Source: Kondoa subrosea (taxonomy: Eukaryota). Taken from it: a stretch of 64,000 nt of DNA. Below are positions 1 through 64,000 of this stretch, piece after piece. The notes under the pieces are model-generated. The model did not search any database and had not been told where the DNA came from. It was given only the letters and a program-made list of their open reading frames with translations. The position numbers and the translations under genes are program-made. The stretch covers positions 3,267,564-3,331,563 of the forward strand of contig BCIN01000002.1 of the NCBI GenBank assembly GCA_039545335.1, given 5' to 3'. How positions within the stretch are numbered: position 1 is the first letter of the stretch; each line of letters starts with the position of its first letter.

Positions 1-640
1 CCGACAAGTGGGTTGATTTCAAGACTGAAGGTGACAAGCTCGGTCAGTTCCACTCTTCTTCTTTGATAGACGAGTTACTCACACTATCGTACATAGTCGA
101 GGCTGTCCAGAAGGTCGTTCCAGACGGTCATGGACCACACGCAGTCATTTGCACTTCTTCTGGCGGTAAAGCTTACGAGCAAGCTATGGAGAGTAAGTCA
201 ACGCGCCGTCATATTAAAAGCTATTTTACTCACATGTTATTCCTAGTGGTTCGCCCTCACGGCACTGTTGTAGCTGTGGGACTTCCACCAGACGCCAAGA
301 TCTCAGCAGATGTCTTCTTCACCGTCTTCCTTTCCAAGCGATTGGTTGGTTCTTACGTCGGAAACAGACAAGATGCTACAGAAGCTTTGGAAATCGCTGC
401 TTCTGGTAAAGTCAAGTGCTCTTACAAGGTATATCATCAGCTCTTTTCCAAGTTATTGAAACATGTAGCTGATTTTATTTTGCCCAGACTTTGCCCATGT
501 CTGCCTTGCCTCAAGTCTACGATGACATGTTAGTGTTTCTGTCATTCGACTACTAAACTTGACGAACTGACCCTTGTGATAACAGGCACAAGGGCAAGAT
601 CACCGGTCGTATCGTTTTGGACATGACCAAAGCCGAATAA
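1..640 (+). CDS. Zn-dependent alcohol dehydrogenase (ADH1-like MDR), 3' part, spliced
   Basis: Exons read DKWVDFK..., VRPHGTVVAVGLPP, LVGSYVGNRQDATEALE and a final HKGKITGRIVLDMTKAE* (TAA ~638-640). This is the typical fungal ADH C-terminus. The 5' end lies outside the window. Confidence 0.9.
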
Positions 641-1136
641 ATCGACGCTACAATGGAAACGGCAAACATGACGCCTTCTTTTCTTCTCATCTTCGCGAAG
701 AGCGAATTGAAGGGTGGTTCATAGGTTTCTGCTTGTAATTATTAGGTCTGACTGAAATGTATCGAAATTGCTTTTTCTCTTTTTTTACTTGCTTGCTTGT
801 TGCTGTTTACCATTCCAGTCTCGGGGTCAAGTTTGAAGCTCATGAGTTTTAGTACACGAGCAAGAATTCGTAGAGTAATCGCATCAGCCGAGAGGACACA
901 AAAGGTTTTTGGAAGGTTACTGCTTCCCAGCAGCAGGAAGATCACGGCTCACTTAGAACTACAGAGTCAGCGAACAAGAATCGTCAGAAGGACTGCGGAG
1001 CTTGACGTGTACGTCGAAATGCAAAATGATAATACTACATACATCTGTCAGAGCAAGCTACTTGTCAGTACGCAAAATAGGCCTGGTGAGTAAGTGGACT
1101 GACCAGACATAGCAGCTTCAGAAGTAGACTATCATG

Positions 1137-1973
1137 CTACGTGAACAGGCTATTTAAAACGCCTTGAAGTGCTTCGCTACTGTTGGCTTTGCTTGCTTTA
1201 TCCGCCTTGACTGTAGTTCTCTGCTTAAAAGGTCTCTGTTTCTTTTCCTTCTTGCTTCTTTCCGCCTCCGCTGCACTGACAGGCGCTTCCTTCCTCTTCT
1301 TCTCCCTTTTCTCCTCAATTTTGCCTTGAACTCTGGCTTTCTCCACCTGCCTCAAATAACCGGCTTGATCTTTCTTACTCTGACTAATTTCATTCCGTAG
1401 CAAAGCAGTTTCCACAGCTTGCTGTTGCTGAATCGATCCACTCAAAGCGTTCCATTTGAATTTGGGTAAATACTTGCAGGACCATAAATCATGGTAAAAG
1501 GGAGAAGAAGGTTTGCCTCCTATAGGTTGAGCGTTAAGCAATTCAGCTGTACTTCTTGCTACTCGTTTGTCCATGAATTCAATCCAACCTTCCAAGAATC
1601 GATGGGAAGTATGTTTGCCAGCTTTTGCCGTTTTAGCATCTATTCGTACAACCGGTGCAGCATAAGCCATAGAAAGGCTCATGAACAAGTTCGACGGACC
1701 TTTAGGATCTCTAGCTAGATAAACTCTGCCCGTATCTCCATAATGCGACAACAAATGTTTCAATTTCGCAGGTCCCATGCCAGGAGGTATCCTTGACAAG
1801 TAAATAATCCCAGTCTTGTCGTGTTTCGCATTCAAAGCAGTCAAGGAATCCAAATCTATCACTTTTCCACTTTTACTTGTTTTGCTCGATACTTGCTCTT
1901 CTGAGGACTCTAGCTTCGATGTGGATGCTACAGGATGTTCCTCAGGATTTAAGATGGCATCGTATAGGTCCAT
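1137..1973 (-). CDS. ESF2: Pre-rRNA processing protein Esf2/ABT1 (RRM)
   Basis: GIIYLSRIPPGMGPAKLKHLLSHYG, EGWIEF, LNAQPIGGK and DLWSCKYLPKFKW are ABT1/Esf2 motifs. An in-frame intron is probable near 1645-1700. Confidence 0.92.
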   Translation of the reverse strand: MDLYDAILNPEEHPVASTSKLESSEEQVSSKTSKSGKVIDLDSLTALNAKHDKTGIIYLSRIPPGMGPAKLKHLLSHYGDTGRVYLARDPKGPSNLFMSLSMAYAAPVVRIDAKTAKAGKHTSHRFLEGWIEFMDKRVARSTAELLNAQPIGGKPSSPFYHDLWSCKYLPKFKWNALSGSIQQQQAVETALLRNEISQSKKDQAGYLRQVEKARVQGKIEEKREKKRKEAPVSAAEAERSKKEKKQRPFKQRTTVKADKASKANSSEALQGVLNSLFT

Positions 1974-2386
1974 GAGGGGTATTCTGACAAGCGATAGTCA
2001 CGGTTTCGGAGAAGTCAGTGCCTCTGTTTTTTATTGAGTCAGGACGGGAAAGCAATATTGTGCAAAAGGTGTAGTCTTTGAACAGTTAAGTCTGTTGGCG
2101 AGGAAAAAATGCAACTACCTTCAACTTGCATTTGAAGTTTCATTGCGCTCGACGTGATTGGGCATCAAGCCACACTCCTCAATCAGAAGCCGAGAACCAA
2201 AGCAAGACTGAACGCGAACATAATCAGGACTCGGTACCAATATGAAACCGAAAGCATATCGTATATGGAAAGTACAAAAGATAATGGAGGCGAGATGCTA
2301 TGAAGCACAAAACTGGAAGAAGATTCAGCTGGCTGCTGTGCTTCGACAAAGTAGCTATACCTTGAGAAGACAAGAGAAAGATTTCT

Positions 2387-4438
2387 TCATGATCCGACTC
2401 TGCATGAACAGCCAGACCATTTTCCTGGGTCCGCCTTATCACAGTATTCATTCGACTGGGCCACGCATCGCACACCATTAGGTTTGACCGTGCAATCATC
2501 CAGTTTAGAACCGCAAGAAGTATCTTCCTTCATACTGGTACACCCGACAGCTCCGCCTGGGGAGACATAACCCTGCTCGTGCATTCAATACTTTCTTCTT
2601 CAGTCAGCGCTGAATAGACTTACAGCTCCGCAGGCATTGCATGATTGCCCATCAAAGCCAAAGTTCTTGTTACAATTCGCAAGGCAGACACAAGCCAACC
2701 TTGATTTCCCGTCTGATTGCGAACTGCATACTTGCTGATTGAAACCTAGCGAGACCATGCACCCAGAACCACTTGCGTTTTCTGGAGTTGTGCATTTGTT
2801 CAGACTACTTCCGCAATGATCGGTCGAACTGGCGTCGAGGCATTTGGTAGAATCTAACGGGTCCGCGACGAACCCCTGGCTCTGTATATGAGAACGTTGA
2901 GTGTTTCTCGCGGCAACTCATCGAGAAAGCACCTCATCGCAAATCTGCATTGCACTTCTTTTAATATTTGTGCATAACGGAATTAAGAAAAGACGTACAC
3001 ATTTGCCATCCTTGTTCATCATATTCTTTATTCAAAGCATGTCATATTAGTATTAACACAAATGCTGAGAGTAGAAGGTCAGACTTACCTTTCCACATGT
3101 GATTGGAGCACACGAATCCCCGTTGAGTGTATATCCATCGTTGCAGTCAGCGATACAAACACAGTTCAGTCTCGCAGATTTGTCCTGAACATCGGAGCAT
3201 TTCTGGTTAGAAGTCAAAGAGGCCACACAAGAAGCAGATTCGGCATTATCGGGTTTCTTGCAAGGATTTGCACTTTGACCGCAACTATCGTTGGAGCTGG
3301 TGTCGATGCACTTAGTTTTGTCTGCCGGATTCTCAGAGTAGCCAGCACTCTACGAGTCCAAGCGGAAATAAGACACGGCAGATGGACCAAACAAGGCAGC
3401 TTACTTGGTCGCAGACCTGGGCGAAGTGATGAGCATGATATCGCAAAGATATTCAAGCAGCACTAACACATGTATTGTCCTTGTTGATCATTCCCTAGCA
3501 ATGCGCCGAGTGAGCTCAAATGGGCGAGGTACATGGCGAACTTACATCTGAGCAAGTCAAAGTAGAAGAAGCTGCGGCAGTTGCAGATGCTGAGCTTGAA
3601 GGCGCTGGATTAGAAGGTGCAGGTACAGGTGCAGAATTTGCTGGACATTGGGCGCTGATCTGATCGGGCGTAGACTTGGAAGTCCAATCGGAGCAAGGAT
3701 GGTTAATTTGATTTTGAGGTTGAGTTGAGTTTCCCCATTCGATCGGAATCATGTTGTCCTGGTTGTTCCCTCCTTTAGCCGTGCGAAGCTGGTCCATGGC
3801 GGACTTAGAGAGAACCAAGTCGGTGGGACCGTAGTTGGAGTCAGTAAAGGCATCGGCAACGGTAAGCTGGTTCAACATGTTCAACATGAGTTGAGCACCA
3901 GATGAGCAAATGATGGGAATCTTACCTCCAATGCAGTGGCTGTGCCAGGTAGATATACTGTTATGCGAGCACCACACCATCTAGATGCCTACTATCAGAT
4001 ACAGCAGGGAAGAGCTGCAATTGACTGACTCGCCAGAGATCTATTGAGCGAATGAGTTTACGGACAAAATGCAGAAGATGGCATCTGTTCCTACCTGATC
4101 AACGCTCGTAGGCGGATTCTGAGTACGCCCAGCTGCCGTCCAAAGGGACACGTGTATACCTACCCCTGTCAGCGAGAGGTAAGGTAATTAATCGGTCCCT
4201 TGTAGACAATGGACCTACAAGCGCTACTATCGGCATTGAAGCAGCCGCATTTGCCCATACTACGAGATACAGCATCAGCAGCTATATTACAGTGGCAGCA
4301 GATATTCTACCTATTGCACTGAGTCGACGTCCAGAGAGCCTTGCCTTGATAGCGAGATCCGTCTCTGCGCTGTAGCGCGGGTCCAGCGCCTGATGCATAA
4401 TGAAAGACAGAGATGAAGAGAAAGAAGAAAGAGAGCAT
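2387..4438 (-). CDS. Secreted RlpA-like double-psi beta-barrel (expansin/barwin-like) protein with S/A/P linker and three Cys-rich repeats
   Basis: Signal peptide MLSFFFLFISVFHYASG, then GKALW...GKCGCFN..., CIGGKIPII and LTVADA...DLVLSKSAMDQL...IPIEW (DPBB-like). A PAPSSSASATAA linker follows, then three Cys-rich exons (about 3089-3348, 2623-2882 and 2387-2584). Confidence 0.65.
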
Positions 4439-4898
4439 GTTCGACAGAGGTAATGGCAGCTAGACTTAGCAGGAAGCAAAAGAGAAGCAGTCATTCAATT
4501 GTTGACTCGGTAGTTTCCTTTGTTCAGCTTCGTTCAGATCTACAGAACAGTACGAGCAATTCCAAGCAAGGATCGTCCTCTCAGACCGGACTACTCAATA
4601 GGCAATAGCGAGCGCAAGTCGAAACATGAAGGAAACTGAAAAGCCGTCTTGCGCGTTCCGGTTTTGCAAATAGCTCGCTTCAGCTAGCAATGGCAGCCCA
4701 ATGAGGAGATGCTCAGCTACATTAGGACTTCTTCTCGAATCGTGGTAGTTCGCGTCAAGCTGTCCTTTCGCACGGCAATTTGATTCTGCCACAATCCCTT
4801 CGCTCCGAGGGTTGGTGTTTCGTTTCCTTCTGCCTCTCTTTTCTCTGTCTCCCTCTATCTATTTGTCTTCAATTCAATACAAACAAGCAAGCAACAAC

Positions 4899-6501
4899 AT
4901 GTCTACTCAATTAGCTGCTCGAATGCATGGGAACTCTGTGCGCTCTTGGCTGTAGACGCTTTCTATTTGACTGTGCTCATGACTGCTATAGGACCTAAGG
5001 GTTGAGCAAGTCCCTATTCTTCCTTTGGCTGCAGGCGAAGTCAAAGTCCGTGTAGCGTTTGCAGTGAGTTGCTCTAATGTCTACCACTGAGGAGTAGCTG
5101 AATGAAAGCATAGGGAATTTGTGGAAGTGATCTTCACGAAGTCTACCATGGTCCTCAAACTACATGCGAATGCGGTAGTCCACATCCTTTGACTGGTCAA
5201 ACCTTACCAATCACTTTGGGCCATGAGGTGAATTAGATCTCATCTCATAGCGTTGAAGAGTACTGATGGTATGGTAGTTCTCGGGCACTGTTGCTGAAGT
5301 ACACCCTGAAACCTCTTCCCGTCTAAAAGTAGGCGACAAAGTCTGCATGTTCGTCTCATCATTCCAGACGTTTGCCTATGTCTACTGATCGATGTAAGAA
5401 TCTAGAGAACCAATCATCTCTTGCTTGGAATGCCCAAACTGTCTAGCCAATCTTCGACCACTTTGTTCTAAACGTATTGGTTTCTTCGGCTACAATAGAC
5501 CAGGCGGACTAGCTCCTTTCGTTAATGTAACGGAAAAGAACTGTCATGTCGTACCTGAGAATATCCCGCTGGATATCGCAGCTCTGTTAGTTTTGTCTCA
5601 CTCGTGACCTTTTGTCAGCTAACCTATTTTTGCTCAGAGCGGAACCTCTGAGTGTAGCTTGGCATGCTGTTCGAAGAGCGAAACTTACAGGAGATGAGAA
5701 AGTCGTGCGTTTGACTTATCCTCTAGAGGTCGACCAGAGTACTGATGTTGGCATCTCAGCTTGTTCTTGGTTCAGGCCCTATTGGCGCGCTTGTTATCAG
5801 GTACGGCTTCTTCTGCTATCTGTCAGATCAACCGCTCAAGAGCGTACACGCAGAGTACTGAAAGCTCAAGGCATCAAATACATAGTCGCTTCTGAACCAT
5901 CAACAGCTCGAGCAGCAATAGCGAAACAATGTGGCGCTGATGTAGTTTTCAATCCAATGCAAGAAGATGTGACCAAGAAGTGCAAGGAATTGACTGAAGG
6001 AAGAGGAGTGGATGTGGCTTTTGATTGTGCTGGACATCAATCGACTTGGGAAGCAGCTTTGGGTGCGACAAGAACGAGAGGAAGGGTGAGTCGTGATGAA
6101 TGCTCTCATGATTACAAAGCTGACGTACTTCTTTAGATTGTGGTCGTTGCGCTTTGGGGCAAACCAGCGACGATTGACCTTTTCGTAAGTTTCAACCTCA
6201 TCAGTGGTATCCCGCTAAAGGGACATCAGCAATTCGTCTTGAGTGAAAGAGAAGTAACTGGGTCATGTTGCTTCACATCTGAAGACATGCAAGAAGTTCT
6301 GGAAGCGCTCAAAAAGGGTTCTATCAAGTGCGATGACTTGATTACTGGTCGAATTGATCTGGAGAATATCATGGAAGATGGACTGAAAGCTCTGTGAGTG
6401 TTAAAGCAGCGGGTTAGCTATATACGTGCTGACCTTGACGCAGACTTAACGAGCAACGACATGTCAAGATTCTTGTAGATCTACAGAAGCAGAGGGTGTA
6501 A
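4899..6501 (+). CDS. Zn-dependent 2,3-butanediol/sorbitol dehydrogenase-like MDR, multi-exon
   Basis: GICGSDLHE, LPITLGHE/FSG, the structural Zn motif CLECPNC...C, EPLSVAWHAV, VLGSGPIG, GVDVAFDCAG and a C-terminal HVKILVDL. Confidence 0.9.
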
Positions 6502-6627
6502 AAGGCTGTATCATATTGTTACAGTGCATGTACAGGCCTCATGACTACCCAGCCATACACAGCTTTAATCGAGATAATTCTGTGACACATCTCTTGTTCT
6601 GAACGTTGACTTCGACTTGCGCGAGTC

Positions 6628-7920
6628 ATGGCCCAAGTCTCTTCCTCTTCACCTTACAAGTCATATCCAGCTTTTGCCCAGCCTACAAACAACGCTTTCA
6701 TGTCTGGAAACTCACAACAAGCTCGAAATGTCGGGTTTGGCGCTTTCAACCCTTTAAACAGCGCACCCTCTTCTGCTCTAGCTTTTGGCTTTGGTCAACA
6801 CGCTACAGTAGCAGGCTCACCCAATTGGCGAACTCCTCCTGTTCCAGCAACTCATTTCGCCGGTTCACCTGGTCCAAGCAATGTAGTCGCAAGCTCAAGC
6901 AATAGACGCAAGCGAAGGTCTTCAAGCTCACCTGAACCTGAGGGCGACGATGCTGCTATGGCTGAAGCAGGCTCACCAATTCGAGGCAAACAAGCCACAG
7001 CATCTCCTCGAGCGATCAGTGTCAATAAGCGAGCCAGGAAAGCTGACTTGGCCAAAGAGAAGGAAGGAGCTGATGCTCAGCAAGCTAAGGCAGCAGAAGA
7101 TGGTGTTGATATTGGCAAAATGCTAGGTTTGTCTTGACATCAGTTACCCGTTGTCGCCAATCTGAAGTCATGTCTTTTTCGTACAGCTGCTCTGCCTAAA
7201 CCTGCCCTCTTGCAAATGTTTAATTCTCTACTCACCACGCAACCGCAACTTCGGCCCGTCCTACTCTCCCTCATTCCTCCGCCTTCCCTCGAAACCTTTA
7301 CCCAAACTTTAGCTGTATTGGAATCAAAGCTTATCTCAGCCATCCCGCAAGGTCGTCAAGTCCGAACTGAATATATCTGGGGTCGAACAAGAGTGCCACT
7401 GGAAGAATACTTATCTGAAGCACGACACTCTTTAGCCGTCTTCTTACCTTCTAATCCCACATCTGAAGAACATCCTTCGACCACTTTCAATTTCTTACAT
7501 ACTTTGACCAACAGTGTCAAAAAAGTGGAAAACCTCTTACCTTCCGCTACATCCACATCAAGCGGGAATACTACTCTTATCGGTTCGACTAACCCTTTGG
7601 TCGCTCATCTAGTTCCTTCACTCATTAATGCTTGGCATGTATTCATCACTCGTTTGAGTCATCAAGTGAACAAGCAAGGAAAGATTATGAGTGCCGAAAG
7701 CGTTCGAACTCGTTTTAGATTATTGGATGAATTGTGCGCTGTACCGACTAGTACAGCTGGTATGATTGGTGGAGGTGTTACTAGGAAAGCGATGGAAGAT
7801 GTTCGAGATAGGATGATGAAGGAGATTGGTTGGTTGGCTGGAGTCAACCCTGCTTTAATACAACAACCTCAACAGCAAACCAGAGCTCAAAGTGTTGAGA
7901 TGATGGATGAGGAGTTGTAG
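6628..7920 (+). CDS. STS1: Tethering factor for nuclear proteasome Sts1/Cut8
   Basis: N-terminal RRKRR NLS-like segment, then LPKPALLQMFNSLLTTQPQLRPVLLSLIPPPSLE and a C-terminal IGWL. One intron at ~7126-7185. Confidence 0.8.
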
Positions 7921-8103
7921 ATCGATTCAGAAGAGAAGTGGTAGCTGGCAGTGATTCGTTTCATCAATTTTGTGCTTTTCCTTAGCATTACTGAAAGTTG
8001 TACTTGTAGTCTTCACATCCGCATCAGTGTTTTGCATTCATTATACATCAGAGATATTAGTTACATGCATGGTATCCCTCTTTTCTTACATCCAATCTGC
8101 TCT

Positions 8104-10007
8104 TCATGATCGGATAGCAAACTCATAACCTAATCTTACAGCGATTCCCTTTTCCGTGTTCTTCCACAAAGCATCAAGAGAGCCAGGTCGAACCATGTAT
8201 TGAGGTTGAGGATATTCGTAATCAGCTTCTGCATAAGGTGGACCTCTAGCTTGAGCTTCTTGTTTTAATACAGGTTGAACAGGAGTTTCAGCCAAACGTT
8301 TGTTGGTTTCGTTATACTCAGCTTTATATTGCATAGTCTAATAAAGTCCAGATACATATCAGGTACGTACTTAAAGAGGAGAGGCAGAAGAAGAGAGCTT
8401 ACACTGAATTGATGCATCTCATAATGTCTCTTCATCAAATCTAAACCTTTATAATTCCTCTCCATTGCTTCTCTTTCTTTCCTCGCTTTCTCTCTAGCCA
8501 GTTCAACTTCCTCGAATTTCTCTTTAGTGAAACCTCGATATCTGTAGCGTTCTTCTTCTTGCTCCACTCTTTTTCTTTTGAAAGCTTCAGCTGTTTCTCT
8601 CCTTTCTTGATCTTCCGAAATAGTTCTATGGTGACCAAGTAATCAAATAATGCCTCAAAAGGGCATAGCAAGAAAGGGTGGAGACTTACTCTGTAGCTTT
8701 TGGAGTAAAGAAACTAACAGGTGGATCAGAAGTACTAGCAGCTTTCTCTTTCTCATCGCCTTGAAGTTTCTGTTGATCCACCAATCCGCACTATCAGCTT
8801 AAGCTGAAAAGGCATGTCTGACAGAACGAACCTTGATTCTACCGATTCCAGCAAACATGCCCGGTTTTCTCGGTGGAGCAGCAGTTTGTGAAGAAGGTGT
8901 TCCACTCCCACTAACTAATCCACTGCTAATTCCTCCTTTTTCCTTTTCTTCTGCTGCCAGGTTGTTGGGTTCAGGTAAAGGACTAATACTTTTTTCCTTC
9001 TTCATCGATACGGCAGCTGAAGTACTAGCCGCTGCCATTGATGCAACAAGTTGAGCAGGTAAAGGAGGTGGTTTATCGAAACCCATCAGTTTAGCAAAAT
9101 CAGCCATAGCTGGCGCTTTGTTGCTGTTGTTGTTCGTTATTGAAGTAACTTTCAATGTTCCTGGATTGGATTTCGAAGTAGATGGAGTAGAAGCAGAGGA
9201 ACCGGGTTTAAAAGCAGAAGTAGAAGCTTTGGAAGTAGGTGCGTTAGAACCGGTTTTCAAGGAAGGATGGGATTTGGAAGTAGCTTGTTGCGCTTTGTTG
9301 CCTGATTTCATCGATGGCAGACTGGAAACACTTGGTTTAGCTACTGGATTCGTAGAAGACGAAGATGAAGCTGCGGCGGTGCTAGTAGGTTTAGGTGCTT
9401 GTGGTTTCTTGCCTGTCTGTTTTCGGGCAGAAGGTTGTTCATCTTTCTTTCCTTGTTGATCAGATGCAGCAAAAGTTGATGCTTGACCGCTTGTAGATGC
9501 ATTATTCAGTTTCAAAGTGATTTTAGGAGTCTGCTCAGATCCAGACGCTGTGACGCTTTTGGATTGCTCTTGATTCGACTTCTTCTTTTTGACTGCCTGT
9601 TTGCTTCCAGTGGAAGCATTTAATTCATCCTCTTCGTCCGAATCTTGGATGCGTCTCTTGCCTGACTTGGCTGCTGACATTGTTGGTTTGCTTGCCAGAC
9701 TAGCGGGCACAGACTTGGACGATGTGGCAGCAGTAACAGGAGAAGACTTGCTGTTCACTACGTTGAGAGTACCTGTAGGCTGTTCTTGTACAACAACGGG
9801 TTTGATTTGAGGGACTTGGACCATAGGCGGGACAGAATTCGAAGGAACAGGAGCAGGAGCAGGCGTAGTAGAAGCTCTTCCACCTCTTATAGGTCTTCCT
9901 GTTGAGCTTAATTGTACAGGCTGTTCTGCAGGACCGCTAGCCAACCATTTCTCGGTTTCAACAACTGCGTATCCCTTTGGGACTAGCAGGCTGGCTTCAG
10001 AATGCAT
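8104..10007 (-). CDS. Hypothetical Ser/Lys/Pro-rich, probably nuclear, protein with a C-terminal coiled coil
   Basis: 402-aa low-complexity ORF plus downstream exons (EEEERYRYRGFTKEKFEE..., YKAEYNETNKRL...FAIRS*). Further 5' exons near 10035-10200 are possible. Confidence 0.6.
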
Positions 10008-10640
10008 CTAGCCTTTGCAGCGCGAAGCTCACCCTTCTTGTTCATAATCGGACTGCTACTAGGGTCATCTCCGCCTGCCATGACTGGCTGATGTAAGTCA
10101 AGCAACCCATTTTCGAAATTGTCTTGAACAGCAACTGCGAAGCAGTAGCGAAGCTCGTCTTGTCCATCATCTGCTCGTGGTCATTGTGCTGTGATCTGAG
10201 ATCTTGATGCTGTTATTCCTTGCGCCTGTTAGCGTTCTACACATATGATAGCCTGAAGCCTGCTTGCTTTATTCTGTGTTTTGGGTTGCCGCGTATCTTT
10301 ACCTGCTTGTGATGCTTGACCAGCCTGAGCGAAAGCAGTCATATTGAGCTATACTTCCCTTACTTTTGTCCAATCGCCTACTCGTCATTCATTCATGTCT
10401 TTCTGAACCCAATGCCTACTACTGCCCTCTTGGTTCTTTGAAACCCTCCTTGTCACTCGCTTTTGATTCATACACTCCTGCTTAATAGAAGATCCACGAA
10501 GACCAAAAAATTCATTTGTTACATAAACTTCCGCTCTAGAGCACGCGTGGTCTGAAACAAGGCATTTACATCCTCTTTTCTGCTCTTTTGTTCACTTTTT
10601 TCCCTCTCTTGACGACCTACGACCGTTTTTGCTCACGAGT

Positions 10641-11318
10641 ATGAGATGGCAGAATGGCAGCCTGGTCGTACGCTCTCATCCTCTGTTAGGTTCCCTGGAG
10701 ACTGAAGAAAGATTGAATAGGTTGGAGACCTATAGCAGATCGAAGTGGTGTAGAATGGATCTACGAGGATGTCTGTCTTCCTCCTTTTCCTTTAAACTCT
10801 TCAAATTCAAAGATGATCTGATAGGCGGAACATGCTGAAAAAGAAGCGGAACAAGTTCGAAAGCAAGCAGAGAAAGTACAGAGGGTAAGTTTGTGGTAGC
10901 GCCTATCTACTCTTATTAGCTGACCTCGACTAGGACAATGAGTTTGTATGCCCTTTCAATTTACGTGCAGGAAAAGATGAGAGATTGACTCAACATATAA
11001 ATAGACTGAAAGATTCATTGAGTACCTCAAGGAAAGACAGGAAGAGCGAGCTGCGGTACAAGATCAAGCAGAAGCAGTCAAAGAGGTGAGCTTCAGCTCC
11101 ATCAATCTTGATGTAAATGATTGATTTGTTTGTTCTACTCACAGAAATTGGGCAAGAGCAGTATAGAGTATCGCTCAATCATCAAGGTCAAAGGCAAGTC
11201 TTCCTTTCTTCCTACAGAGAGGGGGAAAGCTGACCCAACTGAAAAGCAGAAGTCAAACTCTTCTGAATGCAACACGGACATGTACATACACTTGTGCAAT
11301 CTAATACACATGCATTGA
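10641..11318 (+). CDS. Possible small multi-exon hypothetical coiled-coil protein
   Basis: Short coding-like segments (AEHAEKEAEQVRKQAEKVQR; ERFIEYLKERQEERAAVQDQAEAVKE) separated by GT..AG introns. Start and end are uncertain. Confidence 0.3.
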
Positions 11319-11383
11319 ATGGATAAAACATCATACAAGAAATAGAACGAAATGCGATTATCTTAACACCGCTGACTGATGAG

Positions 11384-13363
11384 TTACTGAACTCTTGATC
11401 TGTTGACAGTAGTAACTATTTCCTACGCATCAAGCTTTCTTCCTGCTTGCTGATGAAATGCAGACTCACTGTAATAATTACCACCTCGATGTGTCCAACT
11501 GACTGATCCAGTACCAAAGAACCGTTTCGGACCTTGATTCAAGATCGCTTCGACTCCTTGAGCTTTTCGAGCAGTTTGATGAAAGAGAGGTTTAAGAGAA
11601 ATGATTTGCGCATTGTCTGGTAGTTCGAGGAAGAGCGGCAAGAGCTGTTCAGCTGTTTTTGGTGAAAAGGCATAATTGTTCTGAAGCTCTAGATTAGAAA
11701 AATGATAATATCTCTTGTATATGACCAGCGTACCAGTAGCTATACAGTTGCAATGAGCTAGAGAAGACTAGATTGTCACGAAGGACACTCACTAATACAT
11801 CAGCCTTTTGCAGTATTTTCGCAACCTCCGGCTCTTTGATGAAATCAGCCTTGATCGCCTGCACTTCTCCACCTTTCAGGCCAAACATTCTCCATCTATT
11901 TGTTGCTTCAAAAACTTGAGCATCAGCCATTTCAGCAGCAGCAGGTTGTATTTCTACTCCATAAGATCTGCAACCAGAAGCCAAGGAAGCTTGAATCAAA
12001 CAATTCGCTACGCCTGATCCTAGATCGACAAAAGTTTTGTCTGGTGTAAGTTTGGTCAGCTGGAAAAGTGTAGCCATAAATCGAGGTAATAATTCGCCAT
12101 ATACATTGTCCTGAAACGAAAGATAAATCAGCTATATCCTTGAGCTAGGCTTAAACATTGTAGCTCACACTAAAGGCTTGATATTTCCGAAGTTCAGCCA
12201 CTCGAGGAGCGACTGTTCGATCATAGCATTGACCAGAGATGAATCTGCGCAACCCCAATTCAGTATCTGCCGTATTCCAAAGTGATAAATGACGGGCAAC
12301 TTACGTCCACAGATTTTCATGCACGCCTGTCATTGCTTCTATGTTTCGTCTCATTTGCCCTGAAGCTTTCATCTCGCGCATGACTAAGTTGAAGCGTTCT
12401 ATTTGAGAAACGAAACTGGGCCCATCTGCTATTTTGTCTGCTTTCTCTAGTTGAAAGATAATGTCGTTTTGTTTCTTGCCTTGAAGACTCGATAGAAAGG
12501 AAGAGGCAGAAGGATGTGTGGTGTTGACATGATTGAAGTGCAGCAATGCTTGATCGGGTGTGCTGTACAACTTCAGTCAAATTACATAGCACAAGCAGAA
12601 ACTTGAACTCACAAGAAATAAGTTATGATATGTTTGATGCTGTCCAAAAGATCTTCTATAGGATCGTATAATGAATCCTTCTTCGGCTTCAAAAGAGGGA
12701 AGCATTCCGTCGCGCCTTCACCAGGGTATTCGAGATATACAAAATGATCCTCTTCCGTTCTTTCGTCGAAGCAGAAGTCTATTGATTCGTTTCAGCCTTC
12801 TTAGCTAATGAATTGACAAATTTTTACGTACGTCTTTCGTAAGAATCCGACTTCTTATCTACCAAATCTTTGGCTTCGACACATTTCACTCTCCCGTCCA
12901 ACTGAGATGCCACGTTTCTGGGAATGACACCAGCTCGTTGTGAGAGCGGTTTGAAAGCAGAAGGGGATTCAGAGCAAGCTCGCCGATGTAGATCACTTTT
13001 CTGCCTTCCGCCTGGAGTAGTAGTCAATAGATCCTGCGCTACCTTATCTTCCGCTTCCTCGTCCTCTGATTCTGAATCGCTCGATGAAGATAAAGAAGTA
13101 AGGGAACTGTCGGATTCGACATTTGAAGTGAAAGCTTGATCTGAGGGTGAAGTTGTTCGACTGAGACTGAGCGTACTGGAACTTGATTGTCTCAACTTCT
13201 TTGAGGCAGCGGACAGATCGGAATCGATTGAAATAGCTCGTTTGACAGATTTCACAGCAGGCTCTATTCGGAACGAGGGCAAGAGGTTGCTAGGTCCTGC
13301 TTGAGGCTGCTTGCTGAACTCCGTTGAGGCCCATTGCTTCCAGCTTGCACGAGTGTCAGGCAT
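11384..13363 (-). CDS. DOT1: Histone H3K79 methyltransferase Dot1
   Basis: LEYPGEGATECFPLL.PK, QCYDRTVAP, YQAF/DNVYGELLPRF, FVDLGSGVAN, YGVEI, NNYAF, ISLKP and SVSWTHRGGNYY. Serine-rich N-terminus. Confidence 0.95.
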
Positions 13364-13540
13364 AAAATAGACGCGTTGTACAGAAACACAACACAATTGT
13401 GAAATTCGCGAAAGTCGTGGTCAAGATCAAGGAGGAATGTTACATGGGCAAGCGGTATACAGTACAAATACAAGTACAACATAAGTTTAGCAGTACAAGA
13501 ACGACCGAGATATATACTACAGACAGAATATCAACAAGTC

Positions 13541-14897
13541 TTACAATCGAACGAAACGAGGAGAACTTGAACTGAGGGAGTAGCGAGCTACAGAAGGTAA
13601 ATGAGCACAAGTGCAATCTGTTGACAGAAAATGCTCACCGAAGCCATAGCCAGCTACTAGACCCGCAACTAACGAACAAGCAGCAACAGCTTGCCAAACT
13701 TCCACATGCAAGATTGACTTGAACCAGCTCCAGATACCTTGAGGTACTTCGTCTTTCTTCTCTGGCTTATCTTCTGCTGGTTTGTTGATACCATGCAGCA
13801 ATGGTTTTTCTTGGTTGGATGTCCGATCTTGACTAGTCGTAACATCGGATACCGATGAACTTGCTCCGACAGTAGTAGCAGCAGTATTGACAGTCTTCTG
13901 ATATGACGCCGAAGCAGCTCTAGAAAGACTCAAGATCGGTTTCGTGGCTTGCAATAGTTCCAAAAAGGTTTGATCCGCTTGTAAAGTCCCTTCTTCCGGT
14001 TCACTTTCGACTCGCGGTCCATCAGCTGAAGTTCTACGGCCGTGAAGTAGAGAAGAAGATGTAGGAGATGCGCTTGCAGCCGGCGGATTGCCTGAAGATT
14101 GACGAACGCCGCGTTTACGCTTCGGCAATGGAATGATAGCGGAGCGAACCATGTTAGGCTGAGGTTCCTTTGCTAGCGACCGGGAATTATGGTGAGGAGG
14201 GGAAGAAATCACTGTACGGCCTAAAGGAGAAACAGAAACAGCAGGTTCCGCTTCAAGGTAGGCTGTTTCGCTCAGTGAATCGGTCACAGGGCGAGACGAA
14301 GATGATGCATCGATAGTTTGCGTTAGAGCCGATTCGCCAGCAGTGTCAGACTGATATTGCGAACGAGAAGTTGCGAGAAGAGAAGGTGAAGGAGATACAG
14401 GCCGCAAAGTTAAGCGACGCTGAAAGAAAGGCCGCGAAGAAGTAGCCGTATTGTTGGACCTCCCTCGCTGCAGCACAGAAGCAGACATGGGGCTGAGATA
14501 TAGGAGATCAACTCCGCACTCGTCTTCGGAACAACAAGAGAGCTTACCTAGTGCGTTGTAAGCCTATCGCAGCATTCTCTGCTGTCTCTAAAGACCCTCT
14601 GCGGCTCCTCTTGTCTTCGTCTTTCACGATTCTATCATCACGCGAGCCGGTTCTTTCCTTGCTAGTAGACCGGTTGCGACTCAGTACAGGCGCTTCTACT
14701 AGTTCAGCCTCAGATGTAGACGGCGAATCTTTAGCCCAGGACGAGAATTCTGCATTTGATTCATTTGAATGGCTTATCGGTCATCGCGAAGTCTACTGAC
14801 CGCTATCACTCTCGGTCTCTGCTGGATCAGTGGTATCTATGCGTTGATATCGCCTTGCACCTGATAGGGTATTATTATTCTGCAGGAAATGAGTCAT
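13541..14897 (-). CDS. Hypothetical Ser-rich protein with a C-terminal hydrophobic (tail-anchor-like) segment
   Basis: Exons MTHFLQ...DTTDPAETESD and EFSSWAKDSP...GLQRTR, then a 315-aa ORF ending in VWQAVAACSLVAGLVAGYG. Confidence 0.55.
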
Positions 14898-15047
14898 CGG
14901 TGGAACGAGAAAAGAGGCATTTGTCAAATTACGCGAAGTCGAAATAACGCGAGAATATGTAATTGTCAAAGAGCGGGAGTGACATAAAGCAGAAGAAAGA
15001 TGCCTAGCACCAGGCCTGTTGGTGTGATCAACACTGTACAAGAGCCT

Positions 15048-15725
15048 TCAACCTTTAGAGTGACCTCGGGACTTCTCTTCATCCTCGAGTTCAGAAGTTT
15101 CCCTATCCAAAGCTGTAAGTATACTTCATCCAAACGAGATAGCCACAGGAAACGCACTGGATAAGCTCGCAACAAGGGCAGCAGCTACCCGCCAGGCAAT
15201 CAAAGCATCCGTTACCTTCAATCTGATATCTCTGTCTGATCTGGCCGCGACGCCAGCATTGGAGAAAGCCGGTCAAACCGCAAGGGGAAACGCAGCAGAA
15301 GACCCAAGCATTCACGCCGCAACAACCAGCTTTAGGGTTTGGTGATCCAGCAGCCAAGGCTATTCGTGAGTATTCTGTCAAGAATCAAAGTCTTTGTGGT
15401 ATAGGTCAACGTACCTTCTCTGCGAGCTGCGACCTTGTCGTATTGATTACAAGGACAGCACCATGCCATCCACCAGTCACTGTCGCAATTACTGGCGGTC
15501 GGGAAAAAGGTAACGTCAGCATAGCCTCAGTGTTCGTAAACAACAAAATCTTACCATATACCACTGCAAAGGCCATGGTTCCATTCGCGTTCGTCGTTGT
15601 CATCTCTTCTTTGGCCGTACGAATTCAAATCTGCCCGTCAGATTTAGTCTTCCGATCATTAAGATTAAAGATTGGATCAAATCACGGTCCATTTTGGGAT
15701 TCTGAATAGGCTGCTTAGTATGCAT
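15048..15725 (-). CDS. PLAC8 family Cys-rich protein
   Basis: Spliced REWNHGLCSG...AWCCPCNQY...RGQIRQRYQIEGNGCFDCLAGSCCPCCELIQETSELEDEEK. Confidence 0.9.
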
Positions 15726-16271
15726 AATGACAGAGTAATACGAAACGAGCAATGGAAAAAAAGAAAGATTCAATATAGAAAAACTGAAATGGTCTGGAGC
15801 AAGAGATGGAATAGAAATTGGGGTCCGCCTTCTGCAAGCTTCGCCTCACATCGCCTACCTGGCGAACCAGGCAAATAGAGTTCCCTCTGCACAAACCAAT
15901 GTTACTCTAAGCAGGCAGGAAATATCAGGAGGTTTTGAGCAGAACGAGGAATAGTGGTTTACGGCACGAAGCTGAAAGCTTTGGGCTGGTTGAAGACAGC
16001 TGTTAAGTCGATAATACCGTCCACAGCGTTATGGCGAGTTCAGCTCGTAGTGAGATCCAGTTGACAACTTCTTGAACAGGTGCACAGCCTCAAATTCCCA
16101 ATGCTGCCGCTGTATCTGGGCACAGTAGATAGAGGATTGTGATGTCCAAAGCTTGTGCCTTAGATGGTAACCACTTTGACATATATCGTCAATTCTTCTG
16201 CTTTCACACACAGTTTCCTTCTTTTCAAAGAAAACCGAATGTGAATAGTATTACAGAGCGTAGAAGAGGCC

Positions 16272-17816
16272 CTACAAGGCCTTCTGATCCTTTTGGTTCG
16301 CTTTGCCATGATGATGATGCTGCTGATAGTGCACACCGCTCGATCCCTTTGCGTAGTGCAAACGCATCGATCCGTCTTCCGCCGTCGTCAGATGTATCTT
16401 CTTGATTGCTTCCCCATACCAGCAGGAGAAATCCAAATGCCTGACTCCTTGATTCTTCCAGAACGAGGAAAAGTTTCTCACAAAAGCCACTTGCGCTTCT
16501 GATGCTGTCGACAATTCCGGCCAAATTGCTAAGACATTTTGAGGAACAATGTAAACTTGAGGAGGAAAATAGCCAATCATCCTGCAATCCAACAGCGCAA
16601 TAGTAACGGATGTCAATTGAGGAAAGTGACCAGGGTCGAGAAGATTTAAGAAAGTTGTGTAGTCCTCTCTATGATCTGTGTCGGAATCAAATTGCAGGGT
16701 GATACGTTGTATTGTGCTACTGATGTTGGGCGCTTCGAGCATGATCATAACTTGCTGGCACAGATACTGCCTTTCAAGAAAGTCCAAATCGAGCTCTTCG
16801 CAATGCTTCATGCCAGAGAGAAAACCACTTTGCAGATAGAGTAATCCAGCTTCATCATCGATGCCTTCGACTGTCAATTTGCGCAGGTCTCTCAAATTCA
16901 GCTGAGCCGGAAACTTCGGATCCGTGTGTTTGACCACTGTCCATTCCAGATCAAGACATGGCAAATGTTGACCACATGTGTCTAGAAACCAGGGCAAGCC
17001 TGAGTGGGATGCTGAAGTATAATCTCCTCCGAAACCATAAGAGAGGGACAGGGGCTGAAAGTATGCTTCACCGCTCCAAGGTAAACAGACAGTTGCGAGC
17101 GAGCGTAAATTTGGCAGCAGGGGGAAAAGATCGGTTATTAGGCCTCTGATCACCTCTCTGGCTTGCGGACTATCTTGTACTTGCAAGTGCTCGAGATTTG
17201 CCCAAAAAGGAAGGTAACTGAGCTGAGACAGGTTGGGTAAGATGTCAGGGTTGGGATTAGTAGGTGTTTGGTGCGTGAGCACGGCGGTGTTTTGATCCCA
17301 GTCAAAGCTGATTTTGATGCTACTGATCCGAGTATAGTGTTGTAATATCGCGAGGGCGAGGGCGAGTTGATCGTTAGCTGCTTGAACACTTGTTTGAGCT
17401 CTTGCGCGTGCAGCATTTGCCGATCCCCTTCCGAATGGCACATCAGATATCGGTGACGCGAGCTTCCATTCGACTCTCTTGACCAATTGACCATATAAGC
17501 GAGCTTGAAGAGTGCGAAGCAGTGCAGGCTTTCGAAGGCTCTCGAAAGACATTCGATGATACACATGTTTCAAAGCTACATCGTCTGCTGCGAGTGTAAG
17601 AAAAGCTAGAGAGGAAGAAGACAAGCACGAACAGCATGCGCCTGAAGAAGCAGGATCGTTTAGCGAAGTACCATGGTTTCTGCCAGCTTCGAGGCAAGAC
17701 TCACGATTTAGACGCTGAAAGGACAAGATATCAGCCTTTGTCCCGACCTCATCTCCATCTTTTCCAACGTGATTGGCTACCAGGTCCAGTAATTCAGGCG
17801 GAAACAATAACATCAT
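16272..17816 (-). CDS. F-box-like/LRR-like hypothetical protein
   Basis: 514-aa ORF starting LFPPELLDLVANHV (F-box-like), followed by LxxLxL-type repeats (NLEHLQV, LPNLRSL, LRKLTV, FPQLTSVTI). Confidence 0.55.
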   Translation of the reverse strand: MMLLFPPELLDLVANHVGKDGDEVGTKADILSFQRLNRESCLEAGRNHGTSLNDPASSGACCSCLSSSSLAFLTLAADDVALKHVYHRMSFESLRKPALLRTLQARLYGQLVKRVEWKLASPISDVPFGRGSANAARARAQTSVQAANDQLALALAILQHYTRISSIKISFDWDQNTAVLTHQTPTNPNPDILPNLSQLSYLPFWANLEHLQVQDSPQAREVIRGLITDLFPLLPNLRSLATVCLPWSGEAYFQPLSLSYGFGGDYTSASHSGLPWFLDTCGQHLPCLDLEWTVVKHTDPKFPAQLNLRDLRKLTVEGIDDEAGLLYLQSGFLSGMKHCEELDLDFLERQYLCQQVMIMLEAPNISSTIQRITLQFDSDTDHREDYTTFLNLLDPGHFPQLTSVTIALLDCRMIGYFPPQVYIVPQNVLAIWPELSTASEAQVAFVRNFSSFWKNQGVRHLDFSCWYGEAIKKIHLTTAEDGSMRLHYAKGSSGVHYQQHHHHGKANQKDQKAL

Positions 17817-18599
17817 GTCTTCTGCAAACGGCGCCCAAGTGTTTCCAGACGACAGCGATGCTCAAGCTGGATCGGACGTCGGAAGCAAATGCGCACTCGC
17901 GTTGTTCTTCCTGCCTGCCTTTGCTGCTTCGTTGGTATCGGGCAAGATATCCTTCGCTGCAATTTTTTGGAAGTCTATGCATACAATGAGTATAATGTCT
18001 ATGGGTTGTTTGGCCTGCCAGACCACGTTAGCATCGCATTGCTGTCGCGCACTCTTGTCACTGTCTTCGTGGATTGGGTCCCTCAGCGCTTGACTTGATA
18101 CTCTTTCTCTTCCTATCCAGTCTTCTAGCGATCTCATCCGATCCAGATCTGTGTTTTCTCAATTCTAGTTCTGGAGTACTTCTCGCTTGTGTTCCCTCGT
18201 CCGATTCTTTAAAAGAAACTGCCGCCTGTCGAATTTTGTGATTGTACAAAGTCATTCCCTCATTACGGGGAATACTTTTGTCGTTGCTTCAATCTCGCTT
18301 CAAAACATGTACTCATAACCATCGCCTGAAACTGTGCCAGGCTGCACGACTTTGATGCTTTATTGCATGTAGGCTGTCCAATCGCTTCGAATCACTGCTA
18401 CTACATTATGGGTATTCTAGCTCTCGGAACTCTTCGCGGCACGTTGCATTGGAGGTCTTCGGCCGCACACGTATATCGTTAGCCACGAATGAGATGCAGT
18501 GCCTTAGTCTATTCGGCAAATCTTGTTTAACCATTTCCCCACACCATTGCCAATCCGATTGCCCCAGCTTCTTCTCCTTACACACATACAACCTTCATT

Positions 18600-20472
18600 A
18601 TGGCAGCAGCTACACACGAGAAACCAGCAAACGCAACTAGTGATCTTGAGGCTGCATCGGGCGCGAATGGATCAGCTATTGGTCGTCAATTGTCAATTCA
18701 ACTTACTTCGGAACAGTTTGAGTAAGTCAGACCACTTCAATGTCTGCTCCAAGAAGCTGCTGAATCGTCTTTCTAGAAAGTTATATCTACAGCCCGTACG
18801 CATTGGACGGACTTTCTTTGATTCGGCGCGCTGACGCGCTTTCAGGGAGGTACTGCGTCAAAGGGTGATCTATCCAAGCGTCTTGGCAATCCCAGTTAGT
18901 CTACAGATTTATCACTGGCGCTGCTAACGTCCCATTAGCTGCATTGGGATTGATCTCCTTCTTGTGAGCCGGGAGGTTACTTTGTATTTCGCACAAGCTA
19001 ACTCCTTACTCAGACTATGCCTAACCCCTGTATGTCAAGTTTTCCTACAGTCAAGACTGCCTTCACTCAGGTCGATGCTTTTTGACTGTTGCAGGTGTCC
19101 TGCTTCTTGATGGGCTTTGGTAATGCGACTGCTAACAGCAATACATCAAATGCCGGGTTCGTCAATCCGTTATATGCCTCGATGCTGAGCTGATCTCGAG
19201 TATAGTTCCTTTATACTCATTGGTGGTGTTGGTTTATATGTTGCTGGTCTGCTTGAATTTATCCTCGGAGTAAGCGATGCGTTTGTAAGCATGATCTATT
19301 CCTGATGAAATCGGTCCAATCGCAGAACACTTTCCCATTCGGTACGTGCCCCGCATTCTCGGATGAGCTTTCACTAAGCGATACGAGCAGTCGTCTTTTT
19401 CAGCTTTGGTAATTATCTCACTCGGACTACCGCAAACGCTATGTTGACACCCGCACAGGCGGTTTCTGGACTACTTTTGTCAGTTCATTGTTTCGATCGA
19501 GATACTTCAAAGCTTATTAGGCGCATAACAGGGTTTTATCAATTCGCGTACGTGTCTTACAACATTTCGGGTTGATGGCACCAATGACAAATTCAAACAG
19601 CTATTCAGAACCTCACAGGAGCATACGCTCAAGGCGCTGAAGATCCTCAATTCAATGCAGGTATAGCGATCTGGCTCGTTTGCTGGGGAGTTTATGATTT
19701 CATTCTGGTTAGTCAAGATCCCACAGGCTAATCACAACTTCTGATCGGACGAGTTTCTTCCTAGCTGGTTGCATCGCTTCGAACCAATGTAAAGAGCCTC
19801 CTTCTATAGTCAATCCCTCTGTGCTAATCTCTGCTGTCTCGTAATAGGTGGTCTTTGCCGTAGGTTTTACAGAGAAAAAGGCCGAATGATCTCCTGACGC
19901 TTACCCTTATAGCTGCTCTTCTTTGTCCTGGATATTGCCTTCTATTTGCTTGCGGCAGCATACTTCAATCTTTCCTGTACGTTCTTCATCGACTATCTGT
20001 GTCTACATTGTAGAGTTGATGTCTGACTTCACAGACGGTAATGCATCACACGCCAATACGCTGTTGATTGCTGGAGGTGAGGTTTTGACATTATAGGTAG
20101 ACGTGTTCTAAGTCATCATCAGGTGCCTTCGGATTTTTGACGTGAGTCTTCTACTTATCAGGATGATGCTCTGGCTAAAGATTTGTCTCCAGTACACTCT
20201 GCGGATGGGTGAGCAAGATTTGCCAATTCTACCCGAAGTACTCTTATCATTCTTCTGCTCTAGTATCTCCTGGTCGTCCTATTACTTGGCTCGACCGGGT
20301 TCCCCTGGTAAGCAGTTCTATATTTGATGCAAGTGCCTGCTGATCACTTGTTGTAATAGCCCTCTACCCGTTGGAGATGTATGTCCTGCGACAAAGCTTG
20401 TAGCGAACTGAAACTGATCGTCTGTCTCTCTCTCTGCAGCTCTCTGGCTTCTTGAAGAAGAAGAACACATAA
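18600..20472 (+). CDS. GPR1/FUN34/YaaH (Ady2/SatP) acetate/ammonia transporter
   Basis: RQLSIQLTSEQFE...KRLGNP/ALGLISF, GLLEFILG/NTFPF, FSFG/GFW and LPVGD/LSGFLKKKNT*. More than 15 short introns. Confidence 0.9.
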
Positions 20473-20683
20473 AGCGCTCGCTTGATGCATCGGGGTTACT
20501 ATTCCTGAATGTTGAATCTGTCTGTATATTGTTTGTGATTGTCTGTGATATGTGAAATAAATAGTAGTAGTGTATCTTTCAAATGCATTATCGTTTGTCC
20601 AACACGAGATACTTTCAAAGGTTGTCTCTGACGTCTTTGAGATAAACTGATAAGGACTTCTCTTCCGCTCACTACCAAAGGCT

Positions 20684-22271
20684 ATGACTTCCATTTCACA
20701 TCTGTATGATTTGGCTACAATCAGAGAACGCTGTGAAGCAGTAGCCAGCTCAAACAAGCTTCAATACTGGTCGATAAACGATTCTGCTTTACCCAAAGTG
20801 ATTGACTATATCTTGAATCTCGTTAAACGGGACTACGGTACAGACTATGCCTCTATCAGACCACATGGACGTTGGAGTCATTTCCTAGCACAGGGCAAAG
20901 ATAGAATAACACCGCTTTTGAAAGAATGGTCTACAAACTCGGTTGATGCATTGGAACAAACTCGTCGAATGATTGATTTGACTGTAGTGTCAGTATTATT
21001 GGATGCAGGAGCAGGAGTAGAATGGAAATATACTGAAAAGGATGGAGAACCTATTGGTAGAAGTGAAGGATTGGCATTGGCTAGTTTGGACATGTTCCGT
21101 TCTGGTCTCTTTTCTTCCGACTCAAGTAACCCCCATCAAGTGGATGCGAAGAAGTTGCAAGAGGTGTCGAGTGATGAGATTGTTAAAGCTATGCAAGTGA
21201 AACAAGGCAATGCTATGCCTGGAGCTGAAGGAAGAGCGAATGTCCTTATTCGTCTAGCAAGCGTTCTGAGCGACTCAGAAAATGCCAAATACTTTGCTGG
21301 ATCTGGTGCAAGTGCAAGACCAGGTAATCTTATAGGTATGTCACATATCGTCCGTGTGGTAATGTACCGCTGACATACTGTAATATGCAGACTTCCTGAT
21401 CGCTTCTGAGCACGAAGAGAAATCTTTACCTCTACCTCTTCTTTGGCAAACAGTCATTGACGGTCTAGCGAAAGTCTGGCCAGCAGATAGTTCTCGAACA
21501 ACTCTACAGGGCAAATCTCTTGGTGATGCTTGGCCTTGCGCTGCTCTTCTTTCTGAAGGTGAAGATTTTGCAGCACTATCGGAAGATCAGAAGGAGAGGG
21601 CTATTGTACCTTTCCATAAATTATCCCAATGGGTGAGTGTTCTTGTGATCAGCGTACTTAATGCTTAGCGCATACTGTTTTCTTGCAGCTCTGCTACTCC
21701 CTCGTAGAAGTGTAGGTCAATCGCGCCGAGGCTGCTTCAAAGCTAATCGACTCCCTGCAGCATTGAAACGCTACTGCCATATACGCTACTGCCAAAAGGT
21801 CTACAAACAGGTCTACCAGGTCTGTCTTCCCTTTCATCTGCTACAATACCTAGCTGATTTCGACGAGCAATAGAATATCGCAACGGAGGTCTTTTTGTCG
21901 ATTTCGACGTCTTTCAGCCAAACCTTTCCGCTCTATCTTCTTCTTTCTCGCTCTCCTCTCCAGTATCGACTTTACTAGACTTACCTCCTATGCCAGCATC
22001 ACATCCAGCAATAGTGGAATGGCGTGCTTTGACAGTAGTTTACCTCGATAAAGTTCATAAAGGGATCAATAAACTTTTAGGTCAAGAATTAAGTTTGGCC
22101 CAGGTTTTGGAAGCGGGAACTTGGAAAGCTGGTAGAGAAATTGCTAAAGCAAAGAGAGGTGATACCGGGTGAGTGTTTCATCCCAAAGTTGAAGTCGAAG
22201 AGAGACGCTTACAAAGAGAGGTTAGGGCTGGTTCTCCGGTTGCTGTTATTTCGGATGGGACAGTATTTTGA
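20684..22271 (+). CDS. URC4: Uracil catabolism protein 4 / Urg3 (DUF1688)
   Basis: IRPHGRWSHF, VSVLLDAGAG, GRSEGLALASLDMF, VPFHKLSQW, TGLP/EYRNGGLFVD, IVEWRALTV, LEAGTWKAGREIA and SDGTVF*. Confidence 0.92.
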
Positions 22272-22560
22272 GTACAAAATGTTCAAAGACATTGCATCAA
22301 TAGAAAGAAAAGCGAAAAGAATCGGACGGGCAAGCGAAAGGCTTCTCGATGCTTCAAATACATCTTCGTATACATAAGGCTCTATCGGTATACCCTAGTC
22401 TTCAAGCACGCTCTATTTCTATTTCTGTCGCGCGTCAACGCCCATTTCACATTTTCGCGGCATTCGTCGGGGTTTTCGTTGGTCGGTTTTCCTCAGCTAT
22501 TTGAAGCTCTACAATCCTGCTCTTGTTCCCTCTCATTCAATCTTCACTTCCCTGATCACA

Positions 22561-23604
22561 ATGACTGCCTTCCTCACCCAATCTTCCTCCGTCAGAAAAA
22601 ACATCGGCTTGAATTTCTTACGTGATCAGCTGAGCATCTCATCATGGCTGCTCGTTGGCGTTTGCCTTCAATCTTTCGTACTCTTCTTTACTGTCAAAGA
22701 TATACCAAGATGCTTTTGGTTGCTTCCAGGTTTAGCCTGTTTCAAATTGCTGAACCTCATTTCCGTCACTACTGGCCTAAAATCCAACCCTGCTATGCAA
22801 GGAGTGATAGCTGAACGTATGGCACCAAATCTGCGTGAACCTGAAGGGACGGATCGAGTGGTTTGTTTCCTTCTTGGTGTCAAAAGTAATCAGTGAGCTC
22901 TGTCTGTCTTTGTCATGGGTCTTTACTGATTCATTCATTAGTCCCTTAGGAATCATGGCACCAGGTTTCTCTACTATCGGGTCTCATTTTACCAAAATGA
23001 ACAAAGACCTCGAACAACATCCTGAAGAGTATGCTTTATTAGGGTGCAACACTTTCTTGGGAACGGATGATCCAACTTCTAATCAATTGCTCAACATTTT
23101 CTATTTTCGCTCTGCTGCTCATTTGCACAAGTTTGCTCATGCTCCTGTTCATCGTAAGTTCTGGTCTTTTTCAGCTGCTATCTCGTCGTACTTATCCATC
23201 TTTTGGTAGGAGATGGATGGAATTGGTGGAACAAGACTGTCAAGGATCATCCTCATCTTGGGATCTTCCACGAGGTGAGTTTTCTTTTAATAATCATACT
23301 TCATAATTACAAGTGCTGATCTACTCTTGCTTTGAATAGAGCTTTGAAGCGTCTGTTGATGGAGTGGAAGCAATCTATGGTCATATGAAACCTACTGGAT
23401 TAGGTATGCTCGTTCCCCTGTTCTCAGTAATTCAAACGCTGACATTTACTTCGGATAGGTCGAACACAATACAAGTCTGAAAACAGTGATACATATGTTA
23501 GCCTATTACAGAAAGTCGGACAAGGCAAGAGAAGAACAGCAGCGGGTCGGATGGGTTTGAGTGATGGACAAGATCATTCTGATGTTGAGTATCTGGTTGA
23601 TTGA
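22561..23604 (+). CDS. DUF4188 / af470-like monooxygenase family membrane protein
   Basis: LRDQLSISSWLLVG, VVCFLLGVKSN/PLG, IFYFRSAAHLHKFAHAPVH, GWNWW, HLGIFHE, EAIYGHMKPTGLG and GRMG. Confidence 0.8.
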
Positions 23605-23951
23605 ATTGGAAATGGTCTTCCTCTTGCTTGTATATAACATATTTCATACTCAGTTTCAATGTAATGCTGTAATCACCAGTTCCTTTGTGAGGCAGATCGT
23701 TGTCAGAATCAAACAATCCGAAAGCTTTGCAAGCGGTACTTCCTTGTGCTCGATACAGTAGCTGTGCAGTAGGCCTCATGATTCTGTGTAAGAGAGAAAG
23801 AAAGAAAAAAAGAGAGAGGAGAGAGAAAGAGAGAGGAAGGAGCGAAAGTAGATGTTGATATTTCGCAGCGTTGGCAGGTCGCTTTCCCTTTCCTTCCAAA
23901 CCATACACCTTCTGGCTGCTGGCATTCCTAGAGCAGCCTATATACCATTTA

Positions 23952-25781
23952 ATGGCCTCGATCACAAGGAAGCAGCGACCTTTGAAGCCTGCTTATCGGG
24001 AACTGAGTGACTTGGAAGACTTCGAAGATGATCTGCCTGACTTGGACTCTCTTTCTCTCGCTGAATGCCTCAAGAAAGCTCAGAAAGTAGCTGTCGTAGC
24101 CAATCCTCAATCTCAAAGTGCTGCAAGCCCGAATGACAAACAAACAATATCAGACAGCGAAGTGGAAGCGCCCTTGCTGGATTTCTCTCCCACTACTTGT
24201 CCAGTGCAATCTAGTCCTTCGCTGGACTCCCTATCCTCTGCCAGATCAAGCAAATCTCTGCCCTATGCTAGCGATAATGGGACAATCTCTGATAGCGAAG
24301 CTGAAGCGCCTTCACTCGAATCCTTATCAACTGCTCCTTCTATTCCAATAGCTTCCACATCTCAATCAGTAACGAAGACTCCAGCCAAATCGGTCAAGAA
24401 AGCTCGAGCCAAACGAAGAGTGACCATCATCACGCTATCGAGTGATTCAGAAGATGATTCTCCTTTGCCCAATTCCTCGCCAAGACGTCGACCAGCTATT
24501 CCTTCTATTCCTCAGCTGCCTACACGAAAACCTCTGGTACCACTGTCAAGCGAAAGTGAAGAACCAAACGTCCCCTCTCTGGCTGCTACTTTCTCGCCCA
24601 AACGGAAAACTGTCGCTACTTCCGTCCCCGCTACTCCTTCTTCTTATCGCAATTCTCATTTGAGCGACTCAGAGTAAGTTCCGCCGGAAGTACCTGCTGA
24701 ATTGTGCTGAATCTGTCTGAGTAGTTCTGACGATCCTCTTAGAACACCTCTACCACCTCGAATAGCTCCCACTGACAATAGAAAGACATCTATTCCTGCA
24801 TCAAACTCAACTCTTCCAGACAAGCAAAAGACTCCATTACCGGCCTTTGAACTTTCAACAAGGGAAAACACTCCAATCCGCGAACGATCTCAATCTATTC
24901 TTCCACCGTCTTTATTCCTAGTCTTTGATCCTTCAAATAAAACTACACCACGTCAACCTTCCCAACCTCCACCTCCACAAGCAACGGCGCGGAAGATAAA
25001 AGCAACACCTTTGAAATCCCTTTCCGTACCAAAACAGAAATCATCTACTTCTTCTTCTCCTGTTATTAAAAGAGGTAGTAAGAAGAAACAAGCTGAAGAA
25101 TGGTCTAAAAAAAGGGATGAAATTTGTCAAATTCTGATATCGGATTTAGAGAACAAAGTTTTTGGGAATGATGTTTTACCTGATGATATGGAATTGGTTT
25201 GGAGTAAAAGATTGAATACTACTGCTGGAAGAGCAAGATGGAAACGAATCAGATTAGGGGATGGAAATTGGAGACATGAAGTTAAAGTTGAGTTGGCTAG
25301 TAAAGTGCTTGATACGGAAGAGAAGTTGAGGAATACTTTGGCTCATGAGTTATGTGTAAGTCAATCCAGTATTTGAGGGTAGATGAATTGAAAGGCTGAT
25401 CAGTAAGTCGCAGCACGTTATGAGTTGGGTTGTCGGCGAACCGGAAATCAAGCAAAGCCATGGTCCAAAGTTCAAAGATTGGGGCCAGAAAGTCATGAAG
25501 GCTTTTCCTGATATCACTGTGCGTATATAACACACGATAAAGTATGATGACTTATCCAAAGATTGACAGATCTCGACAAGACATTCGTATGAAATCGATT
25601 ACAAGTTTCGCTGGAAGTGCACTACTCCTCATTGTACCAAGATTTATGGTAGGCATTCAAAGTCGATAGATCCGAGCAAGCAAGGTGAGTCAAGGTTTAC
25701 CGGTTCCCCCTTTTGGTGCTCACGGAGTCTTCGCAAACAGGTTGCGGGTTGTGTCGCGGCAAGCTAGAACTAATCCAGTGA
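23952..25781 (+). CDS. SprT-like metalloprotease with a long acidic disordered N-terminus (GCNA/ACRC-like)
   Basis: WSKRLNTTAGRA, VELASKV, LRNTLAHELC/H (HExxH split by an intron), HGPKFK.W, HSYEIDYKFRWKC...C.KIYGRHSKSID and CGLCRGKL. Confidence 0.88.
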
Positions 25782-27074
25782 AATTTAGGAATCGTGTATG
25801 CATCGTAATGATGAGTTTAGCATACCGTATAATCAGACAGGACGAACTTAATAAGTTAATTGAGCAAGTCCCTTCGGAACAGCGAGCGAATTGCCAAAGC
25901 AAGTCCAGAATTCTATGATCCTTATAGTGGCACAGTAGAAGCGCGACTCGAAGCTTCTGCTCCCGATTGTCGCGGTTGCCAGCAACTAGCCTTAATATGA
26001 CAATGCGCAGGGTACACACTACTATGATGCGATTCACTGCTCTCGCTAAGTCTTCCTGATCTTTGTGCTTCTACAAGCGCCGTCCGGCTACGGCGTTCTC
26101 GTTCAGCCTGCTCTCGACCGTTCCTTTCAAGTCTCAAGTTGCTTTCGGACTTCGCGCGCAATAATCTTTGGTCTCCTTGGTATATCTATTATGGTCGCTG
26201 CCTATCATTACTGGGCAACTGCCTTCCCTTTTCGCACTCGCGCGTTTTCAAGATCTCGTCATAGCTGTTTTCCTCTTTAGCAAGCTAACCAAGCTTTCAC
26301 CTCTCAGCAACCTTTTGGGCAGCAGAACGCCAAAACGAACGTCTTTACGCTCATCAGACACTGCAGTCGAGCATGCACTTGCGGCTGAAGATTATTTTCA
26401 CACACAGTGAATGCTTGCGATAATCTTCAGTCAATGTGTGACGTAAACGAGGTGCTTTGGTCAAAGCGACACAAGTGTGGACTGTCTAGTAAAGCTGAAG
26501 TCTCCGAGGCTGAGCTCATACCGGACAATGCTTGGTGTTGTCGTAGACCAGTTCAAGCTACGCAGTATGAATTAGGGTCGACCAGACTTCGCTATCAACC
26601 GTTTCTGGGGACGAGAAAGCTACACCTTTGCTTCAACGCTCTTCCTTTCATCTTATTGCCTTTCAAACTAATCTCCCAGTAGAATATTTCACTTATGTCG
26701 CTTTATGGTATATCACTACAACTACTTAAAGCGAATGTCAGTCTCATATAATATGTCTGTCATTACGAGTACGCAGTGTCTTGCGCTACCGCTAATCGCA
26801 AGTCTTCGTCTGTCAACATTTGTTTTCACCTTACTTGAATCCATTTGTGCTTTGCTCTACTTTCTCCTCTGTACCTGCCTATCTCATTTCAATCATACTC
26901 TCAAAGATCATTTGTACCTGCTGTACTTTCTTTTGGCTTCCCGCTCACGCCTCAAACGAGGCTTAAACACGCGACTTATCGACGTCAATATCAAACAAAT
27001 CTATAAATAGCCCCATTCTTACGTTTCATCAAACCTTCTTTCCTCTTTTCTGCAAGCGACCACATAGAGCGTCA

Positions 27075-28258
27075 ATGGGTCTCTTCAATAAAGAGAAGAA
27101 TACGCAACCAGTCACTGCAGAAGGCCAAGTACAGCAGAGAAATTATGGACAACCCAGACATCATTTCACCATGGGAACTTTCTTTAAGCTGTATTGGAGC
27201 GTAAGCCTTTTATGTTGTACGGGAGAATTCAAGCAGCTCATACGAACGGCGTATAGGAATTGTTATTCAGTAAGCAGTGCATAGTAGTCTAAGTCAATTC
27301 TGCGCTGACGTCTCTCAATAGTGGCTGTAGGATTCGTCAGATCGCTTACCAATCTCAGCTGATACCTTTATGATAAGGCTTTGGGCGCTGTGTAAGTCAC
27401 TTGATTGATAGAGTCAATGTCGCTGATTTAATTGACACAGCGGTTTGGGCGTGTATGTCTCGTGCTGGATGGCTTGTCAACTGCTCACTCTCATCATTAA
27501 CAGATACTTTGCACCACCAGCTCCATCTAGATCATTCCCTATCGAGTTGTCAGTACTTCCAGGTCCAATGTTGAGTAATATTGATGGAGGATCTAGTCGC
27601 GATGGAGAGTTGGTCTACCCTGAATTTGGATATCCTTTGCGCAAGAACATCATTCCCAGTCAGTTGTCGCTTTTTAGGTTTTTGCGAAGTACTGAAATTC
27701 TGCTTTAGTTTGGGCAGCGTGAGTACACGGCAGATCGAGACATATTACATACTGACTTGAATATAGTGCTTTATTAGCTGCTCTGGTACCAATGGTAAGC
27801 GTTTTTGCTATTATTCTGGGGCACTTGTTCATCAGATGTTTAGTTCTTCTATGCTCTGTTTGCGATCCGCTTCAAGTCTTTCCAAGCTTTCGTCGTTCCG
27901 ACCATGGCTACCCTTATGTCCCTCGTCGTTGCTGCCATCTTCCAGGTCTTCTTGAAATGGTAAGTACTAACTTCTCCTTGTACACACTCCTTTGAACTTC
28001 AATGATAGGTTGATTGGTGGTTTAAGGTCAGCTCAGGTTGGTTCTCTAATGCGATATCGCTGAAAAGTGTATCTGCGTTGTCAGACCTGTGAGCCATGAT
28101 CGTAAAACCTATTCTCTTTCCCTGATATCAACTCTAGCACTTCCTCAGTGTCTGCAAACCAAATGTCATCTTCCCTGGCAGCGGAGACGGTTGGCAAATG
28201 GGCTACTACAGACGAGACGTGTGCACCGGTGACGTGAAAGAGTCGGTACAATCCTTCC
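27075..28258 (+). pseudogene. PAP2/DPP1-like lipid phosphate phosphatase, 5' half, interrupted
   Basis: PAPSRSFP, DGELVYPEFGYPLRKNIIP, IFQVFLKW/LIGGLR/P/HFLSVCKP and VCTGDVKE. The reading then switches to unrelated sequence before the PSGH motif. Confidence 0.85.
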
Positions 28259-28482
28259 TCATTGATCCAAGCGAGTATATTAATCCACCTTCTCCTACTT
28301 CTCTGTCGCCTGAAGCTCAGCATGGGTTGGAGTCTTTCGACAACCTATATTGGCCAGGACAGGAAATTTCTAATGCTCAATCGCTTCTAGGCATGATTCG
28401 AATGCTCGTAGGTGAACCAGGAGAAGGTCGAGCAATGAATACCAAAGCTTATGGCAATCTGGTACAAGACGGGATCTCCTGT

Positions 28483-29571
28483 TTACTCTCGCTTCCGACG
28501 CTTACCCGACATTATGCGTCGAATGTTATCTTGTTCCCTCTTTCCCAAAACCTGTTCCGATTGTCCTCGAGTTTTAGCATTGTTTGCAGAGTAGCATGTA
28601 TCGCAAGAGCCACATTCTGTGAATTGTGATTGCTTGAGACGTTTGACTTCTTCGTTCCCGTTGTTATCTTCTTCCTCATCAAAGTAGTCCAGTCCATAAT
28701 TGACTGTAATTTCTTCACCTGGCTTGATTTCGCGAATAGCTTTCAATAACAACTTTCCCTTCTCTCTCGTGAATTTCGCGTTAGGTCTGCAGTCGCTTTG
28801 AGCAAATCGACCCGGCCCCTTGACCAATATGTTACCTACTTTGTGTCAGCTTGTTCATTTTCATGCTTTCCACTCACCTTGCTTTGTCTTTAGAACTGAG
28901 AAATCTTTGCCCTGCTTCTCAAGCCATAGAGTCTCATCATATGTTTCTATATCAGACTCGCCGTTCTTCTTCTTTTCCCCTTCGCTGACAGATTCGGTTG
29001 TTCCCCGCTCTTTCTTGTGTCCTTGCAGATGCACTACGACCTCGTGCATATCAACAATGACTTCGTCCGCTGCGAAGCCCTTTTCGGCAGTCATCTTGAT
29101 TTCAAATCTCTTGCTATACCGTCCATCCTTCGATAGTCTGATAATCCGGTTTCTCTTGTTGACTGCAAGAAACCACAGCTTGCAGTCGCTGGGATGTCAT
29201 CAGCCACGACTTCAAGACCACTCTCACTGGGCAACTCACGTTTTGAGCACTTCTTCTGCTCGTGCTCGTTCTTCCTCCCTAATGGTATCGTTGATTCCGC
29301 TTTCGGTAAATATGTTCATAGACTCTCGGAACGCTTGCAACGCTATATTTTCAAATGCCTCATAATCCCCAGCTCTTATGCCTTTGTATGCAAAACTTGA
29401 ACTTTTCTTGGCTTTCATTCGTCTTGTGAAGGGCGAGCAGCGTATGGCACTCGGTCCATTGCTTCTGTGCCGCTTGCTATTGACAAAAAGGGCTACTAAG
29501 AAATCGTCTGTAGCAGCAGAGACAAATGTATCAGTGGACAGCATCTTGCGATTTGGGGAGTAACGAGGCAT
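28483..29571 (-). CDS. Divergent Set9/KMT5-like SET-domain protein (3 exons)
   Basis: ATDDFLVALFV (Set9 N-terminal-like), KDFSVL, GPGRFAQSDCRPNAKF, AIREIKPGEEITVNYGLDYF and post-SET ECGSCDTC. The two introns splice in frame. Confidence 0.8.
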
Positions 29572-30189
29572 TGTTGTGTAGATCTGAGTGCTGAGAAGCA
29601 GCAATTGCATTGTACTGTTGTACATTATGACCCCAATGACGCTATCGCTCCACCTTTGTGCCTTTGCCCCAATCGCTTTGCTTTCTTCTTCCGCAGCGGT
29701 CAGTCCCTCATACGAGAGCTGCGCAGTGCTGGTCATGGCTGCCTTTGTCATCTCTGAATGCCTTACACACTCTCCACTCTGCGTTTTCTCCCCTCCTGAA
29801 TACCTTTTACCAGGGGCCAAACTCTCAGTGAGGGTCGCAGAGTGCTGTTGTGTTCTGGCTATTTTGATAGGCATTGGCTAGGTGCTTTGATCTTGCAGAC
29901 GTCACTCTGTTGTGCTGCTACAAACTTCGGCTTCTCCCCTCTGACAACAGTGTTATTGTACCTTGCAAGGGGTTTTGTCAGAGGGTCGGAGGCAGCACAG
30001 CTCATGGCTGAAGTTCGGTTGAATCATCTACAGTAGCTTAATGTTGGCCAGCCAGCTCTGGTCTTTCAGCGCTTTTTGGCTATCGAGTCCAAACCTTTCC
30101 ACCACTACTTCAATGCTGTGTAGGGTCAAGTACCATGTATGTATTACTCGTATTCAAGAAGAACAGGAGAGCCGAGATGGATTCGACAG

Positions 30190-30958
30190 ACTCGTTTATC
30201 ATGAAGCCTGCTGGAGGAACAAGATTCATGGAAGTCCAAGTGGAAAAAGCTGCTGTGAGATTGGCCGAATTGGTTGGCTACATATCAGCTGGTACCACTG
30301 AGTCAGTCTCTGTTTGGAACTCAACAAACTTATACACTGACAATGTGAGCAGATTCTTGTATGAAGCCGCTACAGACTCTTTCCACTTTCTCGAACTCAA
30401 TCCTCGTCTTCAAGTCGAGCATATTACAACAGACATAGTCTCTGGTGTCAATTTGCCAGCCGCTCAAATTCAAATTGCTATGGGTTTACCTCTTCATCGC
30501 ATCCGCGATATTCGAACACTTTATGGCGTCTCACCTCATGGCGACAATAGGATCGACTTTGTTTCGCCGATGACGCTTCTTCTGAACTACAAAGGAAACC
30601 TTCTCCTCACGGTCATGTCGGAGCTATCCGTATTACTGCAGAAAATCCAGATGCGGGATTCAAGCCTTCTTCCGGAACGTTGCAAGAACGAAGTGATTCA
30701 AGGAAGAACATGGTTGTTGCTTTGAAGGAATTGTCTATTCGTGGTGATTTCCGGACAACGGTCGAATACTTGATCAAGCTGTGAGTATCAGTATCAAGTG
30801 CAATGAAAGAACAAGCTGAAGGATGTTATACAGATTGGAAACGGAAGCTTTCGAATCCAACACAATCACTACTGGATGGTTGGATAACCTCGTCTCAAGT
30901 CGTCTGACAGCTGAACGACCAGAAACTACTCTAGCGGTCGTTTGTAGTGCTACAATAA
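30190..30958 (+). pseudogene. ACC1: Acetyl-CoA carboxylase (biotin carboxylase region) fragment with internal deletions and a frameshift
   Basis: [90 protein letters not shown] and NTITTGWLD. No start or end, and conserved blocks are missing. Confidence 0.92.
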
Positions 30959-31728
30959 CTGCATCGAAACTGTGCTTCTCATCGTTCCAAAGTACGACAC
31001 AGGATAAAACATCGGCTTGTATAGAATCCAATTGTTGTACGATCTCGGTCGAAGCAGGTGAAGCACTCCATGTTCCAACGCAAAATTCCAGTAAAGTTGC
31101 TATCAGAAGTTTCCATTCGTCTAGAAGATCTGAAGGAAGTACTACTTGTGTGAAGATGTTCCCGGAAGAGGGGACATCTGAAACCGGTCCTTGAGTGGTC
31201 TTCCATAATTCTGGATCTCCAGCTGAACAAGCCAAAGCACCACCTGCACGAATTTGAAAGGTAATATCGTGTGAGATATGTTGTGATGGATCGTAGCAGT
31301 CGACACAGAGGAAAGAAGCTTCGTCGTGTCCGCAATCTCTGCAATGCCTTCGTCAGCTTGACGGTATTGCTTTGAAGTCTGCCTCACTGACCGACAAGCA
31401 TATACACCTTGACCTTGTTTGAAGATATGACCGCATCTATTCCTTTTTACCTTTGAGCTCATCTCCTGCTGTTGCCTGCTTTGTAAAGTCCAGTCGAGCG
31501 GCACATTTGGTTGCGAGAGTATAGACAATCCAGGCAAGATCTCCGGCGACTCGCGCAAGGTTCAAGTAGACCAGAGTAAAGCACATGTCTCAAAGCTTGA
31601 ATAACGCCTGCTGTAGCTCCAGAGTAATCTGCAGCTTCACGACATTGCGCTTGAACTTGAGCCAATGATGCACGCAAGGCCGAAATAGATGAGAGCGGTC
31701 CTCCATGAGAGCTGTCCGAAGTATCCAT
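30955..31728 (-). pseudogene. UBR1: N-terminal fragment of an N-end-rule E3 ligase (UBR box + start of the ClpS-like domain)
   Basis: RCGHIFKQGQGVYACR/DCGHD...LCVDC...H.SH...GDPELWK and VVLWNDEKHSFDAVI. Frameshift near 31550; truncated against the ACC1 fragment. Confidence 0.85.
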
Positions 31729-32998
31729 GTCTAGCTTCGAGCTTCTTGTCTAATCCATCGCGGTTTGACAGTAACAACCAGACTTGGACTCCAAGTCTTG
31801 CTCTCTTCAAAGTGTTGTTAGCTCCGCTTCATCTCAACCAAAGCTTGCTCATACAAGCGCTTTCCACTATCTCCTCTGACTCTGTTTCTTTCTCCATATT
31901 CCCGCTTCTGCAGATACATCATCAGGGAAGTACAAACTTTCTGTAAAGTCACTCGATTGATGCCTATAAGTCGTGGACTCTGTTCTCTTTGCTGCGTGCA
32001 GTAGATTTGCACGTCTCATCCGATTCCTCCATGGTCTCAAGTCTTTCTGCTCTTCACCTCTGCATGCTTCATCTGGTTTCTTGGTGCTATCTCTCACCGA
32101 TTCCCATTACTTTTTATATCGATAGCTACCGCTCAAGCTCTCCCGAGCAAGAAAATATCAATTATTTTAACACTAATTCTTTTGTCACTACTCGATCTTG
32201 CTCGATTTTGCAGAACTATCCTAATGAGCAAGGACTCACTACATCGTCTTCTCTGCTCCTTCTCCTTCTTCATGATCCTCTCTTTCATATTTGATCTATA
32301 GAACCAGAAGAGAACAAAGGCACATCGGTTTATTGTTACTCCTCCAAGAGATAGCTGTACTTCAGTGCAGCTATCTCTTGAAGACTTCTCAAAGTGCCTG
32401 CGCGCTAAAATACAACATCGACACAAATTTGGTTCATATGCCAAAGGTTGATTCGCATTCTTTGGCATGCCTGGCTGTTCGTGAGCAGGCCGGGTCCCTT
32501 GATATTATTGAGGCACTCCTATCGTTGCTGGGATTGGAGAAGTGCCGCAATGAGTGTAATTGATCGATTAATAAAGTCAATTCACTAAGGCTTTCGCAGT
32601 ATCGCAAATCACCTGATCCCCAAAAGGAGAAGCGAACCCTTACAGTCACATGCGGATACGGAACCAGGTCCTAAGGATGGTCGGGAGTATTGACAAAGTT
32701 GAACAAGTTAACCGTAAGCACAAATGCACTCAAAGACAATGATTTGCAAACAAATATATCTGCAACCTGTCAGGATGCGGCGTCTGTCACGCCAGGCTCG
32801 TTCTGATGCCTCGAGAGTAAGGTCCTCTATTATGTTCTGTTCAGTTTCGTTTCCTGTCTACAAGTAAGGCTGTTTGCCTCTTCATCAAACTTTGGTCACC
32901 TATTTCCACTGTTTTGGACTGTCAAAAGTATTAAAGAGATTGCAGGCTGTCATAGTTATTTACAATGAGTCATCTTGTCTCGTATCGAACACCTGAAT

Positions 32999-35900
32999 TT
33001 ATCGACCAAATCTGGGTGCGTAGAGCTTGGCGCAGATCGCACTCTCCACGGCCCTGAATTCGTTGACGTGCTCCAGAGAAGCATTTGCTATCATCTTGTT
33101 GAAGCAGATTAATTGCGTGCAAACCGTCAGCTTGCTCATGTCGAAATCTTCCTGACCGCGTGGAGGAATTGCGAGTAGCCCAGATGCCATAGGAACGTCG
33201 TGATGGCCAGCGAATTTCCCGTTTGATACTGAGATGGCGCTTCGGCTTCGCACACCTTGTTGTCAGCCAAGCACCCGAAAGATGGAATTCAAGAGCTTAC
33301 TGATGCAATACATATCGTGAAGTGCCGTCTACATCTCTTAGGGAGACGCTGTTGATGTGGTGGAGGAATGTAGGAGGAATAATAGTCCAATCGTTGTCGA
33401 ACAATCGATTGCACAGTCGGTAAAGCGTGCTCGTCTTGCCAAGCAAGTCGCTCCAGGTCTTGCTTGCCGTTTCGTCCTGAGCGATCACAATCAGCGAGTT
33501 CGACACTACGCTTACTTCAGGATAGACCCACATCGAGGTAAGGCATAGCGACAGACTTGTTGACCAATTTGCCAGTAGGCATCTCATCCTTGCCAGCGTA
33601 AAGCCCTAGCTGGGAGTAAGCAAGATTGAACGGACAATAAAGGTATCGCTTCACCTTGCGCATGAGCGTGCCAATCTGAAAGATCTTCGTGCAAACGCTT
33701 CCTTGAACCTCTTTCGATAGGGTAAAGAATCGCTTGAGAGAACCCATCAGGCAGACTCTGGACATCCGCTATGATAGAAGCCTTCATTGCGAAAGCTATC
33801 GAAAGATGTTGAGCCGAAGAGCAAAGGCCGATCCAAAGTAGTACGCTTACTAGTTTGTGAAAGACAGCTTTCAACCTCTTCGTTCACTTTGCGCAAAACG
33901 TCTTCCAATTCGTTGGGTGGGACCGCTAAGCGAGCCACAGTAATGTACGGTATTGCATCACGTAATAGCTTCGAGCATTTCTCCAATGACAGCGACAAAC
34001 GATCTATCAGCTGTTTGTCGGCCGGAGAGGCAAGACCGAGATGATTGAGATGCAGCACTGCGTAGGATTGAAGTCAATTTACCACCGGAGCCAGTACGAA
34101 AATTTGACTTACACATGCTCAACAGCTTCCACATGCAAAGAGGATACTTTTCACGGCCCAACGCAACACCGCGCATTACAACAGCAGCGTATTCGGGCGA
34201 AATGAGTACCGTATTCTTTCGCCATACAGCTGCTGGACTACCAACTGTCAGTGTTGGCCTCAAGAGAGGATTGGCTGCACAGAACGGGAGAAGTTTAGCA
34301 GCTCGTCATTACAGCACAAACGAACGAAGCACACAGGCGTTGATGTCTAGCCATTCGCCTGTTTCCGTATCGCGAATGAATTGCGGTCTTGTGACGTCTA
34401 ACGCATCTGTCGCAAGGATATTGAACATATCTTGAGGCTTGGGATGAAGTGCGAGCTGATCAGCTGAAAGTTTGCTGTAGAGGGATTGAGTTCTGTTGGT
34501 TAATTGAGCACGCAAGTAGCGGCCTGCTTCGCTTTCGTGGGCACCCAGATCCTACAACATGTGGTTAGTCAGAACGAACGTTGAGGATTGAAGCACGTGA
34601 ACTGACGATTTTGGGACGGTAAGTGCTGCGAGAAGAACGTCCAGCGCTCTTGCCACGCTTGCTGAAAGCTCGTTCAGCGGCTGCTTTGGCAGCATTCGAC
34701 TCTTTAGCCAATGAGTTGAAAACTTCTAGTAGGCAAGAATCATCATACTGATTCGAATTGTATTAGATGCATCCTAGGTTAGGAGGAATGTGCTCACGAG
34801 AGAACCTTTGTGTGCATGGCCGACCAAACAGCCAACTGGAGAGCCGCACCCATCACAGGGGAATTCACAATCATCTTTCAAGTGCGAATGTCAGAGCAGA
34901 ACGACATCAAAATCAAAACTAAGACTCACCAATTGTATCCTCTTGGTCGTGCATATGTCCACACGGTAATGCTTCAGAATCTTCTTCCAACTCTTCTCGT
35001 AGGTTGAGTATAATGTACGTAATCAATGAAGACCGCAAAGCAACTCTAGTCCAATTGCCTGTCGTCATCAGCATATTGGTGTGCCTTGACGCCTTCTCGA
35101 TCGCTGCGAAGTATCGGATCTCTTCCCCTTTTGGAATATGAACATTGACAGCTTTGAAAGTTTTGATATCCAAGTCGTTATCAATTACCGAGTTGAGATA
35201 CTGCGCTTGACCAGCTCCAATGGATACGACACGGGTCGAACCGATCCTGACGTCTGCTGGAAAATGACCGCGGGTGCAAGCAAATGCAGTCACTATAGAG
35301 AATCGAATTAATAAATGCCATCTCTAGAATCTGAGAAACTCACGAGAAAGCATCTTGCGTGAAGTCCCCACACTCAGGTCTCTGATCATGGCAGCTCGAC
35401 GGAGACCGATGTCCGGACTGAGAAAGGCACATCAATCAAGCATCTCTCCAGGTAATGGTTTCACTCACATGTCTTGATGGCGCTCATATAGATAGACCAT
35501 CTTCTGTGCGAGCACACTTTCCTTGCGCCGCTGAACATCATCTTGCTGGACGACTTTCGGTACATCCAACGAATAATCTTGAGCTTTCCAGACAAAGCTT
35601 TTAATACAAAGATCATTCAAGCTGACATCGGCAGGGATAATGTCTTGAGCTGAACTTGATCTTTAGAATACCTCTGCTTGAGACAGTAATATAGGACTCA
35701 CCGGCATTCATCGCAACAGACCATCTGAAAGCGCCATTTTGAGTTTGCAGTTCATATATTACACCTTCTGGAAGCCCACGATCATGACGATATAGACGAG
35801 GTAGACCAACAGAAGCCGATTTGACGGCTGAGCTGTTGTTTCCCAACTTGAAAACTCCGGGAAAGTTGGCATCGTAAATGTAAAGTAGAATAGATCCAAT

Positions 35901-37408
35901 CTCTTTCGCAGTAATAGGCTGTTGTAACAGTGAGATAGAAGTAGACGCATTTTCAATGAGCCTGCTCACATGACCGTCTAAAGCTGCTTGCATTGCACCC
36001 ATACCGGCCAAGTGTTTCATAATCTTTTTGTCAGAAGCCGAAGGAATTTGAGAGGCTTCAGCAGTGGCCACGGGTCTCGGTACAGTTGCAGATTTCTCAT
36101 TCTGCATCTCATCGCGGGGCCAGCAATGGAGTTGTTCTAACATGCCGGTGGGATTCTTCGAAGTTACTTTGCTCTTTTTGTCACGTAGGCTATAAGAGAA
36201 TGGAGCAGTAGCCTTCTCAAATTGGTATTGTTCATTGCCAGAATTCTTCTTCAATAGTTCGGCTTTGAAGGCGCCAGGGACTTCAGTAAGCAAGAGTTGA
36301 GCATAATCAGACGCTTCGAAAGGTGAGGGAGGTTTGTCAGGAATAGATGATAATAAGGTAGATGTAGAAGAAGGAGTTTTACCAGCTGTGAATCTGGCAG
36401 ACCACTTTTCAGAGAGCGATTTGCGAGTTGTGAGAGAAGTCATTTCAGTTGAAGAGCCAGCTACAGGTACATTCGGCCGCTTGAGTGTGTTAGCATCGTT
36501 GGAGGAGGCTTCTTCTTCGGTTGAAGAGGGGTCGGCGCGAGCTAGACGCAGAGAACTCAGGTCAGACGCGTGAAGTGCAACAAGCTACTCACGTATGCCT
36601 TGAGTGAAAAACGGTCCATACTGTAATTGCGTATCTAGAGTTTGCGCAGTATCGCCTGAGAACAGAAGCGCGACTGAAGTCTGAGTGGATAGAAATTCTG
36701 CTCAGGATCCAAAGTGAGAGACAAACTCGATATTCGGACTACAGCATACCTTCAGCGGCTTGTACAGCTTTCGATTTCGCAGCCGCCTGCACAGATGAGG
36801 CAGAGGCGGATCAGCTATCGGAGATGCAAAATCAAAAAACTCCACTAACCTGGGCCGAAATCTTAGCCGACTTTCCTTCTTTGTTTTCTTCTTCTTCTTT
36901 CGCTGTTAGCGAGGAATAACTGGAATCAGCAGCTTTCGATGACCTAAAAATGGCAGACGAACTATTGGCATCAACAGCTATTTCTTCATTTCCATCAGTA
37001 TCCTCTTCAGCTTGATCCGGATCATTTGTGGCGGCGTCCTGTAGCACAGTTGTTTGACTTTGACGGCAGTCAGATCACGAGGCAAAGGTGACGAACCCAA
37101 GTTTCAGTGTTGGTCAATTCTGAAGCCTTTTGCTCTTCGAATCCAGTGATGACTGGTCTACAACACATAGAGTGAGCAACGATCATCTAGCTAGTCCAAC
37201 CTGCTCAGCAAACCCACTCGTCTGTGACTTGTTCTAAAATTTCAAAAGCGCGATTCAGGTCGCCTTTTGCTTGCTATTTGATCGTCAGTCATCGCTCACA
37301 GACCGTCTAAAGCTCACGAACGATGAGAGCTCTTGCCATTTCGTCTTTTGTCGGGTTCCTAGCAAAGACGTTGGCAATTTCTTCTAGGCTGTCCATCTTG
37401 CTTTCCAT
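32999..37408 (-). CDS. Large multi-exon orphan protein (~1100 aa) with a UBA-like N-terminus
   Basis: A chain of open exons bounded by canonical splice sites runs from MESKMDSLEE...ARALIV/KGDLNRAFEILE to ...KLYAPRFGR*. No recognisable catalytic family. Confidence 0.65.
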
Positions 37409-37542
37409 TTGTTGTTTTTGTTGTAGTTGTTTGTGTTTGTGTTGGTGTTGGTGTTGGCGTGTACTGTCTCTTTATAGCGTATCAGGCTGTTGAAGAGAAA
37501 GTTTTGTCGATTTTTTTCGAATTCTTTCCTCTTCTTGCAACA

Positions 37543-38573
37543 ATGGCTTCTGCTGATGAAGTGAGAAAAGCTCTTGTCCGAATGAAAGCTGATATTGAAG
37601 TAAGCTTCCTCGGCTGCGAATTGACATGTTCCTTCATTGATGAGCGCCTCTAAGGCTCAAAATCCCGCTTACGATCCTGAAGATCTCTGGAAGAATGGTG
37701 CTTCTTTGCTCGTCCGCGTCGACGACTCGCACGAATTGCTGTCTAGTATCCTTGACGCTCTCAGTCAGCACAAGCTTGTTAGAGCTGTCAAGTTGCTTTG
37801 CGAGCTCAAAGACGCTTTCCATTCTAAAACTCTTTCTGCCGATACATCTTATTATGGATTCGCTATGTGCACTTTTTTGGAAGGCGTCCTAGCTGAAGAA
37901 TTGGATGATATCAAACAAGCTGCGCGCTGCTATGCTGATGCTAAAGATTTACTTCAAGAGATGCTACGCGAAACTCGCGTTATGGACTTCTTTGGGCAAG
38001 TCGGAAAGTTGCAGGACATCGTAGATGTATCCTTATCTCGATGCAGTAAGCATGCCTTTGCCTTATTGCGAATGTCCACTCACGCCTGTTCCTCAGACGC
38101 TGGCCTCGACCTGGTGGTCAGTCACAATGAGGTGGCTACTGAAGCTGATCACGCTCAAGGTAAGTCTCTCTTGGTATGTTAATCGCAGTAGACTGATTTG
38201 CTCGATAGTCGCGAAGAATGTGGAACCTTCTATTACACAAGCTGCGGGTGTTGACGCTGTGCCTACCACTCCTTCCAAAGGTGTGCAGCCTATTCTTCTT
38301 TTGCGCAGAACACCAGCTGATTACCCTTCTGAATGAGAAGACACGAGCTATGTAGAAGTTCTCTCGTCGGAATCGGAAATGCTGGGGCTTCCAGCTTTTG
38401 GTGCCAACACCGGAGGTCGGTCGCCCTTCCCTGTCCAGTTTGACACATTGTTTGACTGGTGTGATGCAGATACCAGCTCACGGCGCACCCGGCGAATTCG
38501 TCAAACAACTTCGGAATCTGAAGCTAGCGACATGCCCATTCCCAGAACCCCGGAAAAGAAGCCAAGAGCTTAA
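37543..38573 (+). CDS. Orphan helical protein, divergently transcribed from the previous gene
   Basis: MASADEVRKALVRMKADIE/AQNPAYDP..., a 181-aa helical ORF, and later exons ending PRTPEKKPRA*. Confidence 0.55.
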
Positions 38574-38799
38574 GTCAAGTCCTGCTAGTATCTCGAACGT
38601 AATCATTGTCTGCGTTCAGCGCTCAGCGCAATCATTTTCCGTCCGGTTTCCAGTTCTCTTTCTGTGCCCTTCTTTCTTATCTTTGCAAGGATCTTCTTAA
38701 TTCTCCGTATGTCGATGATACGTCTGAGATGCCGCTTTCAACCATCTCTTGGTGTCATTGAAATCGAAAACGGGCGAGCAACAGTGTAACCTGTGCACT

Positions 38800-39140
38800 A
38801 GCTATCTTGTCTTTACCTCTGCGATGTTCTTCTTGAGCACGGCTGACTGGGCTGGCTTCCTCTACATCGGCGTCTGGTTCAACGCCTTTATGCAGATCTT
38901 TGCAGACTACCGACCTTCAATGTTGAAGCTCGTTTTCTTTTTCGCTCCTTTGCTTGGCGCGACTTTAATCTGTGGGAATTTGACGATTGATGAGCTTTGA
39001 TCGGCTCTTTTGCGCACTGGCTGCTTATCGTATGATCTACATGTCGATCTTTGTGAGTGCTTCGCAGCTATATTCAGAGTCTTGACTGATTTGACCTGCG
39101 CAGGACTATCGTGTCAACCACATCGCTCTTCCAACTTCTG
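38800..39140 (+). pseudogene. Second, diverged PAP2 C-terminal fragment (intron-poor, internally deleted)
   Basis: STADWAGFLYIGVWFNAFMQIFADYRPSMLKLVFFFAPLLGATLICGNLTIDE joined directly to LIG..CALAAYRMIY..IF/DYRVNHIALPTS. The HxWxDxxAG catalytic segment is missing. Confidence 0.85.
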
Positions 39141-40054
39141 GTACGCCGGCACCTTGTATATTGTGGCTCATGAGCTGACCTCAATTGATAGATCTTGAAT
39201 CCTTCCCAAGTGGTAAGCCTATCTGCTTGAAGTGCTTTGCGTTGGTACTCATCTGCTCGATACAGGGCACTCAACCGCGTAAGATCTCTGGGTCGAAATC
39301 GTGCCGTCACTGACCGCTCTGTCAGTGCTTGGGCTGGTTTCCTCTTCTTGTCGATGTGGTTCAACTCTCATCTCAAGATCTTCGCCGACTATCGACCTTC
39401 CATCTGGAAGATGACTTTATTCTTTGCTCCCTTACTTGGTAAAGGCTTTTCTTGAAAGTCAATTTGCTTCGTTCTGACTTAGGCTTTTCTTAGGTGCTGT
39501 TCTCGTCTGTGGATCTTTGTAAGTCATTATCAAGGTATCATTTCACAGTGCTTAGTTTCCCTCTAGGACCATTGACGAGTTGTAAGTTGATTTTCAGAGA
39601 CATATGCCTCTGTTTCTGACATTCCTGTCTTTGACAGTCACAACGTGAGCATTCTTCCCTGAGTGCTTACAGGAATTGACAACAGCGTACAGTGGTACGA
39701 CACCGTTGCTGGAGCTTTGATCGGTAGGCACTTTCGTCCTCATCACCACCTCAGGCTAATCTTCCTTTCTTCAGGTGCTTCATGCGCGCTGGCTGCTTAC
39801 CGAATGACCTATGCTGCAATTTTCGTAAGTCCTATCTCTGGAATTGGACACTAGCTGATGCTTCATGCCAGGACTATCGAATCAATCACATTGCTCTGCC
39901 TACAAGCGATCGAGGTCTCTGGGCGGCTCCAGCAGGTCACGGTGTCAAAGGTCTCACTCTCAATCAACCTTACGGTATGGCTGGAAACGGTATTGCTCAG
40001 AATGGTGGTGCTGTGGAGATGCATCAATCGAATGGTCATCAACCGGTCGTTTGA
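39141..40054 (+). pseudogene. PAP2/DPP1-like phosphatase, 3' half (intron-rich)
   Basis: Intron 39141-39191, then LESFPS/GHSTA/AWAGFLFLSMWFNSHLKIFADYRP...TIDE/HN/WYDTVAGALIG...DYRINHIALP...HQPVV*. There is no adjacent 5' half. Confidence 0.85.
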
Positions 40055-40908
40055 GATTTCTGGTCGGAAGCAAGGGAGATAGGGATACCCACAACAGATA
40101 CACGATTACTATAAGTTATTAGGTTCTTGTAATGCAGACTCGGGAATTCATCTTGTTCATCCATTGCATTTATTTCGACAGAGGCTTTATCTTGTCCACG
40201 ACAGTCTCTAGCCTCAAGCTCTGCATAATATCCTCTAGTTAAAGAGTCGGCTGTACACGCCTTGCTTTGTCTAGGAGCCTATCCTGGATTCCGCCTGGAC
40301 GTTCGAAAGAGAGGTTCTTTCAACTCGCAAGCAATGAATACTGTCACTCCATAAATGCTACTTGAAACAAGTCCATTTGGGAACAGCAGGTCGTGATCAA
40401 TCCATATGGCTCATATGACAGCCGATCAAGCCATGTCACTACTCCGAAGGATGAATCTCGTTATCTGGAGTTGTCTTGAGTCCATCACCTACAGCATGGC
40501 TTCAGTGCTAATGGTCGTCTGTCAAGCTATCTGACTGCTCATCTGCTCCCTTTGATTCGATGGCCTTTTCTTTCTTCTCCTCGAGCATTCTTCCTCGAAG
40601 CTGTATTACATTGCTGCCAACTTTCACCCAGTTATGGGTCAGCAGATGAGCAATAGTCATGGTGGTCCCCTTGTATTTTCACCGAGCTTGCTTAGTCCTT
40701 TCGTTGACGGTTTCTGCATGGGTTTCTGTTCTTTGATTGCTCAATCTCTATAATTCAGCGTTCATTTCTCTCTTTCTCTCTTGACCATATCCATCTCTCT
40801 TCCATCTTCTGTCGTCTGTCAGCAGCATCCAATTTCGTCGAATCATATCCATACATGTAAGTCTCTTCTTCCTAGACTCTCCTGTCATCTCTGAGTGCCG
40901 AATACAGC

Positions 40909-42672
40909 ATGCTAAACGATGCTGAAGTTTATACTGGGGAACAGCTTGAGAATGCGCTTCAGGGCAAAGTCTACCGACCTCGGGAGCAGGAAGAGCTTCG
41001 CCGTTTGGTCGGCATGTCGGATTTGCCGCATAATTTGGAAGATGTAGTGACAGGGATCAACAATGGTATGGCATCAGCAATCGCTTTCGCCCACCTTCGT
41101 CCGAAAGACCTCTTTACCGTGCCGAAGCTCAAAGTAAGTCTTTGGCGGCGTTATGGGCCGGATCAAGCTGAGTTGCTCTTCAGGACGCAATAAAAGTTCT
41201 CAAGGTTGCTGTTCGACAGCGTCGCTCTGAATTTGAGGTTTATTCTCTCAGTTCCAATATAATTCCTTCCCCGACTGACTTGTTTGAAAGTTGACCCGAC
41301 TTCAACGCGGCATTACTGTAGCCGTATGCAGATTACTCCATTTCAATAGCCTTGATCATGAAGACTTATGCGGTTCAGGTTGATGCAAAATCTATGACCA
41401 CTCCAGCAACGGATTTGGCTGTAGAAATTGCTCATACTCATCAAACTGCTTATAGAGTCTATTATGCAGGCTTCTGGGAAGACTTTAAACACGATTTGGA
41501 ATTGGCGGTCGCTGGCAATGCATTGCTCGAGCAATTTCTCGCGGGAAAGACTCCTGAAAGTTTGAAGGTATATACGGGCAATTAGCAAACCGTCATCGTA
41601 CTAAAATATCTGCTTCCACAGAAGCATATCTATGGGGATCGAGTTACCGCTTTGAAGTTGTCGAAGAACCCGTCGGTATCTCAGCATGAGGTAAGAGCCA
41701 TTCGAAAATGGTCGAATAAGCTACTGACATAGGACCACAGCCAACTGCACTTCCCGGATCTTCAGCACAAGGCCATAACGTACAGCTCCTCTTCTCGCGC
41801 AATGTCACGAAGGTGCTAAAATAGTTTGCAGCAGCACTTTCCTAGTCAAACGCCTAAAGTATTATGTTGCGAAGTGTGATCGGGCGTGTCTGATATAAGT
41901 CTGATACAGGGACCTACCTGTCATGTTATTGGCGATTACAATGCAACGGAGCACTTCCTCCATGAAATGCAAGAACAGCTTCGCGATCCCAAACAAGACA
42001 ACATGGATATGGATAAGCAAATTGCGGCAGTGCAAGCTTTAGCAAGCAAGTACGATATCACAAACAGTATCAATGAGAAGCACGAGAAAGTGTTCAAGTT
42101 CACGAAACAGGACTATATGGTACGCTCTTCCTGCTCTGACATTTTAACTTGAACATGAACTATATTGGTTCAACAGAATTGGGTGCTCAGGAATAAATTG
42201 TACTTACCAACTCCCAATATCCTCCCTTACCATCGACCTGGAACAATTCCTCCGCTGGCGACTCAGAAGACCCATTTCGATGGCGATATGTTTTTGGTAC
42301 AAGATTATTTGCATGTCCAACGTGCCTATATTCAGCATATTCTGGAAAAAAACCCACATGTATGCTCCGAAACCATGCTATTGTTGCTCAGATGTCTGAT
42401 GCCTTTCAATTGCGATTGGCCAGGTAACTGACGAAGCAGCAAGAAGAGCTCTTCTTCATGAACAGATGACATCATCGAAGCTCCAGGCGTTCTACAACAA
42501 CAGCACTCACCCGTATGCTTTCAATGCCAATGCAATTACCAACAGTGTCAATGCTGGCCAGCAACACTTTGTCAACCCTCACTTGGCAGCGGCTCCTGTC
42601 AATCAACCCCATGCCGTACCTCTCGCCAATCTGGCAGGCCCGCGTCACATCGGAGCACCTCCTCCAAAGTGA
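40909..42672 (+). CDS. Multi-exon orphan protein
   Basis: About 9 open exons with GT..AG boundaries (MLNDAEVY..., KTYAVQVDAK..., GPTCHVIGDY..., NWVLRNKLY..., ...GAPPPK*). The start may lie further upstream (~40634). Confidence 0.6.
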
Positions 42673-42886
42673 AGCTTCTGGGTCAAGCGAAGTAAGGGGG
42701 AGTTTGGAACCTCACAGACATTTCTTCTCTCTTTGTATTACTACAGTACATATATGCAATTTTCATCTCTTAGAGCAGTAGTTTTGTGACATCCAGTCAT
42801 TTGACTGCGAGATTCTGAGACTTGGACTTTCGCTCATCTAGCAAATCTGGGTTGGAAAGTGACCATCATCTGTCGACATTTTGGAA

Positions 42887-45263
42887 ATGACTGAAGCCAC
42901 GCCTGTGCTTCAATACGCACGTTAGTAGTGCTGCTGTACACGAGACTGGCAAAGGACTGAGAGATGGGCAATGGACAGGCCGGTCACAGAAAGAACTTCG
43001 ACTGATTGCTGGTTCACCGTCTTATGCTGCTGTAGACAGCTTCAAAGCGTGAGGCTCTCTCAGATATACATGTTGCTGAATATTCAGACTCTGTTTATAG
43101 GCCAGAAGAGACTGTCAAGCACTTTGCATATTCACCTGATGGTCGATTATTCGCTACTGCTTCCTCGTCTTCGTATGTCTGTTAAGCTCTATCAAGTACT
43201 AACTCATGTCTGGAATGATAGAGTGCAAATAACAGACGCCGCAACGGGATCTTATACAATAGCTCTACCTTTGACAACCGCTGTTGAGCTGGCCTTCTCG
43301 CCTAAAGGCACATTTCTATCGACATGGGAAAGGCCTAGTACATCTTCTGGCTTTGATAGAAACGTATTTACTGATAGTCTGAGCAGTCAAAATAGAGGAC
43401 GGCAGTCAACACAAGAACCTAAGGATATGGAACACTTCAACAGGAGAAGAAGTTATTGCTTTCTCATACAAACCGCAACAGAATTGGAACTTACAATTCA
43501 CGGAAGACGAAGCTTATGCCTTAAGAATGGTTTCTTCCGAGATTCAAGTCTTTTCCACATCCGATTTCAGTCAAGGCATAGCTACTAAACTTCGAGTAGA
43601 AGGATCTACTTCATATTCTTTATCACCTGGAAGGAATCCTTGTGTTGCTGTATTTGTAGCTGAAAAGAAGGGAGCACCTGCTTCAGTCAAGATTTACTCG
43701 CTTTCTTCTTTTACGGTAAATGGGACAGCAGGTCAAGCATCAAGTCAAAAGACTTTCTTTAAGGCAGACAAGATTCAATTCAAGTGGAATATTCTAGGCA
43801 CAATGGTTCTTTTCGTCACTCAATCCGATGTGGATAAAACCAATCAAAATTATTATGGGGAAACCAACATGTATATGCTCAGTTCGGCAGGAAATTTTGA
43901 TTGTCGAGTTACTTTGGATAGAGAAGGTCCTATTCATGATTTCGCCTGGTCACCGAATTCCAAAGAGTTCACTGTTGTTTATGGATGTGCGTGAATTTCT
44001 TGCAATATCTGCAGTTCAGCTGATGTAGATATCATATGGTACAGATATGCCAGCTAAAACCACCATCTTTGATCATCGAGTTAACGTCTTGCACGATTTC
44101 GGCACCTCACCTCGAAATTATATCTCTTACAATCCTCAAGGTCGATTGATGATGATTGCTGGTTTCGGCAACCTAAGTGGAGCAGTCGATATTTGGGATC
44201 GCAAGACTCTTACGAAAGCTGCTGAATACAACGCTTCAAATACAAGTTATACGGATTGGTCACCAGATGGAAGATATTTGCTTTGCGCTACCTTGAGTCC
44301 GAGAATGAGGGTGGATAACGGAGTGAGGATATTGCATTGGAGTGGAAGCTTGATACATCAAGAATTGGTCAACGAACTATATCAGGTCAGTAGAGATCTG
44401 GATTCGTAGCGGCTACCGCTTGAACTCAAGACACTCTTTGACAGGTCGCTTGGAGACCAGCTCCAGCAGATAATTTCCCTTTCCGAACATCTTTGTCTCC
44501 CGCACCTTCAGACCCGTTAGCAGCGGCGATATCGACACCAGTCAAAGCAGCTCGTGAGTCACTATACTCTTCAGCTGGAATCTCAGCTCAAGGCATTGCC
44601 TGATTTTACAGCTACGGGAGCATATAGACCACCTCATGCTCGAGGAACAGCAACGCCTACAATTTTCAAACGAGAAGATGAAGGTGGAGCAGCCTATATA
44701 CCTCGAGAGAAAGCAGCCACACCCCAACCTAACGGATCAGCAGCGCCCCCAGGCAGTTTATCAGCTCTACAACAGAAACCAAAAACTCGAGTCATTCCTG
44801 GTTTGGGTCCGCAAACGAACGGCAGTGGAGCAGCAGAACAGAATGGACAAGGAAAGAAGAAGAAGAAAGCTGTACCTGGAGCTGCTCCTGAAGTAAACGG
44901 CAATAGTCAGCAGAAATCCACACCAGCTCAGCAAAATGTTCCTGCTACACCAGTGAAGAATAATGCTGCGGATGTTAATATCGCTCAATTGACTCCTGAC
45001 GAGAAGAAAAGGAGAGCATTGATGAAGAAGCTTGGCGCGATTGATCAGCTTAAAGGTTAGTAGAGACGCACGCTCAGCACTCAATATGCTCATGCGTATG
45101 TCTTGTGACAGCTAAACGTGATAAGGGAGAACCTCTAGAGAGAACTCAAGAGAGTAAAAGTGAGTCGCAGTAGGCAAGCTAAGGTATAGTTCTGATGTTC
45201 TGCTTCACAGTCGCTGCCGAAGCCGATTTGAGAAAAGAGTTGGCTGCTTTGTCAGTCAGCTAA
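42887..45263 (+). CDS. eIF2A: Eukaryotic translation initiation factor 2A
   Basis: FSPKGTFLSTWER, VFVAEKKGAPA, QKTFFKADK, DVDKTNQNYYGET, LDREGPIHDFAWSP, GFGNLSG, SPRMRVDNG, GAYRPPHARG and KKRRALMKKLGAIDQLK. Confidence 0.95.
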
Positions 45264-45453
45264 GGAGAGACACAAGAACAAGAAAGAGGAAAAGCATTTC
45301 GAATAGCATCACAAGCATGTATTAGGCATTCACATCGTCTTGTTGTTCTTGTCTGCATTTACCATTCGTTTGCATTTACTTTTGAACAGCACTTTCGTAA
45401 GACAGCAATTTGCAAAGCTTGTAACAAGACAATATCAACACTTATGACAGTAT

Positions 45454-46465
45454 CTACAGTTTCGACTCGGTGCGATTAGGTACTGGTCCACGATAGGGCT
45501 TGCCGAGGAAGTAAGCCATAGTTTCGAAGCGGTCGGAACCTATAGAGTGATAGTCTTAGTAATCCGATCAGAAAGATAGATGGCGAGCTCACCCCAGAAG
45601 TCTGGGAAGCGCAAGATGTCAACGGAAATAGGGACTTGATCATAAGGAGACTGACCCTGAATCTTTCCATCATCTCGCTTGCATACAATCCAGGGATGTC
45701 CAAAGGCTTTCCCTTCGTGAACGAGCGTGGCAGCTTCCTTGACAATTCTTGCCTTGTTTTCTGCCGATTGACTGTTCTTGGCAATGGAATTGATCTTTTC
45801 TTCCGAAAGTCCCGGGATATCTTTCAAGATAGTAGGATAGATTTTGATGTCGTTGATGCCGCTCTTGTTAGGTCCAAAATTACATTCCTACCCTGAGCTT
45901 CTTAGCACGGTTATTTTCCGTACATTTCGAGGCAGAGAGACTGACCCAGAAACGCAAAGTTGCGGCTTCAAGTATTTCTGGTGATGCTTCGTCTTTTAGT
46001 TGACGCAAAAACCGAACAGCATTGATTGTTGGAACGGCGTTTGGAAAGCCCTTTGGCATTGAGAAGTCGATTTGGAAATACTTGTTTGTCAGAGCCATAT
46101 CCTTGGTCATGTAGAGACCCTCTGCGTAGGTAGTTGGCAAGGGTCCTTCCATTGACATGATCTAGACATACTGTTTGGAATCGTCAAAGGAGGTCGATTC
46201 TCTGCTTCCTAGATGATCATCATGAGACGACAGCAGTTTACAACGTGGATAAAGTCTCACCTTCATTACTCCTGGCAAAAAAGCCGGAACGAGATCGATT
46301 GCTCCTAGAGACCAGAGCTCTCTGTATCGTTGCAGAACGATATAGGCCATATAAGCCTGGAATCAAAATAAGAAGGGCATAAGTTCCTCGGCCTCTGAAA
46401 GTCGTTGCAGCATTATGACCGACGTAGGGACTGATGGGATCATAGTAGAACGTAATATGCGGCAT
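45454..46465 (-). CDS. Glutathione S-transferase kappa / DsbA-like (HCCA isomerase family)
   Basis: ITFYYDPISPY, PAFLPGVM and GKAFGHPWIV...DFWG..RF. Ends in ESKL* (PTS1). Confidence 0.88.
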
Positions 46466-46819
46466 CTTGAGTTATTCAGATGTGCAGGAAAGTGTAGATG
46501 ACGGTCTCAGGCTCGAGACGCGACGACGAGGAAGCTCTGCAAGGAGAATGGGCTGTTTTGCGCTGCTCAATGCTTCTCCTGGAATCGTTCGGAAAACGTT
46601 GAAGACTCGGTGAAAAGAAGAAACATGTGAATTTTGGATTGCGGAGCACCTTTGACAGAAATAAAGTATCTGATGCCTCCATAGCAAGCTCTGTCTATCA
46701 TGGTATTACATTTCATGTACAAGCAAGCTTGCTAAATCATGATCTCCGCATACTATGCTATCTATCGGCTATCCACATACAGTTAAAGTATACAACTTCA
46801 GACGGAGAGTCAGACCAAT

Positions 46820-49595
46820 CTATAGAGCATGATCTTCTTTGATCCATTGTGCAACAGAGTAGGCGCATGCCATAGCTGTAATAGATGGGTTGCTTCCACT
46901 CGGTGTCGGGAACAAGCTCGTATCGGCAACGTATAGACCTGTATGACCCCAGATCTTGCCCCTTGGATCAGTAGCTCCATGTCGAGGGGAACGACCCATT
47001 GATAGTGTTGCCATCTGCAGACTTTGGTTCAGCAATCTTCTACTTCAAACCGAGAGACAAACCTGATGCGCTGAACCCATAGCTACGGTACCAGGAGCCA
47101 ATCCAGCGCCTTTGACATTGCTTAGCCATTCAACGAAATGAGGGTCCGCTACAGTCAAAGGCAGCGAAACATCTTTAGGTACTTTGAACGGTTTGATGCT
47201 AGGTTGATTTGTTCGTACTTCTCTTGCACCGGACGCCAACATCATCTTGAGTGCACATTGAACACCATGCATAGCTGAAGCTTGATCGTAAGCTGATAGA
47301 GAGTATTCGATTCTTGGTTTGCCGTTGGCGTCGATGATTACTCGACCGCCTGACAGATACTGTCAGCGTCAATATACACTGCAAAGTCTCTATCTCACCA
47401 TCTCTATCTCTCGTAAGTACGATAAGGGTCGCAGTATGAGGATATTGAAGCATTGCCTCCTTGTGCGAAGCGGCTCCTCTCCAAGTCGTATAAAGCGATC
47501 CCCAACCGCCAGGATTGACAGCCAGAGTTTCGATCTTTGGTCCGTACCCTGCGCCGTCATGCGATTCCATGACATTTGAAACCTATTAGAACATGTCAAT
47601 CAAATGCATTGAATGTTTGACATATACTGACCATGGTAAGGGCAGCTCCTTCGTGCTGGTTGATCACTTCATCAAAGACACCTTGAACGAGAACAACAGG
47701 ATGTAATCTCAAATTCTGTTGACGCGGCTTTTAGTGCAGACTTTCGCTTAGATATGTAGAACTGACCTTGCCAATCCTTCGCCCCGGTACTTTACTTCTC
47801 AACAACAAAGCAGGAGAATTTATAGCTCCTCCCGAACAGATTACACCTTTCTTAGCGTGGACAATCACTCTCTTGCCATGTCCAAGTAAAATCAAAGCGC
47901 CATTAGCATGTGTTCGAGAAGAAGTAGGCCAAGTATTGCTGAGGTTGCTGAAAGAAGGTGAAACAGGATCAGAAGGATCGGTGAAGAGGACTCGTTCAGC
48001 ATGAGCGCCTTGCAAAAATTGAGCTCCTGCATCTGCTGCATCTCGCAGCCAAGTGACTATTCCTCCTTGTTTCACATTGTATGGGCAGGAGAAGGCTATT
48101 ATCCGGTTAGAAGACGATGACTCTCAAGCAAAAGAGAACGCACTGCAGTATCCGCAATCATGGTCCAGACCGGCTGAGTTCTGGGCAACATCGGCAATAT
48201 GATAACCAAGTCGATTGCATCCCAATTTCATCCGCTCGTTAGCTTTGTTGTGATAGATCTTCTCTGTCGTCACTCCGGTCCTTTCGCAAACGTAATCTAG
48301 AGCTTCGTTGAACTGATAAATATACAGGATGAGTCATGCTAGAGAATTGAGACGGAAAATACTGACCTCATTGGAAAGAAAATGAGGTAGACCTGCTTGT
48401 GACCATTCGGTGCGAACAAAGTGCTGGGGTCGCAGACTTGCTCCCCAATTGATGGTCGTCCCCCCTCTATATCTATAATCAGCTGTAGACTACAGAGTCA
48501 AACCAATGGACTGACCCAAATACACTTCCACTTTTTTAGAAATATAAGCAAAGGCGTAAGAAAAGACTTGATGGACATACGCAAGCACATTCATGCTGCC
48601 ATCCTCCGATACCAAAGCTCCAGCGCCCTCGAAATAACTTCCGTACAGTTCGCCTATCTCTTCAGATAATTCGGTGTGCTTAGTGTAGATGCCTTTTTCG
48701 ACCTATATATCGGCCTCGTATCACTCATTTGAGGACAGAGCAGCACCAACGTGAACTCACCACTAGCACTTTGTGACCTGCTTTACCGAGTTCGGACGAA
48801 ACGACACCACCTCCTGCTCCAGAACCGACGACCAGGAAATCAGTCTCGATGATCTCTTCATTTGCTGGATTGAGGAAGTCGAACTGTCTTATTGTTAGTG
48901 AGGACGTCTCGGCAGCGGAGAATAGGGACTGACAGAGTATTCCGGTTGAATGTGTTGCGCATTCTTGCTGACTTCTTGTTTCCGCTACGGGAGAAATCAA
49001 TCACGGTATAGGATCAGAAGCACATGCTTACTTCAGGATATCCCATGCCCCGCATAATCTGGTCCTGCTGATAAATAGCCAACAAAGGGATACCGGTGCA
49101 AGCCCAGTACATTTGACGCAGGGCTGGAATATTACTCGTTGCCCAACCAAGTAGAGTAGCTTCTCTCTCTTTCTGACTCAGGTCCGCAAATGGTGTGACA
49201 CCGCCAATCAGAAGAAGTGCTCCAGCTCGTGTAGACAACAATGAAGTAAGAACCATCAGGCCTTTGAGCGCAGTCGGTGAGATTGCAGTCTTCATTGTAC
49301 TCAGGATCCGCGGAAGCAATTCTTCATCCATATCGAGATAAGATCTCTCGACCAGAATGTTTGCATTGGATCGCTGCCACTGATGTATCAAGCGATCAGC
49401 ATTGAAAGCACAGCTAGAGATGAGTCGTACTTCTTTGGCATGTATTCCAAGACCATTGGCTAGGATAACCTCTGCTTCTGGCCCATCAAAAGCTGGAAAA
49501 ACAGTCTCTGCAAAAGCTCGAATCGTCTTTATTTGCGCTGGCGAGAAATCATAGGAATGAGGTGAGCGCGTGAATATAGTGTTTGGCTGATCCAT
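46820..49595 (-). CDS. Long-chain fatty alcohol oxidase (GMC oxidoreductase)
   Basis: DFLVVGSGAGGGV, GGGTTINW.ASL, H.CGYC...CP...KQGG...WL.DAA..GA, GGAINSPALLLRS, NLRLHP, SAHQ/MAT and LYVADTSLFPTPSGSNP. Confidence 0.92.
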
Positions 49596-49906
49596 TGCGT
49601 TGATCTGTGCAACTGCTGATGAGATAAATGCTGATTCTTTGAAATATGGAGTCAACCCCAGATTCCGCGACGGAGATCACTTTTCACGTGCAAGACGGTG
49701 ACTGCTCTGCGATAAGAGGAAAGTACTACTGCTGGCTAAAGAAGCGTCTTGTGGTTCCTCGAAAGAGAGAGTGGGCGAGGGAAAGGGTCAAGAAGCAAAC
49801 CAAAAGCTTCAGAAAGTGCATTCCCGTTCATTCTGCCCGAACTCTGGCAAAAGATTCAAAGATTACTAAGTGCCGTACGGAGATACAGTACTAAATTCCA
49901 AAGGCC

Positions 49907-51551
49907 CTAATCGCTGCCAGGAAAGTCGCGTTCGAACCACTGCGTTCCATGCCAGGCGCCGAATTTGAGTACTGAAGACGAGCGCAACTTAGCTTAGTAA
50001 GGCATTGCATCGCGATAGCAGGATTACTTACAGACTGATGATTGACTGTCGAAAACATGAGACAGACAGGAGATTGGGTATCATAACACTTACCTGTACG
50101 CAGGAATGAAGCCAGCTCGCAAAGATCCTTCCAGGCCTATAGTTTTTTCAGCATAGTAGCTGCAACCAATAGTTGGGCTACTGACCAGCTGCATTGCTAG
50201 TACAGACGTCTAGAATAAGGTATTAAAGATGAGGTTATCTGTAAACAGCCGTGTTCGCTCACCTGCGATGACTTTGATTCGCTCTTTCGGCCTAGCCAGT
50301 ATAGGATGCTGCAGAAGATGACTACCATGCTTATCAGCTGGTCTTTGATTCGTATCTGGACCTCATGCTAACCTCCATAGCTTCTGACCAATGCTTTGGC
50401 GTTTCCAAGCTGGAACCACATAGGCAGAAACATACAGGGCACTTTTGCGACCACATCAGCGTAGATGGAACCCAAATAAATAGTATACATACTTGTCGAA
50501 ACTGTGGTTCTCGTCTTCGTTGAAGGGAGAAAGACTGATATAGCCAATTCGCACTCCCTCTGAAGTCTCGGCAATGTAACCTGATTTGCGTAGCTTTGAG
50601 AGCGGGTCAACAACAACATGATGCAGTGGATTGTTCACAGGGTAGATTATGAGCCTGGACAGTCGATAGCCATTCTCTCCGAGAATCTTCAGATTTCGGA
50701 ACTATATATTCCGATGAAATGGATGTCAAGCTGTTCAAGTTGTATAAAGCAGTGACTGACTCTCTGTCAAAATGTAGCAATAGCTGCATGTAGAATAGAC
50801 TTACTAAAATCAATGTTGTCGTCCTGCGCTTCTCTTATAACAGTTTTCGTGCCGTCAGTCTGAGCTTCGGTATTCAAGTACTGTTCCACATCTTCGAAAT
50901 CGTCCTCGTTTGGAAATCCTTTTCCAGCAGTGGACGGAGCAGGACCGAGATATGTCGAGAAAGTCAAGCGATCGTAATAAACATCGCCTTTGCGTGCAAT
51001 GAGTGTAAGTCTAGCTCGGAGCTGTAGCACTTTGTTCTTGAGGTCGTTCAAGTAGACTCACTTTCCGTCATAGTGTAAACCAAGATGTGCAATAAATGCA
51101 AGTCCACCATCATTGCAGGAAAGAAGATTGACTGCTTACTGAATGTCGGTGAGATCAATGCTGTCTCAGAAGACTACTTACTGCGAGCCAAGAAGAGCTC
51201 TAACTCTGATGTCTTGCTATGTTTGACTAAGCATTCCCATAGCTTGCGAGCGATACCTTGTCTTCTGAATTCCGGGCTGACGATTAACTTGATCTCGCAT
51301 GTGAATGTAAGAGTTGAGCCGATGGGATCTGCCGGAGCAAGAGTAGCAAAAGCAATAACATCATCATCTTCTGAAAGCACAAAAACGCATGGGTAGTTGC
51401 GTTCAAGCAAGTCTTCGAACCACTCGCTGAATTGTTCCAAGGATCGTGGATGCTTCCATTGACTGACTCCTTCCGCTACGTAAGTACTCTCAAGCTTGTG
51501 CAACGCTTCGAGATCGCATGACACAGCATCCCGAAACGATAGCTGCTCCAT
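49907..51551 (-). CDS. Tandem (two-domain) GNAT acetyltransferase, PAT/YncA-like
   Basis: Domain 1: FRDA...YPCVFV...VIAFA...VSPEFRRQGIARKL. Domain 2: IREAQDD...LYN...EWL...IGYISL...VVPAWKRQSIGQKL...KFGAWHGTQWFER. Confidence 0.7.
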
Positions 51552-52018
51552 GTCTACAACAGAAGAGAAGGAAAGGTATACTGGTAGTACAGGATAAGAA
51601 GCTTCGCTCATACATGAGCAGTACGTTACGAAGGCAGAAGACAACACAGCACGGAAAAGAACAGGAGTCCGAGTGTTTGACATTCAAAGAAAGAAACCAT
51701 ATTCGCGATAGCTGCATATTACTTGTTGCTATCAACACTGGACACAAACGTGTCCCCAATGAGATTCGAAGGCCAGAGAGCACTTCGAAAGATCAGATTG
51801 CCGAATTGCTGTTTTCAGATCGTTCTGCCTCAATCCTCTTCGCCTGTGTCTTGCTTCTCTGCCGCTTGATGGCCTCGCATTCGAAAGACTGGCAGGCCGG
51901 CTTCATGCTAGCCGCATAATTGTTGATGAATCGTTTCGGAGCAAGGGTCGTCTTGATACAGTCACATCAGCACAAGCGAAGCCGTCGGATCGCTTGGACG
52001 CCAGTCAGCGCATCCAGC

Positions 52019-54101
52019 ATGGCCATCTCAGCTCCCAATACAGCTCAAGCACAAGCTTCTGCTTCGCTCGAGCATGCTGAGCTGTTACTGCTCTCAACCA
52101 ATCTAGCAAAGACCAAGCGTCAAACAGTGAAAGCTACTGCAATGCTTACTTCTTTCGATGATCGTCTAGCCAAATTAGAGAAGAGCGTGGTTTCCATTCA
52201 CAAATCCCAGATCGGTCTTAGCAGAGTAAACACAAACATTTCAGCTTTACTTGAAGCTATCGATGTTCTGTTATCGCATCATGATCTCGTCGAGAAGGAG
52301 GAAGCTACAATAGCTCGAGGGCCTAGATTGAGCAACTTGGAGGCTTATAAGGATGCGATAGATAGATTGGTTGAAGCTTCAGAAGCTTTAAAACGAGCTG
52401 GTGCAGGTAGCGGAGGGTTGAGTGGATTGGTCGGCCAGCAAAGAGACCATGATGCTACTACCAAACGCATGAACAGCGCTATTGAACAAGGTGCTCGTCA
52501 ACTCGGTCAAGTGTTTCTGGGATATGCAAGAGAAGGTTCTCAAGCTTCAGAAGGCTCTATAGCTCCTGCTTTACTGGAGAAAATGTCTTCCCTTCTGTCG
52601 TATCTGCACAAATTACCTACTTCTGCTCTAGGTGGATTGGGCAAAGAGTTACAGAAGACTTATGGCACGATTCGCGAAACGCATATGGCCAGTATCATGG
52701 AATCTATGTCGACTGAAGCTATTGAGAACTGCAAGATTGGAATTACAGTTGGTGCGACAACGTTCTCAACTATTATTGTTCGATTCTTTGCGATGGCCAA
52801 GGTTAGATATATCCCTTTGCATGATGAAGAGTATTTCTGATTAGACGCCCAGTCCGAACATGCTTTAGCCTCATCTATCTTTCCAGCTTATTCTTCCAAC
52901 TTTATCTATAAATTCATCATTCCTGCTTCACTTCTTGTCTTGACCGAAACGGGCACAGCTATCAACAATATGATCAAACGATCCATCACCACAACCGTAG
53001 CTATAGCTTTCAATATCTTTGACACGCTCTCTCAGCATGTGGATATGTTCGATGAATGGGTCAGACAAAAAGCGAGCAGGAAGGAGAATGAATTAGGCGA
53101 CTTGTTGCATGCTTTTAGAGGAAGCTGTTTGCGCAGTTTACCGGAAATGATTGAGGAAGTCAAGAGCTGGGGTAGTAAAGCTTTGTCGACGCAAGATTCT
53201 GCTTTCGGTGGAATTGGTGACATGACAAAAAACGTATGTAATCTCTCAATACTACCTGTCTGATGGTTTGTTGACCAGACTTGAAATAGGTCATTTTATT
53301 CATGAACCAGCTTTGTGATAATCAGGATACAGCAGAAACTCTCTTACAAACCTTAGGTGATGGTAATTGGGTTCCTTTCGGCACTGTCTCATCCAATCGA
53401 CCTCAAATCGATGTCAACCAAACGCTTTTAGAGAAATACTTGGGCGATTTACTTTCTACCCTTCTTACTGCTTTAGACACTCGATCTAGGTATATGAAAC
53501 AAGCTCGAAGCAATGTTGGACCAATCTTCTTACTCAACAATATTTCATACTTGCGTCGTGAAATCCTATCTTCCCAAATTGGTGATCTCCTTGGGGAAAC
53601 AGCAGAAGATGACCTCAACAAACGCAACAGATCAGCCAAAGCCTCTTATATGGAACTCTTTTCTGGTTTGGTTGGTTGTTTGATGGATGCAGCTCATGAT
53701 CAAGGATTATTGAAATCAGCCGTTTCTGGTGCTGTGGGAGGTGAAAAGAGGGATGTGAAAGATCGATTTGCGAGGTTCAACGATGCGTTGCAAGAGGTGG
53801 AGAATGTACATCGCTTGGCTAGATTAGATGCTGGTGAAGATGAGATGAGAGAAAGATTAAAGGGCGAAGTAGAGAAGATGATTATGCGTGAGTCAGACCA
53901 AGCTGTGCATGATTTTATACTCATATCGTGGGTCTCAGCTACATATGGCAAATTTGCAAGCAGAAATGAAGCTTCTATGGCCAAAAGTAGGTTTGCTCAC
54001 TTTTGAGTCTGCAATTAGCTAAATCTACCCTAGCTGCAACTAAGTATGGCGCTTTGGATGTCGATAGCGTTCAAAATCGTTTGGCAGCACTATTTGAATG
54101 A
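52019..54101 (+). CDS. EXO70: Exocyst complex subunit Exo70
   Basis: LTSFDDRLAKLEKSV, FRGSCLRSLPEMIEEVK, LQTLGDGNW, IFLLNNISY and VKDRFARFNDALQEV. Confidence 0.93.
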
Positions 54102-54935
54102 TCGTCTTTGGTCCAAGACCGGCTGAGTTCAGCGACTGGCGGTCCAATTAACTTCTGCATCAGACGTTCGACCAAGAGAATTAGCTGCAATTGACATTTC
54201 GCTGATACTATTGGTTCTGCATTACAGCCAGCGCCTACTGTCCGCGTCTTTCTATTCTCCCAAACTCGAACTATTGGAATCTCGAATATAGCACCTCTTA
54301 ACGTAATCTCAGGGGATACAGAGGATACAAGGACTCGATTGCATGCTTTTAGCCGTGTCAGAGCCGGCTGGCAAGCTGTTAGAAAAACGGACTTCCCGAA
54401 TTTCTGGGATGTGGACGAAAAATATGGCGGCGCAAGTTCTGGATGAGCTTTCTCTTGCAGTATGTTCTGATACGGGTCGACGGTACAGTGCACTCGTTGA
54501 TGTTCGTCCTGTAAGCCGTCGCAACAGAATCTGGTCAACGTCGAAGACACTTAATTAATATTCTTTGTCGCTTCCTATAAGGCTGCATGAATCGCCGGCG
54601 TCTGTCACTCTCGGTAGTGCATTGGTCCTGCACGCTGCATGAAGTCAGTTTGCAATATCGGCTTTTCTTTGTCATCACAAATCATGGGGAAAAAATTGTG
54701 ATGTCTCTGCTCTTTATGCACAAAGTTTCCCGACCTTTACCTTCCGCAGCCTTCCGCTCTGCAATTCACAATTATCACATCTCTCGCGTGCTTCGTTCCC
54801 GCCCGGATGTCCTTTGTTTGCCTTTCTGCACCTATTTATGCGTTGTCCATTTGTGCACAATTTTCGTGCGCGTCAAAATGATCACATTTGACGCACATTC
54901 GCGCACTCCTATCTTTCCCGGTTCATCTTGTACGC

Positions 54936-54943
54936 GTATAAAA
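54936..54943 (+). promoter_or_regulatory. TATA box candidate
   Basis: GTATAAAA about 55 bp upstream of the ATG at 54996, followed by a CT-rich tract. Confidence 0.5.
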
Positions 54944-54995
54944 GCCTGCAACCTTTTTCTTCTTCCTTCTTCCTCTACATCAACTTTTCAGCAAC

Positions 54996-55634
54996 ATGAA
55001 ATTCACTTCCGCACTTTTCGCTATCTCTACTCTTGCATTCTCTGTCGCTGCAGATGCTTCAGGCTGCTACATGAACGCAGGCACCAGACTAGCTCAATGC
55101 CTTGGCATTGGCTCTGACTGCTCCAAGTTGAAGAACCCGTGCTATGGTATTGACAACTTACGTGAAGAAGCTCAATGTACGTGGCCACTCATTAACGGAA
55201 GACATGGATAATACTGATCTCCATCTGCAGGCCACTGCAACTGGTAGTACGTTAAAAGCACTTCGGACGCAAATACTTGTTTGCTCAAGTTCATTCTTCT
55301 CTCCCTTCAGTTCCAAAGCCGCTGCTTGCTGGAAAGAGGGAATCTGCTGCACTGAATACCCAGCTCATGTATGTGTATAAGACTGTTCTAACTTTTCATC
55401 GGCTAATTCTTCTTCTGTGTCTTTTAGGCTGCCGGTCAGTCTTCTTCTCCTTCTACAATTCTAAATCGTACAGTAGTTGATGTCGATCCCTGTCAATGCG
55501 ATTTAGGTGCCGCTCGTGTCTGCTCACTTGCCAAATCCGACAATCTCTCTGAATCTGCTCTGAAATCTGCTGTCAACAAGGCTCAATATGTTGTTGATGT
55601 ACGTCAGGGCTTCTTTCGCAGCACTTCCGTCTAG
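54996..55634 (+). CDS. Small secreted Cys-rich protein, multi-exon
   Basis: Signal peptide MKFTSALFAISTLAFSVAA and about 9 Cys spread over short exons. Last exon AARVCSLAK...RSTSV*. Confidence 0.75.
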
Positions 55635-56177
55635 CTTACGGGATTGTTTTCAGGTTACCTGTCATAATGATGTCAGTACATTTTGATTGTAGAAACATTG
55701 CAGATACTCAATATCTTCTCTTTTTAAGTGCGGATATGATATACCTTGCCTCGATGGCCAGCCTGAACCACATCATCCTCATGGGTATGTTCTTCTTTTC
55801 ACTCATATATCGCATTTGCTTATTAATTGCGTTGGACAGCGGCAACTGCCAAGCTGGTAGCTAGTAAGGCGTTGCTCCACTATCTCAGACAACCTGCTAA
55901 TTAAGCGCACAGCATCTTCAATGGTAAATGCACCGGACGAAGACGTTGCTGAGCGAGACTTCGCATTCGTTCATTTTTTGGGTTCTTCCATTGGAATTGT
56001 ATAATAGTAACACCGCAATAGATGCAACACACTCGTTATATAGACTTCCTTCTTGACTCCGACCTGGCCTTGAGAACACGTCTTCGCCGGTCAACAAGCG
56101 GCCGAACGCAAAAGGCTTCTAGCAAACGCACCTCTCTTCTCAAGACCATTACCATTCTCATTGCTCAAACTTCAAAT

Positions 56178-58148
56178 ATGGCTACACTAAGTATGCTATC
56201 ACCACTTACAGCCTCACCTACACTATCGCACGGTTCCAGCTCATTCGATGAGTCAACTTTCGATGATTGGCTATTACCCGCCGAATCGCAGCAACAGCCA
56301 GCACAAGACGCTCAAATTGCCATACAGGACCCAAGCAACAACTTCGCAGGTGTAGACATGGGCGAGTTCTTCAGGTGAGATCCCGTTTTCGGATAGTGGC
56401 ACAGTTCGGCGATGTGCTTACTCAGCCCTGCAATGACAGACAATACATGGCTACAGATAAGACACCAATGGCTACTGAAGCTATGGACTACTCTACTGCC
56501 TCCCTCTTCCCGTCTTTAAACACTTTGGACGCTCCCAGCTTTGACCCAAGTTTCTCTATTGACCCTGTACTGGTCGACTCTTCTGCTGCTTGTACTTCTT
56601 CTCACTCACCTTTCGACTCTCTACCTGCTCAACCTTCTTCTTCTTCGCAATCACCCTTTGCATTCCCGTCGATTCAGAATGATGTTGATATGTTCCAGCA
56701 ACAAGCCGAAAGAGAGCAAAGTGAAGAAATGAAAGACGAAGCTGATGATCTGTTGGCACCTCTGCCAGCACCTGAACCAGTAGTTATAGTCACTCCACCC
56801 ACAACAAGAGCAAAAGGCAAGGGTCGAACTACTCGAAATAGCAAACCTTCAGTAGCTGAACTCGTCTTACCTGGTTCTTCTATTCCTTCTACCATTAAAC
56901 CAACTGCTTCTACTTCGAAAGAGTTGGATACTAGCACTGGTCACAAATTGCCTCACATCGTTTTTCCAGTCAGTGCTGCCATTTCCATTATTAGAGTTGA
57001 GCGCTAATGCCTTGTATTCAGGTACCTGATTACATCGATCGACCTAGCGCGGAAGATTACAAGAAGATGAACAGCAAAGAGAAGAGACAGTTGAGGAATA
57101 AGATATCTGCTCGTAATTTCAGACATCGCAGGAAGGGTCAGTAGACTTCTGAAACGTGCTTCAACAAGCTCATTCTCAATGACAAACTGACAGAATACAT
57201 CACTACCCTGGAAGAAGAGATTGCATCGCGCGACACTACCATTTCTACACTTCAAGAAGAGATGACTGGTCTTAGAGTAGAAAACTCTTCCCTTCGCACC
57301 GATCTTGATGCTCTCAAAGCCACGTTTGAGCAACTCATGGCGAAACATCTCCCTTCCACTGTTCCTTCTGAAAACACTCCTCCGCGACCTCGTTCACCTC
57401 TAATCAAGCCCAACTTTGCCAAAGATCGGTCAGCCAACTTCGGTCCAGGCGGCATGTCGGGTCTTACCTCCAACATTGGCGTACATACCACTTTGGTCCC
57501 GAGTCCGGCCTCCGTCTTTTTGCAAAAGAACATGAACCCTCGTCTAAACAATGTCGATCTAACTTCTGCTCACACTTCTCACCTCTCCACTCCACTCAAC
57601 CAATCTGATTCTTTCTTCGCTTCAAATCCATACTCACTCTTTGGTTCTCAAAACAATCAATCTCCTCTGGATCGCTATCGCGGTCAACTGTATAGCAAAT
57701 TGGCTCACAACATTGTTGGCTCGAAATTATCTCCTGCAGAACAAGCTTCTTTCAGACCTAGCTTCTTCTCTTCTCCTCCTTCCAGCCCAACAGACGAAAG
57801 TGTGGCACACGATGTGGAAGAAGTAGTTAAAGACCAAACGGCCTTCGTTGCTTCTGTTGCTAAACAAACTTTGGCTACCGGTCTATGGGTTAGTCCTCGA
57901 CATTATTCATTAGTGAAAATCAGCTGATTTGTTGCGATATTTAGAACCATTTCTGGACCGCTTTCTCATCAAGCGATTCCAATGTTGCTGATGTGTTGAG
58001 TGGAAGAGCGCAATTGAAAGTCGTACCTGTGGCTCAGAAATCGCAAGCAAAGATTGAAGACTTGGAATCCGCTGTCGAATCGCTAAGTTTGACTCCTTCA
58101 GCTAGCGGAAGTAAAGGGTTTGGGTTCAACAATTGGAGAAAAGCTTGA
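56178..58148 (+). CDS. bZIP transcription factor
   Basis: PSAEDYKKMNSKEKRQLRNKISARNFRHRRK/EYITTLEEEI...LRVENSSLRTDL, a basic region plus leucine zipper. Confidence 0.9.
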
Positions 58149-58347
58149 GATGTGGACAATAGTATCTTTCGAATGCTTGTGTATATAAACTGCAAGAGGT
58201 TGAGGAAAGAAATGTAAAGTCATTACTCAAACTTGTCTCGCCTCGCCAATTGCTTTGGAGATTGTCATTGTCTCTCTTTTTCACACCAGTGAACCCTTTA
58301 AATTGCGTAACGAATAATTTTATGTATCTACACCTCTATACATCAAT

Positions 58348-61033
58348 CTACCACTCAAACGACTCCGAGAAGAACTCAATAGGATCGTTGTTCGCTGCAA
58401 CAAGAGACTCAGCTGCGAGTCACGATAGAAAAATAAAGAGACTTACTTGACAGCAGAGCAACGCAAGCTTTCCTGCAATCATCAATCAATTGACCAGGAC
58501 CGCAACTGACTACTGCTAAGCTGCCAGCAGCTTGAGCATCCATTTGAATCAATGAAGCAATCGAATCGGCTTCTTCAGCAATTTCATTCCTCATCGAAGC
58601 AACAGAAGGTCTTCTTCCATAAGTTCGACACACGTTGACATTGGTTATGAAAGGGAAATCGTCATAGATGCTTTTCCTAGGTTTCTTTTCCGCACTTAAA
58701 GTAGCAACGGAATCGAATCTTGGTCTTTTGATTTCATTGTTTGCATCTGGATTGAAAGTGTTTCCCGCTCCGCCAAAGACATAAGCTGGTTGAGGTGCAG
58801 TAATGCCAAAGGAGTATTCAAGAGGTGTTAGACTGACTGCCATTGGTGCTGGTCGAGGTGATGGTGCAGTGATGAAAATATCGATTTGAATCTTTGGGTT
58901 TTCGGTCGCAATGTCTTCTACTAAAGCATAAAGACCTTTGGCTTGATTTTCGTCACGGAAGATGATGATCAGATGAATATTGGCATGTTTTCCGTTTGAA
59001 AGATTTCTTGCATGACCCGTAACTGCTGTTATACCGATTCCAGCGCTGATCAAGGTGATATTGTCCCAATTCTGCAGAGGTAGGCCATGACCGTATGGAC
59101 CTTCGATAAAACATGTATGTTGTCCTCCAGCTTTGGCCAAATTGAACAGTTGCTGGGTAACGCCTTTCCCAGGTTTAATCATCATCTTGAGCACTGGTGA
59201 ATCATCCAGTTTCATTCCATTTGTGAGAGTAGAGCCGCTCATGTTATCTTTTGATAAAGAAGGTGATTCGTAGCTGAGAACGGAGAAAGGATGGGATTGA
59301 AGATCTGTTCACAATCATCAGCAGATTGTCATCTGGTATTCAATTCGGACATACAGCGATGAGAACCTCCAAAGCTCAAATAGACGTATTGACCAGGTAC
59401 GTAGGTCCAATTTCGAGCAAGACGAACATCAATTTGCATATAACCAGATTCATGAGCATGAACAGTAGCTTTCGAAGTGATGAGACCATTCTTGGTAATC
59501 TTGAGATTGTACCAGCAAATACGGAAGAAGCGGATGAGACGATCAGAAGCCCAAATACAGACTGCCGCTAAACACCAATTGCAAAGTGATGACCATTTGC
59601 TATCGAGTTTTCTGCCGCTGGACTGATTGTTAGTACCGAGTTTGCAGCAGATGCTCGCGACTGCTTACTGTTGACGGATATGAAGCCAGGTACCCGCAAG
59701 CCAGAAAACAGCCAGAACAATGTGCTGCATAATTAGATCAGTAATCTGGCTAAAAGATGTTCTTTGAAGGCTTACAATGACCAAAAAGAGTTCATAGGCC
59801 ATTCGACGGAAGAAATGTACAGCTTGGAATACTATCAAGCAGCCACAGATAGTTGCGATGGTTCCATAGCGTAGATGCCAATTGGTGTATGCTATTATTC
59901 AGTATTAGTTTGACACGCTAAACACACAGCCGATCATAAGAAACTGACCAGTAGCGAGCGAAATGTTCTCGTTGTCAAAGACTACCAAATAGAGAAGACT
60001 GTGAATGACTGCTTGCACAACAGCTACTCTTGCTACCCAACGATGAAAGCAGTTGAACGTCGCAAAGCTCGAACCGGTGATCCAGATGAGTGCGTTATTG
60101 CGAGAAGAGAAGATGAGAAGTAGAGGCAAGTTGTCTGGACGACAAATATAAGATTTTCGTCATTGAAGGGAAAAAGCGGAAAACGACTTACAAACAGCCA
60201 TAACACCAGTTTTATCAGCGAGATACTTGATTGCTTGCGCTGTATGATTTCCAGGATAATCGAGATGATCATCGAAGGTGACGATACCCCATGTGCAGGC
60301 CAAAATATTGATAACAATGTAAGAAAAGACCAAAAGAGTTTGAGCTCGAGTTGGCATAGAAAAAGCAAAGCTTCTGAAATGAGGTTTGCTGTTTTTTGTG
60401 AGACCAGGCATGAGTACAAGTCTTTTGAAGTTGACGCTGATCCAAGATGCTTTTCCTGAAGAAGAACCATCTGTTTGAATTGTATGGTGTGATTTGAGGG
60501 AGAGCCAGCGATAACGAAGTGCTGCCAATGATGCTGCTAGCAAGAAGGCTTGCAAGATAACAACACTGAAGATAGAAGTGAAGGTGTATGTAACGAGTTT
60601 TGTGGTTTCTATTGTACGTTGAGCATTGCTGAAGGTTGAATCGGAAAAGACAATCGGGATTTCTAGTGCAGATGAAACATCTGAAGGTTCTTGAACTGAA
60701 TGTGCTTGAGCGTTGCTTAGAGTGTAGTCGAAATCAGGTCCATTGCTGTATAACGAACTCCAAAGGGTTGCTGGCTTGTTGCAATGAGCGTTCAGGCACA
60801 AAGCAATTGTCTCTTGAACTTGGGACAGATTGTCAGCTATTGCAATACTGGTAAGTCCATGAGATATTGTGACAGATCAGCAACTTACTGCACGCTGCTC
60901 GTTGGTTTTCTTCACACCCTGCCCATGTAAACCCCTTGATTGCCTTCGCGCATGACTTGGAACATATCTCATCCGGAGTATAAGCAAGAACCAGTGCCGT
61001 CGAGGCTGATAGTAATAATAAAAAGCGATTCAT
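58348..61033 (-). CDS. Ferric/cupric reductase (FRE family)
   Basis: Signal peptide and Cys-rich N-terminus, then RNNALIWITG.SF.TFNCFHRWVAR...H, YELFLVI/H, PGTWSIRL, QSHPFS, IEGPYG, SAGIGIT, SCGPGQLID and FFSESFEW*. Confidence 0.93.
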
Positions 61034-62008
61034 GACCAGATGAATCCAAAGTCGAAAAACGAAAGTCTACGAATGAAAGCGAGTGGAGGAGTTGAAAGAG
61101 AGAGAGGAAGATGGAGGAAACATTGTACACAGTCCGGTGCATTATCCACATCCACAAAAGATCCACCAGCCAATGCCCGAAAAAGGTAAATGTCAAGGGA
61201 TCTGCAATCCGGTTTAGGGAATTTCAGAAATAAGGCTGGACCTTGCTTGCTGCCGCTGATAATTGGGTCGAGATACATCAGAGGCTTTGCAGAACGCGTT
61301 GCACGTCATGTTTCAGCATGTATAAATGGCAAAGACGAAATATTGGGAAATAAAATTCATCGATTGACAATAGTACAGTCGTGCTGCCAAGCGGCAGGCA
61401 AGAGGTACTAGCAGCATTCGAGCGGTCTTGTAACCTTCAGACGGGTTGCAGGCTGTACTAGCATAAGTCCAAAGTTGCTCGTCAAGGTGGAAAATGCCGA
61501 CTATTGTTTCAAACGATTCGCCAGCTATTCCGTCACGATGAAACGTGCTGGCGCCTTTTCTAGAGGCGAGACTAATAAAAGGCGGAAGAATGCAGTGGAA
61601 AAGGGTGCCGTTCATGAAGCAGGATCACCTGCAGACAGCGAATTGTCCATTCGGTCTACTGAATCTTTTTGGGATATTCGCGATGAAGCAAACAAGCTTC
61701 ATGTACACCCGTGTCTGTCTAGAAAAGGACTATTGGCTCATGTGGATTGGAAGTAGACCTATTTCTTTCCTTTCAATGCTGTTTTGAACATTCTGCTCTG
61801 CTCCTCTACTTCTTTTCTACCTTTTATGCTTCAGAGATACTTATAGCTATGCTGTGACACTATCGGACTGGAAGAACTGGGTCTTGTTTGCCGTCTCGAC
61901 TCACTGGAAATTCTCAACATTGTTCTTCTGAAGGCACTGCTCGACAAATTTGCTCCCGGTTTCATTGTTGTCCTCCTACTATTCTGAGACTTTCTGAATA
62001 TTTGCAGA

Positions 62009-64000
62009 ATGGAGACCCCACGACACGCCCAGCAGCAAGAAGGTCGTCCACAGCATGGAGTTTTACAGGATTTAATTGCTCCAGCGTCTCATTTGAACAA
62101 GCTAGGCCCTCTTGGACCAACAAGAGAAGCTTCGATTGGCTCTCATTCAGCGCATCCAGCAGGTCAAGCACAAGCATTTTCGCATTTACCGAAGAAGAAA
62201 GATTCGATGACCGATTCGCATCCCTCTCAAACTCAGCATAATCTTGATCTGAAGCTGTTCCCCCTGACTCAGCAGGGACCTCATCGTGACCAGCATATGC
62301 ATCGCGCCCTCGTAAACGAACACGAACAACAAGAAACTAGAGCTAATCTTCTTCCCTTTCAACATAAAGATGATTTGAATGTCAAGCAACATCAGCGCTC
62401 CAAAGATATTGTTGATCCCGGCGCAGAAGAGATCAGAGTCAGCGAAAGACCTCACACTGGTGTTGGCGAAGCCATTGTAGCTTTTTCAGAGCATACTCAT
62501 CCTGTCAAGCCTGTCAAACCTACCCATGGTGGTCTCAAAGCGCAACAAGAGGTACAGTGAGTCATTTTTTGCCCTTGTTGAATTCATTGTTCAGTGATAT
62601 TGCCCTTTCTACAGCTTACCATCCAACGCTCGACATGTTGCAATCAATGGCACAAATTCCGAGCTTTATGCTCAGACTCACTATCCAGGCAAGGATGCAT
62701 ATCATCCAAATGCACAATCAGCTGGACAGCAACAAGCTTATCCTCCATCTAATACTGATATGCTCAAGCCGCAAGATCCGCTTGTCGCTTCACATCAGCA
62801 TATCAACCTGTATGCGCTCGCGCATGAAGCCAAGGACCAGCCTCACACTTATCAAGCTCTCCTTACCGCGCCGATTGATCACACAAAGAATGAAAAGTCC
62901 AAACCCACTCCTGTTTCGGATGTCTCTCCTAATCACGGAAGTCGACCACCATTCGATCAGCAGCATAGCTCTGAAGCAGTGCAGACCATTCATCAGACAA
63001 CACAACACGGTCAGAAGCCACCAGGAACAGAACCCAATCATAATCGAGCAGATGAAAGGGAACCATTCCACGGAGCCGCTATTGGCCCTATAACTTTCCT
63101 GCCCTCTCAATCCGGTGCACAGAATGCGAAGCAGGAGCTTAGACCGGCAACTCATGTTCCACAACACGTGCCTGCTGCAAAGAAGGTCGAGTCGAAAGCG
63201 ATCGCATCCATCGAAACAGTCTGCCAGCACACTGAAGCCGCACAGTTTGGTCTAGCTTCATCAACTCTCGGACCAATACCCTCTGCATCAGCTCAAAAAA
63301 AGAACCAGCAACTTGCGGATCAGCAACATGCATTAGCCAATCAGCAGCTACAGCAGCCGCATCAGAAAATTTTGCAGCAGCAACAGCACCATAAAGGCAA
63401 CTATCTAGCTCCAGGCTATAAGCAAACCCAGAAGCCTTATCTTTCGCATCAGAACATGGGTTACAACAGTAATCCAAGTCAGAACTTTCATCATGGCAAC
63501 GGTATGATACCTCAATCGGCTTTGGGATACAATCAAGGCGCGATGGGGATGAATATGCCTCAGTCGTACATGAACGGATATGCTCAACAAGGCTTCCCAA
63601 TGTCTCAACAGAATGCCATGATGCCAATGCAGCCTAACGGAATGCCAATTCCGGGTGGAATGCCACCTCAAATGCCTATAGGCGGTTCGTCAGCACTCCC
63701 TCCTTCGCAACCTTTTGCTGGCGGTTCAGCTGCTCCTTTCAATACTGGCATGCCCCCGATGTCTAACGAGATGGGTCCTTCTTCTATGCCTCCAGGAGGA
63801 GATCAATTTGGTGCTCCTCCATCTGCTTTTCCTCCACGATCTGATCCAGCAGGCTTCCCTTCAAACCATTCGAACAACATGCCTTCTAAACCTGGAGTGC
63901 TGCCTTCCATGCCGGCTGATAATAGGATTAAACCCGCTACGGATAGTGATAGATCCAGAAGTATGCCTGGTCATGATCTCCATCCTGAGGAAGACGCTGT
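62009..64000 (+). CDS. Hypothetical Q/H/P/M-rich disordered protein, 5' part (runs off the window)
   Basis: 183-aa exon, an intron at ~62557-62614, then a frame open to the window end (LPSNARHVAING...QQQQHHK...MPPQMP...HPEEDA). Confidence 0.7.

Follow-up and report, generated by a model that had tools for sequence, protein, structure and literature searches.

The 64-kb window, by which we mean the whole stretch of DNA analysed, contains two stretches of PAP2 coding sequence on the same strand, and these raise the question of whether they belong to a single gene and, if so, how the DNA between them came to lie there. The first-pass annotation had proposed that a PAP2 gene is split by a block of about 11 kb, and that this block is a gene-capturing mobile element. 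The first of these proposals held: the block, measured between the two copies of a 9-mer (Table 1), has very nearly that size, and the homologous protein P0002 aligns to both sides of it. Inside the block there are a SET-like gene, a gene for a product of 914 aa and a gene for a helical protein, together with pieces duplicated from ACC1, from UBR1 and from a paralogue of PAP2 (PAP2-B). The nature of the block, and whether it ever moved as an element, is examined below.

Table 1. Coordinates of the features of the locus, numbered from the first nucleotide of the window.
Feature	Position	Strand	Remarks
PAP2-A, both halves and intervening block	27075..40054	+	interrupted at SFPSGH motif
PAP2-A, 5′ half	27075..28258	+	13 exons, 12 introns of 48-58 nt
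Left copy of the 9-mer AATCCTTCC	28250..28258		one of only two in the window
Block between the 9-mers	28259..39197		10,939 bp
Stretch of ~120 nt with a second genomic copy	28329..28449		limits approximate, from extra depth
SET-like gene	28486..29874	-	3 exons, introns of 51 and 42 nt, 432 aa
ACC1 pseudogene fragment	30174..30951	+	left limit approximate
UBR1 pseudogene fragment	30953..31786	-	partial UBR1
Stretch of ~2.2 kb without confident gene model or family match	31787..33960		ORF and Pfam searches
Gene model of 914 aa	33961..37408	-	14 exons, 13 introns of 48-63 nt
Helical gene	37543..38336	+	3 exons, 229 aa, all-helical
PAP2 paralogue fragment (PAP2-B)	38836..39178	+	own stop at 39176-39178
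Intron-like stretch of 51 nt	39141..39191	+	GTACGC ... CTGAC ... TAG; abuts first PAP2-A 3′ exon
PAP2-A, 3′ half	39192..40054	+	9 exons, 8 introns of 47-56 nt
Right copy of the 9-mer AATCCTTCC	39198..39206		one of only two in the window

As query for a spliced alignment to the window we used P0002, the 386 aa PAP2 protein from the chytrid Geranomyces variabilis, which carries PF01569. Residues 42-219 aligned to 27123-28258 with 12 GT-AG introns, and residues 216-331 to 39194-39943 with eight more. This alignment revealed neither a stop nor a frameshift in either half of the gene (PAP2-A), and all of the 20 introns, of 47-58 nt, have GT-AG ends; the procedure permits exons of 4-5 nt (27322-27326 and 28085-28088), and an indel could be concealed in this way. 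PAP2 / lipid phosphate phosphatases are characterised by the motifs C1 (KxxxxxxRP), C2 (PSGH) and C3 (SRxxxxxHxxxD). The 5′ half, with its start codon at 27075, contains C1 as KWLIGGLRP and terminates in ...CTGDVKESVQSF; the 3′ half begins with (D)LESFPSG/HSTA/AWAGF, and so includes C2, continues with a C3-like motif, SLTIDEFHNWYD, and reaches its stop at 40052-40054. PAP2-A has a Leu in place of the C3 Arg, and so do P0002 and the majority of the related metagenome loci. Judged from these alignments, the two parts complement each other as halves of one gene, which was most likely inactivated by the split. The 5′ half was correctly placed by the first-pass annotation as ending just before PSGH, at around 28258, where the P0002 alignment ends; for the 3′ half, said to resume at 39141, the existence of a complementary half was borne out and its position was not, since coding resumes at 39192 and 39141 is the start of the intron-like stretch of 51 nt. 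A giant intron spanning the block was also considered and rejected as unlikely: the sole GT following exon 13, in GTACAA at position 28246, does not have the G at position +5 that is present in 19 of the 20 PAP2-A introns, and it is in phase 0, when the exon at 39192 requires phase 1.

Mis-assembly at either junction, a check on which had been suggested, would leave the two halves truly adjacent and the block an artefact, a reading to which we give hardly any credence. At every junction the sequence is bridged, at single-copy depth and with 0 differences, by short-read contigs that were built independently: two of them, of 90,947 and 40,221 nt, run across the outer junctions, and as a set they cover positions 25500-28447, 28420-30467, 30763-31011 and 31626-41500, so that the inner junctions are crossed as well. 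Among these contigs none joined 28258 to 39207 or contained any other joint skipping the block. The one circumstance in favour of an artefact is that the reads are two runs from one sample, and their support is not independent because this sample may be the one assembled into the window.

At the right end of the block, PAP2-B aligns to residues 224-276 and 294-316 of P0002, in agreement with the earlier identification of a piece of a PAP2 paralogue, and over 110 nt its nucleotide identity to PAP2-A is 72%. Its introns are fewer than those of PAP2-A, its end is overlapped by the intron-like stretch of 51 nt and, by manual reading, a deletion of roughly 31 nt takes out FHNWYD and shifts the frame. 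Processed pseudogenes have lost all of their introns and carry a poly(A) tail; PAP2-B retains an intron, before DYRVNH, and is without such a tail, and was discarded as a candidate for this class. The introns missing from PAP2-B are likewise missing in the homologue P0001, so that its gene structure is of the paralogue type. An upstream extension of PAP2-B to an exon-13-like/FPSG stretch (~38500-38652) was not significant, its score being reached by 217 of 1000 shuffles, and no additional PAP2 pieces were found within the block.

The window has exactly two occurrences of the 9-mer AATCCTTCC, which form a perfect direct repeat flanking the block, and the length of this repeat lies within the 9-11 bp of the target-site duplications of Mutator-like elements; for comparison, any 9-mer was common to the two members of a random pair of 65-nt zones in 289 of 20000 pairs. 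A clean 9-bp duplication is a classic mark of the staggered cut made by a transposase-type enzyme and is not known to be typical of capture by end joining. If the block was inserted, the PAP2 exon would previously have read, uninterrupted, ...KESVQSFPSGHS..., and 9 bp would have been duplicated. The short words GTATATT, CACCTT and ATTGAT are also common to both junction neighbourhoods, in reversed order and at a marginal level (P about 0.04).

The 9-mer may, on the other hand, owe its two occurrences to a coding motif conserved between two PAP2 copies instead of to a duplication upon insertion, because a plausible acceptor and the residues LE preceding it match the family consensus. This would agree with a block that is native to the locus, PAP2-B being an old tandem paralogue and a local rearrangement having displaced the 5′ half of PAP2-A by 10.9 kb; the 9-mer would then be the SF(P) coding motif of the two copies. 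Between the end of PAP2-B and the first 3′ exon of PAP2-A lie 13 nt, this exon starts with LESF after a CTGAC...TAG acceptor, and both ...SVQSF and LESF... fit the consensus S-[LVM]-[EQ]-S-F. Additionally, an intron lies directly before SLESMPSGH in one of 14 relatives (L013), and a native block would be expected to be, as this one is, single copy and to have genes with host-style introns. However, there is no donor of the right phase where the 5′ half of PAP2-A ends, the displacement needs three junctions instead of the two of an insertion, the extension of PAP2-B towards exon-13-like sequence fails in the shuffles mentioned above and the shared short words are only marginal, so that we consider a native block improbable.

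The fragments of ACC1 and UBR1 had been described as broken pieces of unrelated genes, and this description proved accurate. The first matches residues about 268-422 of the yeast ACC1 chain, with ACC1-like sequence continuing to 30951; it keeps an intron, contains internal deletions and lacks one base after 30561, where the parent has an extra A, and its homology shifts out of the reading frame at 30561-30563. The second runs from 58 nt 5′ of the UBR1 ATG (31728-31726) through the N-terminus and the UBR box into the ClpS-like domain, of which it has the start, and also lacks one base, after 31561, where again the parent has an extra A. Both parents are found elsewhere in the same reads, in contigs with 92.6-95% identity (15 differences and one gap in 203 nt, 14 differences in 189 nt, and 15 differences and one gap in 309 nt) that diverge beyond 30951, before 30953 and beyond 31786. 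The pieces are true partial duplicates. They form a chimera of two ~0.8-kb pieces separated by no more than one base, both parents having been retained, and no direct repeat was found around this sub-block.

The three remaining genes of the block all model as intact, as had been claimed, and their introns, of 42-63 nt and of GTGAGT type, are like those of the flanking genes. The SET-like gene matches PF00856 (E 5.5e-9) and has no internal stop, and it reads AQSDCRPN at the position of the usual SET motif, NHSCxPN. The 914-aa gene has, by eye, a UBA-like N-terminus; it is divergent from the helical gene, with 134 nt between their start codons. Searches with the 323-aa ORF of its largest exon gave no homologue among proteins of 567-2000 aa (a search that may miss proteins of similar length) and 0 among 1.84 billion representatives of all lengths; a 134-aa ORF had none among proteins of 236-2000 aa. 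Pfam searches of single exons at relaxed thresholds gave only sub-threshold matches, among them a weak one of the 914-aa gene to CEP76_C (E 0.005, below the cut-off). The fold predicted for the helical exon is all-helical, with low confidence (mean pLDDT 54). Look-alikes from the atlas, TTC7_N/TPR (0.92, low recognition) and a lead at 0.77, were too weak and were not used. The idea that the orphans are the machinery of an element found no sign in its favour, and we propose that the block's own genes are ordinary, lineage-specific passengers.

The claim that the block is a gene-capturing mobile element was not supported either, since it is single copy, lacks terminal repeats and encodes no element proteins. 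Read depth is flat (about 143 and 54), doubling approximately at 30306-31907, and at an identity of at least 90% the reads contain no further copy of the block, apart from the ACC1/UBR1 part and ~120 nt near 28330-28449, close to the left end, where a contig diverges after 28449. Neither terminal inverted repeats nor long direct repeats delimit the block; when its 300-nt ends were compared with shuffles, the inverted score was reached in 136 of 300 and the direct score in 162 of 300. Families of transposases, recombinases, integrases, reverse transcriptases and Rep-helicases were absent from the 84 ORFs of the block and from the 131 of the window.

These results weigh on the possibility of a cargo transposon that is not autonomous, either akin to Pack-MULEs or belonging to an undescribed class, and that was mobilised by a transposase acting in trans through a 9-bp staggered cut in PAP2, with ACC1, UBR1 and PAP2-B as captured fragments and the 9-mer as target-site duplication. 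The 9-bp repeat is perfect and confined to the two junctions, duplications of this length being typical of Mutator-like elements; pieces of three unrelated genes, whose parents are kept elsewhere, lie inside; and the contrast in decay described below suggests arrival as a finished unit. Nevertheless, the similarity between the ends stays within chance, no second copy appears at that identity, no transposase-like family is encoded in the block or in the window and gene fragments lie near both ends, where termini should sit. Likewise, where Mutator-like elements are expected in several copies, the reads gave single-copy depth and unbranched contigs. We therefore hold a cargo transposon to be unlikely, while granting it an appreciable chance.

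Comparison with described elements gave only partial likenesses. The block shares with Pack-MULEs, as these are usually characterised, an insertion with unrelated host-gene fragments and a 9-bp direct repeat, but it lacks terminal inverted repeats, is single copy and far larger, and carries whole genes as well as fragments. Helitrons have 5′-TC and 3′-CTRR ends, insert between A and T without target duplication and encode a Rep/helicase; the block begins with TC, but it ends in ...GATCTTG (...CTTGAA with the alternative cut) and not in CTRR, it is flanked by the 9-bp repeat and none of the 131 window or 84 block ORFs matches Rep/helicase. Starships carry a DUF3435 tyrosine recombinase near one end and are known from Pezizomycotina. 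Like these and other giant transposons, the block comprises several genes, interrupts a host gene and has short direct repeats at its bounds; unlike Starships, it is only 10.9 kb long, has no tyrosine-recombinase captain among the same ORFs and lies in an intron-rich fungus of chytrid-like type. A further and rather doubtful possibility is a non-autonomous cargo element of early-diverging fungi, of a kind not yet described, with no terminal repeats, with a 9-bp duplication or core and with whole genes in addition to fragments. Such an element might prefer the SFPSGH-coding site of PAP2 genes, and PAP2-B at the right end would then be the transduced flank of an earlier insertion. A search of the literature on chytrid transposons and gene fragments retrieved nothing relevant.

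The state of preservation of the parts bears on the order of events. The captured fragments show frameshifts, deletions and 5-7% divergence, whereas the PAP2-A halves are undamaged, which suggests that the split is younger and that the mosaic was assembled elsewhere first. All 80 splice-site bases of PAP2-A are intact, for which we roughly estimate a chance of about 0.01-0.04 if drift had been fragment-like (4-6% per site). Going by this contrast, its sole basis, the mosaic probably predates its arrival and moved as a unit; the same contrast would arise, too, if both PAP2-A halves remain under selection. It also bears on an ancient break in PAP2 whose gap was filled in place by successive captures at a dead locus. 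The different ages of the parts would suit such filling, with ACC1 and UBR1 at about 93-95% identity to their parents and PAP2-B at the much lower identity to PAP2-A given above. Conversely, the PAP2-A halves retain an open frame and the full set of canonical introns, the 9-mer is still perfect and filler DNA is unlikely to comprise three multi-exon genes, each under its own promoter, and we regard filling in place as very unlikely.

Mobility of the block as an element is thus not supported, and a one-off relocation fits the data at least as well. The reading that we favour, with a confidence that is evenly balanced, is that a pre-existing single-copy stretch of the organism's own chromosome was relocated once, passively, into the SFPSGH-coding site of PAP2. 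This stretch would be a mosaic of three lineage-specific genes and of old pseudogene remains, derived from ACC1, from UBR1 and from a paralogue of PAP2, which would have been put together elsewhere and then moved as one unit into the intron-rich PAP2 gene. The segment could have been integrated as a DNA copy, linear or circular, by host break repair or replication, and the 9-mer would be either the fill-in of a staggered break or a short identity that joined the incoming DNA to its target. The block resembles captured or templated insertions at breaks in its chimera of two genes with retained parents and in the lack of element termini and element genes. It differs from them in that its 10.9 kb include three intact genes without a second copy, the originals being present elsewhere for ACC1, UBR1 and the ~120 nt and no second copy being found, at an identity of at least 90%, for the remaining ~9 kb, and in the flanking 9-bp duplication, which is not known as a usual feature of such insertions. 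Another comparable process is insertional translocation through a circular intermediate, which would account for a single-copy segment that moved without termini and for a short identity repeated at both junctions. For the enzymology of the move we propose these as candidate mechanisms only.

If the block was relocated once, the locus would be a clean and datable case of a compact fungal genome moving a multi-gene segment and destroying a gene in doing so, with the captured ACC1 and UBR1 pieces serving as an internal clock. A mobile block would represent a cargo-carrying element for which neither termini nor enzymes are known, in a fungal lineage that is not known to harbour any such elements. 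Under either reading, the split PAP2 gene provides a presence/absence marker for the comparison of strains.

The split of the PAP2 gene (PAP2-A) is real and unusual in its detail. The gene's nearest named relative is P0002, a PAP2 protein of 386 aa from the chytrid Geranomyces variabilis, and the organism is accordingly called chytrid-like here. Aligning P0002 to the window DNA with introns permitted placed residues 42–219 at 27123–28258 (12 GT-AG introns of 48–58 nt) and residues 216–331 at 39194–39943 (eight GT-AG introns of 47–56 nt), with no stops or frameshifts in either half of this alignment, in which two exons of 4–5 nt (27322–27326 and 28085–28088) could in principle hide an indel. 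The 5′ half ends in ...CTGDVKESVQSF and the 3′ half opens with (D)LESFPSG|HSTA|AWAGF, bearing out the first-pass annotation of a gene broken at its SFPSGH motif. At least 20 introns of 47–58 nt interrupt PAP2-A, about one per 15 codons, and its shortest exons measure 4–5, 7 and 13–14 nt, the tiniest being alignment-derived only. The C3 motif of PAP2 is SRxxxxxHxxxD. Leu replaces its Arg in the PAP2-A subfamily, as SLTIDEFHNWYD in the window (39519–39700) and in P0002, and most of 14 related metagenome loci (L001–L014) carry S/A-L-T-[IL]-D at this position.

The window is eukaryotic and gene-dense, with about 45% GC and very short, uniform introns, and contains ordinary genes (Cut8, DOT1, DUF1688, a SprT-like gene, eIF2A, Exo70, ferric reductase, GNAT acetyltransferase and GMC oxidoreductase). 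Two neighboring ORFs, with no family assigned, are 47% identical across 91 aa, which suggests tandem paralogs.

Coordinates in the window of the split gene, the intervening block and other features
Feature	Position	Strand	Remarks
Neighboring ORFs	2603–2917; 3056–3349	minus	
PAP2-A	27075–40054	plus	ATG at 27075; stop codon 40052–40054
PAP2-A 5′ half	27075–28258	plus	
9-mer copies	28250–28258; 39198–39206		
Block	28259–39197		10,939 bp
SET-like gene, predicted	28486–29874	minus	3 exons, 432 aa; PF00856 on last exon, E 5.5e-9
ACC1 piece (ORF)	30042–30722		
UBR1 piece	31786–30953	minus	opposite to ACC1; ATG 31728–31726
914-aa gene, predicted	33961–37408	minus	14 exons
Helical gene, predicted	37543–38336	plus	229 aa
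PAP2-B (PAP2 paralog fragment)	38836–39178	plus	
PAP2-A 3′ half	39192–40054	plus	

Reads from two runs of one sample, stored as contigs, were compared with positions 25500–41500. A 90,947-nt contig spans the left junction and a 40,221-nt contig the right, and smaller contigs span 28420–30467 and 30763–31011, all with 0 differences; no contig from these runs linked the PAP2-A halves directly. Depth was flat over flanks and block (~143 and ~54), indicating that the insertion is not heterozygous in the sampled material. The sample may be the source of the window itself, and the comparison thus rules out assembler error without being independent support; mis-assembly at a junction was not seen, and an assembly artefact is barely credible.

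The 64 kb contain just two copies of AATCCTTCC, one at each edge of the block and both in the same reading frame (..SF..). Fusing the halves at this 9-mer gives KESVQSFPSGHS, an open frame three residues shorter than P0002 and the 14 related loci. Some 9-mer was common to 289 of 20,000 random pairs of 65-nt zones, and neither inverted nor direct similarity between the block ends exceeded chance. Directly before the exon at 39192 stands a good acceptor (CTGAC followed by 12 nt that close with TAG). The right 9-mer is preceded by two codons for LE, matching the family consensus, and in L013, one of the 14 loci, an intron directly precedes SLESMPSGH. On these grounds, the 9-mer may represent a conserved coding motif present in two PAP2 copies instead of a duplication that arose on insertion; a native locus from which the PAP2 5′ half was displaced is improbable. 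Splicing across the block was rejected because the end of the 5′ half lacks a donor of the needed phase. The right block end (39170–39191) holds an 8-bp palindrome, TCAATTGA, and the palindrome AGATCT, and the left end begins with the similar sequence TCATTGAT.

The broken ACC1 and UBR1 pieces proposed in the first-pass annotation were confirmed, with second copies in the reads and frameshifts relative to the parents. The ACC1 ORF matches the biotin-carboxylase part (yeast residues ~268–422), with ACC1-like sequence extending to 30951, and the UBR1 piece covers the start of UBR1, including its UBR box, and runs into the first part of the ClpS-like domain. Depth doubles across 30306–31907, and second-copy contigs, one of 7,228 nt, match the block with 15 differences and one gap over 203 nt, 14 differences over 189 nt, and 15 differences and one gap over 309 nt; they pass into unlike sequence beyond 30951 and 31786 and ahead of 30953. 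Relative to the block, the parents have one more A following each of positions 30561 and 31561; ACC1 homology drops out of frame at 30561–30563, and manual reading of the alignments showed the fragment to lack two conserved stretches. Both pieces retain introns, indicating decaying genomic copies rather than cDNA. PAP2-B matches P0002 residues 224–276 and 294–316, is 72% identical to PAP2-A over 110 nt of DNA, lacks by manual reading ~31 nt encoding FHNWYD, and has a stop codon 13 nt upstream of the exon at 39192. Another ~120 nt near 28330–28449 are duplicated elsewhere (extra depth, loose end at 28449).

The whole-looking block genes were predicted by a simple gene finder limited to the PAP2 intron style and checked by eye; within that style, 31787–33960 gave no confident model. 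The N-terminus of the 914-aa gene looks UBA-like by eye, its single exons had no Pfam match, and its largest exon found no homolog among 1.84 billion representative proteins. The starts of this gene and the helical gene, on opposite strands, lie 134 nt apart (37409–37542), suggesting a common bidirectional promoter.

Transposase, integrase, recombinase, reverse-transcriptase and Rep/helicase families were found in none of 131 window ORFs (at least 95 aa) and none of 84 block ORFs chosen from 176 listed ORFs of at least 38 aa, six of the 84 having only sub-threshold matches to unrelated families. The block has no terminal repeats, is single copy at ≥90% identity, and its introns (42–63 nt, mostly GTGAGT) are of host style; positive evidence is consequently lacking for either autonomous mobility or foreign origin. 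The earlier view of a gene-capturing mobile element is not supported, and a non-autonomous cargo transposon is unlikely.

The ACC1 and UBR1 pieces, now 5–7% different from their parents, have frameshifts and deletions, whereas the PAP2-A halves keep 40/40 splice dinucleotides and an open frame over ~2 kb. Had the halves been neutral as long as the fragments (4–6% per site), all 80 splice bases would survive with a chance of ~0.01–0.04, indels excluded. On the simplest reading, the mosaic would already have been old when PAP2 was split and so would have arrived as one unit, accretion in place being very improbable; alternatively, selection may still be acting on both halves. The account with the best support, which we rate at about an even chance, is that a mosaic segment of a chromosome was relocated once and passively into PAP2, with a 9-bp repeat at the joints. 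The frame of the 5′ half remains open for ~124 codons into the block (28138–28626, plus strand), an extension with a codon score of about zero. If transcribed, it would yield a shortened PAP2 that carries an unrelated tail.
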